From: Leucoraja ocellata
Lineage: Eukaryota
Assembly (NCBI GenBank): GCA_036785375.1
Contig: JAWMAR010000030.1
Coordinates: forward strand, 6,386,001 to 6,450,000
DNA length: 64,000 nucleotides
Direction: 5' to 3'
Shown here: piece after piece, positions 1 to 64,000 of the stretch
Position numbering within the stretch: the first letter of the stretch is position 1
How the letters are laid out: each line of letters begins with the position of its first letter
Made by a program: the position numbers and the translations under genes
Notes under the pieces: generated by a model
The model's input: only the letters and a program-made list of their open reading frames with translations
The model's database searches: none
What the model was told of the DNA's origin: nothing

Positions 1-270
1 ACTCACTGATGCTACCCCACCAGGAGCTGCACAACTGACGTTCTGTGGCAAAATGGAAGCTGCAAGCGAATGGGAGGCTGGAGCTGGTATCACTGCACCA
101 TTACTACACTTGGACACTGTACTGTAAAGTGCACGCTATGCTCTATGCTCACACAAATACATTTGCGGATAGGCACAGATGGACATAAACACAGAAGCAA
201 GGGTATACATAACTCCATCCAACAAATAACCTTACGTCAATAGCTCCCTTGCATTCAGCAAACCTTGTAT

Positions 271-1306
271 AGGTATGTTACAAAACCTACCTGAATTGTG
301 TCTGAGCATCTGCCCTACCCCGTGTGCGCGATATTGGCGCTGTTTAGAGGGGGCGGGTTTAAAACGCGATTTTTACTAGGCTGTTCCAATCGAAAATGTT
401 CAGCCTAGTAAATCATTAACGGAAAATCGCTGGAAGACCCCGTCGCAAAAGGTATTATTAGTTTTTATGGCGTTGTATAATATTTATAGTAGTTTAAAAA
501 TCACTCTCTCAATCCGCAACCTCTCGCAGCCCCAGGGTTTTATAAAGCAAACAATTAAAGGTATGTACCTTATTTTTACATTAAATGGGGCTTGTATATA
601 ACCCTGTATATAAAGTTTTCTATAGCGAGTAGTTCATTTTGGGCTCTTTATATCCCGCAGTATTTTTCTGGGCATTTGAGGGCACAAATCCAGCGTAATG
701 TGAACGTTCTAAACCAGCGCGTTCACAGGAACCCACTAGAAAGCCGATTTAAATTGACTTTAATTTACAGCAATTGAACACTAAATTCCTTCCATTTGGC
801 CTATAAATTGATGTATATGAGATTTAAAAATCATGTTTTATTGTGAATTATTTGTGAATATTATTTGGACACTTGGGCTATTTAAAAATATTAATCATTT
901 ATTAAGAAATGGATAGATGTTTTGATCTGGTAATTGAAGTTTGAAATTAGCTACAATTGGGTAACTAACTAATTATATGCTTTAATTTCAGGTCATCCAA
1001 GTAAGATTATTTTATATTTGTTTCAGAATGCTTCAATCTATGATAACTGAACATTTCATTCAGTTCTCTTAATTTTTAAGAAGGTTATGGGCTTTTGACT
1101 GTCCACGATCACAGCTTTTTTGTTATGTCCATAGAAAATCAATAGGGAACAAGATGCTAATTTCCGAGTATGAAAATGGCCATAACCTTTTTATTACTTG
1201 AGATATGAAAGTGAATTAGGTGTCAAATTAAACTTATTGTATGCTTTATCTGATGGGATAAATTGCAGGCTTGATTTTTTAAATCTCAAAATTTTGTAAC
1301 ATTGCT
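271..1306. mobile_element. Non-autonomous TIR DNA transposon (~1.04 kb)
   Basis: Imperfect TIRs AGGTATGTTACAAAA (271-285) and TTTTGTAACATTGCT (1292-1306); direct repeat ACCTTGTAT at 262-270 and 1307-1315; no transposase ORF. Confidence 0.75.
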
Positions 1307-1689
1307 ACCTTGTATGCAACACCACCCCACTCATATGAATTGGCAACCCTCACAGCCAACCCGGTCCACTTAGAAACCTTCATTGTACATAAAATCCTCA
1401 TTGTAACCACAGTGATTCAAACAAGGAGGAAAGCAAAGTAAATGAACCATAGATCTGTTATTCTGACATGAGTTGTCAACCAGATTATGGGTGACCATAA
1501 TCAAACACATGGTAACAACAAAGTCAGAAAAATATATAAATTGGTAGAATCAACAGTTACAAAGGAATATCACATTGTATAAGATAGTGTGGGATTGTAG
1601 TTGCTCGTTGAGAATATATCGGTTATAAATGATCACATTTATTCAATTAATTTGAACATTTTTCTGTGATGATATATTCAAATACCATA

Positions 1690-2128
1690 CCATTCCCTGT
1701 CACTTTACCTGCCGACTCGACTCCCTCCGTAACTCCCTGGTCAATTTTTCCCTCCCCAGGTACCTTCCATTGCAACTGCAGGAAATGCTACATTTGTCAC
1801 TTTACCTCCCCCCTTGACTCCATCCAAGGACCCAAGCCGTCTTTCCAGGTGAGGCAGAGGTTCACCTGCACCTCCACCAACCTCATCTACTGCATCCACT
1901 GTTGCAGTTGTCAACTTCTCTACATCGGCGTGACCAAGAGCAGGCTTGGCGATCGCTTCCCCTCCCTTTTCCCAGCACTCCCACAAGACCACTGTCTCTG
2001 CATCTTCCTTTCTTCACCCCCCCTCCCTGGCATCAGTCTGAAGAAGGGTCACGACCCGAAACGTCGCCAGTTCCTTCTCTCCATAGATGCTGCCTCACCC
2101 GCTGAGTTCCTCCAGCATTTTTGTCTAC
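1690..2128 (+). mobile_element. Penelope-like element 3' fragment: GIY-YIG endonuclease remnant plus pseudo-LTR
   Basis: ORF 1666-2184 contains PGTFHCNCRKCYIC...FTCTSTNLIYCIHC..CQLLYIG.TK.RLGDRF (PLE CCHH + GIY-YIG pattern), followed by the pLTR sequence repeated across the window. Confidence 0.85.
2036..2067 (+). ncRNA. Minimal type I hammerhead ribozyme motif (PLE pLTR type)
   Basis: CTGAAGA (2038-2044), A, GGGTC-ac-GACCC (stem II), GAAA, CG, TC; stem III is the palindrome ACGT; stem I is only about 2 bp. Confidence 0.65.
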
Positions 2129-3394
2129 ATACCATTCCCTATATTTATTTTAGTAAAGCTGAAACTTATGAAGTATGTTTATAGGAGTAAGAGGTCCCAA
2201 GTAGCTTAATAGAAGGTGGTGTACAACAATTCCCTCCAAGCAATATGGAAGTATTAGGGTAAATGACCAAAGGTTTGATGAAAGAGACATTTTTTATTAG
2301 CAACTATCGAAGTAAGAGAAAGAGTTGGAGAGACCAAGATGATTAGGGAGGGAACATGCAGTGTTTTATGTTGTTGGAATACAAGGCAGCCACACTTATA
2401 TGCTGCAGCTCCAGTCCTGTTTGCAATGAAGCGAAAACAATGCAGAATCGAATAGGATCCATGATGTTCAATGTTCATTTTTCCTATTGGTAATTTGATA
2501 ATATTCTGCAAACAGAATCATGATGATCTGCTTGAAGTGCAAATATATCTCGTTCAAATCTGATCATAGTTGGAACCACTGGGAAGTTGATCCATTAACA
2601 AAGGGAAGGCAAGACCATGAAAATTAAGGAAGATAAAAAATCTTTGAGTGTTCAACTTGATAATCTATTACAGCCCTTAAAAAAATCAGTTGCAGTTTAA
2701 TTATAATAACATATCTAAGCCGGTTATGATTTCGATATAAAAACCTAGCATTATATTCATATTCAGTTGTTTTAGTATCACTAGCTGCATTATGTTAATC
2801 ATATTTAGGCCAGCATTATTTTTATTTAATAATAGGACTTGTGTCTGATGTAAAGGAACCATCTTATCATTTGTGACATATCCATTGATCTGATGAGTGC
2901 AAGCTGTCTTATCTGTGGCTTTATTTCAATGGATTTAAGGAGTTCAGTAAATAAATCATTTAAGTAAAGTCAATCATTGCTCTCACGTATCTATGTTCAT
3001 AAATAGTATGAAATGATTAACTGGGACATGTTTATGTTTCATTAGTGAAGATAATCTCCTAATTATTGTCGTGATTGAGAGCCATAAGGTTCCTCAGCAG
3101 GGAAATACAAATGGTTATTTCTCTCATTATTTCGCTCATAGCTACCTTATGTCATGAAGAAGCTAGTGATTTTAAAAAGCTCAATTTCTTTCAGTAGTTT
3201 GACTTTTGTGTAAAACTTGATTCAAATTTTTATCAGTTCTGCAATTTTTTTCCAAAGGCATGAATTAGGTGGACATCGTGGGAAATAAACAAGATTGTTA
3301 TGAGAGAAAAGGACAGAAATTGCTGGAAATATTTAGCAGATATGACAGACTTCAGTCTGAATCATTAACTGTTTTATTTTCAACTGATAGATGC

Positions 3395-4192
3395 AAGAGT
3401 AGGTCATCCAGCCCTTCAAGCCAGCACTGCCATTCAATTTGATCATGTCCAATCATCACCAATCAGTACCCCGTTCCTGCCTTCTCCCCATATCCCCTGA
3501 CTCCACTATCTTTAAGAGCCCTATCTAGCTCTCCCTTGAAAGTATCCAGAGAGCCACCCTCTGAGGCAGAGAATTCCATAGACTAACAACTCGGTGTGAA
3601 AAAGTGTTTCCTCATCTCTGTTCTAACCCCTTATTCTGAAACAGTGGCCCCTAGTTCTGGACTCCCCCAACACCGGGAACATGTTTCCTGCCTCTAGTGC
3701 ATCCAAACCCTAAATAATCTTATATGTTTCAATAAGATTCCCTCTCATCCTTCTAAACTCTAGAGTATACAAGCCCAGCCGCTCCATTGTCTCAGCATAT
3801 GACAGTCCCGCCATCCCGGGAATCAACCTTGTAAACCTACGCTGCATTCCCTCAATAGCAATAATGTCCTTCCTCAAATTAAGGGACCAAAACTGCACAC
3901 AATACTCCAGGTTTGGTCTCACTAGGGCCTTATACAACTGCAGAATGATCTCTTTGCTCCTATACTCAACTCCTCTTGTTATGAAGGCCAACATGCCATT
4001 CGCTTTCTTCACTGCCTGCTCTACCTGCATGCTTACTTTCATTGACTGATGAACAAGGACCCCCAGATCCTGTTGTACATCCCCTTTTCCCAACTTGACA
4101 CCATTTAGATAATAATCTGCCTTCCTGTTTTTGCTACCAAAATGGATAACCTCACATTTATCCACATTAAACTGCATCTGCCATGCATCTGC
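3395..4192 (-). mobile_element. CR1-clade LINE 3' fragment (RT C-terminus and 3' UTR)
   Basis: ORF 3710-4177 MQFNVDKCEVIHFG...DLGVLV...KKANGMLAFI...LYKALVRPNLEYCVQFW is the typical CR1 ORF2 end. Confidence 0.92.
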
Positions 4193-4351
4193 CCGAACTA
4201 CTGACTAATTCAAGAGTTTTCAGTTTTGCCTTAGATTCCATGAATATTTTACATAAGATCAGCAAATAAATATGTTCATTTCATGCATTGTTCTTGCACA
4301 TGGTAAAATAAATCCATATCGAGCATCATAGCCTTTTTTCTATAGATATAC

Positions 4352-6811
4352 CAGGTCTCTCACTTAACTTTTTTTCTCTGTTGCCAGCCGGGCAACCTCG
4401 GCAACTTTATAGGTTGCCAAATGACAGTTTAGGTGGTCATTTAAGACGGCTTGCATGACGCGTGCGATAATGTGCTCGGACGAAGAGCAAAGCTCGGATT
4501 TATGCTCAATGAATCATTCACATTATTTCTGCTTCAAGCATGTTTTCTGTGTAGGACCGAATATTATCATGACATGGCCATAGCATGTTTCTTTTCCTCT
4601 TGAATATTTAATCATCAATCTCTATTATGCACAGTCACAACAAGGGAGGTTGATAAATAATTGAATCGATCAGGTTGACAACATCAAGAGGGGAAAAATA
4701 GATACACAATATATCCCTTCTGCTCTAGGATTTTGTAATTTAAAAGAAATAAAGAGAATGGAAGTGTGATTTTTTTTTCTTGTAACAATACTTGTTACTG
4801 TATTATTATTATTATTATTACCTGACCAGACCTATACCAGACTTTTGAATGTACAATCTTGGAACTTGGCAAGTGAGATTCCCCAGAAGGGCAATAAAAA
4901 TTGGTGAAGTGTTTTTTTTGGGGGGGGGGGGGGGGGGGGGATATCAACATTAAATGATCAGAAACATTATATTTGTGAAAACTTGTGTAACTTTTCTGCT
5001 TGATATTTAAACCATCTCCTAAAAAGCAAAATAAAGACAGAGCTGTTCAAATACATCAAAACGCTACTTTATTTGTCATCAGTTTAAGAAGGAACTGCAG
5101 ATGCTGGAAAATCAAAGGTAGTCAAAAATGCTGGGAAAACTCAGCGGGTGAGGCAGCATCTATGGAGCGAAGGAAACATCACTTAATTGTCATCTGTCGC
5201 TCTCGAGCAGAGCATCCTCCTCATCAGACTTGTCACTGTCAGAGTCAGGTCCAGAGGCAGATGCTGCAGCTGGGATCTCTCCCATGTCAGGCATCCTTGC
5301 CCTCATCCCTCCTGCATGCCACAAGCTGATGGCTAGCCGAGTATCAAAGTCCTTGATGTTACTGCCATGCAGAATCTTGAGGAGCTGGTCTGTCACCCCG
5401 TCAATCTGGAGGGATCTTCTGATGGTGGTCTTCAGCTGGCTGAAGGCTCGCTCCGCCTCAGCTGAACTTGCCGGTATGGTAAGGACGAGGTCAAGAAGAG
5501 TGCAGATGTTGGGTAGCTTTTCTTTCCTCACAGGGATGGTTGCTGACCAGGTCAGGGCCTTCTTGCTGAAGCTATATAGAGTCATTAAAACGTATTACAA
5601 TCAGACTTGTCACGTGAAAATATTTATTAAATTAAGTTTTGAATTCTTCAAAGGTATGGCAATACTACAACTGGATAATTTAAATGAATATTTGAACATT
5701 TACTTTGATTGGGAACTTATCCTCGCTTTCAGGAGGTCCCACTCTATTCCCAGTTTTCTTGGGTTCACGTGTACTGTGGTTAGGCTGCCCTTGAGTGCTG
5801 TACCAGTGACTGGACAGCTTCATTTCCGAAATCTGCGGAAAATAAACAAAATAAATATTGACTCAGTCAACTACTAGCGCTTAGGGCACAAACTTTGAAC
5901 TTATGTTGTACTTAATCAACTGGTGACACTGTCAATGTGCAGAATATCTTCCTATATTTTTATATAAAATCTCAAGTATGTAATCATTGTTATAGACTAG
6001 TTGTAATTTTGCCTTTACGGTAAAGTTTAGATTATGATCTAACAAGAAAGCTTTATAAAGAAGTAACGTGCAGCAAATTCAGAGAGAATCATACAGTGAA
6101 TCATACATTAAGATTTGCTCCAAATTTCCTCCACAGTGGTATTAAAAATATCTAAGCTACAAGGGGGCTGCAAGAACTAGGCTTTGCAATTAAAATTAAT
6201 TACTTTGACATGAATTGAATTAAACATACTGAACAAAACTATGCAATACATCATACTTTAAAAAATGCCCATGAAAATTTTGCAACATTGCTCTTGCTGA
6301 AATATCACCTGATAGTCTGCCTTCTGGCCAGAAGTTGAAGCTGACGATCTTCATTGCCTCGCAGACTCTGTCACTCATGTCATGCAATCTAGCCCCAATG
6401 TCGGTGCTGCCGGTCAGATCTCCCTGAAACTGTGCTTGAAATTCAAACATGTTTGGCGTTGACTTCCTGATGTATGAAAAAATATAAATATAATATTCGT
6501 GCTACCATTAAAAACCATATTCTGCCACGTTTGCCTCCCTGCACACGTGGCAGAACATCTCCCCTTCTCATCCTACCTCAACCATTTGTGAACACGTTCC
6601 CATAACTTCTTGACCTTTTCTCATCCTCATACTCTTTATCCATTTCATTTTTTCTTTTTGCTGCCTCATCCTTTGGGTTTGCCCCATTTTTCAGGTAACG
6701 CCACATGATTGATCTCGAGGATGCACAGGCTGACTTATGGAAAGAAGCATGTGCAAGGAGCCCCACGTGTCACTCTTCCTGGGAAAATGTTGGTGTTACA
6801 CTTGGTGTTAC
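4352..6811 (-). mobile_element. Decayed hAT transposon with intron-containing transposase (ZNF862-like); far end lost in assembly gap
   Basis: hAT dimerisation motif LLDLVLTIPASSAEAERAFSQLK (ORF 5190-5585); N-terminal MWRYLK...FCHVC zinc-finger-like remnant at about 6520-6710; AT-rich spacers with splice-like ends; probable terminus CAGGTCTCTCAC at 4352. Confidence 0.75.
5083..5176 (-). mobile_element. Penelope pLTR fragment nested in the hAT element
   Basis: AAGGAACTGCAGATGCTGG...CTCAGCGGGTGAGGCAGCATCTATGGAGCGAAGGAA matches the other pLTR copies. Confidence 0.75.
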
Positions 6812-6966
6812 NNNNNNNNNNNNNNNNNNNNNNNNNNNNNNNNNNNNNNNNNNNNNNNNNNNNNNNNNNNNNNNNNNNNNNNNNNNNNNNNNNNNNNNNN
6901 NNNNNNNNNNNNNNNNNNNNNNNNNNNNNNNNNNNNNNNNNNNNNNNNNNNNNNNNNNNNNNNNNN
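6812..6966. other. Assembly gap (155 N)
   Basis: Run of N. Confidence 1.
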
Positions 6967-8034
6967 TCCTCTAACCTCTCATTCTAGCTAATACACTCCA
7001 ATCCAGACAGCATTCTGATAAACCTCTCTGCACCCTCTCTGAAGCCTCCAATTGAACCTGAAATGTTTTCTGTTTTGTAGGACTCTGATCTTTTATAGAA
7101 CGAATGGTACAAAGGTTATTTTGTTTTAACTAGTCTCAGTACCAGGATTGAAACTTTCAAATCATGGATTAAACTGATCTGTTTATATTGAAGCCTTTTT
7201 CTTTCAGTATGCATAGTACTGGGACAGATTGAATTATGATCTGTATCCTGCTCCATTGGCACAGATTGAGTGTGTGCGCGATCTTTACTAAAATTATCTT
7301 AAAAACAATGAAGGGAAAAAGCATTCACAATGTTTCATTTTCACATCCAATGTTTGTTCAAAATATGCATTGAGCAATTGATAATAAAATATATCAATAA
7401 GTTTCTGATAGTAAAATCTCTATTTAATTGCTAATTAACACATCAAAATAATTGCACGTATTAATATCGGATCAATTCAAGGCTTTGGTGTAATAAATTG
7501 ATTAGATTGCCAATTTCATGCATATTTTACCATCCTTAGCTTTAATTTATAAATTATTTTGATTGCCAATTACCACTTGTTGCATTTATTATTAATTAAA
7601 TTATTACCCATAAGGACTATGTGCTGATGTCTGACTTCAGTTTGACTGTACCTTAATTTTTTTTTAATGAACTTGTTTAAAGGTTAAGTATTTATTTAAT
7701 TGGATTCAATTTATACAATAATTCATAGGAAAAACTATGCTGTAATTTATTATTCAACATATTGCTGTGAAACCAGCCAAGTGAATAAAGAAATAGAGTT
7801 AGGATTAGGGCTGAAGAATGCCATTTTGTTAAGTAACGCTTAAATGCTAGGAAGAGTTATTGTCACTTAATTATTTTCTGCTACCAAGTACTCCATTAAA
7901 TTTATGTTTCCATTGTTAATCTCTTTTTTCACTTTATCAAAATTATTACCCAACCTTTTGAGATACATTTTTCCCTCCAACAGCAATGGATTAGAAAAAT
8001 AAACTGTGTATACTAAATATCTGTAATAATGGTT

Positions 8035-8350
8035 GGCGCGGTGATGCAGCTGGGTTGAGCTGCTGCCTCATGGTGCCCGAGACCCAGGGTCAATCCTGAT
8101 CTCTGGAGCTGTCTGTATAGAGTTTGCACATTCTCCCTGTGACCGTGTGGGTTTCCTCTGGCTACTCCAGTTTCCTCCCACATCTCATGGACGTACAGGT
8201 TTGTAGGTTAATTGGCCTCTATAAAATTGCCCCAAGTGTTCAGGGAATGGATGAAACAGTGGGATAACATAGAACAAGTGCGAGCAGATGATCAATGTGA
8301 ACTAGGTGAGCCAATGTACCTGTTTCCATGCTATATCTTTCAATCAATCA
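8035..8350 (+). mobile_element. tRNA-derived V-SINE-like element
   Basis: tRNA-like head with A/B-box remnants, then V-domain GAGTTTGCACATTCTCCCTGTGACCGTGTGGGTTTCCTCTGG...TTTCCTCCCACAT and a CR1-like tail. Confidence 0.8.
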
Positions 8351-8749
8351 GTCCAGTCCTCTGAATCTTTAATCTAACATTAAATGATAAACAGAAATTG
8401 GAGAAATATTCGGCAATTCTGATTGCATCTATAAAGGGGAAAGTAAATTAATTTTTCAGAGCTAGTCCTAATTTAATTTCCCTCACACACATGCTGAGTG
8501 TTAACAACATTTTCTGTGTTTACTTTTAATTGGTTATGATTCTTTTATTAGATTGAGTTTTACATTCCTGTGTTCTGTTTTTGCTGATATTGTTGCTATG
8601 TACTCATAATTACAGTTTGTTCAAACACATGGTTTTGATTCTTTTTCAGCTATCTAAAATCAAATGGTGATAGAATGTAATATCAGCAGGGTTGTAGTGG
8701 TGATTGTCCAACTTTCCACTATTTACAAGGATTGTCTTGGTGCAAGGCA

Positions 8750-10020
8750 CCTTGAACAGCAAGTTCACAGTCCCTGAAAATGGTGGAATTTGTTAAATGC
8801 ATCCCAGGTGAGTTTTTACAGCAACATACAGAGAGTCTACAAGGAAAGGAGTTGTACTTGACCGTATTTTAGGTAAGGAGGCTAGGAAAGTGGTGGAAGT
8901 GTCTGTGGAGGAGCACTTTGTGAATATGGCCACAACTCGATAAGATTTAAGGAAGTCCTGGAAAAGTACTAGGTTGGACCTAGAACTCTGGTCTTAAATT
9001 GGGGGAGGTCTGATTTCAATAGTGTGGTACAGGGGCTGGCAAACGTTGACTGGGAGCTCGGAAACAGGTCCACCAGGTCCGCGAAGAGACATAGACCAGC
9101 TGGAAAGTTGAGTGAAGGCACGGCAGTGGAATTTAATCCAGGCAAGTGTCAAGTAATACATTAATGGGTTGTCTAATTTTGGCTGGACATATACAGTAAA
9201 GTGCGAAGATCGTAGAAATGTTGATGTGCATAAGGATCTTAAGGTGCAAGTTCACAGCTCCCTGAAAAGGCATTAGGATATCAGAATCAAGGGATATGGG
9301 GAGAAAGCAGGAACGAGGTTTTGATTTCTGGATGATCAGCCATGATCATATTGAATGATGCTTCAGGCTCGAAGGGCCGAATGGCCTATTCCTGCACCTA
9401 TTTGCTATGTTTCTATTACGTGGATAAGGTTGTGAAGAATTCATTTTGCTTGCTTGCCTTCACAGGAAAGGGTATTGTGTGTAAGAGTTTGGAGAGCTGA
9501 ACAAAACGTTGATGAGGTCACACTTGGAATAGTATGCAGAGTTCAAGTCACTGCATAATGGGAAGGATGTGGGGGCACTATAAAGGGTGCAAGAAGTGAT
9601 TCGCCAGGGTGTTGCCTGGACTGGAAGGGTTCAGTTGCAAGGAATGATTGAATAGGCTGTGATGGTTCTCATTAGAGCACAGGAGAGTGCATATAGAGAT
9701 TTGTAAAATTATGATACACATATATAGGATAGATTATCACAACCATGATCCAAGAGTAGTTGAATCTAGATTTAGAGCACATAGGTTTAAGGGGAGAGGG
9801 GAGATCTGTGGGGCTTTTTTTTTCTGCAGAGTATGAGTACAGAGTACAAGTGCAATTACAGCATTCAAAAAGCAATTCAACAGGAACAGGTACAAGAATA
9901 GGAAACAAATTGAGGGGAATGGACCAAATGGAGGAAAATGGGAATAACATAGATGGGCAATAGGTCAGCATGAAAGAATCATACCAAATGGCGTGTTTCC
10001 ACACTCTATGACTCCATGAC
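8750..10020 (+). mobile_element. Decayed CR1 LINE fragments with a nested CR1 3' UTR (about 9275-9415)
   Basis: Nucleotide remnants of CR1 ORF2 (GGATCTTAAGGTGCAAGTTCACAGCTCCCTGAAA) and tail GGCTCGAAGGGCCGAATGGCCTATTCCTGC. Confidence 0.65.
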
Positions 10021-12169
10021 ACCAGTCAATTGTATGTTCTCTTTAAAACATTATAATTTCAAAGGTTTATTCACTATTTTAGTTGCTTTAACTTGTGAGA
10101 GTTGTCTGAATGTGGCCACATTTCACATTGCCTGATACAATTTCTTCAAAGGAAAAAACAGGTTGAGGGGGAGATAAAATGGAACTGGATTGCATTGAAA
10201 GAGAAAACATAACAGTAGGTCTCCTGGAATAAATTAAATCCTGAATGGGCAGCTGTTTCCTGATGGAGCAGTCAACTTTGAATATAGATTTGAATATTTT
10301 ATATATTTCAATGGTGAATAAATCACAACTATGAGTTGCTGGTGCTCATTAGGACCCATTGCTGTTTGTTAGACTTAATGGACAGTGCTCTCCCAGCTTG
10401 ATGGCAGCAACTTGAATTATGGACACAAAATACAAGCACAATTCCAAAATAATTCCAAAAGTACAAAATGTTTTCTGACCTCTTTTGACCACGATTCCAT
10501 CTCTCTGATTTGTGTCCATTTAAAACTGAAAATTGATGTTTGTAAATGTATTAATAATGGCTAAATGCATTAACAACTGGCTTTTCATCATTATAGTCAG
10601 TCATATCTTTCCTGGTGGCAAAGCCATTCATTGTTGGCATATTCTTCATGCTGTGAGGAAGACTGCAGATTAGTAATCATGTTGTACATGTAATACCTTA
10701 CCTCAAAATCATGCTTGTTCAACAGACCCGACAGAACACATTCACGTAAATGGGATTCAGCAGAGCCAGATTCAATTTTATGTTGCAATAGAGAAGAACT
10801 CATACTCAATGGTGCTGGTTTGTTCAATGGAGAAGCAGATGGTCTTAAGTAAAATACAGACCCAAACCTTTGCACAGTCCCAAACAGCAATTGTTAACAA
10901 ATATCACAATTATAAAAATGACAAGAACATTGCAAATATAATAATAATAATAATAATATAATAAACTATATTACGTACTCAAGGTCCAGACAAGGGGCAA
11001 CATTACATTAAAATGCATTGCATATCAAATATCATAAATACATATATAATCATGGTATATCACATAAAAACATCATAATTTATATATTTTTAAAACCCCA
11101 CAATACTTAAGTTAAAAATCCAGATTAAAAGATGATCAATGTCCTACAACGAGACAATGATACCGGTGTCTCCACAGCTGGAATTCGTTGCGTGTAGTGC
11201 TAACCCTTATGTTTGTCAAGGCCACAAGTTACTGACTAGGATGATGTACAGACTAGGGGCGAAAATGACCAATGTGTAGATGAATAAATGAAAAATAAAT
11301 TGCCATTAATGACCAACAGAGGTTAGAATTGATAATGTTATCATTTGTGTCATTTTTTTCATTTGGTCTAGTTTGCATATTTGATTAATTCTTGCTTTAT
11401 TTTTGTGACATTCTCATCGATCATTATTTTTCATTTTCAACCTTATTCTTTTGCCCTTCCAGAACTTTTTATTGATTACTTTTTTCCATAAACTTTTACA
11501 TTTATTTAGTTTCATTGGGTCTGACTTCCATCAAACTTTAAATGAAAGTGGGTTCATTGCAGGCAAGTAGGTTGATAAGTGTGTATTATAAAATGTATTT
11601 GGTCACCTATTTAAAAACATACAACACTGAAAGAGATCATTTTACCCAAATGGTCTATGGGAATGTGTATGTACCACATGAGTTCCCTCACACCATACAA
11701 TACTTGACTTTTTAACTAAAAGCTTCCATTTCCCCCATAAATACATCCATGATTCATCTCATAAAGATCCATTAGCAAAGAGTTTTACTTTTTTAACCAC
11801 TCCCTAGCTAACAAAATTAATCTGAGTTTCTTGCTGGATTTCATATTATTATATTACGTTTAAAAGTGCCACTTTTAGATTCTCCAAAAATGGAAACATC
11901 ATATAAATGACTATTCTGTCAAACTAAGGATTATTTCAAGGCATTTCTTCTCATTACTTTCTCATTATTGGAATAAAGAGCCAAATTTGCTCAATGCCTA
12001 TATTGCAGGGATCTGTTTATTGTGCCCATGTCTCCTTCCCGGTTAACAAGTAGGTGGTGGCACCTTAGAAGACAAAGTCTAATTAGGCCGTTAGTTTTAG
12101 CAAGCAAAGTTCACAAAAGCATTTGAGGTGGTTTGCAGTATTTCTGCCACTGCACCAACTGAGCTTTGT

Positions 12170-13590
12170 GGTTTATTACCCATATGAATGCTTGCCTTCA
12201 TTGCCTGAAGCATTGAATATAGGATTTGGGATTTGTTACAGTTGGTTAGGCTGCAGTTGAAGTATAATGTGCAATTCTGGTGGTCGTGCAATAGGAAGGA
12301 TGCGATTTACCTAGAAATGGTGCAGACAAGATTCACCACTGTGTTGCCTGCACTCAGTGTTCTACGTAGTGAATGGATAGGCTGGGACTTATTTCCAGGG
12401 AACCGGACATGGTGGACTGATGACCTGAGAGACTTTCAAAATTACGAGAGACATACAAAGGGTAGATAGGCACAAAATGTTTCCCAGGGTAGAAGATGCT
12501 AAAGCTTGACGCACGTTTAAAGTGCGAGGGGAAAGAACGGGATCTGAGTAGCAATCTTTTCATGCAGAGGTTGTGGGTAGATAGAATAAGCTGCCAGATA
12601 CAATCACTAAAGTTAGAAGATACTTGGACAGGTACATCGGTCAGAAAGCCTTAGAGGGTTTGGGCCAAATGCATGCAAATGGAGTTAGTGTAGATAGGAA
12701 TTTTGATTGGCATGGTTGAGTTGACCTGAAGGGTTTGTTTTCTTGCAATATAACTGTGAATCTCTGTTGGATGAGCAAAGCCAATGAATTATCCACTTTT
12801 GTTGGTGATGAAAGACTGGATTGAGTTGTGAAGAGGATGCAGAGAGTCTTTAAGAGGGCGTAGACAAGCTAAGTGATTGAGCCGAGCTTCATTTTTAGAT
12901 GGGCTGAGTTGAAAATTGTCAATGTTAAAAGCTGAGGTGTCCTTTATGCAAATTAATGGAAATGAATAGGTACAGCAAAGAGCAAGGAAGGTAAATAGTA
13001 TGTTGGCTGCTATTGCAAAAATAAATGAGTATGAATAAAGTTGTCTTATGAAATTTTACCAGGCCCCGATAAAATTACATTTGGAATATTATATACAAAT
13101 CTGATTACCTACTTAAAAAATAATGCATTCACAGCAAAGGCAGTATGATGAAAAGATCGCTGGATTGATTAAGAGGAGAGATTAAATAGACTAAGCCTGT
13201 ACTGTTGGGCATTTAGATGAGTGAGCTGTGAACTCATTGAGGTATTAAAACATTCTTATGGGGCTTGATAGTTTCAATAAAGGAATGATATTTTGCTGGA
13301 GTTGAGTGCCTTTTATCTCGGGAGGCACAGTTGGATATTCAAGCTTGATGATTAAAAAAAATCTTCACCCACAGGGTAATGAATCTTTGGAATTCTCTGG
13401 GCAAAAGAGCTTTAGAGATTCATCTATTGACTATATTCAAGTCGGAGACTAATTTATTTTTGGATATTGAAGAGATCAATGGATATGGAGTGCAGAAAAG
13501 TGGAACTGGGGTGAAAGATCAGACATGATCTTTTTGAATGGCTGAGCGTGGACAAGGAGCTGAATGTTTTATCCCTCCTTTTATTTCTTC
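12170..13590 (+). mobile_element. Two tandem decayed CR1 3' fragments
   Basis: ORF 12233-12469 LVRLQLKYNVQFW...RKD..LE.VQ.RFT resembles the CR1 RT end; 3' UTR-like ends at about 12750 and 13580. Confidence 0.65.
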
Positions 13591-13845
13591 TGCTAACTAG
13601 GTATCCCTTAGATCTAGAGCACAAAAATCTGGTTAACATCTTTCACAGCCTTGATGTCCTGAAGTGCTTTATCGTCAGTGAAGATTTTGAGCTTTAGGCG
13701 CAACTGTAATTAAAAATAAGCTGATTTTAGTTTAATTTAGAGATACAGCATGGAAACAGGCCCATCGGCCCACTGAGTATGCGCCAAACAGTGATCCCCG
13801 TACACGCATTATCTTACACACTAGGGATAATTTACAACCTTTACT

Positions 13846-13982
13846 TCTTCTTCTTTCGTGTGGCGTGCACAGCCTAAAGTTGTTGGGCAACTTGTTCTAT
13901 TTGATCTTCCGTTTGTGCACATCGAGTTGATTGCATTAGTCGAAACAGGGCGGACCACGTGAAGGTTGCAATCTTTCACCCC
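13846..13982 (-). mobile_element. Short non-autonomous retroposon headed by an HDV-like ribozyme (copy 1)
   Basis: TSD ACAACCTTTACT (13834-13845) / ATAATCTTTACT (13983-13994); minus-strand tail CACACGAAAGAAGAAG; homologous to 55136-55270. Confidence 0.8.
13929..13982 (-). ncRNA. Minimal HDV-like ribozyme fold (copy 1)
   Basis: GGGGUGA-AA-GAUUGCA-ACC-UUCACGU-GGU-CCGCCCU-GUUUCGACUAA-UGCAAUC: P1 with G1-U wobble and one A-C mismatch; intact P2 and P3; L3 UUCACGU; catalytic-C motif CUAA. Confidence 0.75.
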
Positions 13983-14789
13983 ATAATCTTTACTGAAGCC
14001 AGTTAAACTGCAAACCTGTACATCTTTGGAGTGGGGAGAAAACCGGAGCTCCGGGGAAAACTCACATGGTCACGGGGAGAAGGTATAAACTCCGTACAGA
14101 CAGCACCCGTTCTCAGGTTTGAACCCGGGTCTTGGACATTGTAAGCCAGCAATACTGCTGTGTCACAGTGCCGCTCCGCTGCTCTACCGTGCCACTCCAA
14201 ATGTACGCACAATAAGCTCACATTTCAGGCCACATGAAAACCATCAGATAAACTATTTTAATGATGTTTATTGGGGAATAAATATTGGTCCAAGGCAGAA
14301 GGGGTGATGCCTAACTTTTTGATGTAGTGCTTTGAGAGAATTCGTAAGAGATAGGAAGAGGTCATTTGACCCTTCAATCCTGCTCTGTTATTCAATAGAT
14401 CAAGGCGCATCCTTCATCTTAGTGTTGCTGTCCTGAACTACCCCGGCTCTTGATTCCAATAATACCCAAACACTTATTGATTTTTGACCAGGCATGTCTT
14501 CATTGCAACCTCTGGAGTGCAGAACTCCATTAGTATTGCACTGGTGTGTCAGCTGGAACTTTGCTCATCTGTGAAAATACTTTTAAGTCTGTAATAACCC
14601 GCTGAGGCTGAAATGAGTATGTTTGCTGCTTTATCGTACATGACATCTGTACGTATCTGTGATATCATACTTATAGAATTTAATAAAATATATTTACCAT
14701 TGTGACAAATTATGGTCAGCCAGGTTGGTGAATCTATGCTTTTGAATTTATACATAACATAATTACTTGTTGCTTTTCTTCTTGTCCAG

Positions 14790-14876
14790 ACTGATGAGCT
14801 ACTTGGAGAGATCCAGATTTTGCAAGAGGAAATGAAAAGAAAAGATCAGATGATTGAATATTTACAACAACAACTG
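14790..14876 (+). CDS. CCSER2: CCSER2 internal coding exon (coiled coil), 87 nt, phase 0-0
   Basis: Polypyrimidine + CAG acceptor and GTGAGT donor; encodes TDELLGEIQILQEEMKRKDQMIEYLQQQL, similar to recalled human CCSER2 TEELLREIKQLKDEIKKKDEKIQLLELQL. Confidence 0.85.
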
Positions 14877-15266
14877 GTGAGTTTGTCACCGTAGAAATTA
14901 TTACCATATCCATCCATTAACTGCCATTAACAAAACAGTGTCAGCTAAATTTATGATTTACAAAAAATAATGTTGTTTGCCATTGGTGTTGTTGGATCCA
15001 TTCAAGTGATCATAGTGACTGGTTGATACTGACCATGGCACATACACACACTGTTTGTTTCCCTCTGCATTAGCTGCAATATAACTGTCAACGATGTATT
15101 TTACTGCAGGAGGATAACCTTGCCCATCATTAATACCATATTATTATTGCAGATAATAGTTTAAGAATATGACAACAGTAACCTTAAAAGATTGCAGGGT
15201 GTTATTTAATACGTGGGAAAATATCTTCTGCTTTTTAAAACATTAAAAATATATATTTTTGGGCAA

Positions 15267-15469
15267 GACACAAAATGCTGGAGTAACTCAGCGGGACAAG
15301 CAGCATTTCTGGCGAGAAGGAATGGGTGTCGTTTTGGCTCGAGACCCTTCTTCAGACTGAAGAAGGGTCTCGACCCGAAACGTCACCCATTCCTTCTCTA
15401 CTGTCCCGCTGAGTTACTCCAACATTTTATGTCTAACTTTGATTTAAACCAACATCAGTAGTTGTTTCC
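15267..15469. mobile_element. Palindromic Penelope pLTR insert (head-to-head arms)
   Basis: Inverted arms centred on CTTCAGACTGAAG (about 15356); 17-bp TSD TATATATTTT(T/G)GGGCAA at 15250-15266 and 15470-15486. Confidence 0.85.
15357..15386 (+). ncRNA. Hammerhead core motif within palindromic pLTR
   Basis: CTGAAGA-A-GGGTC-tc-GACCC-GAAA-CG-TC; the 5' strand of stem I is altered by the inversion junction. Confidence 0.55.
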
Positions 15470-15659
15470 TATATATTTTGGGGCAATGTAGGCTTGGAAT
15501 AAGCAGTCAAAAAGGAAGAAATGGTGGTGAACTGTCACCACTATGATATTTACCTATGGAATATTTGTGGGGTCTGGTACATATATTTGCTTCATTTCAC
15601 TGAGACCATTACAAAAGATCTGAGATCTCTGAAAGCAAAGCCAGATTTGTATATTCTAC

Positions 15660-16141
15660 AACTAATGCCCTGGAGATGAAAAGACTACAAAAAGTAGTAA
15701 ACACTGCCCAGTCCATCATCGGCTCTGACCTTCCTTCCATCGAGGGGATTTATCGCAGTCGCTGCCTTAAAAAGGCTGGCAGTATCATCAAAGACCCACA
15801 CCATCCTGGCCACATACTCATCTCCCTGCTACCTTCAGGTAGAAGGTACAGGAGTCTGAAGACTGCAACAACCAGGTTCAGGAATAGCTACTTCCCCACA
15901 GCCATCAGGCTATTAAACCTGGCTCGGACAAAACTATGATTATTAATAATTACTTTCTGTTATTTGCACCTTACCAGTTTATTTATTCATGTGTGTATAT
16001 ATTTATATCATGGTATATGGACACATTTATCTGTTTTGTAGTAAATGCCTACTATTTTCTGTGTGCTTAAGCAAAGCAAGAATTTCATAGTCCTATACAG
16101 GGACACATGACAATAAACTCACTTGAACTTGAACTTGAACT
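15660..16141 (+). mobile_element. Rex1/Babar-clade LINE 3' fragment
   Basis: ORF 15676-15939 LQKVVNTAQSIIG...IIKDPHHPGH.L.SLLPSGRRYRSLK..T.RFRNSYFP.AIRLLN; 3' UTR ends with AATAAA and (CTTGAA)3. Confidence 0.85.
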
Positions 16142-16221
16142 AAAGATTAGGTGAGAATGGTAGGAGTGAAAGAGAGCAATAACATGAGGACAGACAAAAG
16201 GAATTTGGCACAAATAACTGC

Positions 16222-16430
16222 AGAAGGACACAAAGTGCTGAAGTAATTCAGATGGTCCAGCAATATCTCTGGAGAACATGGATAGGTGATGTTTCAGGTC
16301 GAAACGCTTCTTCAGGCTCGATCTGAAACATCACCTATCCATGTTTTCCAGAAATGTAACCTGACCTGCTGAGTTACTCCAGCATTTTGTGTCTTTTTTG
16401 TAAACCAACATCTTCAATTACTTGTCTATC
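16222..16430. mobile_element. Degenerate palindromic Penelope pLTR insert
   Basis: Inverted arms GACACAAAGTGCTG...GGATAGGTGATGTTTCAG / CTGAAACATCACCTATCC...CAGCATTTTGTGTC. Confidence 0.75.
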
Positions 16431-17009
16431 ACATGGATCACCCCTTCAAGTTTACCTTGTGACACATTCCAATGAGATTAAGGCAACCAAAGCCGCCACT
16501 GCAAGTTGAAGAATAGCCAGGTTTGTAGTTAATCAGACTGTCTAAACTGTTAAGCAATTTACAAGTGATTGTAGGCTAAAATCATTCTCTGGATAATAGA
16601 TTCTATTGATTCCTTATCACCAGAGGTCGTAGATGAACTTGGATGAACATTTTTTAAACTTCCATGCAGAAATTTCCTTGTGTCATTATTTGTCATATTT
16701 CTATGTCAATAACCCACAAAGCTAAAGTGCAGATCAAATTGAATTGAATGGTACAGACGGCTTGAGGGACTTACTGGCCTAATCCTCTTGCTATGTTTAG
16801 TTCTGTGAATAACTCTTTCTTTGATCATTATTTTTTACAATGTAAGCCTTTCAAAAATAGACAGCATCTTTGATCTAGCTAAATTCATAATGCCACCTCA
16901 TTGATCCATTTTTCTTTTGGCAGTCCAACAAACAATACAAAAACAATTAATTAGACGAAGCAGAAATAAGTCATCTTTATACCTTACTTTTGTAACTTAC
17001 ATTATTACA

Positions 17010-17840
17010 TTTATGCCCTCACCTCAATGAATTCCATGCCTGCCATGAAGCATAGCTTTTCTTCCATTGCTTCCGCCTCCATGGGTATGTGTCCTCACAG
17101 CCTAGTGACAAACCCTTTTCCCATCTCCAACATTCTTCCTCCTCATGGACTCTCGCTGTTGTCCTATCCTCCCTGGACTTTTTTATTTCTAATTGCCTGC
17201 AAAACGTCAACCACCCTCACCCACTCCAAACTCGCCCTCTCGCCCGCTCACTTCTCAACAATTCCAACATTGTCATTAAACCCGTCGTCAAGGAAGAAGT
17301 CATAGTCTGGCAGGCTGACCTCTACCATGTGGAGACCAGGCACCAACCTTCGGACACCTCCTCAAACCTACCCCTTGACCATGACCTCAAAGTTGAACAC
17401 CAGGCCAACATCTCCAAGACTGTCTCTGATTTCATCAGCCCTGGCGATCTGCCCTTCACAGCCTCCAGCCTTATTGTTCCTCAGCTCTGCATTACATGCT
17501 TCTACTCCCCCACCCCCCCACCCCCCTCCAAAATCCACAAACAGAACTGCACGGCCTCCCCATTGTTTCATCCCCGCTCCCGACGGAACTCATCCCCACA
17601 TGCTATCCTATCCTCTATCCATTGATTCAACCTGCATCAAAGACACCTCAAATACCCTTCAACACTTTGATAACTTTCAGTTTCGAGGCCCGCAGTCACA
17701 TCTTTACCATGGATGTCCAGTCCCTCTACACCTCCATCCTCCACCAGGAAGGTATCAAGGCCCTCTGTTTCTTCCTTCCACCCATCCAATTTCCATCTGC
17801 TAACACTCTCCTTCACCTAGCAGAACTTATCCTCAGCATA
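17010..17840 (+). mobile_element. Penelope-like element RT fragment (frameshifted)
   Basis: Overlapping ORFs give IVIKP...PKIHKQN..PIVS...IKDT...IFTMDVQSLYTSI.HQEG, typical PLE RT motifs. Confidence 0.85.
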
Positions 17841-18039
17841 TCCTTTGCTCGACAGCTACTACAAGTCCAGGAGATCATTCCAGGTTTAGTGAGACTGCAG
17901 AATGGCGTACTTGGAATAGAATCAAACCAACCAAAAAATCATGAGGTGTCAGTCAAATGAAGCTGCAATTACAGGATTATGTTTATGCTAAACAGCTTTC
18001 AATAGTGATGTTGCACTCAATGAATTAGCTCAAAGATCT

Positions 18040-18760
18040 GGAGTCTGTCCACATTTAATCATGAATGGAGATGGGTTCTTCAACAACTGCCAGGAAGAGC
18101 GGTCTCCAAGCCCATCCTCACCGGTGGTGATGCCCAGCATGCGAGTGCAAAAGACAAAACTGATAAGCAGTATGCATTTACGCTACAGAGGTCGGAGATG
18201 TTTACCATTGCCAACAAGAAACATTGACACCAACATTTGATATGCAGCGATGTTGTCATCATTGAGTCCCCCACCAACAATATCCCCGGGGCCACCCTTG
18301 ACCAACCACATAAATATCATTACTGCAAGAGCAAGTCAGAGGCTTAATATCTTTGTGCAAGTGATTCATCTCCTCAGGCCGTAAGACCATTCCATATTCT
18401 ATAAGACACAAGAGGGAAGGATGATGGACTGCTCCTTCAGTTGCTTAGGTCAATCAAATGCCAATTCTCAAAGAAGTTTCATATCATCCATGATAAATCA
18501 GCTAGCTTGAATATACCTCATCAACTACCACAAGCATTCATTCCTTTTACCATCCTTAGTGCGCAGTCAGCAATGGGTCCAAACTGCAGTTGCTCAACCA
18601 GGCTACATGAAAAGCGCATCCCAAACCCATGATCTCTCCCACCAAGAAGGGAAAAGCCAACATATGCAGGGGACATCATCATCTGCTGGTTCGACTTCAA
18701 AACCTGCTTTTGTTCCAAAATCCATTCATTTGGTCACTCAGTCTCTGAATTGAATCGAGG
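18040..18760 (+). mobile_element. Ancient LINE remnant, clade uncertain; related segment at about 47990-48580
   Basis: Weak similarity between the two regions and to RT C-terminal coding patterns; no open frame. Confidence 0.35.
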
Positions 18761-19757
18761 TGTAAAGATTTAATGATACTCTCTCTATCTACTGATCATT
18801 GCTGTATCTACCATAACCAGACAGGTCCATAACATAATTGAAAAAAATAAAATGATGAATTGAAAATAAGACGCCTTTCAAGAAAAGAACAAAAAAAATG
18901 TGCATGAAATGAATCTCCTAAATTGCTTTGAGAGAAGGAGAGATTACCAGCATTTGTAACTTATCCCGCAGTTTGACTAAAACAAGTCAATTACAGGAAA
19001 TGTCTTCTTTTAAGAAGGCTATAATTTTTAAATCAATTCCTTGTTATGTTCACTGGAGATGAAATAGTTGACTGCAGTTTTCTTTCTCAAAGCGTTGATT
19101 AAAGTAACCGGAAAGATGACAATCACTTAGGTTACGAAGCCAGTAACTCTAAATGAATTGGGGGTTATAAATGCACATTAGTAAAAGTGGCTTCAGTCAT
19201 TTGACAGGATGTCAAGGATCTAAATCAAAAAAACGTTATCAGATTATCAATGGATCATTTGAGATCTGCATATCCGTCAAATTAACATTCATGCTAATAT
19301 AATTTAACAGGTCCTACTAATGCAATTAGATGACCTAAGTGAGCTCTAACTAAATGAGTCTGCAGAACCAGTGTCTATCTTCATTTAAGCTATGGAGTTG
19401 GATTTTGGAGATCATCTGCTTTCATTAACTGCAATGGAAAATCATGTTCATTTCAGGGTACACAGAAAGCCGATTTCAAGCATTTTTGACTGATTCCCAA
19501 ATCTATGTTTGGCTGCAGAGGCTCCAAGCTGGACATTTTCTTAATTCGAATGAACATTTATCGAAAGCTTTGTTTAATTCAACAGTTTTGCCTTCTGTGT
19601 ACTATCAAAGATCCAAAATTGCCACATTTAAATTTTAGGAAATTCCAAATGTTTTTTGAATAGTTGGTGTAGAGTTCTTTCCAAGAGTTAGTTTTGATAA
19701 ATGTTTGGACTGTGGGGTAGGCACATGTGAGATCTTGGAATTCTCAAATTTGTGTTC

Positions 19758-20623
19758 ATAAATAATAATAATAATAATAATAATATTTATTTATATAGCA
19801 CTTTTCAACAAAACCAGTATTTGAACCAAAGTGCTTTACAGAGATTGATTAAATTAATTGAACAGATCAATGCAATAAATCCATACAAATCAAAAAAAGA
19901 GAAAAAAGAGAAAAAGAAAAAAGACACAGAAACAGTACACTATAGAAATCAACATGAAACGTCCCCCCACAGCAGAATTCACTGTGAGGGAAGGCACCAA
20001 AAATATCCAGTTCTCCCCCTCATAGTCCACCCGAGGTCGGGGCCTATATCTGGCCTCCTCAGCCAGCCCGGTATCTTCAGGCCCTCCTGCCGTGAAGCTG
20101 GACCATCGGCGTCGGTGAACGTCCATCAGCGGCCAGGACTGAAGCGGCCGCTTCCCCCGAAGACTGCAACGACCAAAGTTCACAGGCCGCGCCGGCCGAA
20201 CCCCCGACACTGGCGATCTCGGATCCCAGGCTCCGCGGTGCCGTCAACGGTCACAGTGCCCCGGAGATTACCGCAAGGCGACCCGGTAAGGCATCGCCCG
20301 CTCCTTGTAGATGTCCCAGCATCTACACCGCCGTCGAAGCTGCAGTCCCCGCAGGAAACGCCGCTCAGCGCTGCTCCAGTTCGACTAGGCCGCACAGAGA
20401 GGACGAAGATGCGGTTCGGAGAAAAACCGCATCTCCGACCAGGTAGGACTGGGGTTAAAAATAATTTCCCCCTTCCCCTCCCCCACCCACCACATAAAAT
20501 AAGACCTCCAATAAACACCTGATATGAACAGGACTAAAAATAAAAATAAATAAGGGTGAAAGGACGGACAGCAGGAGGAGCGGCCATACACAACGGCGCA
20601 TCACCCCCGCTGTCCGCCATCTT
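19758..20623 (-). mobile_element. CpG-rich non-autonomous LINE-derived retroposon
   Basis: Minus strand starts AAGATGGCGG (YY1-type LINE 5' motif) and ends AAAGTGCTATATAAATAAA(TAT)n (L2-type tail); no RT ORF. Confidence 0.65.
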
Positions 20624-21387
20624 AAATGTGATATTATTATTTAAAGCGATTTACACATTACTCGAAGCAAATATTTAATTATTGCATTAAAATATTTGTC
20701 ATGTAACCAACAATGTACATTTAGAAAGTATCCTTATTATGTTAAGTTTAACAACTTAATGAGAGTATGTTTTTGAATATGCTTCAGTTTCAATCTGAAA
20801 ACTAAAAGTAAAATTCTTAAAAATACATAATTCAGCCCTGTTTAAACTATTATTTGCTTGGCCTATGCTGGCTGAGCATTAGTGCAACCAAGATGGAAAG
20901 TGAATGGTATTAATGTCAAATGCCAGAGGCTGGGTTGGAGAGCAGCTCTTTTTCTGCCTCAGTTGAGGGTTCTGTGTCGTGCTACAGGTGCCACCTCTGG
21001 GACTTTGGTTACAGCCCACTCAGACTGTGAATGAAGCTCTTCTGCTACTGGAATAGAACTATGTGGTACCGTGTCACGATATTGTTAATTCCACAGGCTT
21101 AGACATAAATGAAACAAAGAGAATAAATGACAGTCCTTTGACTGCTGGACTTAAATCAAAGAATATAGGTATCTCAGGTATGTTACTAATAGGATGCATT
21201 GTACAAAGTTAGTGCTCCGGGCACTTGAAGGAAAATCCTAATTGATATCAATTGATCTTTTTGTTCAGATATTTATTGATTAGTTTGACATGACACCAAT
21301 TCCTCTGTCATAAGCGGAACTATTAGTGATTTAAAGGATGAGTGCATGGTGTCTCTTGATATTTTTGAAAAAGAATCAGCTTAACCT

Positions 21388-21547
21388 TAAGGTAGACAAA
21401 AATGCTGGAGAAACTCAGCGGGTGAGGCAGCATCTATGGAGCAAAGGAAATATTTCCTTCGCTCCATAGATGCTGTCTCACTCGCTGAATTTCTCCAGCA
21501 TTTTTGTCTACCTTCGATTTTCCAGCATCTGCAGTTCCTTCTTCTAG
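21388..21547. mobile_element. Palindromic pLTR insert lacking the hammerhead core
   Basis: Arms centred on GGAAATATTTCC; TSD CAGCTTAACCT at 21377-21387 and 21548-21558. Confidence 0.85.
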
Positions 21548-23138
21548 CAGCTTAACCTAGTTGTTATGAAGTTTGACTCCAACAAAGGCTATGGTTGGCT
21601 CCTGTTGATAGTGAAAAGGGAGACAGTTGAGAGAATGATTAATTTATTTAAAACAAAAAGCCTCCAAACAATTGTCTTCAATCCTGTAATACAGTGTATT
21701 TACTGAAGATTGGCGAGTTGAAATAAAATGGTGTTTGATGAATTGCATGTTTCAAAGCCTGTTGTGTATTAACATTTTAAAGGGTTAATGGGCGTTTGTG
21801 TAGCATTTGATGTGTAAGCAGATATTTGTCAGCTTCCTTTCATCAAATTGTATCATACCCGCATACAAATTATAGGCGTACCATGTGCCAGCAGGGAGTA
21901 TTTAGATTCCTTCAAGGGGAACTCATCCTCGAATTTGCACAAACACTTAAAAATTAATTTGAGGGTGGCGCATGATGAGAATTATTGCATCCTTCTTCAT
22001 TCCATGTTTTCTTGGCCAGCTCAGAGGCACCTCAGCAGCTAATGAGAAGTTGGGATGGATACCAAGTTTCCTCCACCTGCAGGCTTATTACATTTAATTT
22101 CGATAAATTGTGCAGTTGTTGTTGCTCCCAGCAGCAGAATCTAACCAATGTTTATTTCCATGCTGTGAAATATTTCACTGTTATGCATTCAATTAAAAGA
22201 CTAGCAGAAAAATAATGGCTCTGAAAAGATACAGTAATTTTGGTCACACTCTCCAGGCAGTTGCTTTATTGAAAATGGAAAAGTACCTCTTGGAATTGTT
22301 ATTTTTAATATATAAGTAGATAGCATTTTCAAACTAATAAATGATTGCCAGTTATATATAATAAACACATCTCTTTTGGTAACATTGATCCCAGCTTCTT
22401 ATTAATTTCTTCATTCCTTTTCTATCCAGAATGTTTCTGATTACCTTGCACCATTTGAGCCATTTACTTTAAACTTCCTCTTCTGCTTTATTCCATAGCC
22501 TGATAACCTAGCATTCCATATTCTATGATATAATGTGGTTAGTTAAAATTAGTTGCACTTTTCACTTTCCACTTACTCTTTCTGCTCCTTCCACATTCCA
22601 TTCCCACTCCCGTTCTTACTCCATTTCCTCTCTACCTCCCCCAACCATCAAAGCAGGCACTGTCCTCCACTTTAAGCCCCCCTCCGCTATATACTCTCTT
22701 GCACGCTTGCTCACTCTCCCTTATTCACTAAAAACAGTTCTCCAAAATCCATCCAGTTACTAAAAGTTACTGTATATCACCCAAGTGAAGAATATCAAAT
22801 TCTGTAATGGGTCGATATCGTTAAGCACATCTATTGGAAGGTTTTGAAGCATAATGGTAATCAACACACATCACGCTGCGATGCTCAAGCATTCACAAAT
22901 TGTACCTAGTGGAATAGTCAATAGTCAGATATAATACTTCTTCATTATAAGAAATACCATTGTACCATTTGCAAATAGATAACCAGTGAAACGTTAGCAG
23001 TTACACCATGAGCACTTAGATTCTGATGTCTTAAAAGTGCACAAAAATTCAACAGTTCTGTTTGAAAAATACATATATAATTATAGCCATATCCAGTCAA
23101 GTCAGCCAGCATTGTCTGAAGAGAAGAATTAATGTGCA

Positions 23139-23247
23139 GTAAGGAACTTCAGATGCTGGTTTAAACCAAAGATAGACACAAATTGCTGGAATAACTCAGT
23201 GGGATAGGCAGCATCTCTGGAGAGAAGGAATGGGTGACGTTTCGGGT
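23139..23247 (-). mobile_element. Penelope pLTR fragment
   Basis: Matches the other copies up to GGTGACGTTTCGGG; truncated inside the hammerhead. Confidence 0.75.
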
Positions 23248-23332
23248 GGTTCACCTCAAGCATGTTTAATTGTCATATGTACCGAAACAGAACAATGAAA
23301 TTCTTAATTACAGCAGCACAGCAGCACTCAAT

Positions 23333-23620
23333 AGATTTAGTTTGTGCTTATCATTTTGGAGATACAATGCAGAAACAGACCTTAGGCCTACCGAGTCCGA
23401 CCAGCGATCACCCTTTGCACTAAAACTATCTGTCGCACTAGAGATAATTTTACATTTTTTTTTAACCACACCCATTAACCTACAAAACTGTATGGGAGGA
23501 AACTGCAGCACCTCAGGAAAACCTACATGGTCACAAGGAGAATGTACAAACTCCATACAGACCACGCCCATAGTCAGGATCGAACCAGGGTCTCGGTACC
23601 AGTGAGGCAGAAACTCTATC
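23333..23620 (-). mobile_element. V-SINE-like element
   Basis: Reverse complement of B-box (AGGATCGAACC), V-domain and tail. Confidence 0.75.
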
Positions 23621-26600
23621 AGGAAATTTGAAATAAAAACAAAATGCTGAAATGTTGAAGTTGAAACTTCCCAGTTCAAATATGACCAGTTTGAGTTGAA
23701 TTGGATGAGAGCTATCCATTAGACACAATTAATGTCAAGCAAGAGAAACGCTACCTACCTCCAACCACTTACAGCTGAAGAGGCTTTCATTTTTGAAGAA
23801 ATGGGGCACTCTGCAGTTGAATATGGACGCAATGACCTAGTTTTATGTGACCCCTAATTTTGTTTAAATTGTTGTGTTCTAGAAAATGCATAGCATTGAT
23901 AGATGAAAATTGCTTCTATTTTTTGGAGCTATTCTTGAACATCTGATCATTTCCTTGGTTATTGTTAGAGGTAAAATGTGGAACTAATGCTATTGCAAAC
24001 AGCTGTAAGTGAGCCGCAGTAGTTTTGGACCCTTTAATAAGATACTTTGCACTGGGAAATAGCATGCTTCCAATCATTGAGATTCTACTATACCGTGCAT
24101 TTACAGTATTTTTCTATGCGGATTTAAACTATAGCGTTGAGGCTTGAGCATATAATCTCTGCTGGTATTTTGAGCAATGCTGAAGAATTGTTGGACAACT
24201 GAGGGCTCCACATAGGATGAGATGTTGAACACTGAGCCCTTGTGGCCTGCATTTCTTTTTTATCTCTTTACATTTGAATAAAGAGAGCTGACAATAGGAA
24301 TAAAGTGTTTGTTTTCAAGCAAGCAGACTGTAAGCATTGCTGAAATTCATACTGAGCTCCAAGCTATTTGCTATTTTACTAATACATTTTTCACCCATTT
24401 TATACCAACCTTTACAAGTCCATGAGGTACAGGAAATAAAGTGTCAGCATCTCCTACAGTGCAGCAATCCCTCGGCATTGCACAACATTGTTTCTCAAAT
24501 TTTTACATTTGATTTAAATCCATTTCAGAAGAGAATGTACCGACTCTGTACAGTATACAGTTATCTAGGAAACTACTTGTTAGTATAGTGAAGAGTAGAA
24601 TAACAGAAAGTTTCCAAGTGGATACATTGGAATAGATAGACACAACCCATTTGAAATTGAGTGCAGAAACATATGAAGTGGAAGGAGTGAGAAGATACAA
24701 TTTGGATCAAGGGTACAAATAACGAGTATTTGCAAGAGCAGAAAGATGCCAGCATTTTTGTTCATCAGGGCAGGTTAACTGACCAATCTTTTGAGAAAAT
24801 GGGACCTGGATTATTCCAATTGTGTATGAGAAGGAGATGGTGGTGAGGCACCTTGTTGAACCAGTACAGTCTTCTCCGATGGGGTTGTTTGTCCATGAGG
24901 CTTGTGCAGCAGAGACTAGTTTCTGATTATTTGGACCTTGTCATTTGTCTAAGAACGCCCTCTATCATGGCCATGTGGTAGCTTGTGAGTCACATCAACC
25001 CGACAATTAAAGAGGACATGTTCAGGCAACCGCTACTCAACCTTGACCCCAAGTGACTGCTTGAAGAGAAGACACATAACATTGACAAGCAAGAGGAATA
25101 AAAGCTATTGTGGATCGTATTTTGCTCTAATTCCACTATCGCGGGTAAAGCAGAGTGTCCTTGATCCTGGTATTTGAAATCCTAACTGTGGTGCAACAAG
25201 AGCAGTTCTTTCTTATTCAACTGTGATTAATTGCAGTTGTTCAATCTGAAGAGTTCTCCTCTTGTAAACACAATGGATGCAGTGAATCCTTGCCATGCTC
25301 ACAGCACTTAAATACATAGAGACAGAAACATGATCACAATTTGTTTCATCACTTAACTTCTCCCATAAATAAAATCAGATATAAAGCTTTGGTTTCAAAG
25401 ATGAATATACCCCCCATCATCATAGTGTTAATGATCTTCCAATGTTTATTAAAAGAGGATTGAAAGATATTGATCTGAGATACAGATTTATTATTTGAAT
25501 GAGAATTATGTCAGTGACTTTGAAATTAACTTAGATTCATACCAACAGCACATTTTAGGTCCTGATTTATGAAAAAGGATCTATTGATGTATAACCTATC
25601 AAAATGTTCATGGTTGTATTCATATATTGTAAATTGGGAATATGCCATTTTATCAATTTAGTTTTGCAGACTATTTGACGAGTGCCAAGGTTTTGGCAGC
25701 CTTGCCCAATTCAGTCTTTTAAAAGCTTAATTCTTTGATATTCATGTGATCTAATATTTGCCCCACAGCAGACAGCACTTATGGAATCTCAAGCATTTTA
25801 ACAGATACGTGTATAAGGCTACACAACTTTTAGCCTGAATAATTAATCAGAAATCCATTTGCCAACTATCAGAAACCAAAATGTCTATAGCAAATTTCTG
25901 TGCCTTTGTTTACTCTCCCAGAAATCTGAACAGAAAATGTACATTGTTTTTAAATGGAAACATTAGATGCTTGAATTTCCTTTATCTCTCTGAGATATTT
26001 AGCCAAACCCTCAAACGTTCATGTATGTGGTAGCACTGAGGCATACAAGCTGTTTGAACTTTTGCAGGTAATACATGGAATAGGTTATGTACTGAAACAT
26101 TTTAGCAGAGTGAAGCTTAAAATCATCTGAAATTTCTGAAGTTTCTTTGTGATATTGTTTTCAGCCATCTTGCTGAGATTTACACCACATGTTGCTGCAT
26201 TTATGCATCCTGGTAAATTTGAAATTGTCAAATATCCAGGACCCTCCACAAATCACTCCTCATTGGGTTTTACGAGTGAGTAAGAACAACTGGAATGACC
26301 GTCATTGAGAATTCCCCTGCTGTGTATTATTGAGAGAGGAGGAGGTGGTACCAAATTTGCATGACTCGGGTGCATCGGAAAGGAGCGAATTCACTAGCTC
26401 AGCAACATGGGCTTGAACATTCTTCCTATCTGCTTACGTCCCAACAAACACATTTACTTCTCAAAAAATAGAATTTATGATGAGCTTTATAATCTGAAAA
26501 TGGTCACTCTGGTCACCATTTAGATCTTGATTAGTGTTTTAATTATATTTTTTAAAATTGATGTAGAATAAACTGGATATTGTTGAGTGTTCACTTCCTC

Positions 26601-28059
26601 ACTACCAGCACATCTTCCTCCTTGTGATCAATTGAATGTCACATTTAATTACTGTACAGAAACTCAGAATAAAATGTTGGAAATTATTTTACTTATTACA
26701 TGAATTTCTTTAGAATTTACCACTTGAGGTCTGAATATTGTGCAGCAAGTGGGGCATATATTTTGGACTGAAGCTAATTGTGTGTGTATGTAGTGATAAG
26801 TTTAAAAATAGCAAGAAGGTACTTCTGCACATTAATTTCCAGCTAACATTCAGTTATCAGGTTCAATCCAGTGGTTTGCTGGTCAACTTCATTCATATTT
26901 ACATCCCTATTCTCCAAAGCAGATGTCCACTTTCTTTCAGTGGTAAAAAAGTTTATATTTTGATGTACTAATTGAAATGAGAGTCAACCTCTTCTGAGGT
27001 CCTGTGAGGCTGACATCATCTCTTATGTACCTTAACTAATTTCCTGGGAGCCAACACCTTTTAAAAAACATTTTATTAAACGTGATTGCAAATTCAAAGT
27101 TAATTCTCATCAGCTAATGGTGGGACTGAGTGTCTGGTCACACTTGCAATTATTTGAGGACGATTTTAATCCTCTCGTTATTGCTACCATTTGATGTGTT
27201 GTTCCAAATAATTTATGCAAGTTAGCTTTTGCTGCAGACTGTTCGAAGAGAGGCTACTGAGCTCAGTCATCCTTCCAAAAACATTCTAGAATTATATATG
27301 CCAACTGGCTGGAGATCCAAGCCAGCTCTTTTTTTCCTTAAAATTGATTCACTCCAGCAATAGAATGTCAATGAGTATAATTTATCATCAGTGTATGTCC
27401 TAAGGAGACCTGGTATTACTAGTCAGCATGGTTCCCTTGTATGCTGAGCTGATGGTTAGTGGATCAGATTCCATTGTAATTCAGGGGAGTGTGTTTTTCT
27501 TATTCTGTGTCAATGCTAAGCAATTAGCAATTCATTCTGCCAGATGAATACACACTAAACCATTATTAAAAGTTTCATTTAGTTCTTTAATTTATTTTTT
27601 ATGCGTTGGCAGATATAAAGACTTAACATGCTTTACACCCTTAGTGCATCTCAATATGTGTCATAGCCAAAAAATATTTCTGGGGTGTAGTCACTATACT
27701 AAGAAACATACCATACCAAGACCTTTTGCCATAAACAGCAATGAGATAATGGATAACCATGATTCTTAAAGGCAGTTCAGAACTACCTTCTTAAGGACCA
27801 GAGAGAGTTAACCTTGCCTGTAATGTCCATAGCCTCAAAATTAATAGTTCTCCATCGATGCAGAGAAATACCTCAATTTGTCTCTTAGCACTCAGTGAGT
27901 ATAAATTATAACGTTTTTTTAAACTGTTGGTGGAACTCAGTCTCAGAGAGCATCTGTGGATAGAAATGGACAGCCAACTTGATTTTGGATCAGGAGCCAT
28001 CAGACCTATTGAGTTAAATTGCTGCAATTAGATTGGGTTGCCAATGCCTCAGTCGGCAT

Positions 28060-28550
28060 CAGTGGTGCTGAAGTATAGATGGCTAAGAACTTGAGGTTCT
28101 TTGGCATAAATATTACCAACAATTCATCCGCTTCCAACCACATTGACACTAACACCTCTTCTTCATCAAAAGACTAAGGAAATTCAAGGTGCCTTCTATG
28201 GCTTTTAACAATTTTTACAGATGTACCATAGAAAGTGTCCTATACTAATCATTCTCAAACTTGTTTGGCAACAGCTCTACCCATGACCACAAGAACTTGC
28301 AGAGAGTTGACATCCCTGTCAATCCCGACATTCCCTCTTCTCATCATTTTCCTCAGTCAGAAGATACAGAAGCTTGAGGTGCCAGATTCAGGAACAACTT
28401 TTTCCCATCTGTTATCAGGCTACTGAACGAACCTCTCATAAGCTGAGGATGTAGTCCCGCTCTCCCATCCTCTCACATTGCACTTTTTAAAATCTGCTCT
28501 TTTTCTTTAGCTATAACATTGTAATGCTGTAACATTATATTATGCACTCT
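28060..28550 (+). mobile_element. Decayed Rex1/Babar 3' fragment
   Basis: Nucleotide similarity to 15660-16141 and 43715-44100 (CAGATTCAGGAACAAC...ATCAGGCTACTGAA). Confidence 0.55.
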
Positions 28551-28552
28551 AG

Positions 28553-29325
28553 TTATAGAGTCATAGAGTAATACAGCGTGGAAACAGGCCCTTCGGCCCA
28601 ACTTGCCCACACCGGCCAACATTTGCCAGCCACACTAGTCCCATCTGCCATGTTTGGTCCATATCCCTCCAAGCCTGTCCTATCCATGTACCTGTCTAAC
28701 CGTTTCTTAAAACGTTGGGATAGTCCCTGCCTCAACTACCTCCTCTGGCAGCTTGTTCCATACACCCACCTCCACCCTTTGTGTGAAAAAGTTACCCCTC
28801 AGATTCCTGTCAAATATTTCCCCTTCACCTTGAACCTATGTTCTCTGTTCCTCGATGCACCTTCTCTGGGCAAGAGACTCTGTGCATCCACCTGATCTAT
28901 TCCTCTCATGATTTTATACACCTCAATAAGATCACCCTTCATCCTCCTGCACTCCAAGGAATAGAGTCACAGCCTACTCAACCTCTCCCTATAGTTCAGA
29001 CTCTAGTCCTATCAACATCCTCGTAAATCCTCTCTGTACCCTTTCTAGCTGGACAACATCTTTCCTCTAACATGGTGCCCAGACTGAACACAATACTCTA
29101 AATGCAGCCTTATGCAACTGCAATACAACCTCCCAACTTCTATACTCAGTACTTTGACTGATGAAGGCCAATGTGCCAAATGCCTTTAAATGCCACCCTA
29201 TCTACCTGTGACCACCTTCAAAGAACCATGCACCTGCGCGCCGAGATCCCTCTGCTCTAGAATACTCCTTAGCCCTACAATTCACTGTGTATCTACAACA
29301 TTCCCCAGAGCCCTACCATTCACTG
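28553..29325 (-). mobile_element. CR1 LINE 3' fragment
   Basis: Minus strand shows the CR1 end (FKKRLDRYMDRTGLEGYG) and tail GGGCCGAAGGGCCTGTTTCC...CTATGACTCTAT. Confidence 0.85.
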
Positions 29326-30009
29326 TGTAAATGGTAGTTATTTTATCTTGATGCATTAGGTGTCGTACTTGATTATGGTTTGATTGTATACATGTAAGGT
29401 ACGATTTGACTGAATAGCAAACAAGTTTGTCACTGTATCCTACTACACATAGCAATAATAAACCAATACCAATGTAGGCTGAGCAAATGGACAAAATACC
29501 TACTTCATATTTTAGTGAAGAGCATTGGTCTATTTTTAATTGTTTAGAGTTCTTGCATCCATCCATGCTAATATATATGCTCGACAATTTTTTAATCTAT
29601 TACAGACACATATTATTCTAAATATAAAACAGCATGCCTTCAAATAAATTACATTTATACTGCAGGCTATCTGCTGTTGTACAAAGTACTGCACAGTGTG
29701 ATTGTCACTTATGATTTACCCACTCAACGTACACGAGATTTTGCAGCAGTCTCTTCATCTTAAAATAATGTACACTTCTTTTCCAGAGAAAATTAGTTAA
29801 GTATTTGAGTTTTTACTTTATTTTGTTGCATTGTATGATTATTGTTGTGGCCATTATTTCCATTGATATTCCTTAACTATCAATCAATTAATTCATCTCA
29901 ATACTAATCTATATTTTAAAAACCCATCATAAACATTAGTACAAAACTAGAAACTTTGTCCCAGATTTTTTTACGTGTCAAATTAGCGGATAGGCTAATG
30001 ATGTTCACT

Positions 30010-30303
30010 GTTTAGTTTAGTTTAGACACGGTGCAGAAACAAGCATTTTGGCCCACCGAGACCTCACCGACCAGCGATCCCCACACATTAACACTATCCT
30101 TCACATACTGGGACAATTTTCATTTTTAAACCAAGCCAATTAACCTACAAACCTGTACGTCTTTGGAGTGTGGGAGGAAACCCACATGGTCATGGGGAGA
30201 ATGTACAAACTCCATTCAGACAGCACCCATAGTCAGGATCGAACCCAGGTCTATGGTGCTGTAAGCAGCAACTCTACCACTGTGCCACCTCTAACTGCTG
30301 CCC
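30010..30303 (-). mobile_element. V-SINE-like element
   Basis: (TTTAG)n tail, V-domain and B-box, all reverse complement. Confidence 0.8.
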
Positions 30304-31267
30304 TATTTATGTGCCAGTGATACTCCAATGGCAAGCAGAAGATGTTTGGTCGGAACCACATAAAGGTTAATGCCTGAGACATGGTACAAGTAGATTTGAA
30401 TAAACAGCATCTTGCATAAATTGCTGCCTTGCTTACAGTTAATACAAGGTAAATTCACCACAGAGATCTTGTGATTTCAATCCTTGCATCTTTCCTTTCA
30501 ACAATGTGATAATTGTAGTTAATTATCTCTGCTGCTCTAAATTAATTATTAGAGGTTCTGAGTTTATTGTTTTATTAGTTGAAAACTTCAAACTTTTTAC
30601 ATATTTATTTTTTCTTTCTGTATCTGAGTTGCATATTTGAGTTTATAATGTGGCCATTGGTGGACTTGTAAATTTTTGATACTGAATTATGAATGGAAAT
30701 TACGATTTGGGATTATATTTGGTGATTATCAAACATGTACGTTATTTTATTTCTATCTTAAAAATCGCTTTCAAATCTGACATTCGATAAAGTGATTTGT
30801 TATGCAAAATACATTTTCATGTGAAGGCTTAGATAGTTAAACATGTATCACATGAACAAAACCAGCCAGTAAAAATCTCATAATGAGAAAATCTTACTGA
30901 AAAAATGCTTAGCTTTGAGAGTTAAAGTCCTACAAAAGATGAAGGTGAAGTGGACTTGTTCTGATTTCTCCCTCTTAATTGTTGAGGGAATTATGTTTGT
31001 ACCTATTGCATTAGCCCCGTCATCTTTGCCCTTGTTGAACACTTATTTAACGTCACTATGGGTCTAGGGATTCCTGCTTTATTGTCTTCTAAGGTGTTGC
31101 AGCAGTTCATGTTAATCATAATACATTTTTTTAGTTCTCCTGTTGGAAAATAAACGTAAGAATAGGACTAAAATTTAGAACATCAAAATAGCTTTGTGTA
31201 GATGAAGATAGACATTTTATAAACTGATTAAAAGCCAAACGCAGGCACAATTGCTCCACATGCCTTT

Positions 31268-31556
31268 GGGGACGGCACAGCGGTAGAGTTGCCGCCATAC
31301 AGCGGCAGAGACCCAGATTCAATCCTGACTACGGATGCAGTCCTTACGGAATTTGTACATTCTCCCAATGATTACGTGGATTTCCTCTGGGTCCTCTGGT
31401 TTCCTCCTGATATCCAAGATGTGCAAGTTTGTAGGTTAATAGGCTTCTATACAAACTGCCCCCAGTGTGTCGTTTATGGGAATCGCTGGTCGGTGTGGAC
31501 TCAGTGGATCAAAGGGGCTGTTTCCATGCTGTATCTCTAAACTAAACTAAACTAAA
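31268..31556 (+). mobile_element. V-SINE-like element
   Basis: tRNA head GGCACAGCGGTAGAG...ATTCAATCC, V-domain and (CTAAA)4 tail. Confidence 0.8.
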
Positions 31557-32916
31557 GCCATTAGTTGTCAAATCCTGTCGGATTTATTGTCATATGTACA
31601 AGTATAGTGACTTTCAGGTACAATGAAAAAGATTGCTTGCAGCAGCATTACATGTACTTATTTGCTGACAAACACGGAAATAACGTTATTTTTCCTAAAA
31701 GAAAGACTATGCAAAAAATCAAGCCATTGGTGCAGAAACATAATTAGGAAAAATACACAAAGTGTTGGAGGAACTCAGGGGGTCAGTCCCCATACTGTTG
31801 TTTTCGCTCTGACTATACTACTTATTTTCCAAGCTGTAGTCCCTTCTCTCTTTGCCTTTTATCTCCTTTTTTCTCATTTGTGCTGATATTTATTTTTTCA
31901 TTTTGCCTATCACTTCCACAACTTAAATATTCTGGAATATTGAATTCCCAACCTTGGACACTTTACCGGCATATCCCATTATTGGTTTTAGATTGTACTA
32001 ATTCATTCTGTTCTATTTTTCATTTATGTTTTTTCAATTGATTATGTTACAGAGTGATTCTGTATGGTGTAAAATAATTGCATCTTTCCCTTGACAGAGT
32101 TATATACATTGTAGTCCGTTGCTTTAATTACTACCAGATTCCTTCAGCTCACTGGAAGCTGAGGATGCCTTGCTGGCCAGAACAGTAAGAATTGAGTCAT
32201 CAGCTGCTGCTGAAAGAACACATTCATCTGTGTTGTTTGACTGGTGTATAGTCTAGCTGTTCCTGATTAGAATAAGGACATTACGATAAGGATAGAAACT
32301 CATTACTGCAAGAAATTGCTTTGCCTCAGGATTTGCAATGTGGTGCAACATCTCCAGAAATGAATCTCTGTCCAACAAATGATTCATTAATAGATGTTTT
32401 CTAAAAATATTTACCATTTGGCCAAGTCATAAGTGTTGTTCAATATTGATAGATATTGTAAAAAGAAAACCTGTATATGCCTTGAGGTAAAGCATTGATT
32501 ATGTTTTAAAATGTTTTCCGAGATTGCAGTGCCGTTGGCATATGACACTGCAACATGTTCTGACCAGCAGTATGTACTGTCGTATCTAATATTGTGTTAA
32601 GAAATACAGGGACCGCTTTTATATGTATAGAGGCTGCAACAAATAGAAAGGGTTTCAAAATATTTACCTTGTACAGGTCTCTTCCCCAGGTATCTTGCCT
32701 TGAAATAAATTGCAATAGAGGTCATAGTGGATCAGAAAGTAAAATAGCTGCAGAGCCTTAATTGTAAAATGTTTCAAGGTGCTTTACAGGAACACACTTG
32801 GTTAAAAACTTATGCCAAGATAATGGAAAAGCAATTAGGAATGCTTTATCAAAGAGTTATGTTAAGTAATTCTGGAGAAATTAGAAGTTGATAAAGAGGT
32901 TTAGAGAGCCAATATT

Positions 32917-33008
32917 TGAAGAAGGGTCTCGACCCGAAACGTCACCTATTCCTTCTCTTCAGAGATACTTCCCATCCCGCTGAGTTAGTCCAGCTTTTTG
33001 TGTCTATC
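32917..33008 (+). mobile_element. Penelope pLTR fragment starting at the hammerhead core
   Basis: TGAAGAAGGGTCTCGACCCGAAACGTCACCT...; the conserved C3 is replaced by T. Confidence 0.8.
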
Positions 33009-33097
33009 CTGAATTTATGAGCTTGGTAAAAACACAGTTGCCAATAGTTGTAAGGATGGAAGTGGGACGTAGATAACGTAGAGTTAAAGGAGCATAA

Positions 33098-33255
33098 AGG
33101 GCCTGTCCCACTTACGCGACCTTTACAGGTGATTGTCGGCACCCATCATAGGTCGTCAAAATTTTCAACATGTTGAAAATTCAGTGGCGACCAGAAAGAC
33201 GCTACGACTCTTTGGAGACCTCTCACGACCATAGAAGACCTCTCACGACCATCGG
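33098..33255. mobile_element. PIF/Harbinger-like MITE end
   Basis: TAA followed by AGGGCCTGTCCCACTT; internal repeat AGACCTCTCACGACCAT twice. Confidence 0.55.
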
Positions 33256-33493
33256 CTGAGAGAGAGAGGTGTTGGGGCAAATGAGTCAAATTTTGTTTGA
33301 GGAATTCCAAGGTTTGCTAGGGCAAGAAGCCATGTAAAAATGTTAGCAAGATAATAAGAACTTTAAAATCAAGAAGCTTGGAAAGCTATAGCTGATTATA
33401 TTGAGCACACAAGGAAAGCATGACACCAAGGTGTTGTGACATTATTTTATGTGGGAGTTTATTTGACCAATTGCTGTTTTTCCTTATATACAG

Positions 33494-33592
33494 AGCACCA
33501 GATGTCATTGCCGGAAAGAAAATTCAGCCACAAAAGGACCAGCGTGTTCTAATGCCGATAAGACCACCCAAACAGTCAATAAAGGAATATCC
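33494..33592 (+). CDS. CCSER2: CCSER2 internal coding exon, 99 nt, phase 0-0
   Basis: Acceptor ...TTTTTCCTTATATACAG and donor GTAAGT; encodes STRCHCRKENSATKGPACSNADKTTQTVNKGIS, including the ADKxTQT motif recalled from CCSER2; in frame with the previous exon. Confidence 0.85.
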
Positions 33593-35309
33593 GTAAGTCC
33601 ATTGCCTCCTGATCACTTAGCCTGATCATCACTCGCCTCATGTATCCTTTCTCGATTTGTTTGTCTTTCATTTTCCATATCTCCATACCCATCATTGTTC
33701 GAAATACTGTTGCACCAACTCAAGGTAAAAGTTACGATATTTAGGACTTGTGTACTGGCATGCAAATTAAGAAAGTACATTAACAAAATATATCTCCTGT
33801 TATGAATAGTGGATTTAATAGTTTTCTGTTCTGACTTGTTGTCAATGGAGGGTTTTGATGTGTTAAAACAAAATTAAACCTTTTAAATATCAAATACCTT
33901 GTCCTTACAGAGCCTGCTAACCCAGTGGTTGGCATAGTAGGAAGTATTGTGTAACAACATCAAAAACAACATCTTCCAACCAAGCTTGATGAAGCTTATG
34001 TTGAAATTATGACAATTAACACTAAACCTGTCCACCGTCTGAAAATGTTTCTGCCTATCTCAGAACAGAGATTAGCTCTCAATTGAATGTTGCCGTGACA
34101 AAAGCTAAACGCTTGCTTCAATTTGTTGATTGTAGTATGTAGCAGCATGTAGTAAAACTTAAATAGATGGGGGAAATTTCAAACATCATACTTATTTTTC
34201 CTTTTATTGTTTTGGTATGCACTTGGTAAAACCAATGTATGCTAAAATATATAATCAGCAAACATTTGTTACGGGTTTCACATATTATCTCGCACGTACC
34301 ATATTTTTATCAGGATGATAACTGTAGAGGCAACAGGAGAACATGTTGTGACCAAAATAATCACTCCAGTGGTGGTAAACCATACTACCCAACTTTTCTC
34401 CCAGTCATACTGGCTCTGTTGGCCTCACCACTTCAACAACTAAGAGTTTATTGTGTTCTAATCACAAAATATACTGATCTTCGATACTGAGCATAATTGA
34501 CAATTGATTAAGGTTATAGTGCAGGTTCATACACTATTAATAAATTCTACCTGCATTTACAGGGGATAACCTGTTATCCAGCTATGGTGGTGCATGAGAA
34601 ACAGTTAATGTAACCGCAGTCAAGATACCCAGTCAAGAGCGACTCAGGCTGTTCAAAAGTAACCATGTATCAAACTGCAAAAACAAATTAAAGTTTTGTT
34701 TATCTTTCTAATTAAAACAGTTTTCCATTACCTTCAGAGTAATGCGTGGTATCATGCACAAATGTTATCTCTATCTAGGTACATGGTATACAGCATATTC
34801 TGCTGCCTTTTATATTATCAGCAAATAGGTATTTTGCAGTTCTAATGTAAATTACGTATGGATAAAATACACTATTGGTTTCATTTTTACAAAGTCTTTC
34901 CAATTTAACGTTCTCATTGCCCTAGCACCTTTCTTTGGAACAATTATAAATGTAACCTCAAGCTGCGCCAACATATCCATAAAGAAAGAGTAATCAATTA
35001 GCCCTTCAAGTCCTTTCCACAATTTAATGAGATCATGGCTTTTCGGTGACATAACTCATGATCTTCACCCTTATTCGCTAACTCTGTTCATGAATAAAAA
35101 TCTGTAAATTTCAGGTTAAAAGTTAACAATTGACCTTGCATCAATTGCTGTTCCAATTTTTTACTGCATTTTATATGCAGAAATGTTTCCTAAATGCTGC
35201 TAGGACTGATTGCATTTTTATTTGCTACTCATGGACTTGAAACTCCCAACTGTCCGAAACAGTATTTTCTTCTAAAATTCTGGGTTTTTATATTGAGGAT
35301 GCCATATAC

Positions 35310-35550
35310 TGCTTAATTATCCAAACCCCTCCCCCTCTCCTCTCCTCCCTCCCCCACTCCCATTTCCCTCTCCTCTCCCCCCTTCCCCTCGTCCTCCCTC
35401 CCCCTTCCTTTCCCCCTCCCTCCACCTCTCCCCCCCCCCCCCCCCCCTGTGTGTGGGGGGTGGTTAGTGTGTGTGTGATGCTGCAGGCCCCCCACACCCC
35501 TGCAACCGCGTGTTGAGGGGCCGGGACCCAACGGGTCCCCCTTGGTCTAG
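35310..35550 (+). mobile_element. Helitron/Helentron-like non-autonomous 3' end with C-rich low-complexity tract
   Basis: Hairpin GGGACCC-aac-GGGTCCC (35523-35539), then CTAG (35547-35550) and T. Confidence 0.6.
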
Positions 35551-38500
35551 TACCTTTTAAAAATAAAGGCTGGTTTGTACACAAATGAAATATTGCTTCT
35601 GATCCTACCCACCTAACTTTAGAAGCATCCTAGAGAGAGAATGCAGGAAAAAAATCACTAAGATGGTTTCAAGAATGATCAATTTCACTGGTAAGGTTAC
35701 ATATAAGAATCTGGAATATTCTTCATTGGAGCAAAGAGGGTTGAGCAGAAATTTGATGAAATCATTGAACTTGATCAACAGTGGCTGGTCCATAAAAAGT
35801 AGATTACGTACCTGATTCACATTGGGATAGGTTGTATGTGTCCTACAGCAGCTAGGTTCTCGGTGTCACCCACAGTACAGGACAATCTACAAGGTCTAGG
35901 TGAGGAAGATTGCAGTAGGATTCATTGAACTTGGTCTGTGGGCTGTTTCACGTGTAGAGTAAGACTCACTGTATTCAATTTTGCAACATGGATTTTAAAA
36001 GCCCCCAACATAATCCGTTGTTTTGCTATGATTTTTTTTTTTTTTTTTTTGGACTCATTTTGCTATTGGTCCTTCTTGATGCCTGCTAATTTTGCAAAAT
36101 TCAGAGTCATTTTCTACAATGGGTCAAGCCTACCAAGAATTTGTTCAGGATATCTTCAGTTTAGTTTGGGTGAACTAAAGCGGAGAGGAAACCATTTTGT
36201 TGGTCAGGTTCAATGTCAAACCATATTTGAAGTGACAAATAATTACATTATTCGCAATATTGATAATATTCTATTACCCTTTGTATCATAGAACATTAGA
36301 AACACTGTGTTCTATTAATTTGATTAAGATACAGATACAGATAGCCACATTAAGGTGGTATTATTGAATATAATATTGAATTCTCATGATTTATTGTTCG
36401 TTCAGGTAGTTGTTAGTCCTCTACATTTCAAAGCTGGTTTATTACTGGTATGGTTGTGCTCTATTCCCTTCTTTCATTCAGAACCTTGGAAATAATTTGT
36501 GACACGGTGAGCTTCTGCAGCCCTGTGTTAATGGTTGTTATCCCAGTTCAAACACAACAGCAATTTTAATCTAATTGAATTTCTGCCTGAATGAAAGCAG
36601 CGGAGATGCATTTTATTGGAGGTGGTAAAAATTGTTACTTTCATTGAGCGACTACCAAGCAAGAACGGTCTGCAGTTAATCCTGATCTTTTACGGTTTCA
36701 GAGACTGGAACAAGAAAGATGACAAGTTGTTCATACAGTATGACTTAGGCCTAATTATTGGAAGATGTCTGGCTTTGACTCGTACTAACTTTTTTTTAAA
36801 GTTATAGAGCCAGAGACTATCCTAAATTTAGAAGCACTGACTGCTATGAATTATTTTTGGAGTAAATTTGCTAGTATTTGTAAATTGTAATAATTCACTT
36901 AAAATGGTTAAGCCCTCTGAGATTCCCATCAGAGATTAACTCACTCAGAAAATGTTGGGAACAGCAGCAGGTCAGGCAGCATCTGTTGAAAGAGGAACAG
37001 TAAAAATCTAAAGTCCGACAGTCTGAAGTTCTCACAAAGAGTACATGAATTGTACCACACTGTGAAGGAAGCACAGGATAATCAATAAAATGTTGCATTA
37101 CTTCCCTGAATGTCAATGGTGTCACATGTGTGTTCTCTGATAACACAGACGAAAAAATACGATGGCCAAGCAGATTCATGGTTTAACACGAGGTAAATAC
37201 ATTCAAAATAAATCAGCGGTTTGAATTCTGTTTATGAATATGTGAAAATAAATATAATTTGTAATTGTGCCGACTAGTTGAGAAGATTTAGTGCAGCTAA
37301 TGACTGTTAAATATGAGTGGGTTAGAGGGGCAAAATGCATTTCAATGAGCTGCCCTTCCATTTTGAAGATCTAATTAATAACAAATATCACTTATCATTT
37401 TAGAGACTACCTAGTCTGGAATAAATGATGCTCCAATTAACTATAGTGGGGATTAAAACGATTGCCTGATAATCCTTATAATAAACCCTGTTCTCTCACA
37501 ATTGACTTCACCTTTAGACCTGAGGCTAAACAAATTCACCTTTTTACCTTAGCTTCCCTTGGCCTGAGCTTGGTCCTGTTTCTTCGCTGTCACCACAACT
37601 GCTCACTTCTCTCTTTTCTCTACAACTTTTCTCTTCCCTTCCTATGTACTTGTTGTCAGCTGCTATTCTTTTTAAATTCTCATCGTTGTCCAATCTTTTC
37701 TGACTACCACTTCTCTGTCTCCGTAACTTTCCCCAGCCCTAAGGTAAAATATGATTTCTAAACACTTCCAGTTCTGACATCTTATGATTTCTTGATTTTA
37801 CTTTGTCCACCACATCAAGACCCTATATCTGTCAATCTGTGCTAGTGGAATTTTAAGTTCCTGCGATGTAAATCATAAGAATTAAACACAAAGTGCTGGA
37901 GGAATTCAGCAAGTCTGTGGAGGGAATAGACAGATGCCGTTTCAGGCCTTTAGCCTCTTTGAGCAGAAAGTTCCACCACTTTGTGTTTGCTCAAGACCCT
38001 CCACAAATGCCGCCTGACCTGCTGTTCCTCCAATGCTTTATATTTTGCTCAATATTCCAGCATCAGCAGTATCTTGTGGATCATAAGAATATATTGATAG
38101 AACATTATATAATGAATTCATCTCTTTATTAATACATATTTTAACCCTGTTACTTTATAATAAGTAAAATTTAATTTGAAGATGACCATATTGAAGGACT
38201 CAGGATCTCTGAAAGTCATGACCTTTTGGGGAAGTGTTGAAAGATGGTACTGGAGCAAATGATTCATGCATTTCTTTATAATGTTCTATCGAGAATTCAT
38301 TTAGTCAAATTTACACCACTGATTTTTCAGGACTAGAGAAGTGATGGAAGAGGTTATGGACAAGGCTCTTTCCATTAGGTTGTTATCCGGCTTTCCTTCA
38401 CAAATTCTGATTATGTTTCACTTTTAGAAATAATCTAAATAAATATTTTAGCTGCTTGGGTTGATTACATTACTTCTCTGCGATATATTGCTGCGATAGC

Positions 38501-38798
38501 ACATACAAGAGTACAGCCGTAAATGGATTGCCTGAAATGAGATAATTATTAGTCCTGAGATCACAGAACTGAATGCAGAGCAGGGTATTGATTAGGTATC
38601 GAGCTTATAAATGCTGCTGCAGTTTATTGAAAAAACAAATAGTTTTGTGTATCTTGGAAATGTAAAACAGGGTTTATTACTTACTAAAACAGGAGCTGCT
38701 ATGACAAAATGGTGCATTTTGTGTCTTACTATTTAGAAAACAGTTTAACAGTTTCAGATTTCCTCAATGGCAATAGTTAGTTTGAAGACATGCTGATG

Positions 38799-39033
38799 TG
38801 GGCACCTCTTGCATGTGGTCAAAATTATTGTTGTGGATATGCAATTTGACAAACATGTTCTATAATGCACTGACGTCTGGTTGGCAGATGTGCAGAGCAT
38901 TGCATCAGTGCATTATGCACTTCTGCCCCAGTGCACTGCCCCGCCCCCCCCCCCCCCCCACACCTGGATCGATCTAGAGCATGGACTGGACTTTGAAATT
39001 TGAGCCAAAACTGGGCACCTCTTGCATGTGGTC
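38799..39033. repeat. 22-bp perfect direct repeat flanking a 191-bp segment
   Basis: TGGGCACCTCTTGCATGTGGTC at 38799-38820 and 39012-39033. Confidence 0.85.
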
Positions 39034-39139
39034 TCAGTGGATTGTTTCTGTACATTTTGCTAATCAGGGAATGTGGTATGGCAATACCTGCCTGAACTGT
39101 ATGCAAAAAATAATTTCACTGAGCATTTGCACATGGGGC

Positions 39140-39246
39140 AATAAGTGACGCGTGTTCGCGCACGGCGCCCCAGGATTTTGGGATGTACAAAGTCTTTGCG
39201 CGCCATTTGCGTGACGCGCATATCACGCCCAAGTGGAACAGGTCCT
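39140..39246. mobile_element. PIF/Harbinger-like MITE end (right TIR)
   Basis: CpG-rich GTGACGCG repeats ending AAGTGGAACAGGTCCT then TTA; 14/16 match to the TIR at 33098. Confidence 0.5.
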
Positions 39247-39304
39247 TTACTTGTAATGGCACAACAGAATATGTAAACATAGTCCACTGTAAACAATATA
39301 ATAA

Positions 39305-39490
39305 TGCCTGTCCTGCTGAGTTACTCCAGCATTTTGTGTCTATCTTCAATAACAATAATAGTTATGTTGGTCAGAGCTTATTTGAGGTTGTTGTGTTTAT
39401 TAGCCGAATGGCTGCAGGGAAGAAGCTGTTCCTGAACCTGGACGTTACAGTTTTCAGGCTCCTGTACCTTCTTCCCGATGGCAGGGGAAG
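39305..39490. mobile_element. pLTR fragment followed by a minus-strand Rex1 tail fragment
   Basis: TGCCTGTCCTGCTGAGTTACTCCAGC; GGGAAGAAGCTGTTCCTGAACCTGG is the reverse complement of the RFRNSFFP region. Confidence 0.65.
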
Positions 39491-41784
39491 TCATGCACAG
39501 TCACTGAAGGAAACACTCAACGTCCCAGACAATTCATCCATGCACTTGATCATGAATAACATGCCCAATTGTGGGAGGGTCTATGGTTCCCATATCACAC
39601 TCTCCAGCCATCTCAGATCCTACAGAACTTTGGAGCAAATCATCCTCAACCCTGAGAGACTGCTTTAGAAGAAGACATTTAATTTAGAAATATTTCACTG
39701 GTTTAAATTGCAGTCTTTGGAATTAGATACCTTCAAAAACTGTAGACTGAAGGCTATTGTTTGTGAAATTATAAAATGGGGTCTCAGGCAACTGTAATCA
39801 CTTTGGTCCTCCTGGATAATATCCATAGACATGAGCATTAAAGAATGGAGATTGTATCTTTACATTATTTTAATGCATGGAAACTAAGTGTAGCTTTGGG
39901 GTTTGATATCCCAACAAATATATGCTCTGGCATAATTAAAAAAGATTTGTCTTATTCCAGATGGCTACAGTGCCTGGGGATTTTGTTTCACTTTGTGTAA
40001 AGCTACTTTGATAAGAAGCATTTTGTTTGATATACTAGTGAATTCAACATTAAGTACTGAAATTTACCCGGCAGACATTTCACTGGAGCAGGAAAAGGAT
40101 GGAAGGTGATATGAGTGCATCAGTTAGAGATAACATAAATGTTAGAAGAAAAAGAATCGTACAGATATAGTGGATTGCCAATTCTAATGAATTGAGCTAA
40201 AAGGTAAGGGATTTACTATCCTAATAAAGATATTTTCTGCAACATCAAATAGTTGGAGAGGAATTGCAGAAAGAAAATGGAAACAAATCCAGGCACATAT
40301 TAATAACTGTAGCAGCTTTTAAAACTCACTATAAATCAATAAGCAGATAAGAAATAGTTGTGTCAGGAGAAAAGGGAATTGAGTATTTCTGTACTTTCAC
40401 TGAGTATACATCAGATAGAGAAATATCATGACTTGTCTTTATCTAACTGATAATGAACAAGAACAGCCAAAAGAAGTAAGACAGCGAGCATCTGTAATGT
40501 AGTAAGCACAGCTTGGTAATGTTCAACATTAAGTTTTAGAGTGACATGCAAAGGAAAGTGATGAGTTCATTGAAGTTTTCATACTAAGAAGAACTGTTGG
40601 AGAAGAGTGAGAGAAGAAAATGGTCCCAGAGACAGGCATTTTAGGCTTAAAGATAGGAAATACTTTGAGATCTAGTGGTTACAAGAAATTGGGAACTGTA
40701 ATTTTGTGGCATAATAAATAAACTAGTTGCAAAAGTGCAATCCATGTATGATAAATTTTCAATACCAAATGTATTAAGGGCAATGGGCAGGTGTGCAGAC
40801 TTAAATCTCTCCACAGCTATGATTCATTGAGTGGTAGAATAGAATGTAAATGCCTACGTTCTGTGTATTTGACGATTTTATTTCTGATATCCACTCACAC
40901 ATACTCAAGGATGTTAGGCAGGAGAGGGCAGGGCAACAATTTATCTTTCAGAATCTATTTGAAAATAAAACCTAGCGAAAATAGAGATTTAAAAATAATT
41001 TGCACAGATTTTGAAAGGTTAGTCAACTTTCTCATTTTGCACAGATTTCTTATGTAACATCTACAAAGTAGATGGCAAGTATTATCTCAGGAATTAAATC
41101 AAAGAATCAATAAACAAAGTAGTTGTCATATGCTTGGAATGTCTTTTTTTTGAAGTATAACACTGCTCAAGCAAAAATGAGCATTATGGAATCAGGCCAA
41201 ACTGCTAAATGATATGCAAATCTGTTGAAAATAGAAATGGAAGCTAAGGGTAAAGTCTAGATATCGAGATTTAGAAGATCAACTTTTAGACGCAAGAACC
41301 TCGTTTCAAAATTTGTAGCTGACTCCAAATGGGAGTTGAAATTAGTTAACTTGGAAAAAGCAGAATTCTTCAACATATCATTGAACAACTTGCTGACTCA
41401 GTAGTTATGCGTTAAATGAACTCTAAGGGAAATATCTTCTACAGGAGATTTTAAAATGTGAATGAAATTGTGGAGCAAAAGGATTCTTTCATAAAAGTGA
41501 ACAAATTACTTTAAGCAGCATTGTAGGTCAGCAGAGTGATGCAAAATGCAAATTAAACACTGGGATTCAAAAGGACTGAAGTTTTGTTGAATTTGTTTAG
41601 GAAACTGGTCATTTAAATTATTGTGCATAATTTATTTTTATTGTACACCATAAGCATGCTGGAGAAAGGTGACAGTATTGAGTGGGTACAGTTATCAAGT
41701 TCAACGGGGAAGGTTTCTTATCCCTTTAGAAACAGATTTAGAAGGGGTTTAAAGTTATAAATAGTTATGACAAGATAGCTGTAA

Positions 41785-41900
41785 ATGCAAATTGTCCCTA
41801 GTGTGTGTAGGATAGTGTTAATATGCAGGGATTGCTGGTCGACGCGGACTTGGTGGGCCGAAGAGCTTATTTCCACTCTGAACCTTTTAACTAAACTAAA
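41785..41900 (+). mobile_element. V-SINE 3' half; weak ancient CR1 remnants lie upstream at about 40200-41760
   Basis: AAATTGTCCCTAGTGTGTGTAGGATAG...GGTGGGCCGAAG...(CTAAA)n. Confidence 0.65.
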
Positions 41901-42269
41901 ATCATTGCTTCATTTTCCTGCACTACCTCTATACGTTTTCCCTTAAAAATCACTCCATCTGTGTTTGAATAAACATGATGAACGAACCTCCACTTTGGGT
42001 GACCTGCAGGTCGGAGAATTCCAAAGATTCATATTTCCCATGAATGAAAATAAATTGACTTTATCCCAGTCCTAAATAATTAATCCCTTAGTTTATTGTG
42101 ATCTGTGATTTCTACATATTTACAATGAATTGCCTTGGAAGTGAAGCAATTGTTAGAATGGGATGAATTGCAGCAACTAATTTATCCACATCTCAGAAGG
42201 GAAAGACCAATTGATTGATTAACTTTTGGGTTGGTGAATGTGATGAAGTTACTGTTAAAAATTGCTTAC

Positions 42270-42650
42270 TGATCGAGTCAGAGAGCAGTGCAGCATGCAA
42301 ACAGGATCTTCGGCCCAACTCAATCATGCTAACCAAGTTGCCTGACAGAGCTGTTTGCCGTTGCCTGGGCCTGTCCCTGTACCCTCCAAACATTTCCTAT
42401 CCATGCACCTGTCCAAGTGCCTTTTAAATGTCATAATTGTACCCACCTCTGCAGCTTCTTTCATCTAAATACATCTTAAATTTATTGTGAACATCTGCCT
42501 ACATCACTTTCTTAGCCAGTGCAATCACCTGTGGCTGAAAGAATTCTCCCTGAAATTTCCACCAAATTTTCCACCTCTAACCATAAATCTATCCTCTCTA
42601 GTTATAGTTATAGACACCTCTCCTAGAGGGAAAGCTTCTTACTATCTATT
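42270..42650 (-). mobile_element. Decayed CR1 3' end
   Basis: Similar to 28553-28900 (CTTCGGCCCAAC...CCTATCCATGCACCTGTCCAA). Confidence 0.55.
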
Positions 42651-43714
42651 GTATCATCCAGCTGCCACTCAGTGGGACATTCCAGCTTGTAATTAACTGA
42701 CTTATTCCTTCTGCTCATTTTAAATAAAGTTATACATTTGTCGTAGTCCAGTTATTTAGCAGCTTTGCTGCAGCCAAATACACTGAAAAATTCTGTCAAA
42801 TCCCCAGTTCTCCTCCTTTCTTTTTGGTCATAATTTAAGATACATCTCCTCAGGTGGTGGGGAATTATCTACTTTTATGTGCTTTGTTCGCGACTGTCGC
42901 CAAAGTTGAGCAATCTTCAGAGTGCAGGCTTTGTGAATGATGGTATGTCGGGACCGTGAGATCTTCTCAACACTTGTCTTTGTTTCCTGAATCAATTAGA
43001 TATCTGATGGGTCTTTTGACATTTTTATAATTCAATACTGTCAGGGAATAGAGACTGTACAGGCTCAGCATTGGTTTAGAGTATGGTTTGTAATTAGCAT
43101 TGGATGGATATTTCCAGTATTGTAGTTAATTGGATAAATTAAGTTAAAGACTTTACATCGATGTAAGTGGTATTTATAATTTAATAATGTGTATACCATG
43201 ATAATTATTCTTTAATTAAGCGGTGGGGGTAACTAGGAGATTAATATAAGGGTTTTTCTTTCTAGTTGGAATACATTTGAAAAAAGGGGCTCTATATTTA
43301 AAATTAAAGACGTGGCAGGAGAACTCATTCACGTGTTGTTTGAGCTGTTGCATTAGTAAACTCCTGGGTGGTCCATGCAGTTTTTGGGTGAAGACAACTG
43401 CAGGAATTTCCACTGGTTTACCTGCTGGAGCACCAGCTTTGGAGCCTGAGTGATGGCTGGAGTCACAAGAGCGCAGAAAATAGGGTTGGCCCATTTTTGC
43501 AGATGATCACCCCACACTTAAGGAAATGCAATCAGAACGGAATAGATGAACATGAAACAGCAGAAGGGAGGCAGCAGACAGGTAGTCAAGAAAAGCTGAA
43601 AAAGCAACCTTCCAGAAATATTATTTAATGTGGAAAATGGTGGAAGTGAATATTTATCTGGGGAGGGCAGCCCACATCTTCCGCCTAAAGAGAGAGGGGA
43701 GAAGATGGAATAAC

Positions 43715-44100
43715 TGGTGTGTAAATGGTCCTTGATTATGTTGGCTTATTTCCTGAGGCAACGTGGTGTAGATGGATTCAGTGGAGGGAAGACTAGTTGG
43801 TGTGAGGGACTGGCTACATCCACAACTCTCTACAATTTATTGTGGTCTTCTGCAGGGCAGTTGCCAAATGAAACAGTATTGCATCCCGACAGGATGCTCT
43901 CTATGGTGCATCCGTAGAGGTTGGCAAGACTCATTGGAGACCTGTAAAACTCCCTTGGTCTTCTGAGGAAGTAGAGGCATTGGTGTGTTTTCTTGACAGT
44001 AGCATTAATGTGGTTGGACCAGGACAAATTATTGGTGATTTTTACCACCAGGAGCTTGAAGGTCACAACCATCTCCAGTTCAGCACCATTAATGCTGACT
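43715..44100 (-). mobile_element. Rex1/Babar-clade LINE RT C-terminal fragment
   Basis: ORF 43830-44198 INGAELEMVVTFKLL.V.ITNNLSWSNHI...KK.HQ.LYFLR...IESILSGC.T..FGNC. Confidence 0.8.
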
Positions 44101-44109
44101 GAGCTGTTT

Positions 44110-44225
44110 ACAGAAGGAACTGAAGATGCAGATTTACAAGGAAAATAAACAAAGTTCTGGAGTAACTTAGTGGGCCAGGCAACATCTCTGGCGAACATGC
44201 ATAGGTGACATTTGGGGTCGAGACC
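44110..44225 (-). mobile_element. Degenerate pLTR fragment
   Basis: AAGGAACTGAAGATGC...GGAGTAACT...ATAGGTGACATTTGGGGTCGAGACC. Confidence 0.65.
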
Positions 44226-44715
44226 TATTCTGTGGTTGTTGACAAACTGGCACTAACCCAAGTCTATGCCCGCAAGATGCCTGTATATCCTCTCAGGCTA
44301 GAGAATGACTTGAAGAGGAGCAATAAGAAGAATGGCTAAACAACTAATGTCTTTGAGTCTCTAGATCTGTCTGGTCACATCTTATTCATCACCAGGAATA
44401 GAGCAAATCACAATATTGAGAAGAGTTTTTTGGACATGATTATATAATGTAGAAGGTGAAATGAATCCTAGGATTATAAACATGTTGTACAGGGTGGGAA
44501 AAAGTGCAGAAAGACAGCGTCTCATGCAACGATTTATCATGAATTTCTGATTGTGGTTAAATCTCATGCTCTGCGTCTATGGGCAATTCAACATATAAAG
44601 CAGGGAGTATTTCTTAAAGCAAAGGTTGAACTGCAGCTTGGTCATATTGTCAGGAAGCGACTGAGATCAGAACACAGGACCTCAAAGATGCTGAAAGGAT
44701 AAAATAAAGTTCGGT

Positions 44716-44901
44716 GGTACACAAAAAAGCTGGAGAAACTCAGTGGGTGCAGCAGCATCTATGGAGCGAAGGAAATAGGCAACGTTTCGGCCCGAAACGT
44801 TGCCTATTTCCTTCGCTCCATAGATGCTGCTGCACCCGCTGAGTTTCTCCAGCTTTTTTGTGTACCATCGATTTTCCAACATCTGCAGTTCCTTCTTAAA
44901 C
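44716..44901. mobile_element. Near-perfect palindromic pLTR insert
   Basis: Arms symmetric about 44791; TSD AAATAAAGTTCGGT (44702-44715) / AAATAGAGTTTGGT (44902-44915). Confidence 0.9.
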
Positions 44902-46032
44902 AAATAGAGTTTGGTATTTTGTATGTGCTGAAATGGATTGAAGGTCTTCCCTAATAATTGTTGAGAATCAGTAGCTTGATGCTTTTTCAGTTTTTATTGT
45001 TCTAGTTTCTACAGTTGTGTCACAGAATATTTGTTATAATTTGTTGTCCTTGCACTATGGAACATGGCATTTTCAGAAATTCACTCAAGAACCGAATAAT
45101 TTGGAAATCCCCAGTTTGCTGTCATCGGTTCCCCTGTCATCGTATACAACCTTTCATTGTCATCTCCAAAACTCTATGAATTGACAATAATGATGCATTT
45201 ATAAACAGATATCACTAAAATATCCTAAAAATGTGGTGATTTTCCTCATAAGGTCTTATAGTATTTTAACAACCTATATCAGCAATATTGTAGAAAATAT
45301 TCGGGACATAAAATAATTAATTCTCTATATACATATTTAAATTTGTTTAATTGTATATTTCAATAGTTCGACCGGTTGTTTAGGTTGTTTCAGCTTCTGA
45401 AAAAATCTATATGTTTGAATATTAACAGCAAACTATTTAAGATACATTAAAAATGGTGCTTTTTATTTTTGTATTACTGTCTGAAAATTCAGTGTGAATG
45501 ATTAGTTAACATGACAACATCACTGTTGTTAGATACCTAGATTCAGATGCCAGTAATTGATTGGACCTGGCATTAGATAAATACAGGCCATTGAGATCAT
45601 CAGATCTTTTCAGGTAGCTATCTTCAAAATCAGTAAAGAGTACCATCACTTCATCCCGATTATTTGCTCATAAAGTGAATTCTAAGGTACAAGTTTTGAC
45701 ATTGCACAATTATGTTGTGGGGAGGGAATATTATTGTTGCTTCTACTTTATATAAAGACTATCCTGATAGAATGACATACAACAACGTTAAAAAATAATG
45801 TGATAACTGATTCCTCCACAGTATGTTTTGATGTAAATGATCAAAGCAGATCTGCTAGAAATTCTAGACGTTTGCAAGCTGTCTGACTAGTTCTTGGGAG
45901 TCCCATTTCTGCTTTCACTTTGTGTCTGATTCTGTCCAATTGATGCAGCTTTTCCTGACATAATGTGTGTTTGTTTCTTTTTTTTTTTTGTTTTCACCTT
46001 CTTCCCTCCCCCACTCCTTTTCTCCTGCACAG

Positions 46033-46117
46033 GCTGGGCCTTCTGCTCCATCCTCCTCTCCCTTGCAGGCCACGTTCCATGGCAACCCAGGTCCTGTCCA
46101 GCAGCATCGCCGACAGA
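46033..46117 (+). CDS. CCSER2: CCSER2 85-nt frame-shifting cassette exon (phase 0-1)
   Basis: Long polypyrimidine tract + CAG, donor GTGAGT; encodes AGPSAPSSSPLQATFHGNPGPVQQHRRQ, similar to recalled human GGYSAPSFSPWQGSFQGIPRTVPPHRRQ. Confidence 0.8.
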
Positions 46118-49100
46118 GTGAGTGTAACACTCTACAGTCAGACTTACACAGCACTGCCAGAGATACAGCATGAAATCTCTCTTACTTTGACATAGTTAAA
46201 GATCTGGCACTCTTATGTAGGTTTCTATATATAAAAAAAAAACAAATCCAACTTTCACATTGTGTTCTTGCTTCTCAAAAATTGATTGATGTTTTGTTAT
46301 TAGTTCTTTCAAAAAAGTCATTTAGTATAAGTCTTTGCTAACAATGTCATCATGCCATATGTTGCAAGTTATTCTATTGAAACCATACAATTCCCTTGAA
46401 ATCGGGAGGAATTATCTCTTCATACAAAAAAAATATTTTCAGCTTTAAGACAAGCAAGCACTTAGCTACTTTTACTCATGCAACTAACTGCATCCAATTC
46501 TTCAATTCTTTTGACTTAAATTGTTTATGAACATTCCTAGGCATGCTTGATATAAGATATGTATATGATGTATGATTCGTTATAGGGTTATACTTATCTG
46601 GGGAGCACTTACAATTTATTTAGTAAAAGTGCATGGTTCACTGGTTGCATTTTAAGCCCTGCAAAAGATATGCAAGGCACTTGCATTGTTAATTATAAAT
46701 GAATTTGAATCTTCTAAGTTGAGAAAAACTTTAATGAATCCTCAATAAGTTCAGTGTTAGTGACAGTTTTAGAACTTGGTAAATACATTGTGCAGTGAGA
46801 TAAGTAGATGGTCATTAACCTGTGTAATAGAGTACTGTCTTTGAGGTTTCCTCCACTGTGATTGAAAAGTTATTGAGCAGTTGAAGAACAGAGCACAGTA
46901 TGAGGCTTTGACATCTTTAGCAACAAAATAACCTAACTGATGAATTGAGAAATGGGCTGTCAGTTTATCTAGTATGTTAAGATGCTCTCTGCAAGGTCTC
47001 AACTCTAATAAATCTCAAGGTTACTGTTCATTGAAGCACTGGCAACAAATGGGTTCAATAGTAAATAGCCATCAAGATTATTGATGTTGTAAAGAATGGG
47101 ACAGTCAGGAATGTATAAAATGTTACCATTACTTTAATGATCCTGCAGTTTACAAAATCTGCACAATCTCAACACATTAATGTACCGCAGTGCATAAAAT
47201 ATACATTAGGCACAGTATGTATATTCTAGTTTTTTCACTCCACTTATGAATCCATGATAAGGACTATTTTTTGCATGAGGGCTTGCAATATTGTTAAATA
47301 TGGATTTTGTATAATCTTCCATGGCACTGATCAGATGAACATGACCTGGACTCCTTGTTAACTTAATTAAAAGGATAACATTGCAAGGTTGGTGCTATAA
47401 TGAGCATTACATGCAATGGGTATGAAGCATGCCACGCGATAATCCATTGACTCCAGGAAAAATTGAGATGGTTATTATTGGTTGTTCCATGTCCTTCCAT
47501 CTTATATTGCAGATATTGTCAAGCTAATAGTTTAAATTGGTTAGCTAAAATAATTTCTGCTCACTCTCATATTTTGTTGATGACTTCTTCAATATTTGTA
47601 ACTAAGGAGATTTTTTTCTGCTTGGTCAGTGCCTTCCCTCGCAGCTGAAATTCATCATTGTTGTGCACACTTTCGACCTAGAAATACATATAATTACTGA
47701 GTTTGTTTGTTTCAAAGAATTTGAAATTTACTGCGATGCACATCTGCCATAACGTAGCATAACCACACTATTAAGTGTTTCTGTCCTTTCTCTAGTTTCT
47801 TAGTTGAGATCATGATTATGTATATTCTGCATTATTCATGTTGCTTCTCTCCTGAGTTAGTCCGACTGGCGTCCATTTGTCTGATATCTCTGGTGCATTT
47901 TCTCCTTCTCTCCTTTTATTTTTTCAGTTACCAGCTGTTAAGCTGCTAGCTATAGAATTTTGTTTCTTTGTCATCCATGGAAGCAAATTATAACAATTGT
48001 CGAGTCCATGCCATTAAATCCTTGAAATGACCACTGACCAGCCAGGTAAATACTCTGGAGATAGAACAGGTCAAAGGCTAGATATCTTGGGGCAGGCGAT
48101 TCACTTCTGATATCATAAAAACGTTCCACCACCTGCAAGGCATATTTCAAGCATATACCAGAGTACTCTGCACTTGCATGAATAAATCAATGGGATTCAA
48201 TATTAAACATCCCACTTGATGGGCATGCTGAGCATTTGTTTCCTGGTCATTTGTTTCATTCACTGAAGCATAATAGCTACATTGTGTACAATCTACAAAA
48301 TGCAGTGCAGGTATTTATCTAGGCTGAGCTAGATAAGCTGAGATAAATATGGTCCCAAACCCAACACTTCCAACATCAAGAAAGATATGGGTGTCAGTGG
48401 CATAAGAATGCCACCACAGGTTCCCCTTCAAGCTGCACATAACTTTCTCTTGGAAATTTATCGCCATTCTTACATTGTTGCTCGGTTTTGGTCCAAAATC
48501 TCCAAACTAACAATTTGTGGTTGGACCTTTTATCAGGATTGTAGCAGTTCAAGGCAGCAGCTCACGATTACACTCTCATGGGAGTTAGAGTAGATACACA
48601 AATGCTGGCCTGATCAGGACCACCCTCATCTGGGGAAATGAACGCATTTTTATTGGGGTAAAAATAAGTATTGGAGTGTAAGTTTCCATCAGCGGTGCTG
48701 GGTTTTTTGTGTGATGGTACGCAATGTACCACAGAACAGCACCTCCAGAAAGTTGAATATTATTATTTTGTTTTCCAGACATGTATGTTTATATGGTACC
48801 TTTTTATCTACAAAAAAAGTATTGGCCTCCAGCAGTTGTGTAAGGTACTATCCTTCAATGATGCGAGCCTACATAACTAACTATAAAAGGGATAAATAGT
48901 AGAATGCTTATTAACACAGATAATTGATGGTGAAGGGAAGGTACATTTAAGGTGGTGGATGACCCAAGCATTCAAATGATGTTGAGATTCACTCAGGAAG
49001 TGCAGAGAATGGCCAGTTATATAAAAACATTCTTTCACAAGCAGATTAATCTGTCTCGATGGGCAAAGCAGATCTGAGGACTAGAGGATACAGCAATCCT

Positions 49101-51935
49101 TGCCTCGCCAATGCATTCACCAACAAGGCCGAATGGCTAAGTGGTGCGTAGCTCCCACATAATTACGATATTATTTATGATGCCACTAATAGAAATCAAA
49201 CTGTTTCAAATACATAATTCTATGAAATCATTTCTTGGATACTTACTGTCCAAGGTAAAAGACCTGGTTTTTATACCAGTTCTTTGTTGTGAAATGTTCT
49301 TCAGGTGTCATAGCTTTTTGTTTGAATCTCCCATCGCACCTTATGAACCAAGGGAATTTGGTTTTAGCATGAATTTCTTTTACATATACTTAAAAAAAAA
49401 AAGTGATTTACTATGTTGAGCGTAAAATCTACTATAAAGTTTGAAAATCTCAGCCCATTTTTTCAGTTATTTTGGCGCAGTTCCTTAAATCACCCATTTT
49501 TGTACATTTGTACTTTAAATTTCAGAATTTTGTCATTCTATAGAAAAGAATAAGTGCAGCCATGGCAGGAAGTAAGTGCTTTAGCACAGAAATGGGAACT
49601 TTTTGACACCTCTCCAACCTGCTTAAATTTGCGGTTGTCCTTTGGGTATGTATCGCTGACACCTGCTACCTGTGTTCAGTATTTAATCCATCAGGGTGGA
49701 ATAAAGCGCCATCAAAACTCATGCGGCAGCACAACTTCTATTGTGTTGAAGCTAATAAAACCACAACTACCATAATGTAAACATTATAAACAACGTAACA
49801 CACTGTAGTTACACAATATAATGTTGCTTGAAAATACTGCACACCATAATAAAGTGCTGTGCGCCGTTACCGCCTTTGTGTTTTGATGATGTTGCACAGC
49901 TCTTAATTCTTAACTGTTACTCCAGCTCCCAATAATTAAGTCCTATTCCGAAAGCAACTCACCCGGGCGATCAAGCAGAGTAATAGGCCGTGTATGTACT
50001 GATTTATCTAATCTCTTATTAGTTTCTCTGCAACCAGTCTAGTTTTGTCCCAGACCATTTCCCCCCCACCCCTCTTCCTTTTTTATAATACAATAAATTG
50101 ACGCTATGGCGATCGATTGTCCCTTCCAAATCAAGTTTCTTTCTAATAAAGCTGTGCACTCTAATTCAATTAATCCCATGACATTGATTATCATGGAGAA
50201 GTTGTGATGAGGAAGACTTTGGCCCTATCAAAACCTGGATAAATTGTTTACAGCCTCTAGAAAGACCAGAGGCAGTCAGACTGCAGAGTCTTTGTGGAGA
50301 GAACGCATGATGGTCATTACATCCTTGGGTTAACCTTGTCTGTGAAATACAGACAATTCTTCCAGTCAGATTTATTTTATTATCCAATTACATGCTGGAT
50401 GGAACTTCTGATCATTGTTGGTCAATTTGGAGGTCAATACATGTCTTGCTGAAGTTGTCTGCCTATAGTTCTGAGTGTGTGACTGTTGAATAAGCTCTGC
50501 ATTATGATTTAATTTTGAAAATTGTGCCTACAATTTCAGTTGGGTATAACATTTGGAATGTGGTATAAAAAAAGTCCAAACCTACTAGGAGACCCATCAT
50601 CTCATTGTCATATCTTTTGCAAAATGGCTTCTCTACTTTCTTTCATAAAATAGGCATTCTGACAAGTAATTAAGTGTTATGAAGATAATGATTTCTCAGA
50701 CCATTTTTTTTACATATTAGCATGGTGATAAAATAAACAAAATCAAAAAACTGCAGATGCTGTACTCTGGAATAATACCAGAAAATGATGGAAACATTCC
50801 GCAAAAGAGACATCATCTGTGGAAGGAGAATATTTCAGATTGAAATATCCTTCTTCAAAATATATACTGTAAATGGGCTGGGACAATCAAATGAATAAAT
50901 TGAGTAACCCCTCACTCCTCCTCTAAAGCAATCTCCTTCCTTAAAAAGTAATCACACCAAGGCCTCTGTAATAAAACAAATATTTCCTTTGCCTTAATTG
51001 CTGTTAATGTAATTAATGATTTGTAAAATTCTATTATAGTCTACGTGTTTGTATTTTCGATGTGAGTGTCATGTACGTCTATTTTACTACCTATCATTTT
51101 TAGAGATCCTTAGGCTTAGACTTTACACAAGTCTCTCTGTTCTTCAATATCCCCTAAATCCCAGCCACTCATTGTGTCTGTCCTCCTTTTATTATTTCTC
51201 ACATGCATCATCTTCACACTTGACACAATTAAATTCTATCTGCTGTTGCATTGCCATTTTACCTCCTGATCAATGTCAACCTGTAACCTGCGATTGTCCT
51301 AACATTCAATAACCTTTTTTGTGTCAACTGCAAGTTTACCTATTACATTCAAGTTCATTTGTTAATGTTAAACAGACAGTAAGTGTCCCAGCACTCATTC
51401 ATGTGCTGCACTGTGGGTATCAGGCTTCCAACCACTAAGAGAACTCTTCATAATCACCTCTACCTCCGATTGCCAAACTAATTTTGGATCCTATTTCCTC
51501 TGAATCGCACGGGCACTAACCTCTACTTCAGTGCAAGAGGCATCTATGCTATGGAGACAGCATGATCATTCCACTAGTCTATTAGTTAGGGCCACTACTT
51601 GTAGACTTCCAAACTAAAATGCTCACAGAGCGTGGATATCTAGATTAGTTCTGGGATAAAAGAAGCACTTGAGGAAAGCTATGCATTAAATGAAATCGCA
51701 TGAGAGAGAACAAGAGAGAATGTTAAAAATCGAGAAAGAACACAGTGAAATTATAAGATCATTATGGGAAGACAATTCGGTTTTCTGCAGCTTATAATGT
51801 AATGGAGTGAAATTAATTTTGAAAAATGTAAAACTTGATTCAAATTCTGTTAGGGTCTTAAATATTTTGATGTTTAACATTTTTCTGCAACTGATGAAAC
51901 TTCCAACAACCTGGTCATCATAACTCCATTAAAAT

Positions 51936-52145
51936 AAGTAGGAAAGAACTGCAGATGCTGGTTTACATTGTAGATAGACCCAAAATGCTGGAGTAATTCA
52001 GCGGGACAGGCTGCATCTCTGGATAGAAAGAATGGGTGACGTTTCGGGTCGAGATCAGTCTGAAGAAAGGTCTCGACCTAAAACATCACCCATTCCTTCC
52101 ATCTAGAGCTGCTGCCTGTCCCTCCCGCATTTTGTGTCCATCTAC
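51936..52145. mobile_element. Palindromic pLTR insert with mutated hammerhead
   Basis: CTGAAGAAAGGTCTCGACCTAAAACATC (GAAA changed to AAAA); TSD-like AACTCCATT(A/G)AAA on both sides. Confidence 0.8.
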
Positions 52146-52563
52146 AACTCCATTGAAACCAGAGCAAAGAGGTTACAAACCAAAACAGACAGCCATGGTA
52201 TAAATGTTGTTTTGCAGCTTACAGCCAAACGAAAGCACAGCCATCAGTGCAGCAATATTAAATATCTGAACCTAACTGTTGAGTTTTCAGAAAAATGATT
52301 GGAGAAACAGCGCAGGAGAGAGATTAAAAGAAAAACTACGGGAGAAAAAATCTGCTAGTCTAATAATTACAAACTAATAAGTAACTCTACATGTTCATAA
52401 AGATTTCAACAGAATTAATAATGGAAGAAAGATGATAGTGTTGTTTAAGAGGCTTTTAGATGGGCACATGGATGTGAGAAATGGGATATAGATCACATGC
52501 AGGCAGAAAGGATTTGTTTAGTTTGACATCATGTTCCACACAGACTGAGCAGGTCATGATATA

Positions 52564-53504
52564 CAGTGCCCTCTATAATGTTTGGGACAAAGACCAATCA
52601 TTTATTTATTTGCCCCAGTACTCCACAATTTGAGATTTGTAATAGAAAAATCACATGTGGTTAAAGTACACATTGCCAGATTTTCTTAAAGGGTATTTTT
52701 ATACATTTTGATTTCACCATGTAGAAATTACAGCTGTACCAAAGCATACCACCTCATCTGTGAAACACGGTGACAGGGGTGTTATGATCTGGGTATGTAT
52801 GGCTGCTGAAGGTACTGGCTCACTTATCTTCATTGATGATACAACTGCTGATGGTAGTTGCACAATGAATTCTGAAATGTATAGACATATCCTATATGCT
52901 CAAGTTCAAACAAATGCCTCAAAACTCATTTGGCGACTGCTCATTCTACAGCAAGACAATTATCCCAAACATACTGCTGAAGTAACAAAGGAGTTTTTCA
53001 AAACTAAATAAATGGTCAATTCTTGTGTGACCAAGTCAATCACCTGATCTGAACCCAATTGAGCATGCCTTTTATATGCTGAAAATAGAAAACTGAAGGG
53101 GACTAGCCCCAAAAACAAGCATAAGCTAAAGATGTTTCAATACAGGCCTGGCAGAGCATCACCAGAGAAGACACACAGCAACTGGTGATGTTCATGCTTC
53201 AGGCAGACTTCAAGCAGTCATTTGCATGCAAAGGATACGCAATAAAATACTAAACATGACTACTTTAATGTACATGATATTGCTGTGTCCCAAACACTTT
53301 GGTTCACTGAAATGGGGGGACTATGTATAAACACTGCTGTAATTTCTACATGGTGAAACCGAAATGTGTAAAAATGGCCTTTATTAAAATCTGACAATGT
53401 GCACTTTAACCACATGTGATTTTTTCTTTTATCTCAAATTGTGGAGTACAGAGGCAAATTAAAAGAATTATGGGTCTTTGTCCCAAACATTATGGAGGGC
53501 ACTG
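52564..53504 (+). mobile_element. Internally deleted Tc1 transposon (IR/DR type)
   Basis: TA-flanked long TIRs CAGTGCCCTCTATAATGTTTGGGACAAAGACC; transposase C-terminus VKHG..VMIW...QQDNYPKH...SPDLNPIEH with stops; inner repeat TGTCCCAAACA near 53287. Confidence 0.93.
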
Positions 53505-54029
53505 TACCAAAGAAGGTACACTCCTCGTTTGAACAATAAAGACAGAAAAAGCCCTTTGCTTATGTCTAATATATATTGAATTTGTTGTTTAATATATAAT
53601 CAGGCTACTGCAGTATAGCTGCTGTAAATATCTGTGATTTATATAAAATACATGAGTCATACAAAGAACTGCTGATCAAACAACATTTTCATCCTCGTAT
53701 CTACTGCAGTGGCACAGACAGATAAATCATTGTGCATGGAGGAAGTGACATTCTGTTTATTAACTTTACATTATAGAACAAAACAAACAAAAATAAATGG
53801 ATTTTGTTAGCACATTTCATAACCTATATTTGTCGTATTGAAGTGTGATGGAGGAAATTGTTGATTAGTGAATCTTTCAATAATATCCACAATGAAGGAT
53901 GAGACCGTTATCTTCACAATCCATTCACAATTGAAACCCCCGCATCAGTACCGAATTCTCACAAAATATCCAACTAGATTGGTCATCAATTCTCTGATAT
54001 CACTAAAGTGCACAACTTTCTGATTCCAA

Positions 54030-54890
54030 GAGATGGCTCAATTCCTGTGTCTCTGCCCTCATCTTTCATCCCACCAACCTCCGCATCAAGCACATAATCC
54101 TCCGACATTACTGTTTCTTCCAACGTGATCTCAGCACCAGTCACATCTTCCTTCTCCATCCCTTTCTGCCTTCCACAGAGACTGCACGCTCTGCAAATCC
54201 TTGGTTCATTCATCACTTCCCACCCAAAACCACCCCATTCCCCAGGTACCATCCCCTGCAACCGCAGAAGATGTAACACCTGTCCCTATACCTCCTCCCT
54301 CGCTTCCATGCAGGGACCCCAGCTGTCCTTCCATGTGTGCCTGAGGTTCATGTGCACCTTCTCTAACTTCATACTTACTTTTTTGTCCCGGGCCAGTATG
54401 AGTACATATGCAAACTGAAGGAACAGCACCTCATATTCCCCTTGGATAGCTTACAATCCCGACGGTATGAACATACAAATCTCCAATTTTAGTTAATCTC
54501 CAACAAACCCCCCTCCTCCCCCCACCATCTTTCTTCCACCCACCCCACTCCTGTGCCGCACCTGGACTCGCACCGATTTTTCCATTTCCCCATCACCTAC
54601 ATTCCTTCCTTTGGCTTCACAATTTGCAACACTTCAATTGTTTTATTTTACATCTTTTATGTATCTCTGGCCCTATAAACCCCTTTCCCTCACCTGTGTG
54701 CAGTTACCTGCCACATGCTGTCTTGCCCCTCTCTTCCAGCTTTCTTCCGCCCCACCGTTCCCCCACAATCATTCTGAAGAACAGTCCCAACCCAAAATGT
54801 GACCTATGTTCCCCAGAGATAACTGAGTGGCTCCTGAACTTTGTGTCTCTTTTTTTGTAAACCAACATTTGCCGTTCCATGTTTCTACAA
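54030..54890 (+). mobile_element. Decayed Penelope-like 3' fragment (GIY-YIG region plus pLTR)
   Basis: PGTIPCNRRRCNTCPYTS..QGP..SF.V..RF.CT.SN is homologous to 1740-1890; degenerate pLTR at 54770-54890. Confidence 0.8.
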
Positions 54891-55135
54891 GAGAAGTACT
54901 TCTCTGAGCTACAGCCAGCATTGCAGGGAGGCAAATATGGTCAGAAAAACAATTGTAATGAATGACCAGGTAATTATTTTAATAGCACTAGGAAGAAAGA
55001 ATGAGTATCCCCAGTTGATTCTGGAATAATGTCAACGCCCTCAGCATTGCAGGTTATATATCAAATGAATGGTTGGGTAGAATGGTGAAGCACCTAGTGG
55101 AGCTGCTGCCTTATATAACATTAGCGACCCAGGTC

Positions 55136-55270
55136 GTCTTCTTGCGTATGGTGTGCACAGCCTAAAGTTGAAGGTCAACTTTTCTATTTGATCCAATTGT
55201 GTGTGCACGTCGGGTTGATTGCATTAGTCGAAACAGGGTGGATGACGTGAAGGTTGCAATCTCCCACCCC
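55136..55270 (-). mobile_element. Short non-autonomous retroposon headed by an HDV-like ribozyme (copy 2)
   Basis: 13-bp TSD AGCGACCCAGGTC (55123-55135) / AGCGATCCAGGTC (55271-55283); minus-strand tail CATACGCAAGAAGAC. Confidence 0.82.
55217..55270 (-). ncRNA. Minimal HDV-like ribozyme fold (copy 2; P3 mutated)
   Basis: GGGGUGG-GA-GAUUGCA-ACC-UUCACGU-CAU-CCACCCU-GUUUCGACUAA-UGCAAUC: fully paired P1 and P2; P3' GGU changed to CAU. Confidence 0.7.
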
Positions 55271-55582
55271 AGCGATCCAGGTCAATCCTGCCCACTGGTG
55301 CTGTCTGTGTGAAGTTTGCATGCTCTTCTTTTGACCATGTGTCTCCCCCAAATATTCCAATTTCCTCCACATCTCAGATATGGGCAGTTGATTGATTAAT
55401 TGATGAGTGTAAATTTGGTGTATAGATGTGTGGTAGAATTTGGTGGGGTGTGAATGATGGAAAAATAGAGAGAATAAAATGGGACTAGTGTAAGTGGATG
55501 CTTGATGGCCAGTATGAATGGTGTTTTGAAGCATTTTCTATGTTTGATCACCATGACCTAGTACCTATAACAACATTGAATT

Positions 55583-55733
55583 AAAGATAGACACAAAAAA
55601 CTGGAGTAACAGGCAGCATCTCTGGAGAGAAGGAATGGGTGACGTTTCCGGTCCAGAGATGCTGCCTGTCCCGCTGAGTTACTCCAGCTTTTTGTGTCTA
55701 TGGTTTAAACCAGCATCTGCAGTTCCTTCCTAC
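55583..55733. mobile_element. Palindromic pLTR insert with internal deletions
   Basis: ATAGACACAAAAAACTGGAGTAAC...GTTACTCCAGCTTTTTGTGTCTAT. Confidence 0.8.
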
Positions 55734-57335
55734 AGAATATTGAACTAGCTTGCTTGGGTATTCATGTTAAAATCCTGGTGTGCTGCTTCACCGTACCATG
55801 TTCCGGCTCCTTTTATTGATTGTTCCCAACCCCTACACCCCGTCATATTTGCATCTCAACATTTGAACTAGAAAATAGATTCTTCATGGGGGCAAGTTGT
55901 AACATATTATCACTGGGCCAAAGGCATGGAATCACATAGTTCTTGAGACAACAGCATGGAAGAATAATGCTTCCACTGCTTTTTGTGATTGGTCCTGCTG
56001 AGATTTGACAAGGCAACAATTCAGCCAGTTATAAGATTGCTGCGTATCTGGCACAGGTACTGCTTAATAAGCCTGAGTGATAATTATCTATGATTTCATG
56101 GTTTGTCATAAGCTCACCATTGGCACTGTTTATAATAGAGATGTTAAAATTAAAAATACTTACACATTTGAATTAAATCACAGATGTTCCTCATTCCACA
56201 TTTATGATCATTATTATTAAAAGTCAAATAAGATCCAAGTCCAAATGCTGATTCATAGTTTAATTTTTCATAAAGGCCAACAATTCCTCAGATCTTTATT
56301 ACACAATTACTCTTATCATATTCTCCAAATCGCTACATTCACATATGTGCTGTTATGTATGTCTTTTCTTTCATTCTATAGTGCAGCAAATGTGCACTAT
56401 GAGTATGACTGCATTATTTTCAAGGTATACTGCCTCTAAATATCAAAAACCTGTGGACCTGTGTTCAAATCCTTACTGGTGCTGATTTAACTTATTTCTA
56501 AATGAGGTAGTAGTGTTATACTCCATTTAATCTCTGACTCCATTTATGCTGAAATCATGGTTATATTCGATGCACACCATTGACAGCTGGAGAAAGATAT
56601 ACTTTGCCTTATTCAAACTCTTAGATTGCAAAGATAATATATAAGAACTCTTGCACCGTATACAATCTTCAAGACATGAGTTGAATAGTTTTAGTCAGAC
56701 TTTTAGACTTTTATTTGTTCTCTGAGTCCCATACTTGGCATCTCTCCTTGTTTTTGTTGTTTCATGGTTCTCTGTGCAATCCCGAGTTCTTGTGCTGTTC
56801 AGTATTTAGTGAGGAGTTAAATTCCATTCCTCAGATTCATCTCCTTCCTATTCCTTCTGATTCTTTCCAGTGAAATAGTATAGATTGCTAGTACAGTCCA
56901 AATCCAGCCAATAGTGGTCATCTTCATCCCATAGCCTATTGGTTGCCAAAGTATCATCTCTGTTTTCAACTTCAATTGAGTAGTATCCTAGTTATTGATA
57001 CTGTGTCAATTATATACAGAGATTTGTGGAATTGATTGCATAGGCAAGGACCTTGTTCACAACATGGGGCCCATGACCAAGCCTTGCCATTTAGGTATTT
57101 GTGTCTTAAACTAGGCCTTTAGTTATTTTCTATTACCAATACAGCAGAAGCCTGCTGCTGAAGACTTGGATGGAATTGGAGATGTCTTATGGCAAACCCA
57201 TTGTTTCTTATCTCACTGCAACCACATGTCCACTGTCTTATACCTTTCAATTTATCCAGTCTTGGTCTTGGTAAAATAAACTAACTTCCCAGGCTGCTGT
57301 TTACTGAATCTCGGTGAGTGTTACTTACAAGTGTT

Positions 57336-57465
57336 TAAGAAAGAACTGCAGATGCTGGAAAAATCGAAGGTAGACTGTGTGCTGCTGGAGAAACTCAGCG
57401 GGTGAGGCAGCATCTATGGAGCGAAGGAATAGGTGACGTTTCGGGTCGAGACCCTTCTTCAGACC
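57336..57465 (-). mobile_element. Solo pLTR insert with intact hammerhead motif
   Basis: Perfect 17-bp direct repeat TGTTACTTACAAGTGTT at 57319-57335 and 57466-57482. Confidence 0.88.
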
Positions 57466-57466
57466 T
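57431..57466 (-). ncRNA. Minimal type I hammerhead ribozyme motif (best copy in the window)
   Basis: AGGU-CUGAAGA-A-GGGUC-uc-GACCC-GAAA-CG-UC-ACCU: 4-bp stem I, stem II, palindromic ACGU stem III; predicted cut between 57435 and 57434. Confidence 0.72.
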
Positions 57467-58390
57467 GTTACTTACAAGTGTTGTCCCTTAGCTCTTACTG
57501 GTTTAGTTCATCCTGAATTCAGTCATTCCAGGAGCACAGTTGGGGTTGCATTCTGACAGATACAGTGGGTGCCGTGCTTTGCTGGTGACCAACAGAGATT
57601 GCCTCTGGCTGGCTGTAATATCAGTCTCCTTGTTTGTATTTTGTTGACATTCATAGACCACTCACCAATCCATATGCGGGAATCTGTAAATGGGTGTTAT
57701 GGCAATGTATGCTGTTCGCTTTCCTATTTTATGATGGTTGTTTTAATCCTTTGAACACTGCACATAGCCTGGAAGGCAAAGTAGCTTCTGAAATGTGACT
57801 GGTGCCATAGAGTCCCTGATTTCTGCCTCTGATGCAGCCTTGCACTACAGCAGAGTCACATAGGCATGTAGCACAGAAACAGACCTTCACCCCAACTCAT
57901 CCATCACAACCAAGTGTATATTAATATGCAGTTGTTGTCTCTCAGTAACAACTTCCCCAACTACTTGTAATATTGGTAATTGGCCCAATTAAATTCCTGT
58001 CATCTGGTCCATTATCCAGCAGAGGTGGGAAAGATTGGGGTTTGCAGCCTCTGAACCAGAAGCCCTTGAGTGGGTGTGCATATTTTCAATTCAGACAATG
58101 TGCCAAAGGAGGAATTCTGACATTTTTTTTTACAGTCACATTTTAAATAATTTCTGAAAATGTAACTTTTTTTGAGGATGGTAAAATTGACCAATAATTG
58201 TCCAGTGAGAAATAGTCAAACAAACAATACTGAATTTCAGATTAAATGCGGGAGGCAATCTATGCGCGCCAATGCAGGCACACGTCTAATTCTAACCAAT
58301 AACTTGAAAACACTGCTGTGTGGAATGATCAAAGCATTTTGATTAATATACTACTACTAGCAGTAATTGAAAGTAAAGATAAATAATCCC

Positions 58391-58595
58391 AAGATAGTCA
58401 CAAAAAGCTGGAGTAAGAGCATCTCTGGAAAGAAGGTATGGGTGACGTTTAGGGTCAGGACCCTTCTTCAGACTGGTCTCGACCCGAAACGTCACCCATT
58501 CCTTCTCTCAGAGATGCTGCCTGTCCTGCTGAGTTACTCCAGCTTTTTGTGTCTATCTTCGTTTTAAACCAGCATCTGCAGTTCCTTCCTACACA
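58391..58595. mobile_element. Palindromic pLTR insert
   Basis: Inverted arms around CTTCAGACTGGTCTCGACCCGAAACGTC; TSD-like AATCCCAA on both sides. Confidence 0.82.
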
Positions 58596-59194
58596 TAAAA
58601 ATCCCAAAATGATTATCTTGGTAACTAACCTAACCAATAATTTATATCTAAATTATGTGTGGTATTCTAATTGAAAACCTTAATTATTAAGATTTAGACA
58701 CTACAAAAATAGAATAAAACATCCAATGATTTGATTTTGCTGGAATTGAAACATTGATAAATAAGAAAAATGAAGAACGTGCATATGCTGAAATGAATTG
58801 TCTAAAGGCAGTGTACCAAAAATTCAGGAGATGAAGAGATTTGTACGCTTGTTAAAGATAGTTGACCAGTGTCTGCTGGCTCAACGATTATCATAGGTGC
58901 TCTTGACATCATAAATTCCCCATTATTTTTGCTGCATTTCCAATAGCTATAACCGTAGACTATGAGCCTTCATTTTAACTTGTGGATCACTGATTAATTG
59001 CCATCAGAATCAGTATCAGAAGTCTTTCAGAAATCTAAGTCAATCTAATGAACAAAATGTCATCATAAGGGTAATTAAATCCTGACCATTATTTCTATGA
59101 ATCATATATTTTTTTGAAAAGCTTTCTTCTGAAGTCCACTCAAATTATTTCATTATTTTTTATACCTTTTAATCCAACATGTATAAATAAGTCT

Positions 59195-60130
59195 AATGCC
59201 AAGTCAAGATCTACGGGCACTTGCATGGGTCCAAGCAAAGCCTGCCTTTTGTTGGGTACATCAAATATTCTCAGTTCCAGGGATACACTGGCCCTATCCC
59301 CAAACCCTATCTCCACTCCATTGACGACTGCATTCTAGCTACCTCCTGCACCCATCCAGAACTCATGGACATTATTAACTTCTCTACTAACTTTCACACT
59401 GCACTCAAATGCACCTGGACCAAGTCTCATATCTCCCTCCCCTTTCTTGATCGCACTATCTCCATCACACAAGATAGACTATCGTAAATGTATATTACAA
59501 ACCTACTGACTCCCACAGCTATCTGGACCATACTTCTTCCCACCCTGCCTCCTGCAAAGACTCTATCCCCTACTCCCAATTCCTCCGTCTCTGCCTCGTA
59601 TGCTCCCAAGGTGAGATGTTCCATACCAGGACATCTGAGATGTTCCCATTCGTTAGGGAATAGGGGTTCCCCTCTTCTATCACAGATGAGGCTCCCACAC
59701 GTGCCTCCTCTGTATCCCATAGTTCCATTCTTGCTCCCCCTCTCCCCAGTCGCGACAGGGACAGAGTCCCCCTAGTCCTCATCTTTCACCCAATCAGCTA
59801 TGGCGTACAACACATCATCCTCTGACATTTTTGCCACCTCCTAAACGGGATACCAGCATGAATGTGATTTTTTTCCCTTGTATGAATAGCACAATGACAA
59901 AATACCCACATTATGGAGACCCTTCCTCGCTCAAACCCACGAACTCCTTCCCCAACCCTTACCATCCCAGATAGACGCAAAGTGCTGGAGTAACTCGGCA
60001 GACTGAATCAGTCTGAAAATCCCAACTTATCCATATTCTCCAGCGATGTTGCCCAACCCAAAACTGAGTTACTCCAGCACTTTGTGTCCTTTTGTGTATC
60101 AACCACCATCTGCAGTTGTTTGTTTCAAAC
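59195..60130 (+). mobile_element. Penelope-like RT C-terminal fragment followed by a degenerate palindromic pLTR (59968-60130)
   Basis: GT.MGPS.A.LFVGY...IDDCI...INF.TNFH.ALK.TW...SLPFLD..ISI (RT catalytic xDD motif and thumb). Confidence 0.85.
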
Positions 60131-60152
60131 TACGTACAATTATACTTTAGAA

Positions 60153-60605
60153 TTAGATCCTTTATTTGTCATTCAGACCTTACAGTCTGAACGAAATGTC
60201 GTTACCTGCAGCCATACATACAATAATAAACAACAGAACAGACAGTAAACACAAATTAACATCCACCACAGTGAGTCCACCAAACACCTCCTCACTGTGA
60301 TGGAGGCAAAAATCTTAGGGCTGCTGTCTCTTCCCTCCTCTTCTCCCTCTGCGCTGAGGCGATACCTCACCGGGCGATGGGAAGTCAGTCCCGCGGCTCA
60401 CCGAGCTCCGCAAATGGGCCGGTTCAAACTCCGCGGCCCGGAGGTGGTCGAAGCTGCCGCCCTCCAGTCCAGCGGACGCAACTGTTGACGATGTCGTCCA
60501 CTGGCCCGCGGCCGAATCCCGGACTCAGGCCGCCGCCGCCAGAACGCCGTCTCAGCCACCGGAGCACCATTCCAGCCCCGAGCCGGGTCGCCCTCACGGG
60601 AGCGC
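60153..60605 (-). mobile_element. 5'-truncated CpG-rich non-autonomous retroposon
   Basis: Minus-strand tail TGACAAATAAAGGATCTA (Rex1-like); GC-rich body; shares a motif with 19758-20623. Confidence 0.55.
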
Positions 60606-61549
60606 CTTTCACACGATTCACTTTATTCGGTTATAATGGACAATCGGCAATAATGGGTACCCTATGGTCCATTATAATGAGGTTTTATTATGTTGCCATC
60701 CTATATAACTTGCATAACATGTTAGGTGTCATGCGTTTGTGCCCCAATCCAAAACTTATCTCTATATTATTGCACACACTGTTACCATCCTTCCCTACTG
60801 ACGTTTCAGTTCTCTGCCCTGGAGCTTTGAATACAATCATCCTTTCTTCCAACACAGCACTGCTCGAGTTGATTTTATGAACAGGCCATCAGTTTGTCTT
60901 TATAAAGTATTATTTCATTTGTACTCGTTTCTTTTAAGTCATGAACATAATTCAATCACGTTGTTGGCAATCTCCGCCATGTTTCAACATTTCTTGTAAC
61001 TTAATCGCAAGTGGCCTGACCCACATCACAAACTACATTTACCTTAAGATTGAATATAAATGTTCCATCTCACACTCAGCAGCTGTTCGAATATGAACAA
61101 TATTATAAATATAATTTTATGTTTGAGTATCCGCTAGTTCGTATTGATCTTGTTTATTGCAACGTACATGCTTTGTAGAATGAAGAATGTTCAGGGGAAC
61201 CCATATTAAAATGTAATTTTCAATCAATAATTTGATTTATTTCACCATATTTAATTTTCGTATAGGCCACTAGCTTTTCATATGTTCCTTTCACACGATT
61301 CAGTGCTGTCCTGTGCCACTAGCTTCATCTCTGATATCTGAGTAAAGTAAATGAAGATGTATCAGTCTAAAGTAAGGTCAGTATGAGCTTAAATATGTCA
61401 CGTTCACGTACTGAATTTCTGATGTCTTTCACTGATTCCAGACTAATCAAGTCGCTTGTTGCCAAGTGACCATTAATAGAGGAATATTATTGGAGGCTTC
61501 ATTGTAAAGCAAAAGTTAGAGTTTACCATTTTCACCCCAGTCTTACTCT

Positions 61550-61885
61550 TTCCTCCTGTCTCCTGTTGGACAGAAGATACAAAAGCTTGAAAACATGTGC
61601 ACCAGATTCAGGACCCCTCCGTTATCAGACTACTGAATGGTTCTCTCGTAAAGTAGTTGTAGTCCTGACTCTCCAACCCATCTCATTGTGGACCTTGCAC
61701 TTTTCTCGGTAACTGTATTGTTATAATGCTATAATACTATATTCTGTGTGTTGGTATTTTTTCTCTTTGCTTCTCCTGTTGTATGGCTTAATTGTACTCC
61801 TGTAAAGCAAGTTTTGACTGGATAGCACGCAAATAAACTTTTCACTGTATCTCAGTACACGTAACAATAATAAACCAAACCTATC
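61550..61885 (+). mobile_element. Decayed Rex1/Babar 3' tail
   Basis: CAGAAGATACAAAAGCTTGAAA...CCAGATTCAGG...ATCAGACTACTGAA; UTR ends ACAATAATAAACC. Confidence 0.6.
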
Positions 61886-63459
61886 TATCCTAGAGTAAAG
61901 TTCATTGGAGCAGAACATTCAAAATCAAAGCTTAGAATAGATACCCAACATAAACATTTAGTTTACCTATTAGAGGTGTACATCACAGAAGTGTGCCTTC
62001 CCTCATGCCATGCCCATGCTGCCCATTTTGCCATCTGCATTAATCCCATTTGCCTGCAATCCGGCAAAATAATTAAACATGAGATTTAATTTTTGTTAAG
62101 AATGCTTGAATCCGTGCTTCAATAAAAGTCAAATTGATTTTATGGCTTATGTCTGCAGTTTTGCTACACCCTCGGCCATCTGTATTCACTGGATTATACT
62201 GCACTCAATTCTGGCAGTCGATATTACATTAAAAATGTACTATTGGTCAATGTTTTCAGAAAAGACATAATTACATACTTTGCTGTCACTGATAAATGAC
62301 TATTCAAATAGAATTAAAATTTGCATTTTTAACATTACGTTTCATAGACATTAAGAGATATTTGGGGCCGACTAATTGGTAATCTAATCTAGCATTCAGT
62401 GAAGTTATTTGGAGAATAAATTGATGACTAGGAGAAATATAGTCGAGGTAAAAATAATGGGACAGAAATCTTTACAAGGCAGCATACTAAAATGAACTCA
62501 GACCTGCCAGTAATTAAAAGGATGATACAGGAGTGTAATCCCCTGTGGAACAATATTGGAATTCATTTACTGCCACTGTAGTTCAGCCTGTAGATGTATA
62601 CCACAGCATAAGGCAAGTGTTCAGATGCAATTTTATCATTGCAGGCCAGGACAATTGGCAAGCTACAGACATCAATGTTGACAGTCCTATAACAGTGTTG
62701 TGCATGTGTTGGCTTCAAAACGACTATGAAATGTAGTGTAAATCCATCTTTAAAATAACAAGACGGAACATGTGTTACCAAAACGTCCCATAAAATTCTT
62801 GCTCTTATTCATCATTTTCTCATTGTCAGCTGTTTGACAATGTTTCTTTGTCTTTCATTGTGTCTTTTGTTCTCTGTGCTTTTCTTAATCTTAGTTAAAT
62901 GTTAGTTTGCCAATCATTTGTGTTCAAGCATTTCTGCCATATCTGCAAAATCCTTTTTTTCTGGTTTTCAAGAAAATGATAAACGCTCATTGTCAAATTT
63001 CGAGTTTGTTAGACAGAAAAACTCGACATGTCAACTGAAATCGGACATATGATTTGTAAGTATTGCTTTAACACCAAAGCTGCATCTTATGCTGCCCATT
63101 CCATTGAGCATCACTCCCTGCCTAATGTGAAGTGATTTGGCTGTACTTTGAGTTTAAAAAGATCGTGGCTAAACTTGAACTCCTGCTGAAGGATAATTCC
63201 CACCAACTAAGCCCACATACCACTGCCCCCACATCTCCCAGCTCCACAAATGAACCCTTAAACCAAGGAAACCCTTTTAGACATGCATGTTCCATCTTTT
63301 ATTTGGACACTGAGAATCATAATGAAACATGCTCTGCAGTAATTTTAAGTCTAAAATGTGTTTCAAGGTTGCCGATCAATAAGTTCTTACCTTCATAACG
63401 TTAAACAAATCTATAAATAACATTATTAAAAATTAATGACACAACAAAAAATGATCTAG

Positions 63460-64000
63460 ACAACATCATCCCATTTTCCAGCCCTTGATCCATAACCCTA
63501 CTGACACTATTAAAATATGATGATTGTTTTTGTTTCTATTGCCCTCTCTGGCAATGAGTTTGAGAACCCTGCACTCTCTAGATTACATAAAATGGCGTAA
63601 TCTTTCCTCTATTTTACCAATTACCAAGTCTATGTCCTTTGTATTTTGACACACATATTTCCTATGACAGAAAGAATTTCCAGGCCTATCCAACTTTTCC
63701 TCATAATTAATCATTTTTAGTCCTGGGCACCATTCTTATAAATTACCATTGCACCATCTCCTGTACAATTATATATTTCCTGAACAATGGTGACCTGAAT
63801 TGTATACAGTACTTGTATTATACCTAAGTAGAATTGTACTCTTCTGTGCTTTCATACCACAATTTTCATGCTTTTATATTATATGTTTGACAATAAAATG
63901 AAGCATCCTTTTGCATTCTTAATTTGCTGATCCTCCTGTCCTCCCCAATTGTCCTGTCCTGTCCCCTTTCCTACCCAATTGACCAAATTATTCATATCCT
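63460..64000 (-). mobile_element. Ancient CR1 remnant
   Basis: Weak similarity to 28700-29250. Confidence 0.4.

Follow-up and report, generated by a model that had tools for sequence, protein, structure and literature searches.

The 137-nt element at positions 13846 to 13982 of the window (the whole 64,000-nt stretch of Leucoraja ocellata DNA analysed here) belongs to a high-copy family of miniatures that, with a probability of about 0.8, derive from a Vingi-like LINE, are released by a predicted HDV-like ribozyme, are copied by the LINE protein and have their ends joined by a predicted helix inherited from the parent. The bipartite make-up, the parent LINE carrying both ends and a single ORF, the copy number, the starts at G1, the GAA tails and the target-site duplications were established in the genome. 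The basic design, a two-ended LINE derivative with a P4-less ribozyme, is already known; added here are the identity of the long stem with the 5'-3' helix of the parent, the recurrence of this helix in two unrelated families, and the 5' inversions of the parent. The features of the window are as follows.

13846..13982, minus strand: copy 1, the 137-nt non-autonomous element, of the least diverged subfamily C (from sequence)
13983..13994, minus strand: target-site duplication, upstream copy, 12 bp with 2 mismatches, abutting G1
13834..13845, minus strand: target-site duplication, downstream copy
13904..13982, minus strand: part from the parent 5'-UTR, nt 1 to ~79, the match of copy 1 being clear to nt 72
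13891..13903, minus strand: 13-nt filler at the deletion junction, nt 80-92, absent from either parent end
13846..13890, minus strand: part from the parent 3' end, nt 93-137 (last ORF codons, stop, short 3'-UTR and tail)
13929..13982, minus strand: predicted P4-less HDV-like ribozyme, nt 1-54 (from sequence, descriptor scan and pair counts)
13914..13921, minus strand: 5' arm of the long-range helix, nt 62-69, from the parent 5'-UTR
13864..13871, minus strand: 3' arm of the long-range helix, nt 112-119, from the parent 3'-UTR
13877..13893, minus strand: AAGUUG/CAACUU hairpin, nt 90-106, spanning the junction
13844..13862, minus strand: terminal CA(C/U)ACG motif and (GAA)n tail
55134..55270, minus strand: copy 2, of the parent-like subfamily A, with a broken P3 and a 13-bp duplication with 1 mismatch

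A miniature made of both ends of one LINE

The first ~79 and the last ~45 nt of the element are the ends of one Vingi-like LINE of the same genome, and the claim of the preliminary description that the element is an internal-deletion derivative keeping a 5' and a 3' end was thereby borne out. A search with the 3' part of copy 2 returned miniatures only. The parent was found with a pattern that the miniatures cannot match, in which the 3' part of the element is read as the codons that close an ORF, with the spacing from Trp to stop typical of Vingi/Ingi-type proteins. This pattern gave 420 matches in the genome and none in the control. The 30 matches examined are LINE 3' ends whose last 38-45 nt (fewer in two) are common to the element at 82-97% identity, and in 18 of 30 loci fetched with the LINE 5' region the same ribozyme head runs into the endonuclease. 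The 5'-UTR of these copies is 106 nt long. One decayed parent copy is full-length (L181, G000:C1:10105469-10109690, minus strand), with both ends and an 8-bp duplication, and is colinear with residues 29-1008 of P0001; the 5' part of the element matches one decayed parent copy at 63 of 72 nt. ARAGORN, run on window positions 13500-14300 for a tRNA-like head, returned 0 genes, the head of the element being LINE 5'-UTR. The junction filler opens with a repeat of parent nt 72-79. The parent has the hexamer UUGACC directly ahead of the start codon (5'-UTR nt 101-106) and again where the 3' part of the miniature starts. It may have served as microhomology in the deletion that gave rise to the miniature, though the filler fails to align to the intervening UTR. 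A one-off two-ended derivative was also seen at L205:891-1764 (minus strand), where a colinear parent copy has nt 13 to ~610 joined to the last ~320 nt.

The parent has a single ORF with an APE endonuclease, an RT and a C-terminal Cys/His motif; RNase H gave no match (E up to 0.1) in five parent pieces and three intact relatives. Passages of PMC13708176 give a compact single ORF with APE endonuclease and RT as the Vingi architecture. The nearest database relative, a 1,019-aa protein that is intact and lies on a contig of 3.3 kb, has 77% identity in the RT; the PDB held no close RT, the best being L1 ORF2p, and viral_contigs no relative of the parent. In an RT tree of 21 rows the parent was separated both from the RTE elements of the genome (27-33% identity) and from the I-like ones (29-30%); as the tree contained no named Vingi or Ingi element, the parent is assigned to the Vingi type from its architecture and its ends. 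The I-like family, which we take to be Nimb-like, gave no match to the element in 30 loci collected through PF14529. It is a young LINE family with intact 1,268-codon frames (L091-L120, e.g. G000:C45:2609565). All parent copies seen are broken; they are 84-92% alike and look older than subfamily C, whose mover may therefore be an unseen copy or the protein of a sister family. From the shared ends, the parent protein is likely to move the miniature in trans.

Exact matches to the junction 19-mer number at least 9,703 and those to the 33-nt ribozyme core at least 3,662 in the 3.44-Gb genome, with 0 in the control of each; these are lower bounds because only exact matches were counted, and the insertions may be fewer because many loci occur in near-identical pairs. 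The best 40 matches to copy 1 are 96-100% identical to it. Thirty of the best matches were examined: they begin at the G1 position and finish in (GAA)n, and 29 carry a target-site duplication of 7-15 bp. The first 30 matches on contig C1, which include seven near-identical pairs and hence stand for 23 insertions, comprise 29 full-length copies, 22 of them starting from G1 and seven matching from nt 2-4 but with their duplication directly beside the position of G1, and one 5'-truncated copy. More than half of the sampled element words were present in sequencing runs of seven organisms, four of which gave 713-12,426 contigs each.

Three subfamilies, A, B and C, were distinguished among 67 independent copies (83 of 90 were usable). 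Subfamily A is nearest the parent LINE and copy 1 falls within C, whose mean distance of 1.8% from its own majority line is lowered by the selection for likeness to copy 1. The subfamily changes spare P2, P3, L3, C44 and both stem cores, and consist of U5-A to U5-G, the second J4/2 base, loops and linkers; in subfamily B, A61G and A96U each add one pair beside a 3' helix. A7 and G119A break terminal pairs. Though few, the subfamily changes would fit selection on the fold.

Several minor observations concern the insertion sites. Copy 1 is nested in an older abundant repeat (window 13700-13845 and 13983-14100), the halves of which match elsewhere in the window at 72-89%. Each of the two window copies is matched, at a distance of ~0.5 Mb on its contig (G000:C30:~6.89-6.94 Mb), by a twin in inverted orientation that is 98-99% identical to it; such pairs are common in the assembly and represent segmental duplication or unmerged haplotypes. 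At the loci L216-L245 and L001-L030, G1 is preceded in most cases by T or C and rarely by G, and the duplications usually start with A or G and overlap the GAA tail, which suggests annealing between tail and target. Clusters of copies ~2 kb apart lie seemingly inside a tandem repeat (G000:C1:19261562-19274616 and 19408472-19431442).

The predicted ribozyme head

The first 54 nt fold into a predicted ribozyme with G1 at window position 13982 and the predicted catalytic C44 at 13939. In copy 1, P1 joins nt 1-7 to 30-36, with a G1-U36 wobble, U5-G32 and an A7-C30 mismatch (13976/13953); P2 joins nt 10-16 to 48-54 with all pairs formed; P3 joins nt 17-19 to 27-29, with L3 reading UUCACGU; and P1.1 is the single pair C22-G37. 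P4 is missing, GUUUCGA standing there, and J4/2 is CUAA, including C44. The predicted fold has the nested double pseudoknot of P1, P1.1, P2 and P3 with a G1-U wobble, and C44 is the first base of J4/2, the catalytic-C position by which HDV-like ribozymes are defined (passages of PMC10879173). The minus-strand fold agrees with the preliminary description on the retention of P2, P3, L3 and CUAA, on the A-C mismatch at P1 position 7 and on the U5-G32 pair of copy 1 where copy 2, 85% identical, has U5-A32. The terminal CA(C/U)ACG and GAA-type tail that it had noted were likewise seen, as CACACG followed by a GAA tail in copy 1.

The further claim that copy 1 is the likelier active ribozyme stood with one qualification. 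Copy 2 has G7-C30, but CAU replaces GGU in its P3 (two mismatches), so that copy 1 folds better. A7 is nonetheless a sporadic defect relative to the family: the twin locus L006, 99% identical to copy 1, has G7, and A7 occurs in none of the 29 full-length copies of the unselected sample. Copy 1 is therefore no privileged copy within the family.

Every ribozyme pair and core base is kept in 14 of 30 copies of the unselected sample from contig C1. An Rfam search of the window found nothing at gathering level, and L197 and the intact copy L002 match no Rfam ribozyme family at E up to 1. Covariation above shuffles was absent from the pairs of 51 miniature copies, ribozyme helices included, and the predicted minimum-energy structure is a competing non-pseudoknot fold. 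The ribozyme fold recurs with other sequences in relatives, 3 of 34 by a strict descriptor that misses folds recognised by eye (about 15), compared with 0 of 170 shuffles; four of ten relatives gave weak Rfam matches. The 54-nt head is likely to be a self-cleaving HDV-like ribozyme cutting 5' of G1. Thousands of intact 54-nt HDV-like folds in one genome could, if so, cut host pre-mRNAs.

Related families carry heads of the same kind. The sister Vingi-like family of this genome (L321-L346, e.g. G000:C40:7970522), with 33-42% identity to P0001, has CPEB3-like ribozyme heads and full-length copies with duplications, L344 having an open stretch of 571 codons. RF00622 (CPEB3) exceeds its cut-off of 35 at 56 places, with a best score of 64.7 bits, and these include at least one further head type besides that of the sister family. 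Metagenome relatives show varied HDV-like 5' ends with P4 (L250, L251, L254, L257, L259-L261, L264, L272, L277, L279 and L287); L254 scores 41.6 bits on HDV-F-prausnitzii, for a cut-off of 44.

As far as the cited passages go, several known systems resemble the element. Pr77/L1TcRz of the L1Tc/ingi clade is an HDV-like ribozyme with which both an Ingi-related LINE and the short derivatives of that LINE begin, its presumed role being the release of the element from co-transcripts (PMC4035085); it is 77 nt long and active in trypanosomes, whereas the present head measures 54 nt, is predicted only and resides in a vertebrate-sized genome. The drz-Mtgn-1 and theta ribozymes share the missing P4 and the catalytic C as first base of J4/2 (PMC10879173) but come from metagenomes and phages, beside tRNAs, and not from the head of a retroelement in thousands of copies. 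The 5' end of Vingi-2_Gav (Kojima 2018 supplement) is HDV-like by eye, with the same L3 heptamer and P1 end; it has P4, is nearer still to the sister family and is not named a ribozyme in the cited passages. Bipartite non-autonomous LINEs are reported to be formed only by RTE, Ingi, Vingi and R2 (PMC5786205), and examples include the Vingi-1_EE derivatives, RIME (Ingi), NARTc (L1Tc), Bov-A and the R2 SIDEs (PMC5786205, PMC4494074, PMC6765202). Like the present element these consist of LINE 5' and 3' ends without ORF or tRNA head and have a tail and target-site duplications; distinctive here are the length of only 137 nt, the 54-nt P4-less ribozyme head and the helix joining the parental ends.

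Predicted pairing between the ends and rival explanations

In the proposed mechanism, the element would be transcribed by Pol II as a passenger in host transcripts, and self-cleavage 5' of G1 would free it, as described for R2 and L1Tc in passages of PMC6765202 and PMC4035085. A Vingi-type protein would then bind it at the paired ends, and the GAA tail would prime target-primed reverse transcription, copying to G1 and leaving 7-15-bp duplications. Passenger transcription, self-cleavage and GAA-tail priming are carried over by analogy from known non-LTR biology.

The paired ends are GUGCACA (nt 63-69, window 13914-13920) and UGUGCAC (nt 112-118, window 13865-13871), which enclose the AAGUUG/CAACUU hairpin (nt 90-95/101-106). 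Stem and hairpin, both noticed in the preliminary description, are present in the minimum-energy fold of both copies. Their interpretation as a structured 3' body did not hold: with nt 1 to ~79 coming from the 5'-UTR and nt 93-137 from the 3' end, the long stem joins the LINE 5'-UTR, source of its 5' arm, to the 3'-UTR, while the hairpin straddles the deletion junction and is absent in that form from the parent 3' end. The 3' body does not exceed shuffled sequence in stability (z of -0.44 and -1.10 for the two copies), and the long-stem 7-mer is not enriched in the window (15 occurrences for 8.6 expected; 5 of 100 shuffles as high). That description also proposed these stems as the recognition signal of the partner LINE RT and expected them to be conserved in a multi-copy alignment. 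Conservation was found as 93% pairing in 51 miniature copies but not as covariation, which did not rise above shuffles, in keeping with copies that decay after insertion. The GUGCAC core is a palindrome beside CpG sites, and CpG decay may therefore account for part of the changes that look like wobble or compensation (pair 62-119).

In the parent, the same helix arms lie ~3 kb apart. The predicted duplex runs on there into a second helix, using the CAACU strand of the miniature's hairpin; the miniature lost the partner of this strand and pairs it instead with AAGUUG, a new partner on the other side of the junction. Pairing of the 45 nt after parent P2 with the last 35 nt beat 558 of 558 body windows for three of eight 5' copies, the least mutated ones; 6-21 of the 558 windows were as good for four others and 169 for one. 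With four 3' copies, 0-11 of 500 shuffles were as good.

A helix in the same register but of unrelated letters was found in three of eight related families, with 8, 9 and 13 bp. That of the sister family is a 9-bp Watson-Crick helix that starts at +6 past P2 and stops 3 nt short of the terminal CG, and that of the metagenome element L287 has 13 bp; in each of these two, none of ~950 body positions is as long as the end helix. L254, L257, L261, L264 and L311 have 2-5 bp in register, L273 and L313 having been excluded from this test as members of the L257 family. Across families, end pairings reach at most 6 bp (56 tested). With a register that was set after the three positive cases were seen, the observed helix sum was reached in 56 of 40,320 permutations, and in 56 of 5,040 without the parent; the five short-helix families among themselves are at chance level (56 of 120). 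By free energy, 53-99 of ~580 body windows of the sister family beat the terminal window, and wide-window free energy gave no support for end pairing in L181 (which has a deletion in its 3' end; 56 of 500 shuffles) or L261. An off-register 8-bp match in L261 was not significant. The feature most widely shared by distant relatives is CAUACG followed by a microsatellite, which is the likelier candidate for the priming signal. For the 5'-3' helix to be a functional clasp that the miniature kept, modelling leaves about even odds; we propose that it would have been kept because it brings the two ends next to each other, as the protein would require.

The strongest alternative accepts the same element and parent but regards the long stem as incidental, its arms being chance complements round a palindrome and the working parts being the ribozyme or promoter, YACG and the tail. 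We give it somewhat less than an even chance. It accounts for the lack of the long helix in five of eight families, for the want of covariation within the family and fold z-scores near zero, and for terminal CAUACG being what distant relatives have in common; it has to treat as coincidence that three unrelated sequences pair in one register, although no body position gives a helix of that length and pairings between families stay at 6 bp or less, and that subfamily B extends both helices.

Two other explanations touch the head and the partner. The exact 5' ends could come from an internal +1 promoter like the Pr77 of L1Tc, the P4-less fold being slow or inactive and acting as a protective or protein-binding 5' cap. 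In the related Ingi clade, Pr77 does act as promoter as well as ribozyme (passages of PMC3383444), and the present head has one P1.1 pair, no P4 and a competing non-pseudoknot fold as predicted minimum. We nevertheless consider this unlikely: C44, G1-U36, U20, C22 and G25 are constant across subfamilies while the adjoining J4/2 base varies, P4-less HDV-like ribozymes are active in vitro (passages of PMC10879173), and relatives keep the fold with other sequences. Far less probable still is mobilisation by an RTE or RTE-X LINE, the partner named in the preliminary description, although two-ended RTE derivatives are common according to passages of PMC5786205 and the genome does contain one GAA-tailed RTE family. 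That one family (30 loci by PF20049, compared in its 3' part, the 5' end not being reached) shares neither end with the element, whereas the Vingi-like LINE matches both. The search for a LINE with both termini that had been called for thus found one, but not of RTE type, and an RTE origin of the element is largely refuted.

5'-inverted copies of the parent

Parent copies with an inverted 5' piece were found at 5 of 23 independent loci with a mid-ORF query and, by automatic count, at 11 of 22 loci with a 5' query, the query itself being one and L207/L208 apparently one event. L200 is a further inversion recognised by eye among the 5'-query loci, and short 3'-anchored loci gave 0 of 26 automatically and one by eye (L132). 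The inversion loci are L153, L158-L160, L166, L188, L189, L198, L200-L202, L207, L210, L213, L215 and L132. In the 13 inversions examined, clear duplications surround L132, L166, L198, L200, L202 and L213, the others being weak or unclear.

To our knowledge, twin priming is confined to mammalian L1. The literature passages covered by our search (Repbase and patents lay outside it) held no report of 5' inversion outside L1 or of a Vingi ribozyme. Twin priming of L1 is described in passages of PMC2912911 and PMC4476161, and 5'-inverted L1 copies share with the present ones an inverted 5' piece joined to a 3' piece within one target-site duplication; here, in contrast, the element is a Vingi-like LINE and in most cases 0.7-3.9 kb are missing between the pieces. 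If the two ends were joined in the RNA, this would account for 5'-UTR priming in the inversions. We tentatively suggest, at odds a little short of even, that in a subset of Vingi elements the RNA is looped by a helix between the sequence after the ribozyme and that before the priming motif, and that the protein recognises this clasp, which would explain both the two-ended miniatures and the capture of inverted 5' pieces across gaps of kilobases.

The end-to-end helix is a concrete candidate that can be mutated, and the 137-nt element a natural minimal template for it. According to passages of PMC13708176, Vingi-1 is already in use for RNA-only gene writing with both UTRs present in the donor RNAs, and one platform gave about 25% truncated insertions; a rule of end pairing and a tendency to 5' inversion would therefore bear on template design.

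Classic inversions with small gaps were seen at L158, L210 and L215, and the remaining copies miss 0.7-3.9 kb. Three inversions capture only nt ~10-79, the part kept by the miniature, and in four independent inversions (L198, L200, L202 and L207) the outer edge lies at parent nt 293-302.
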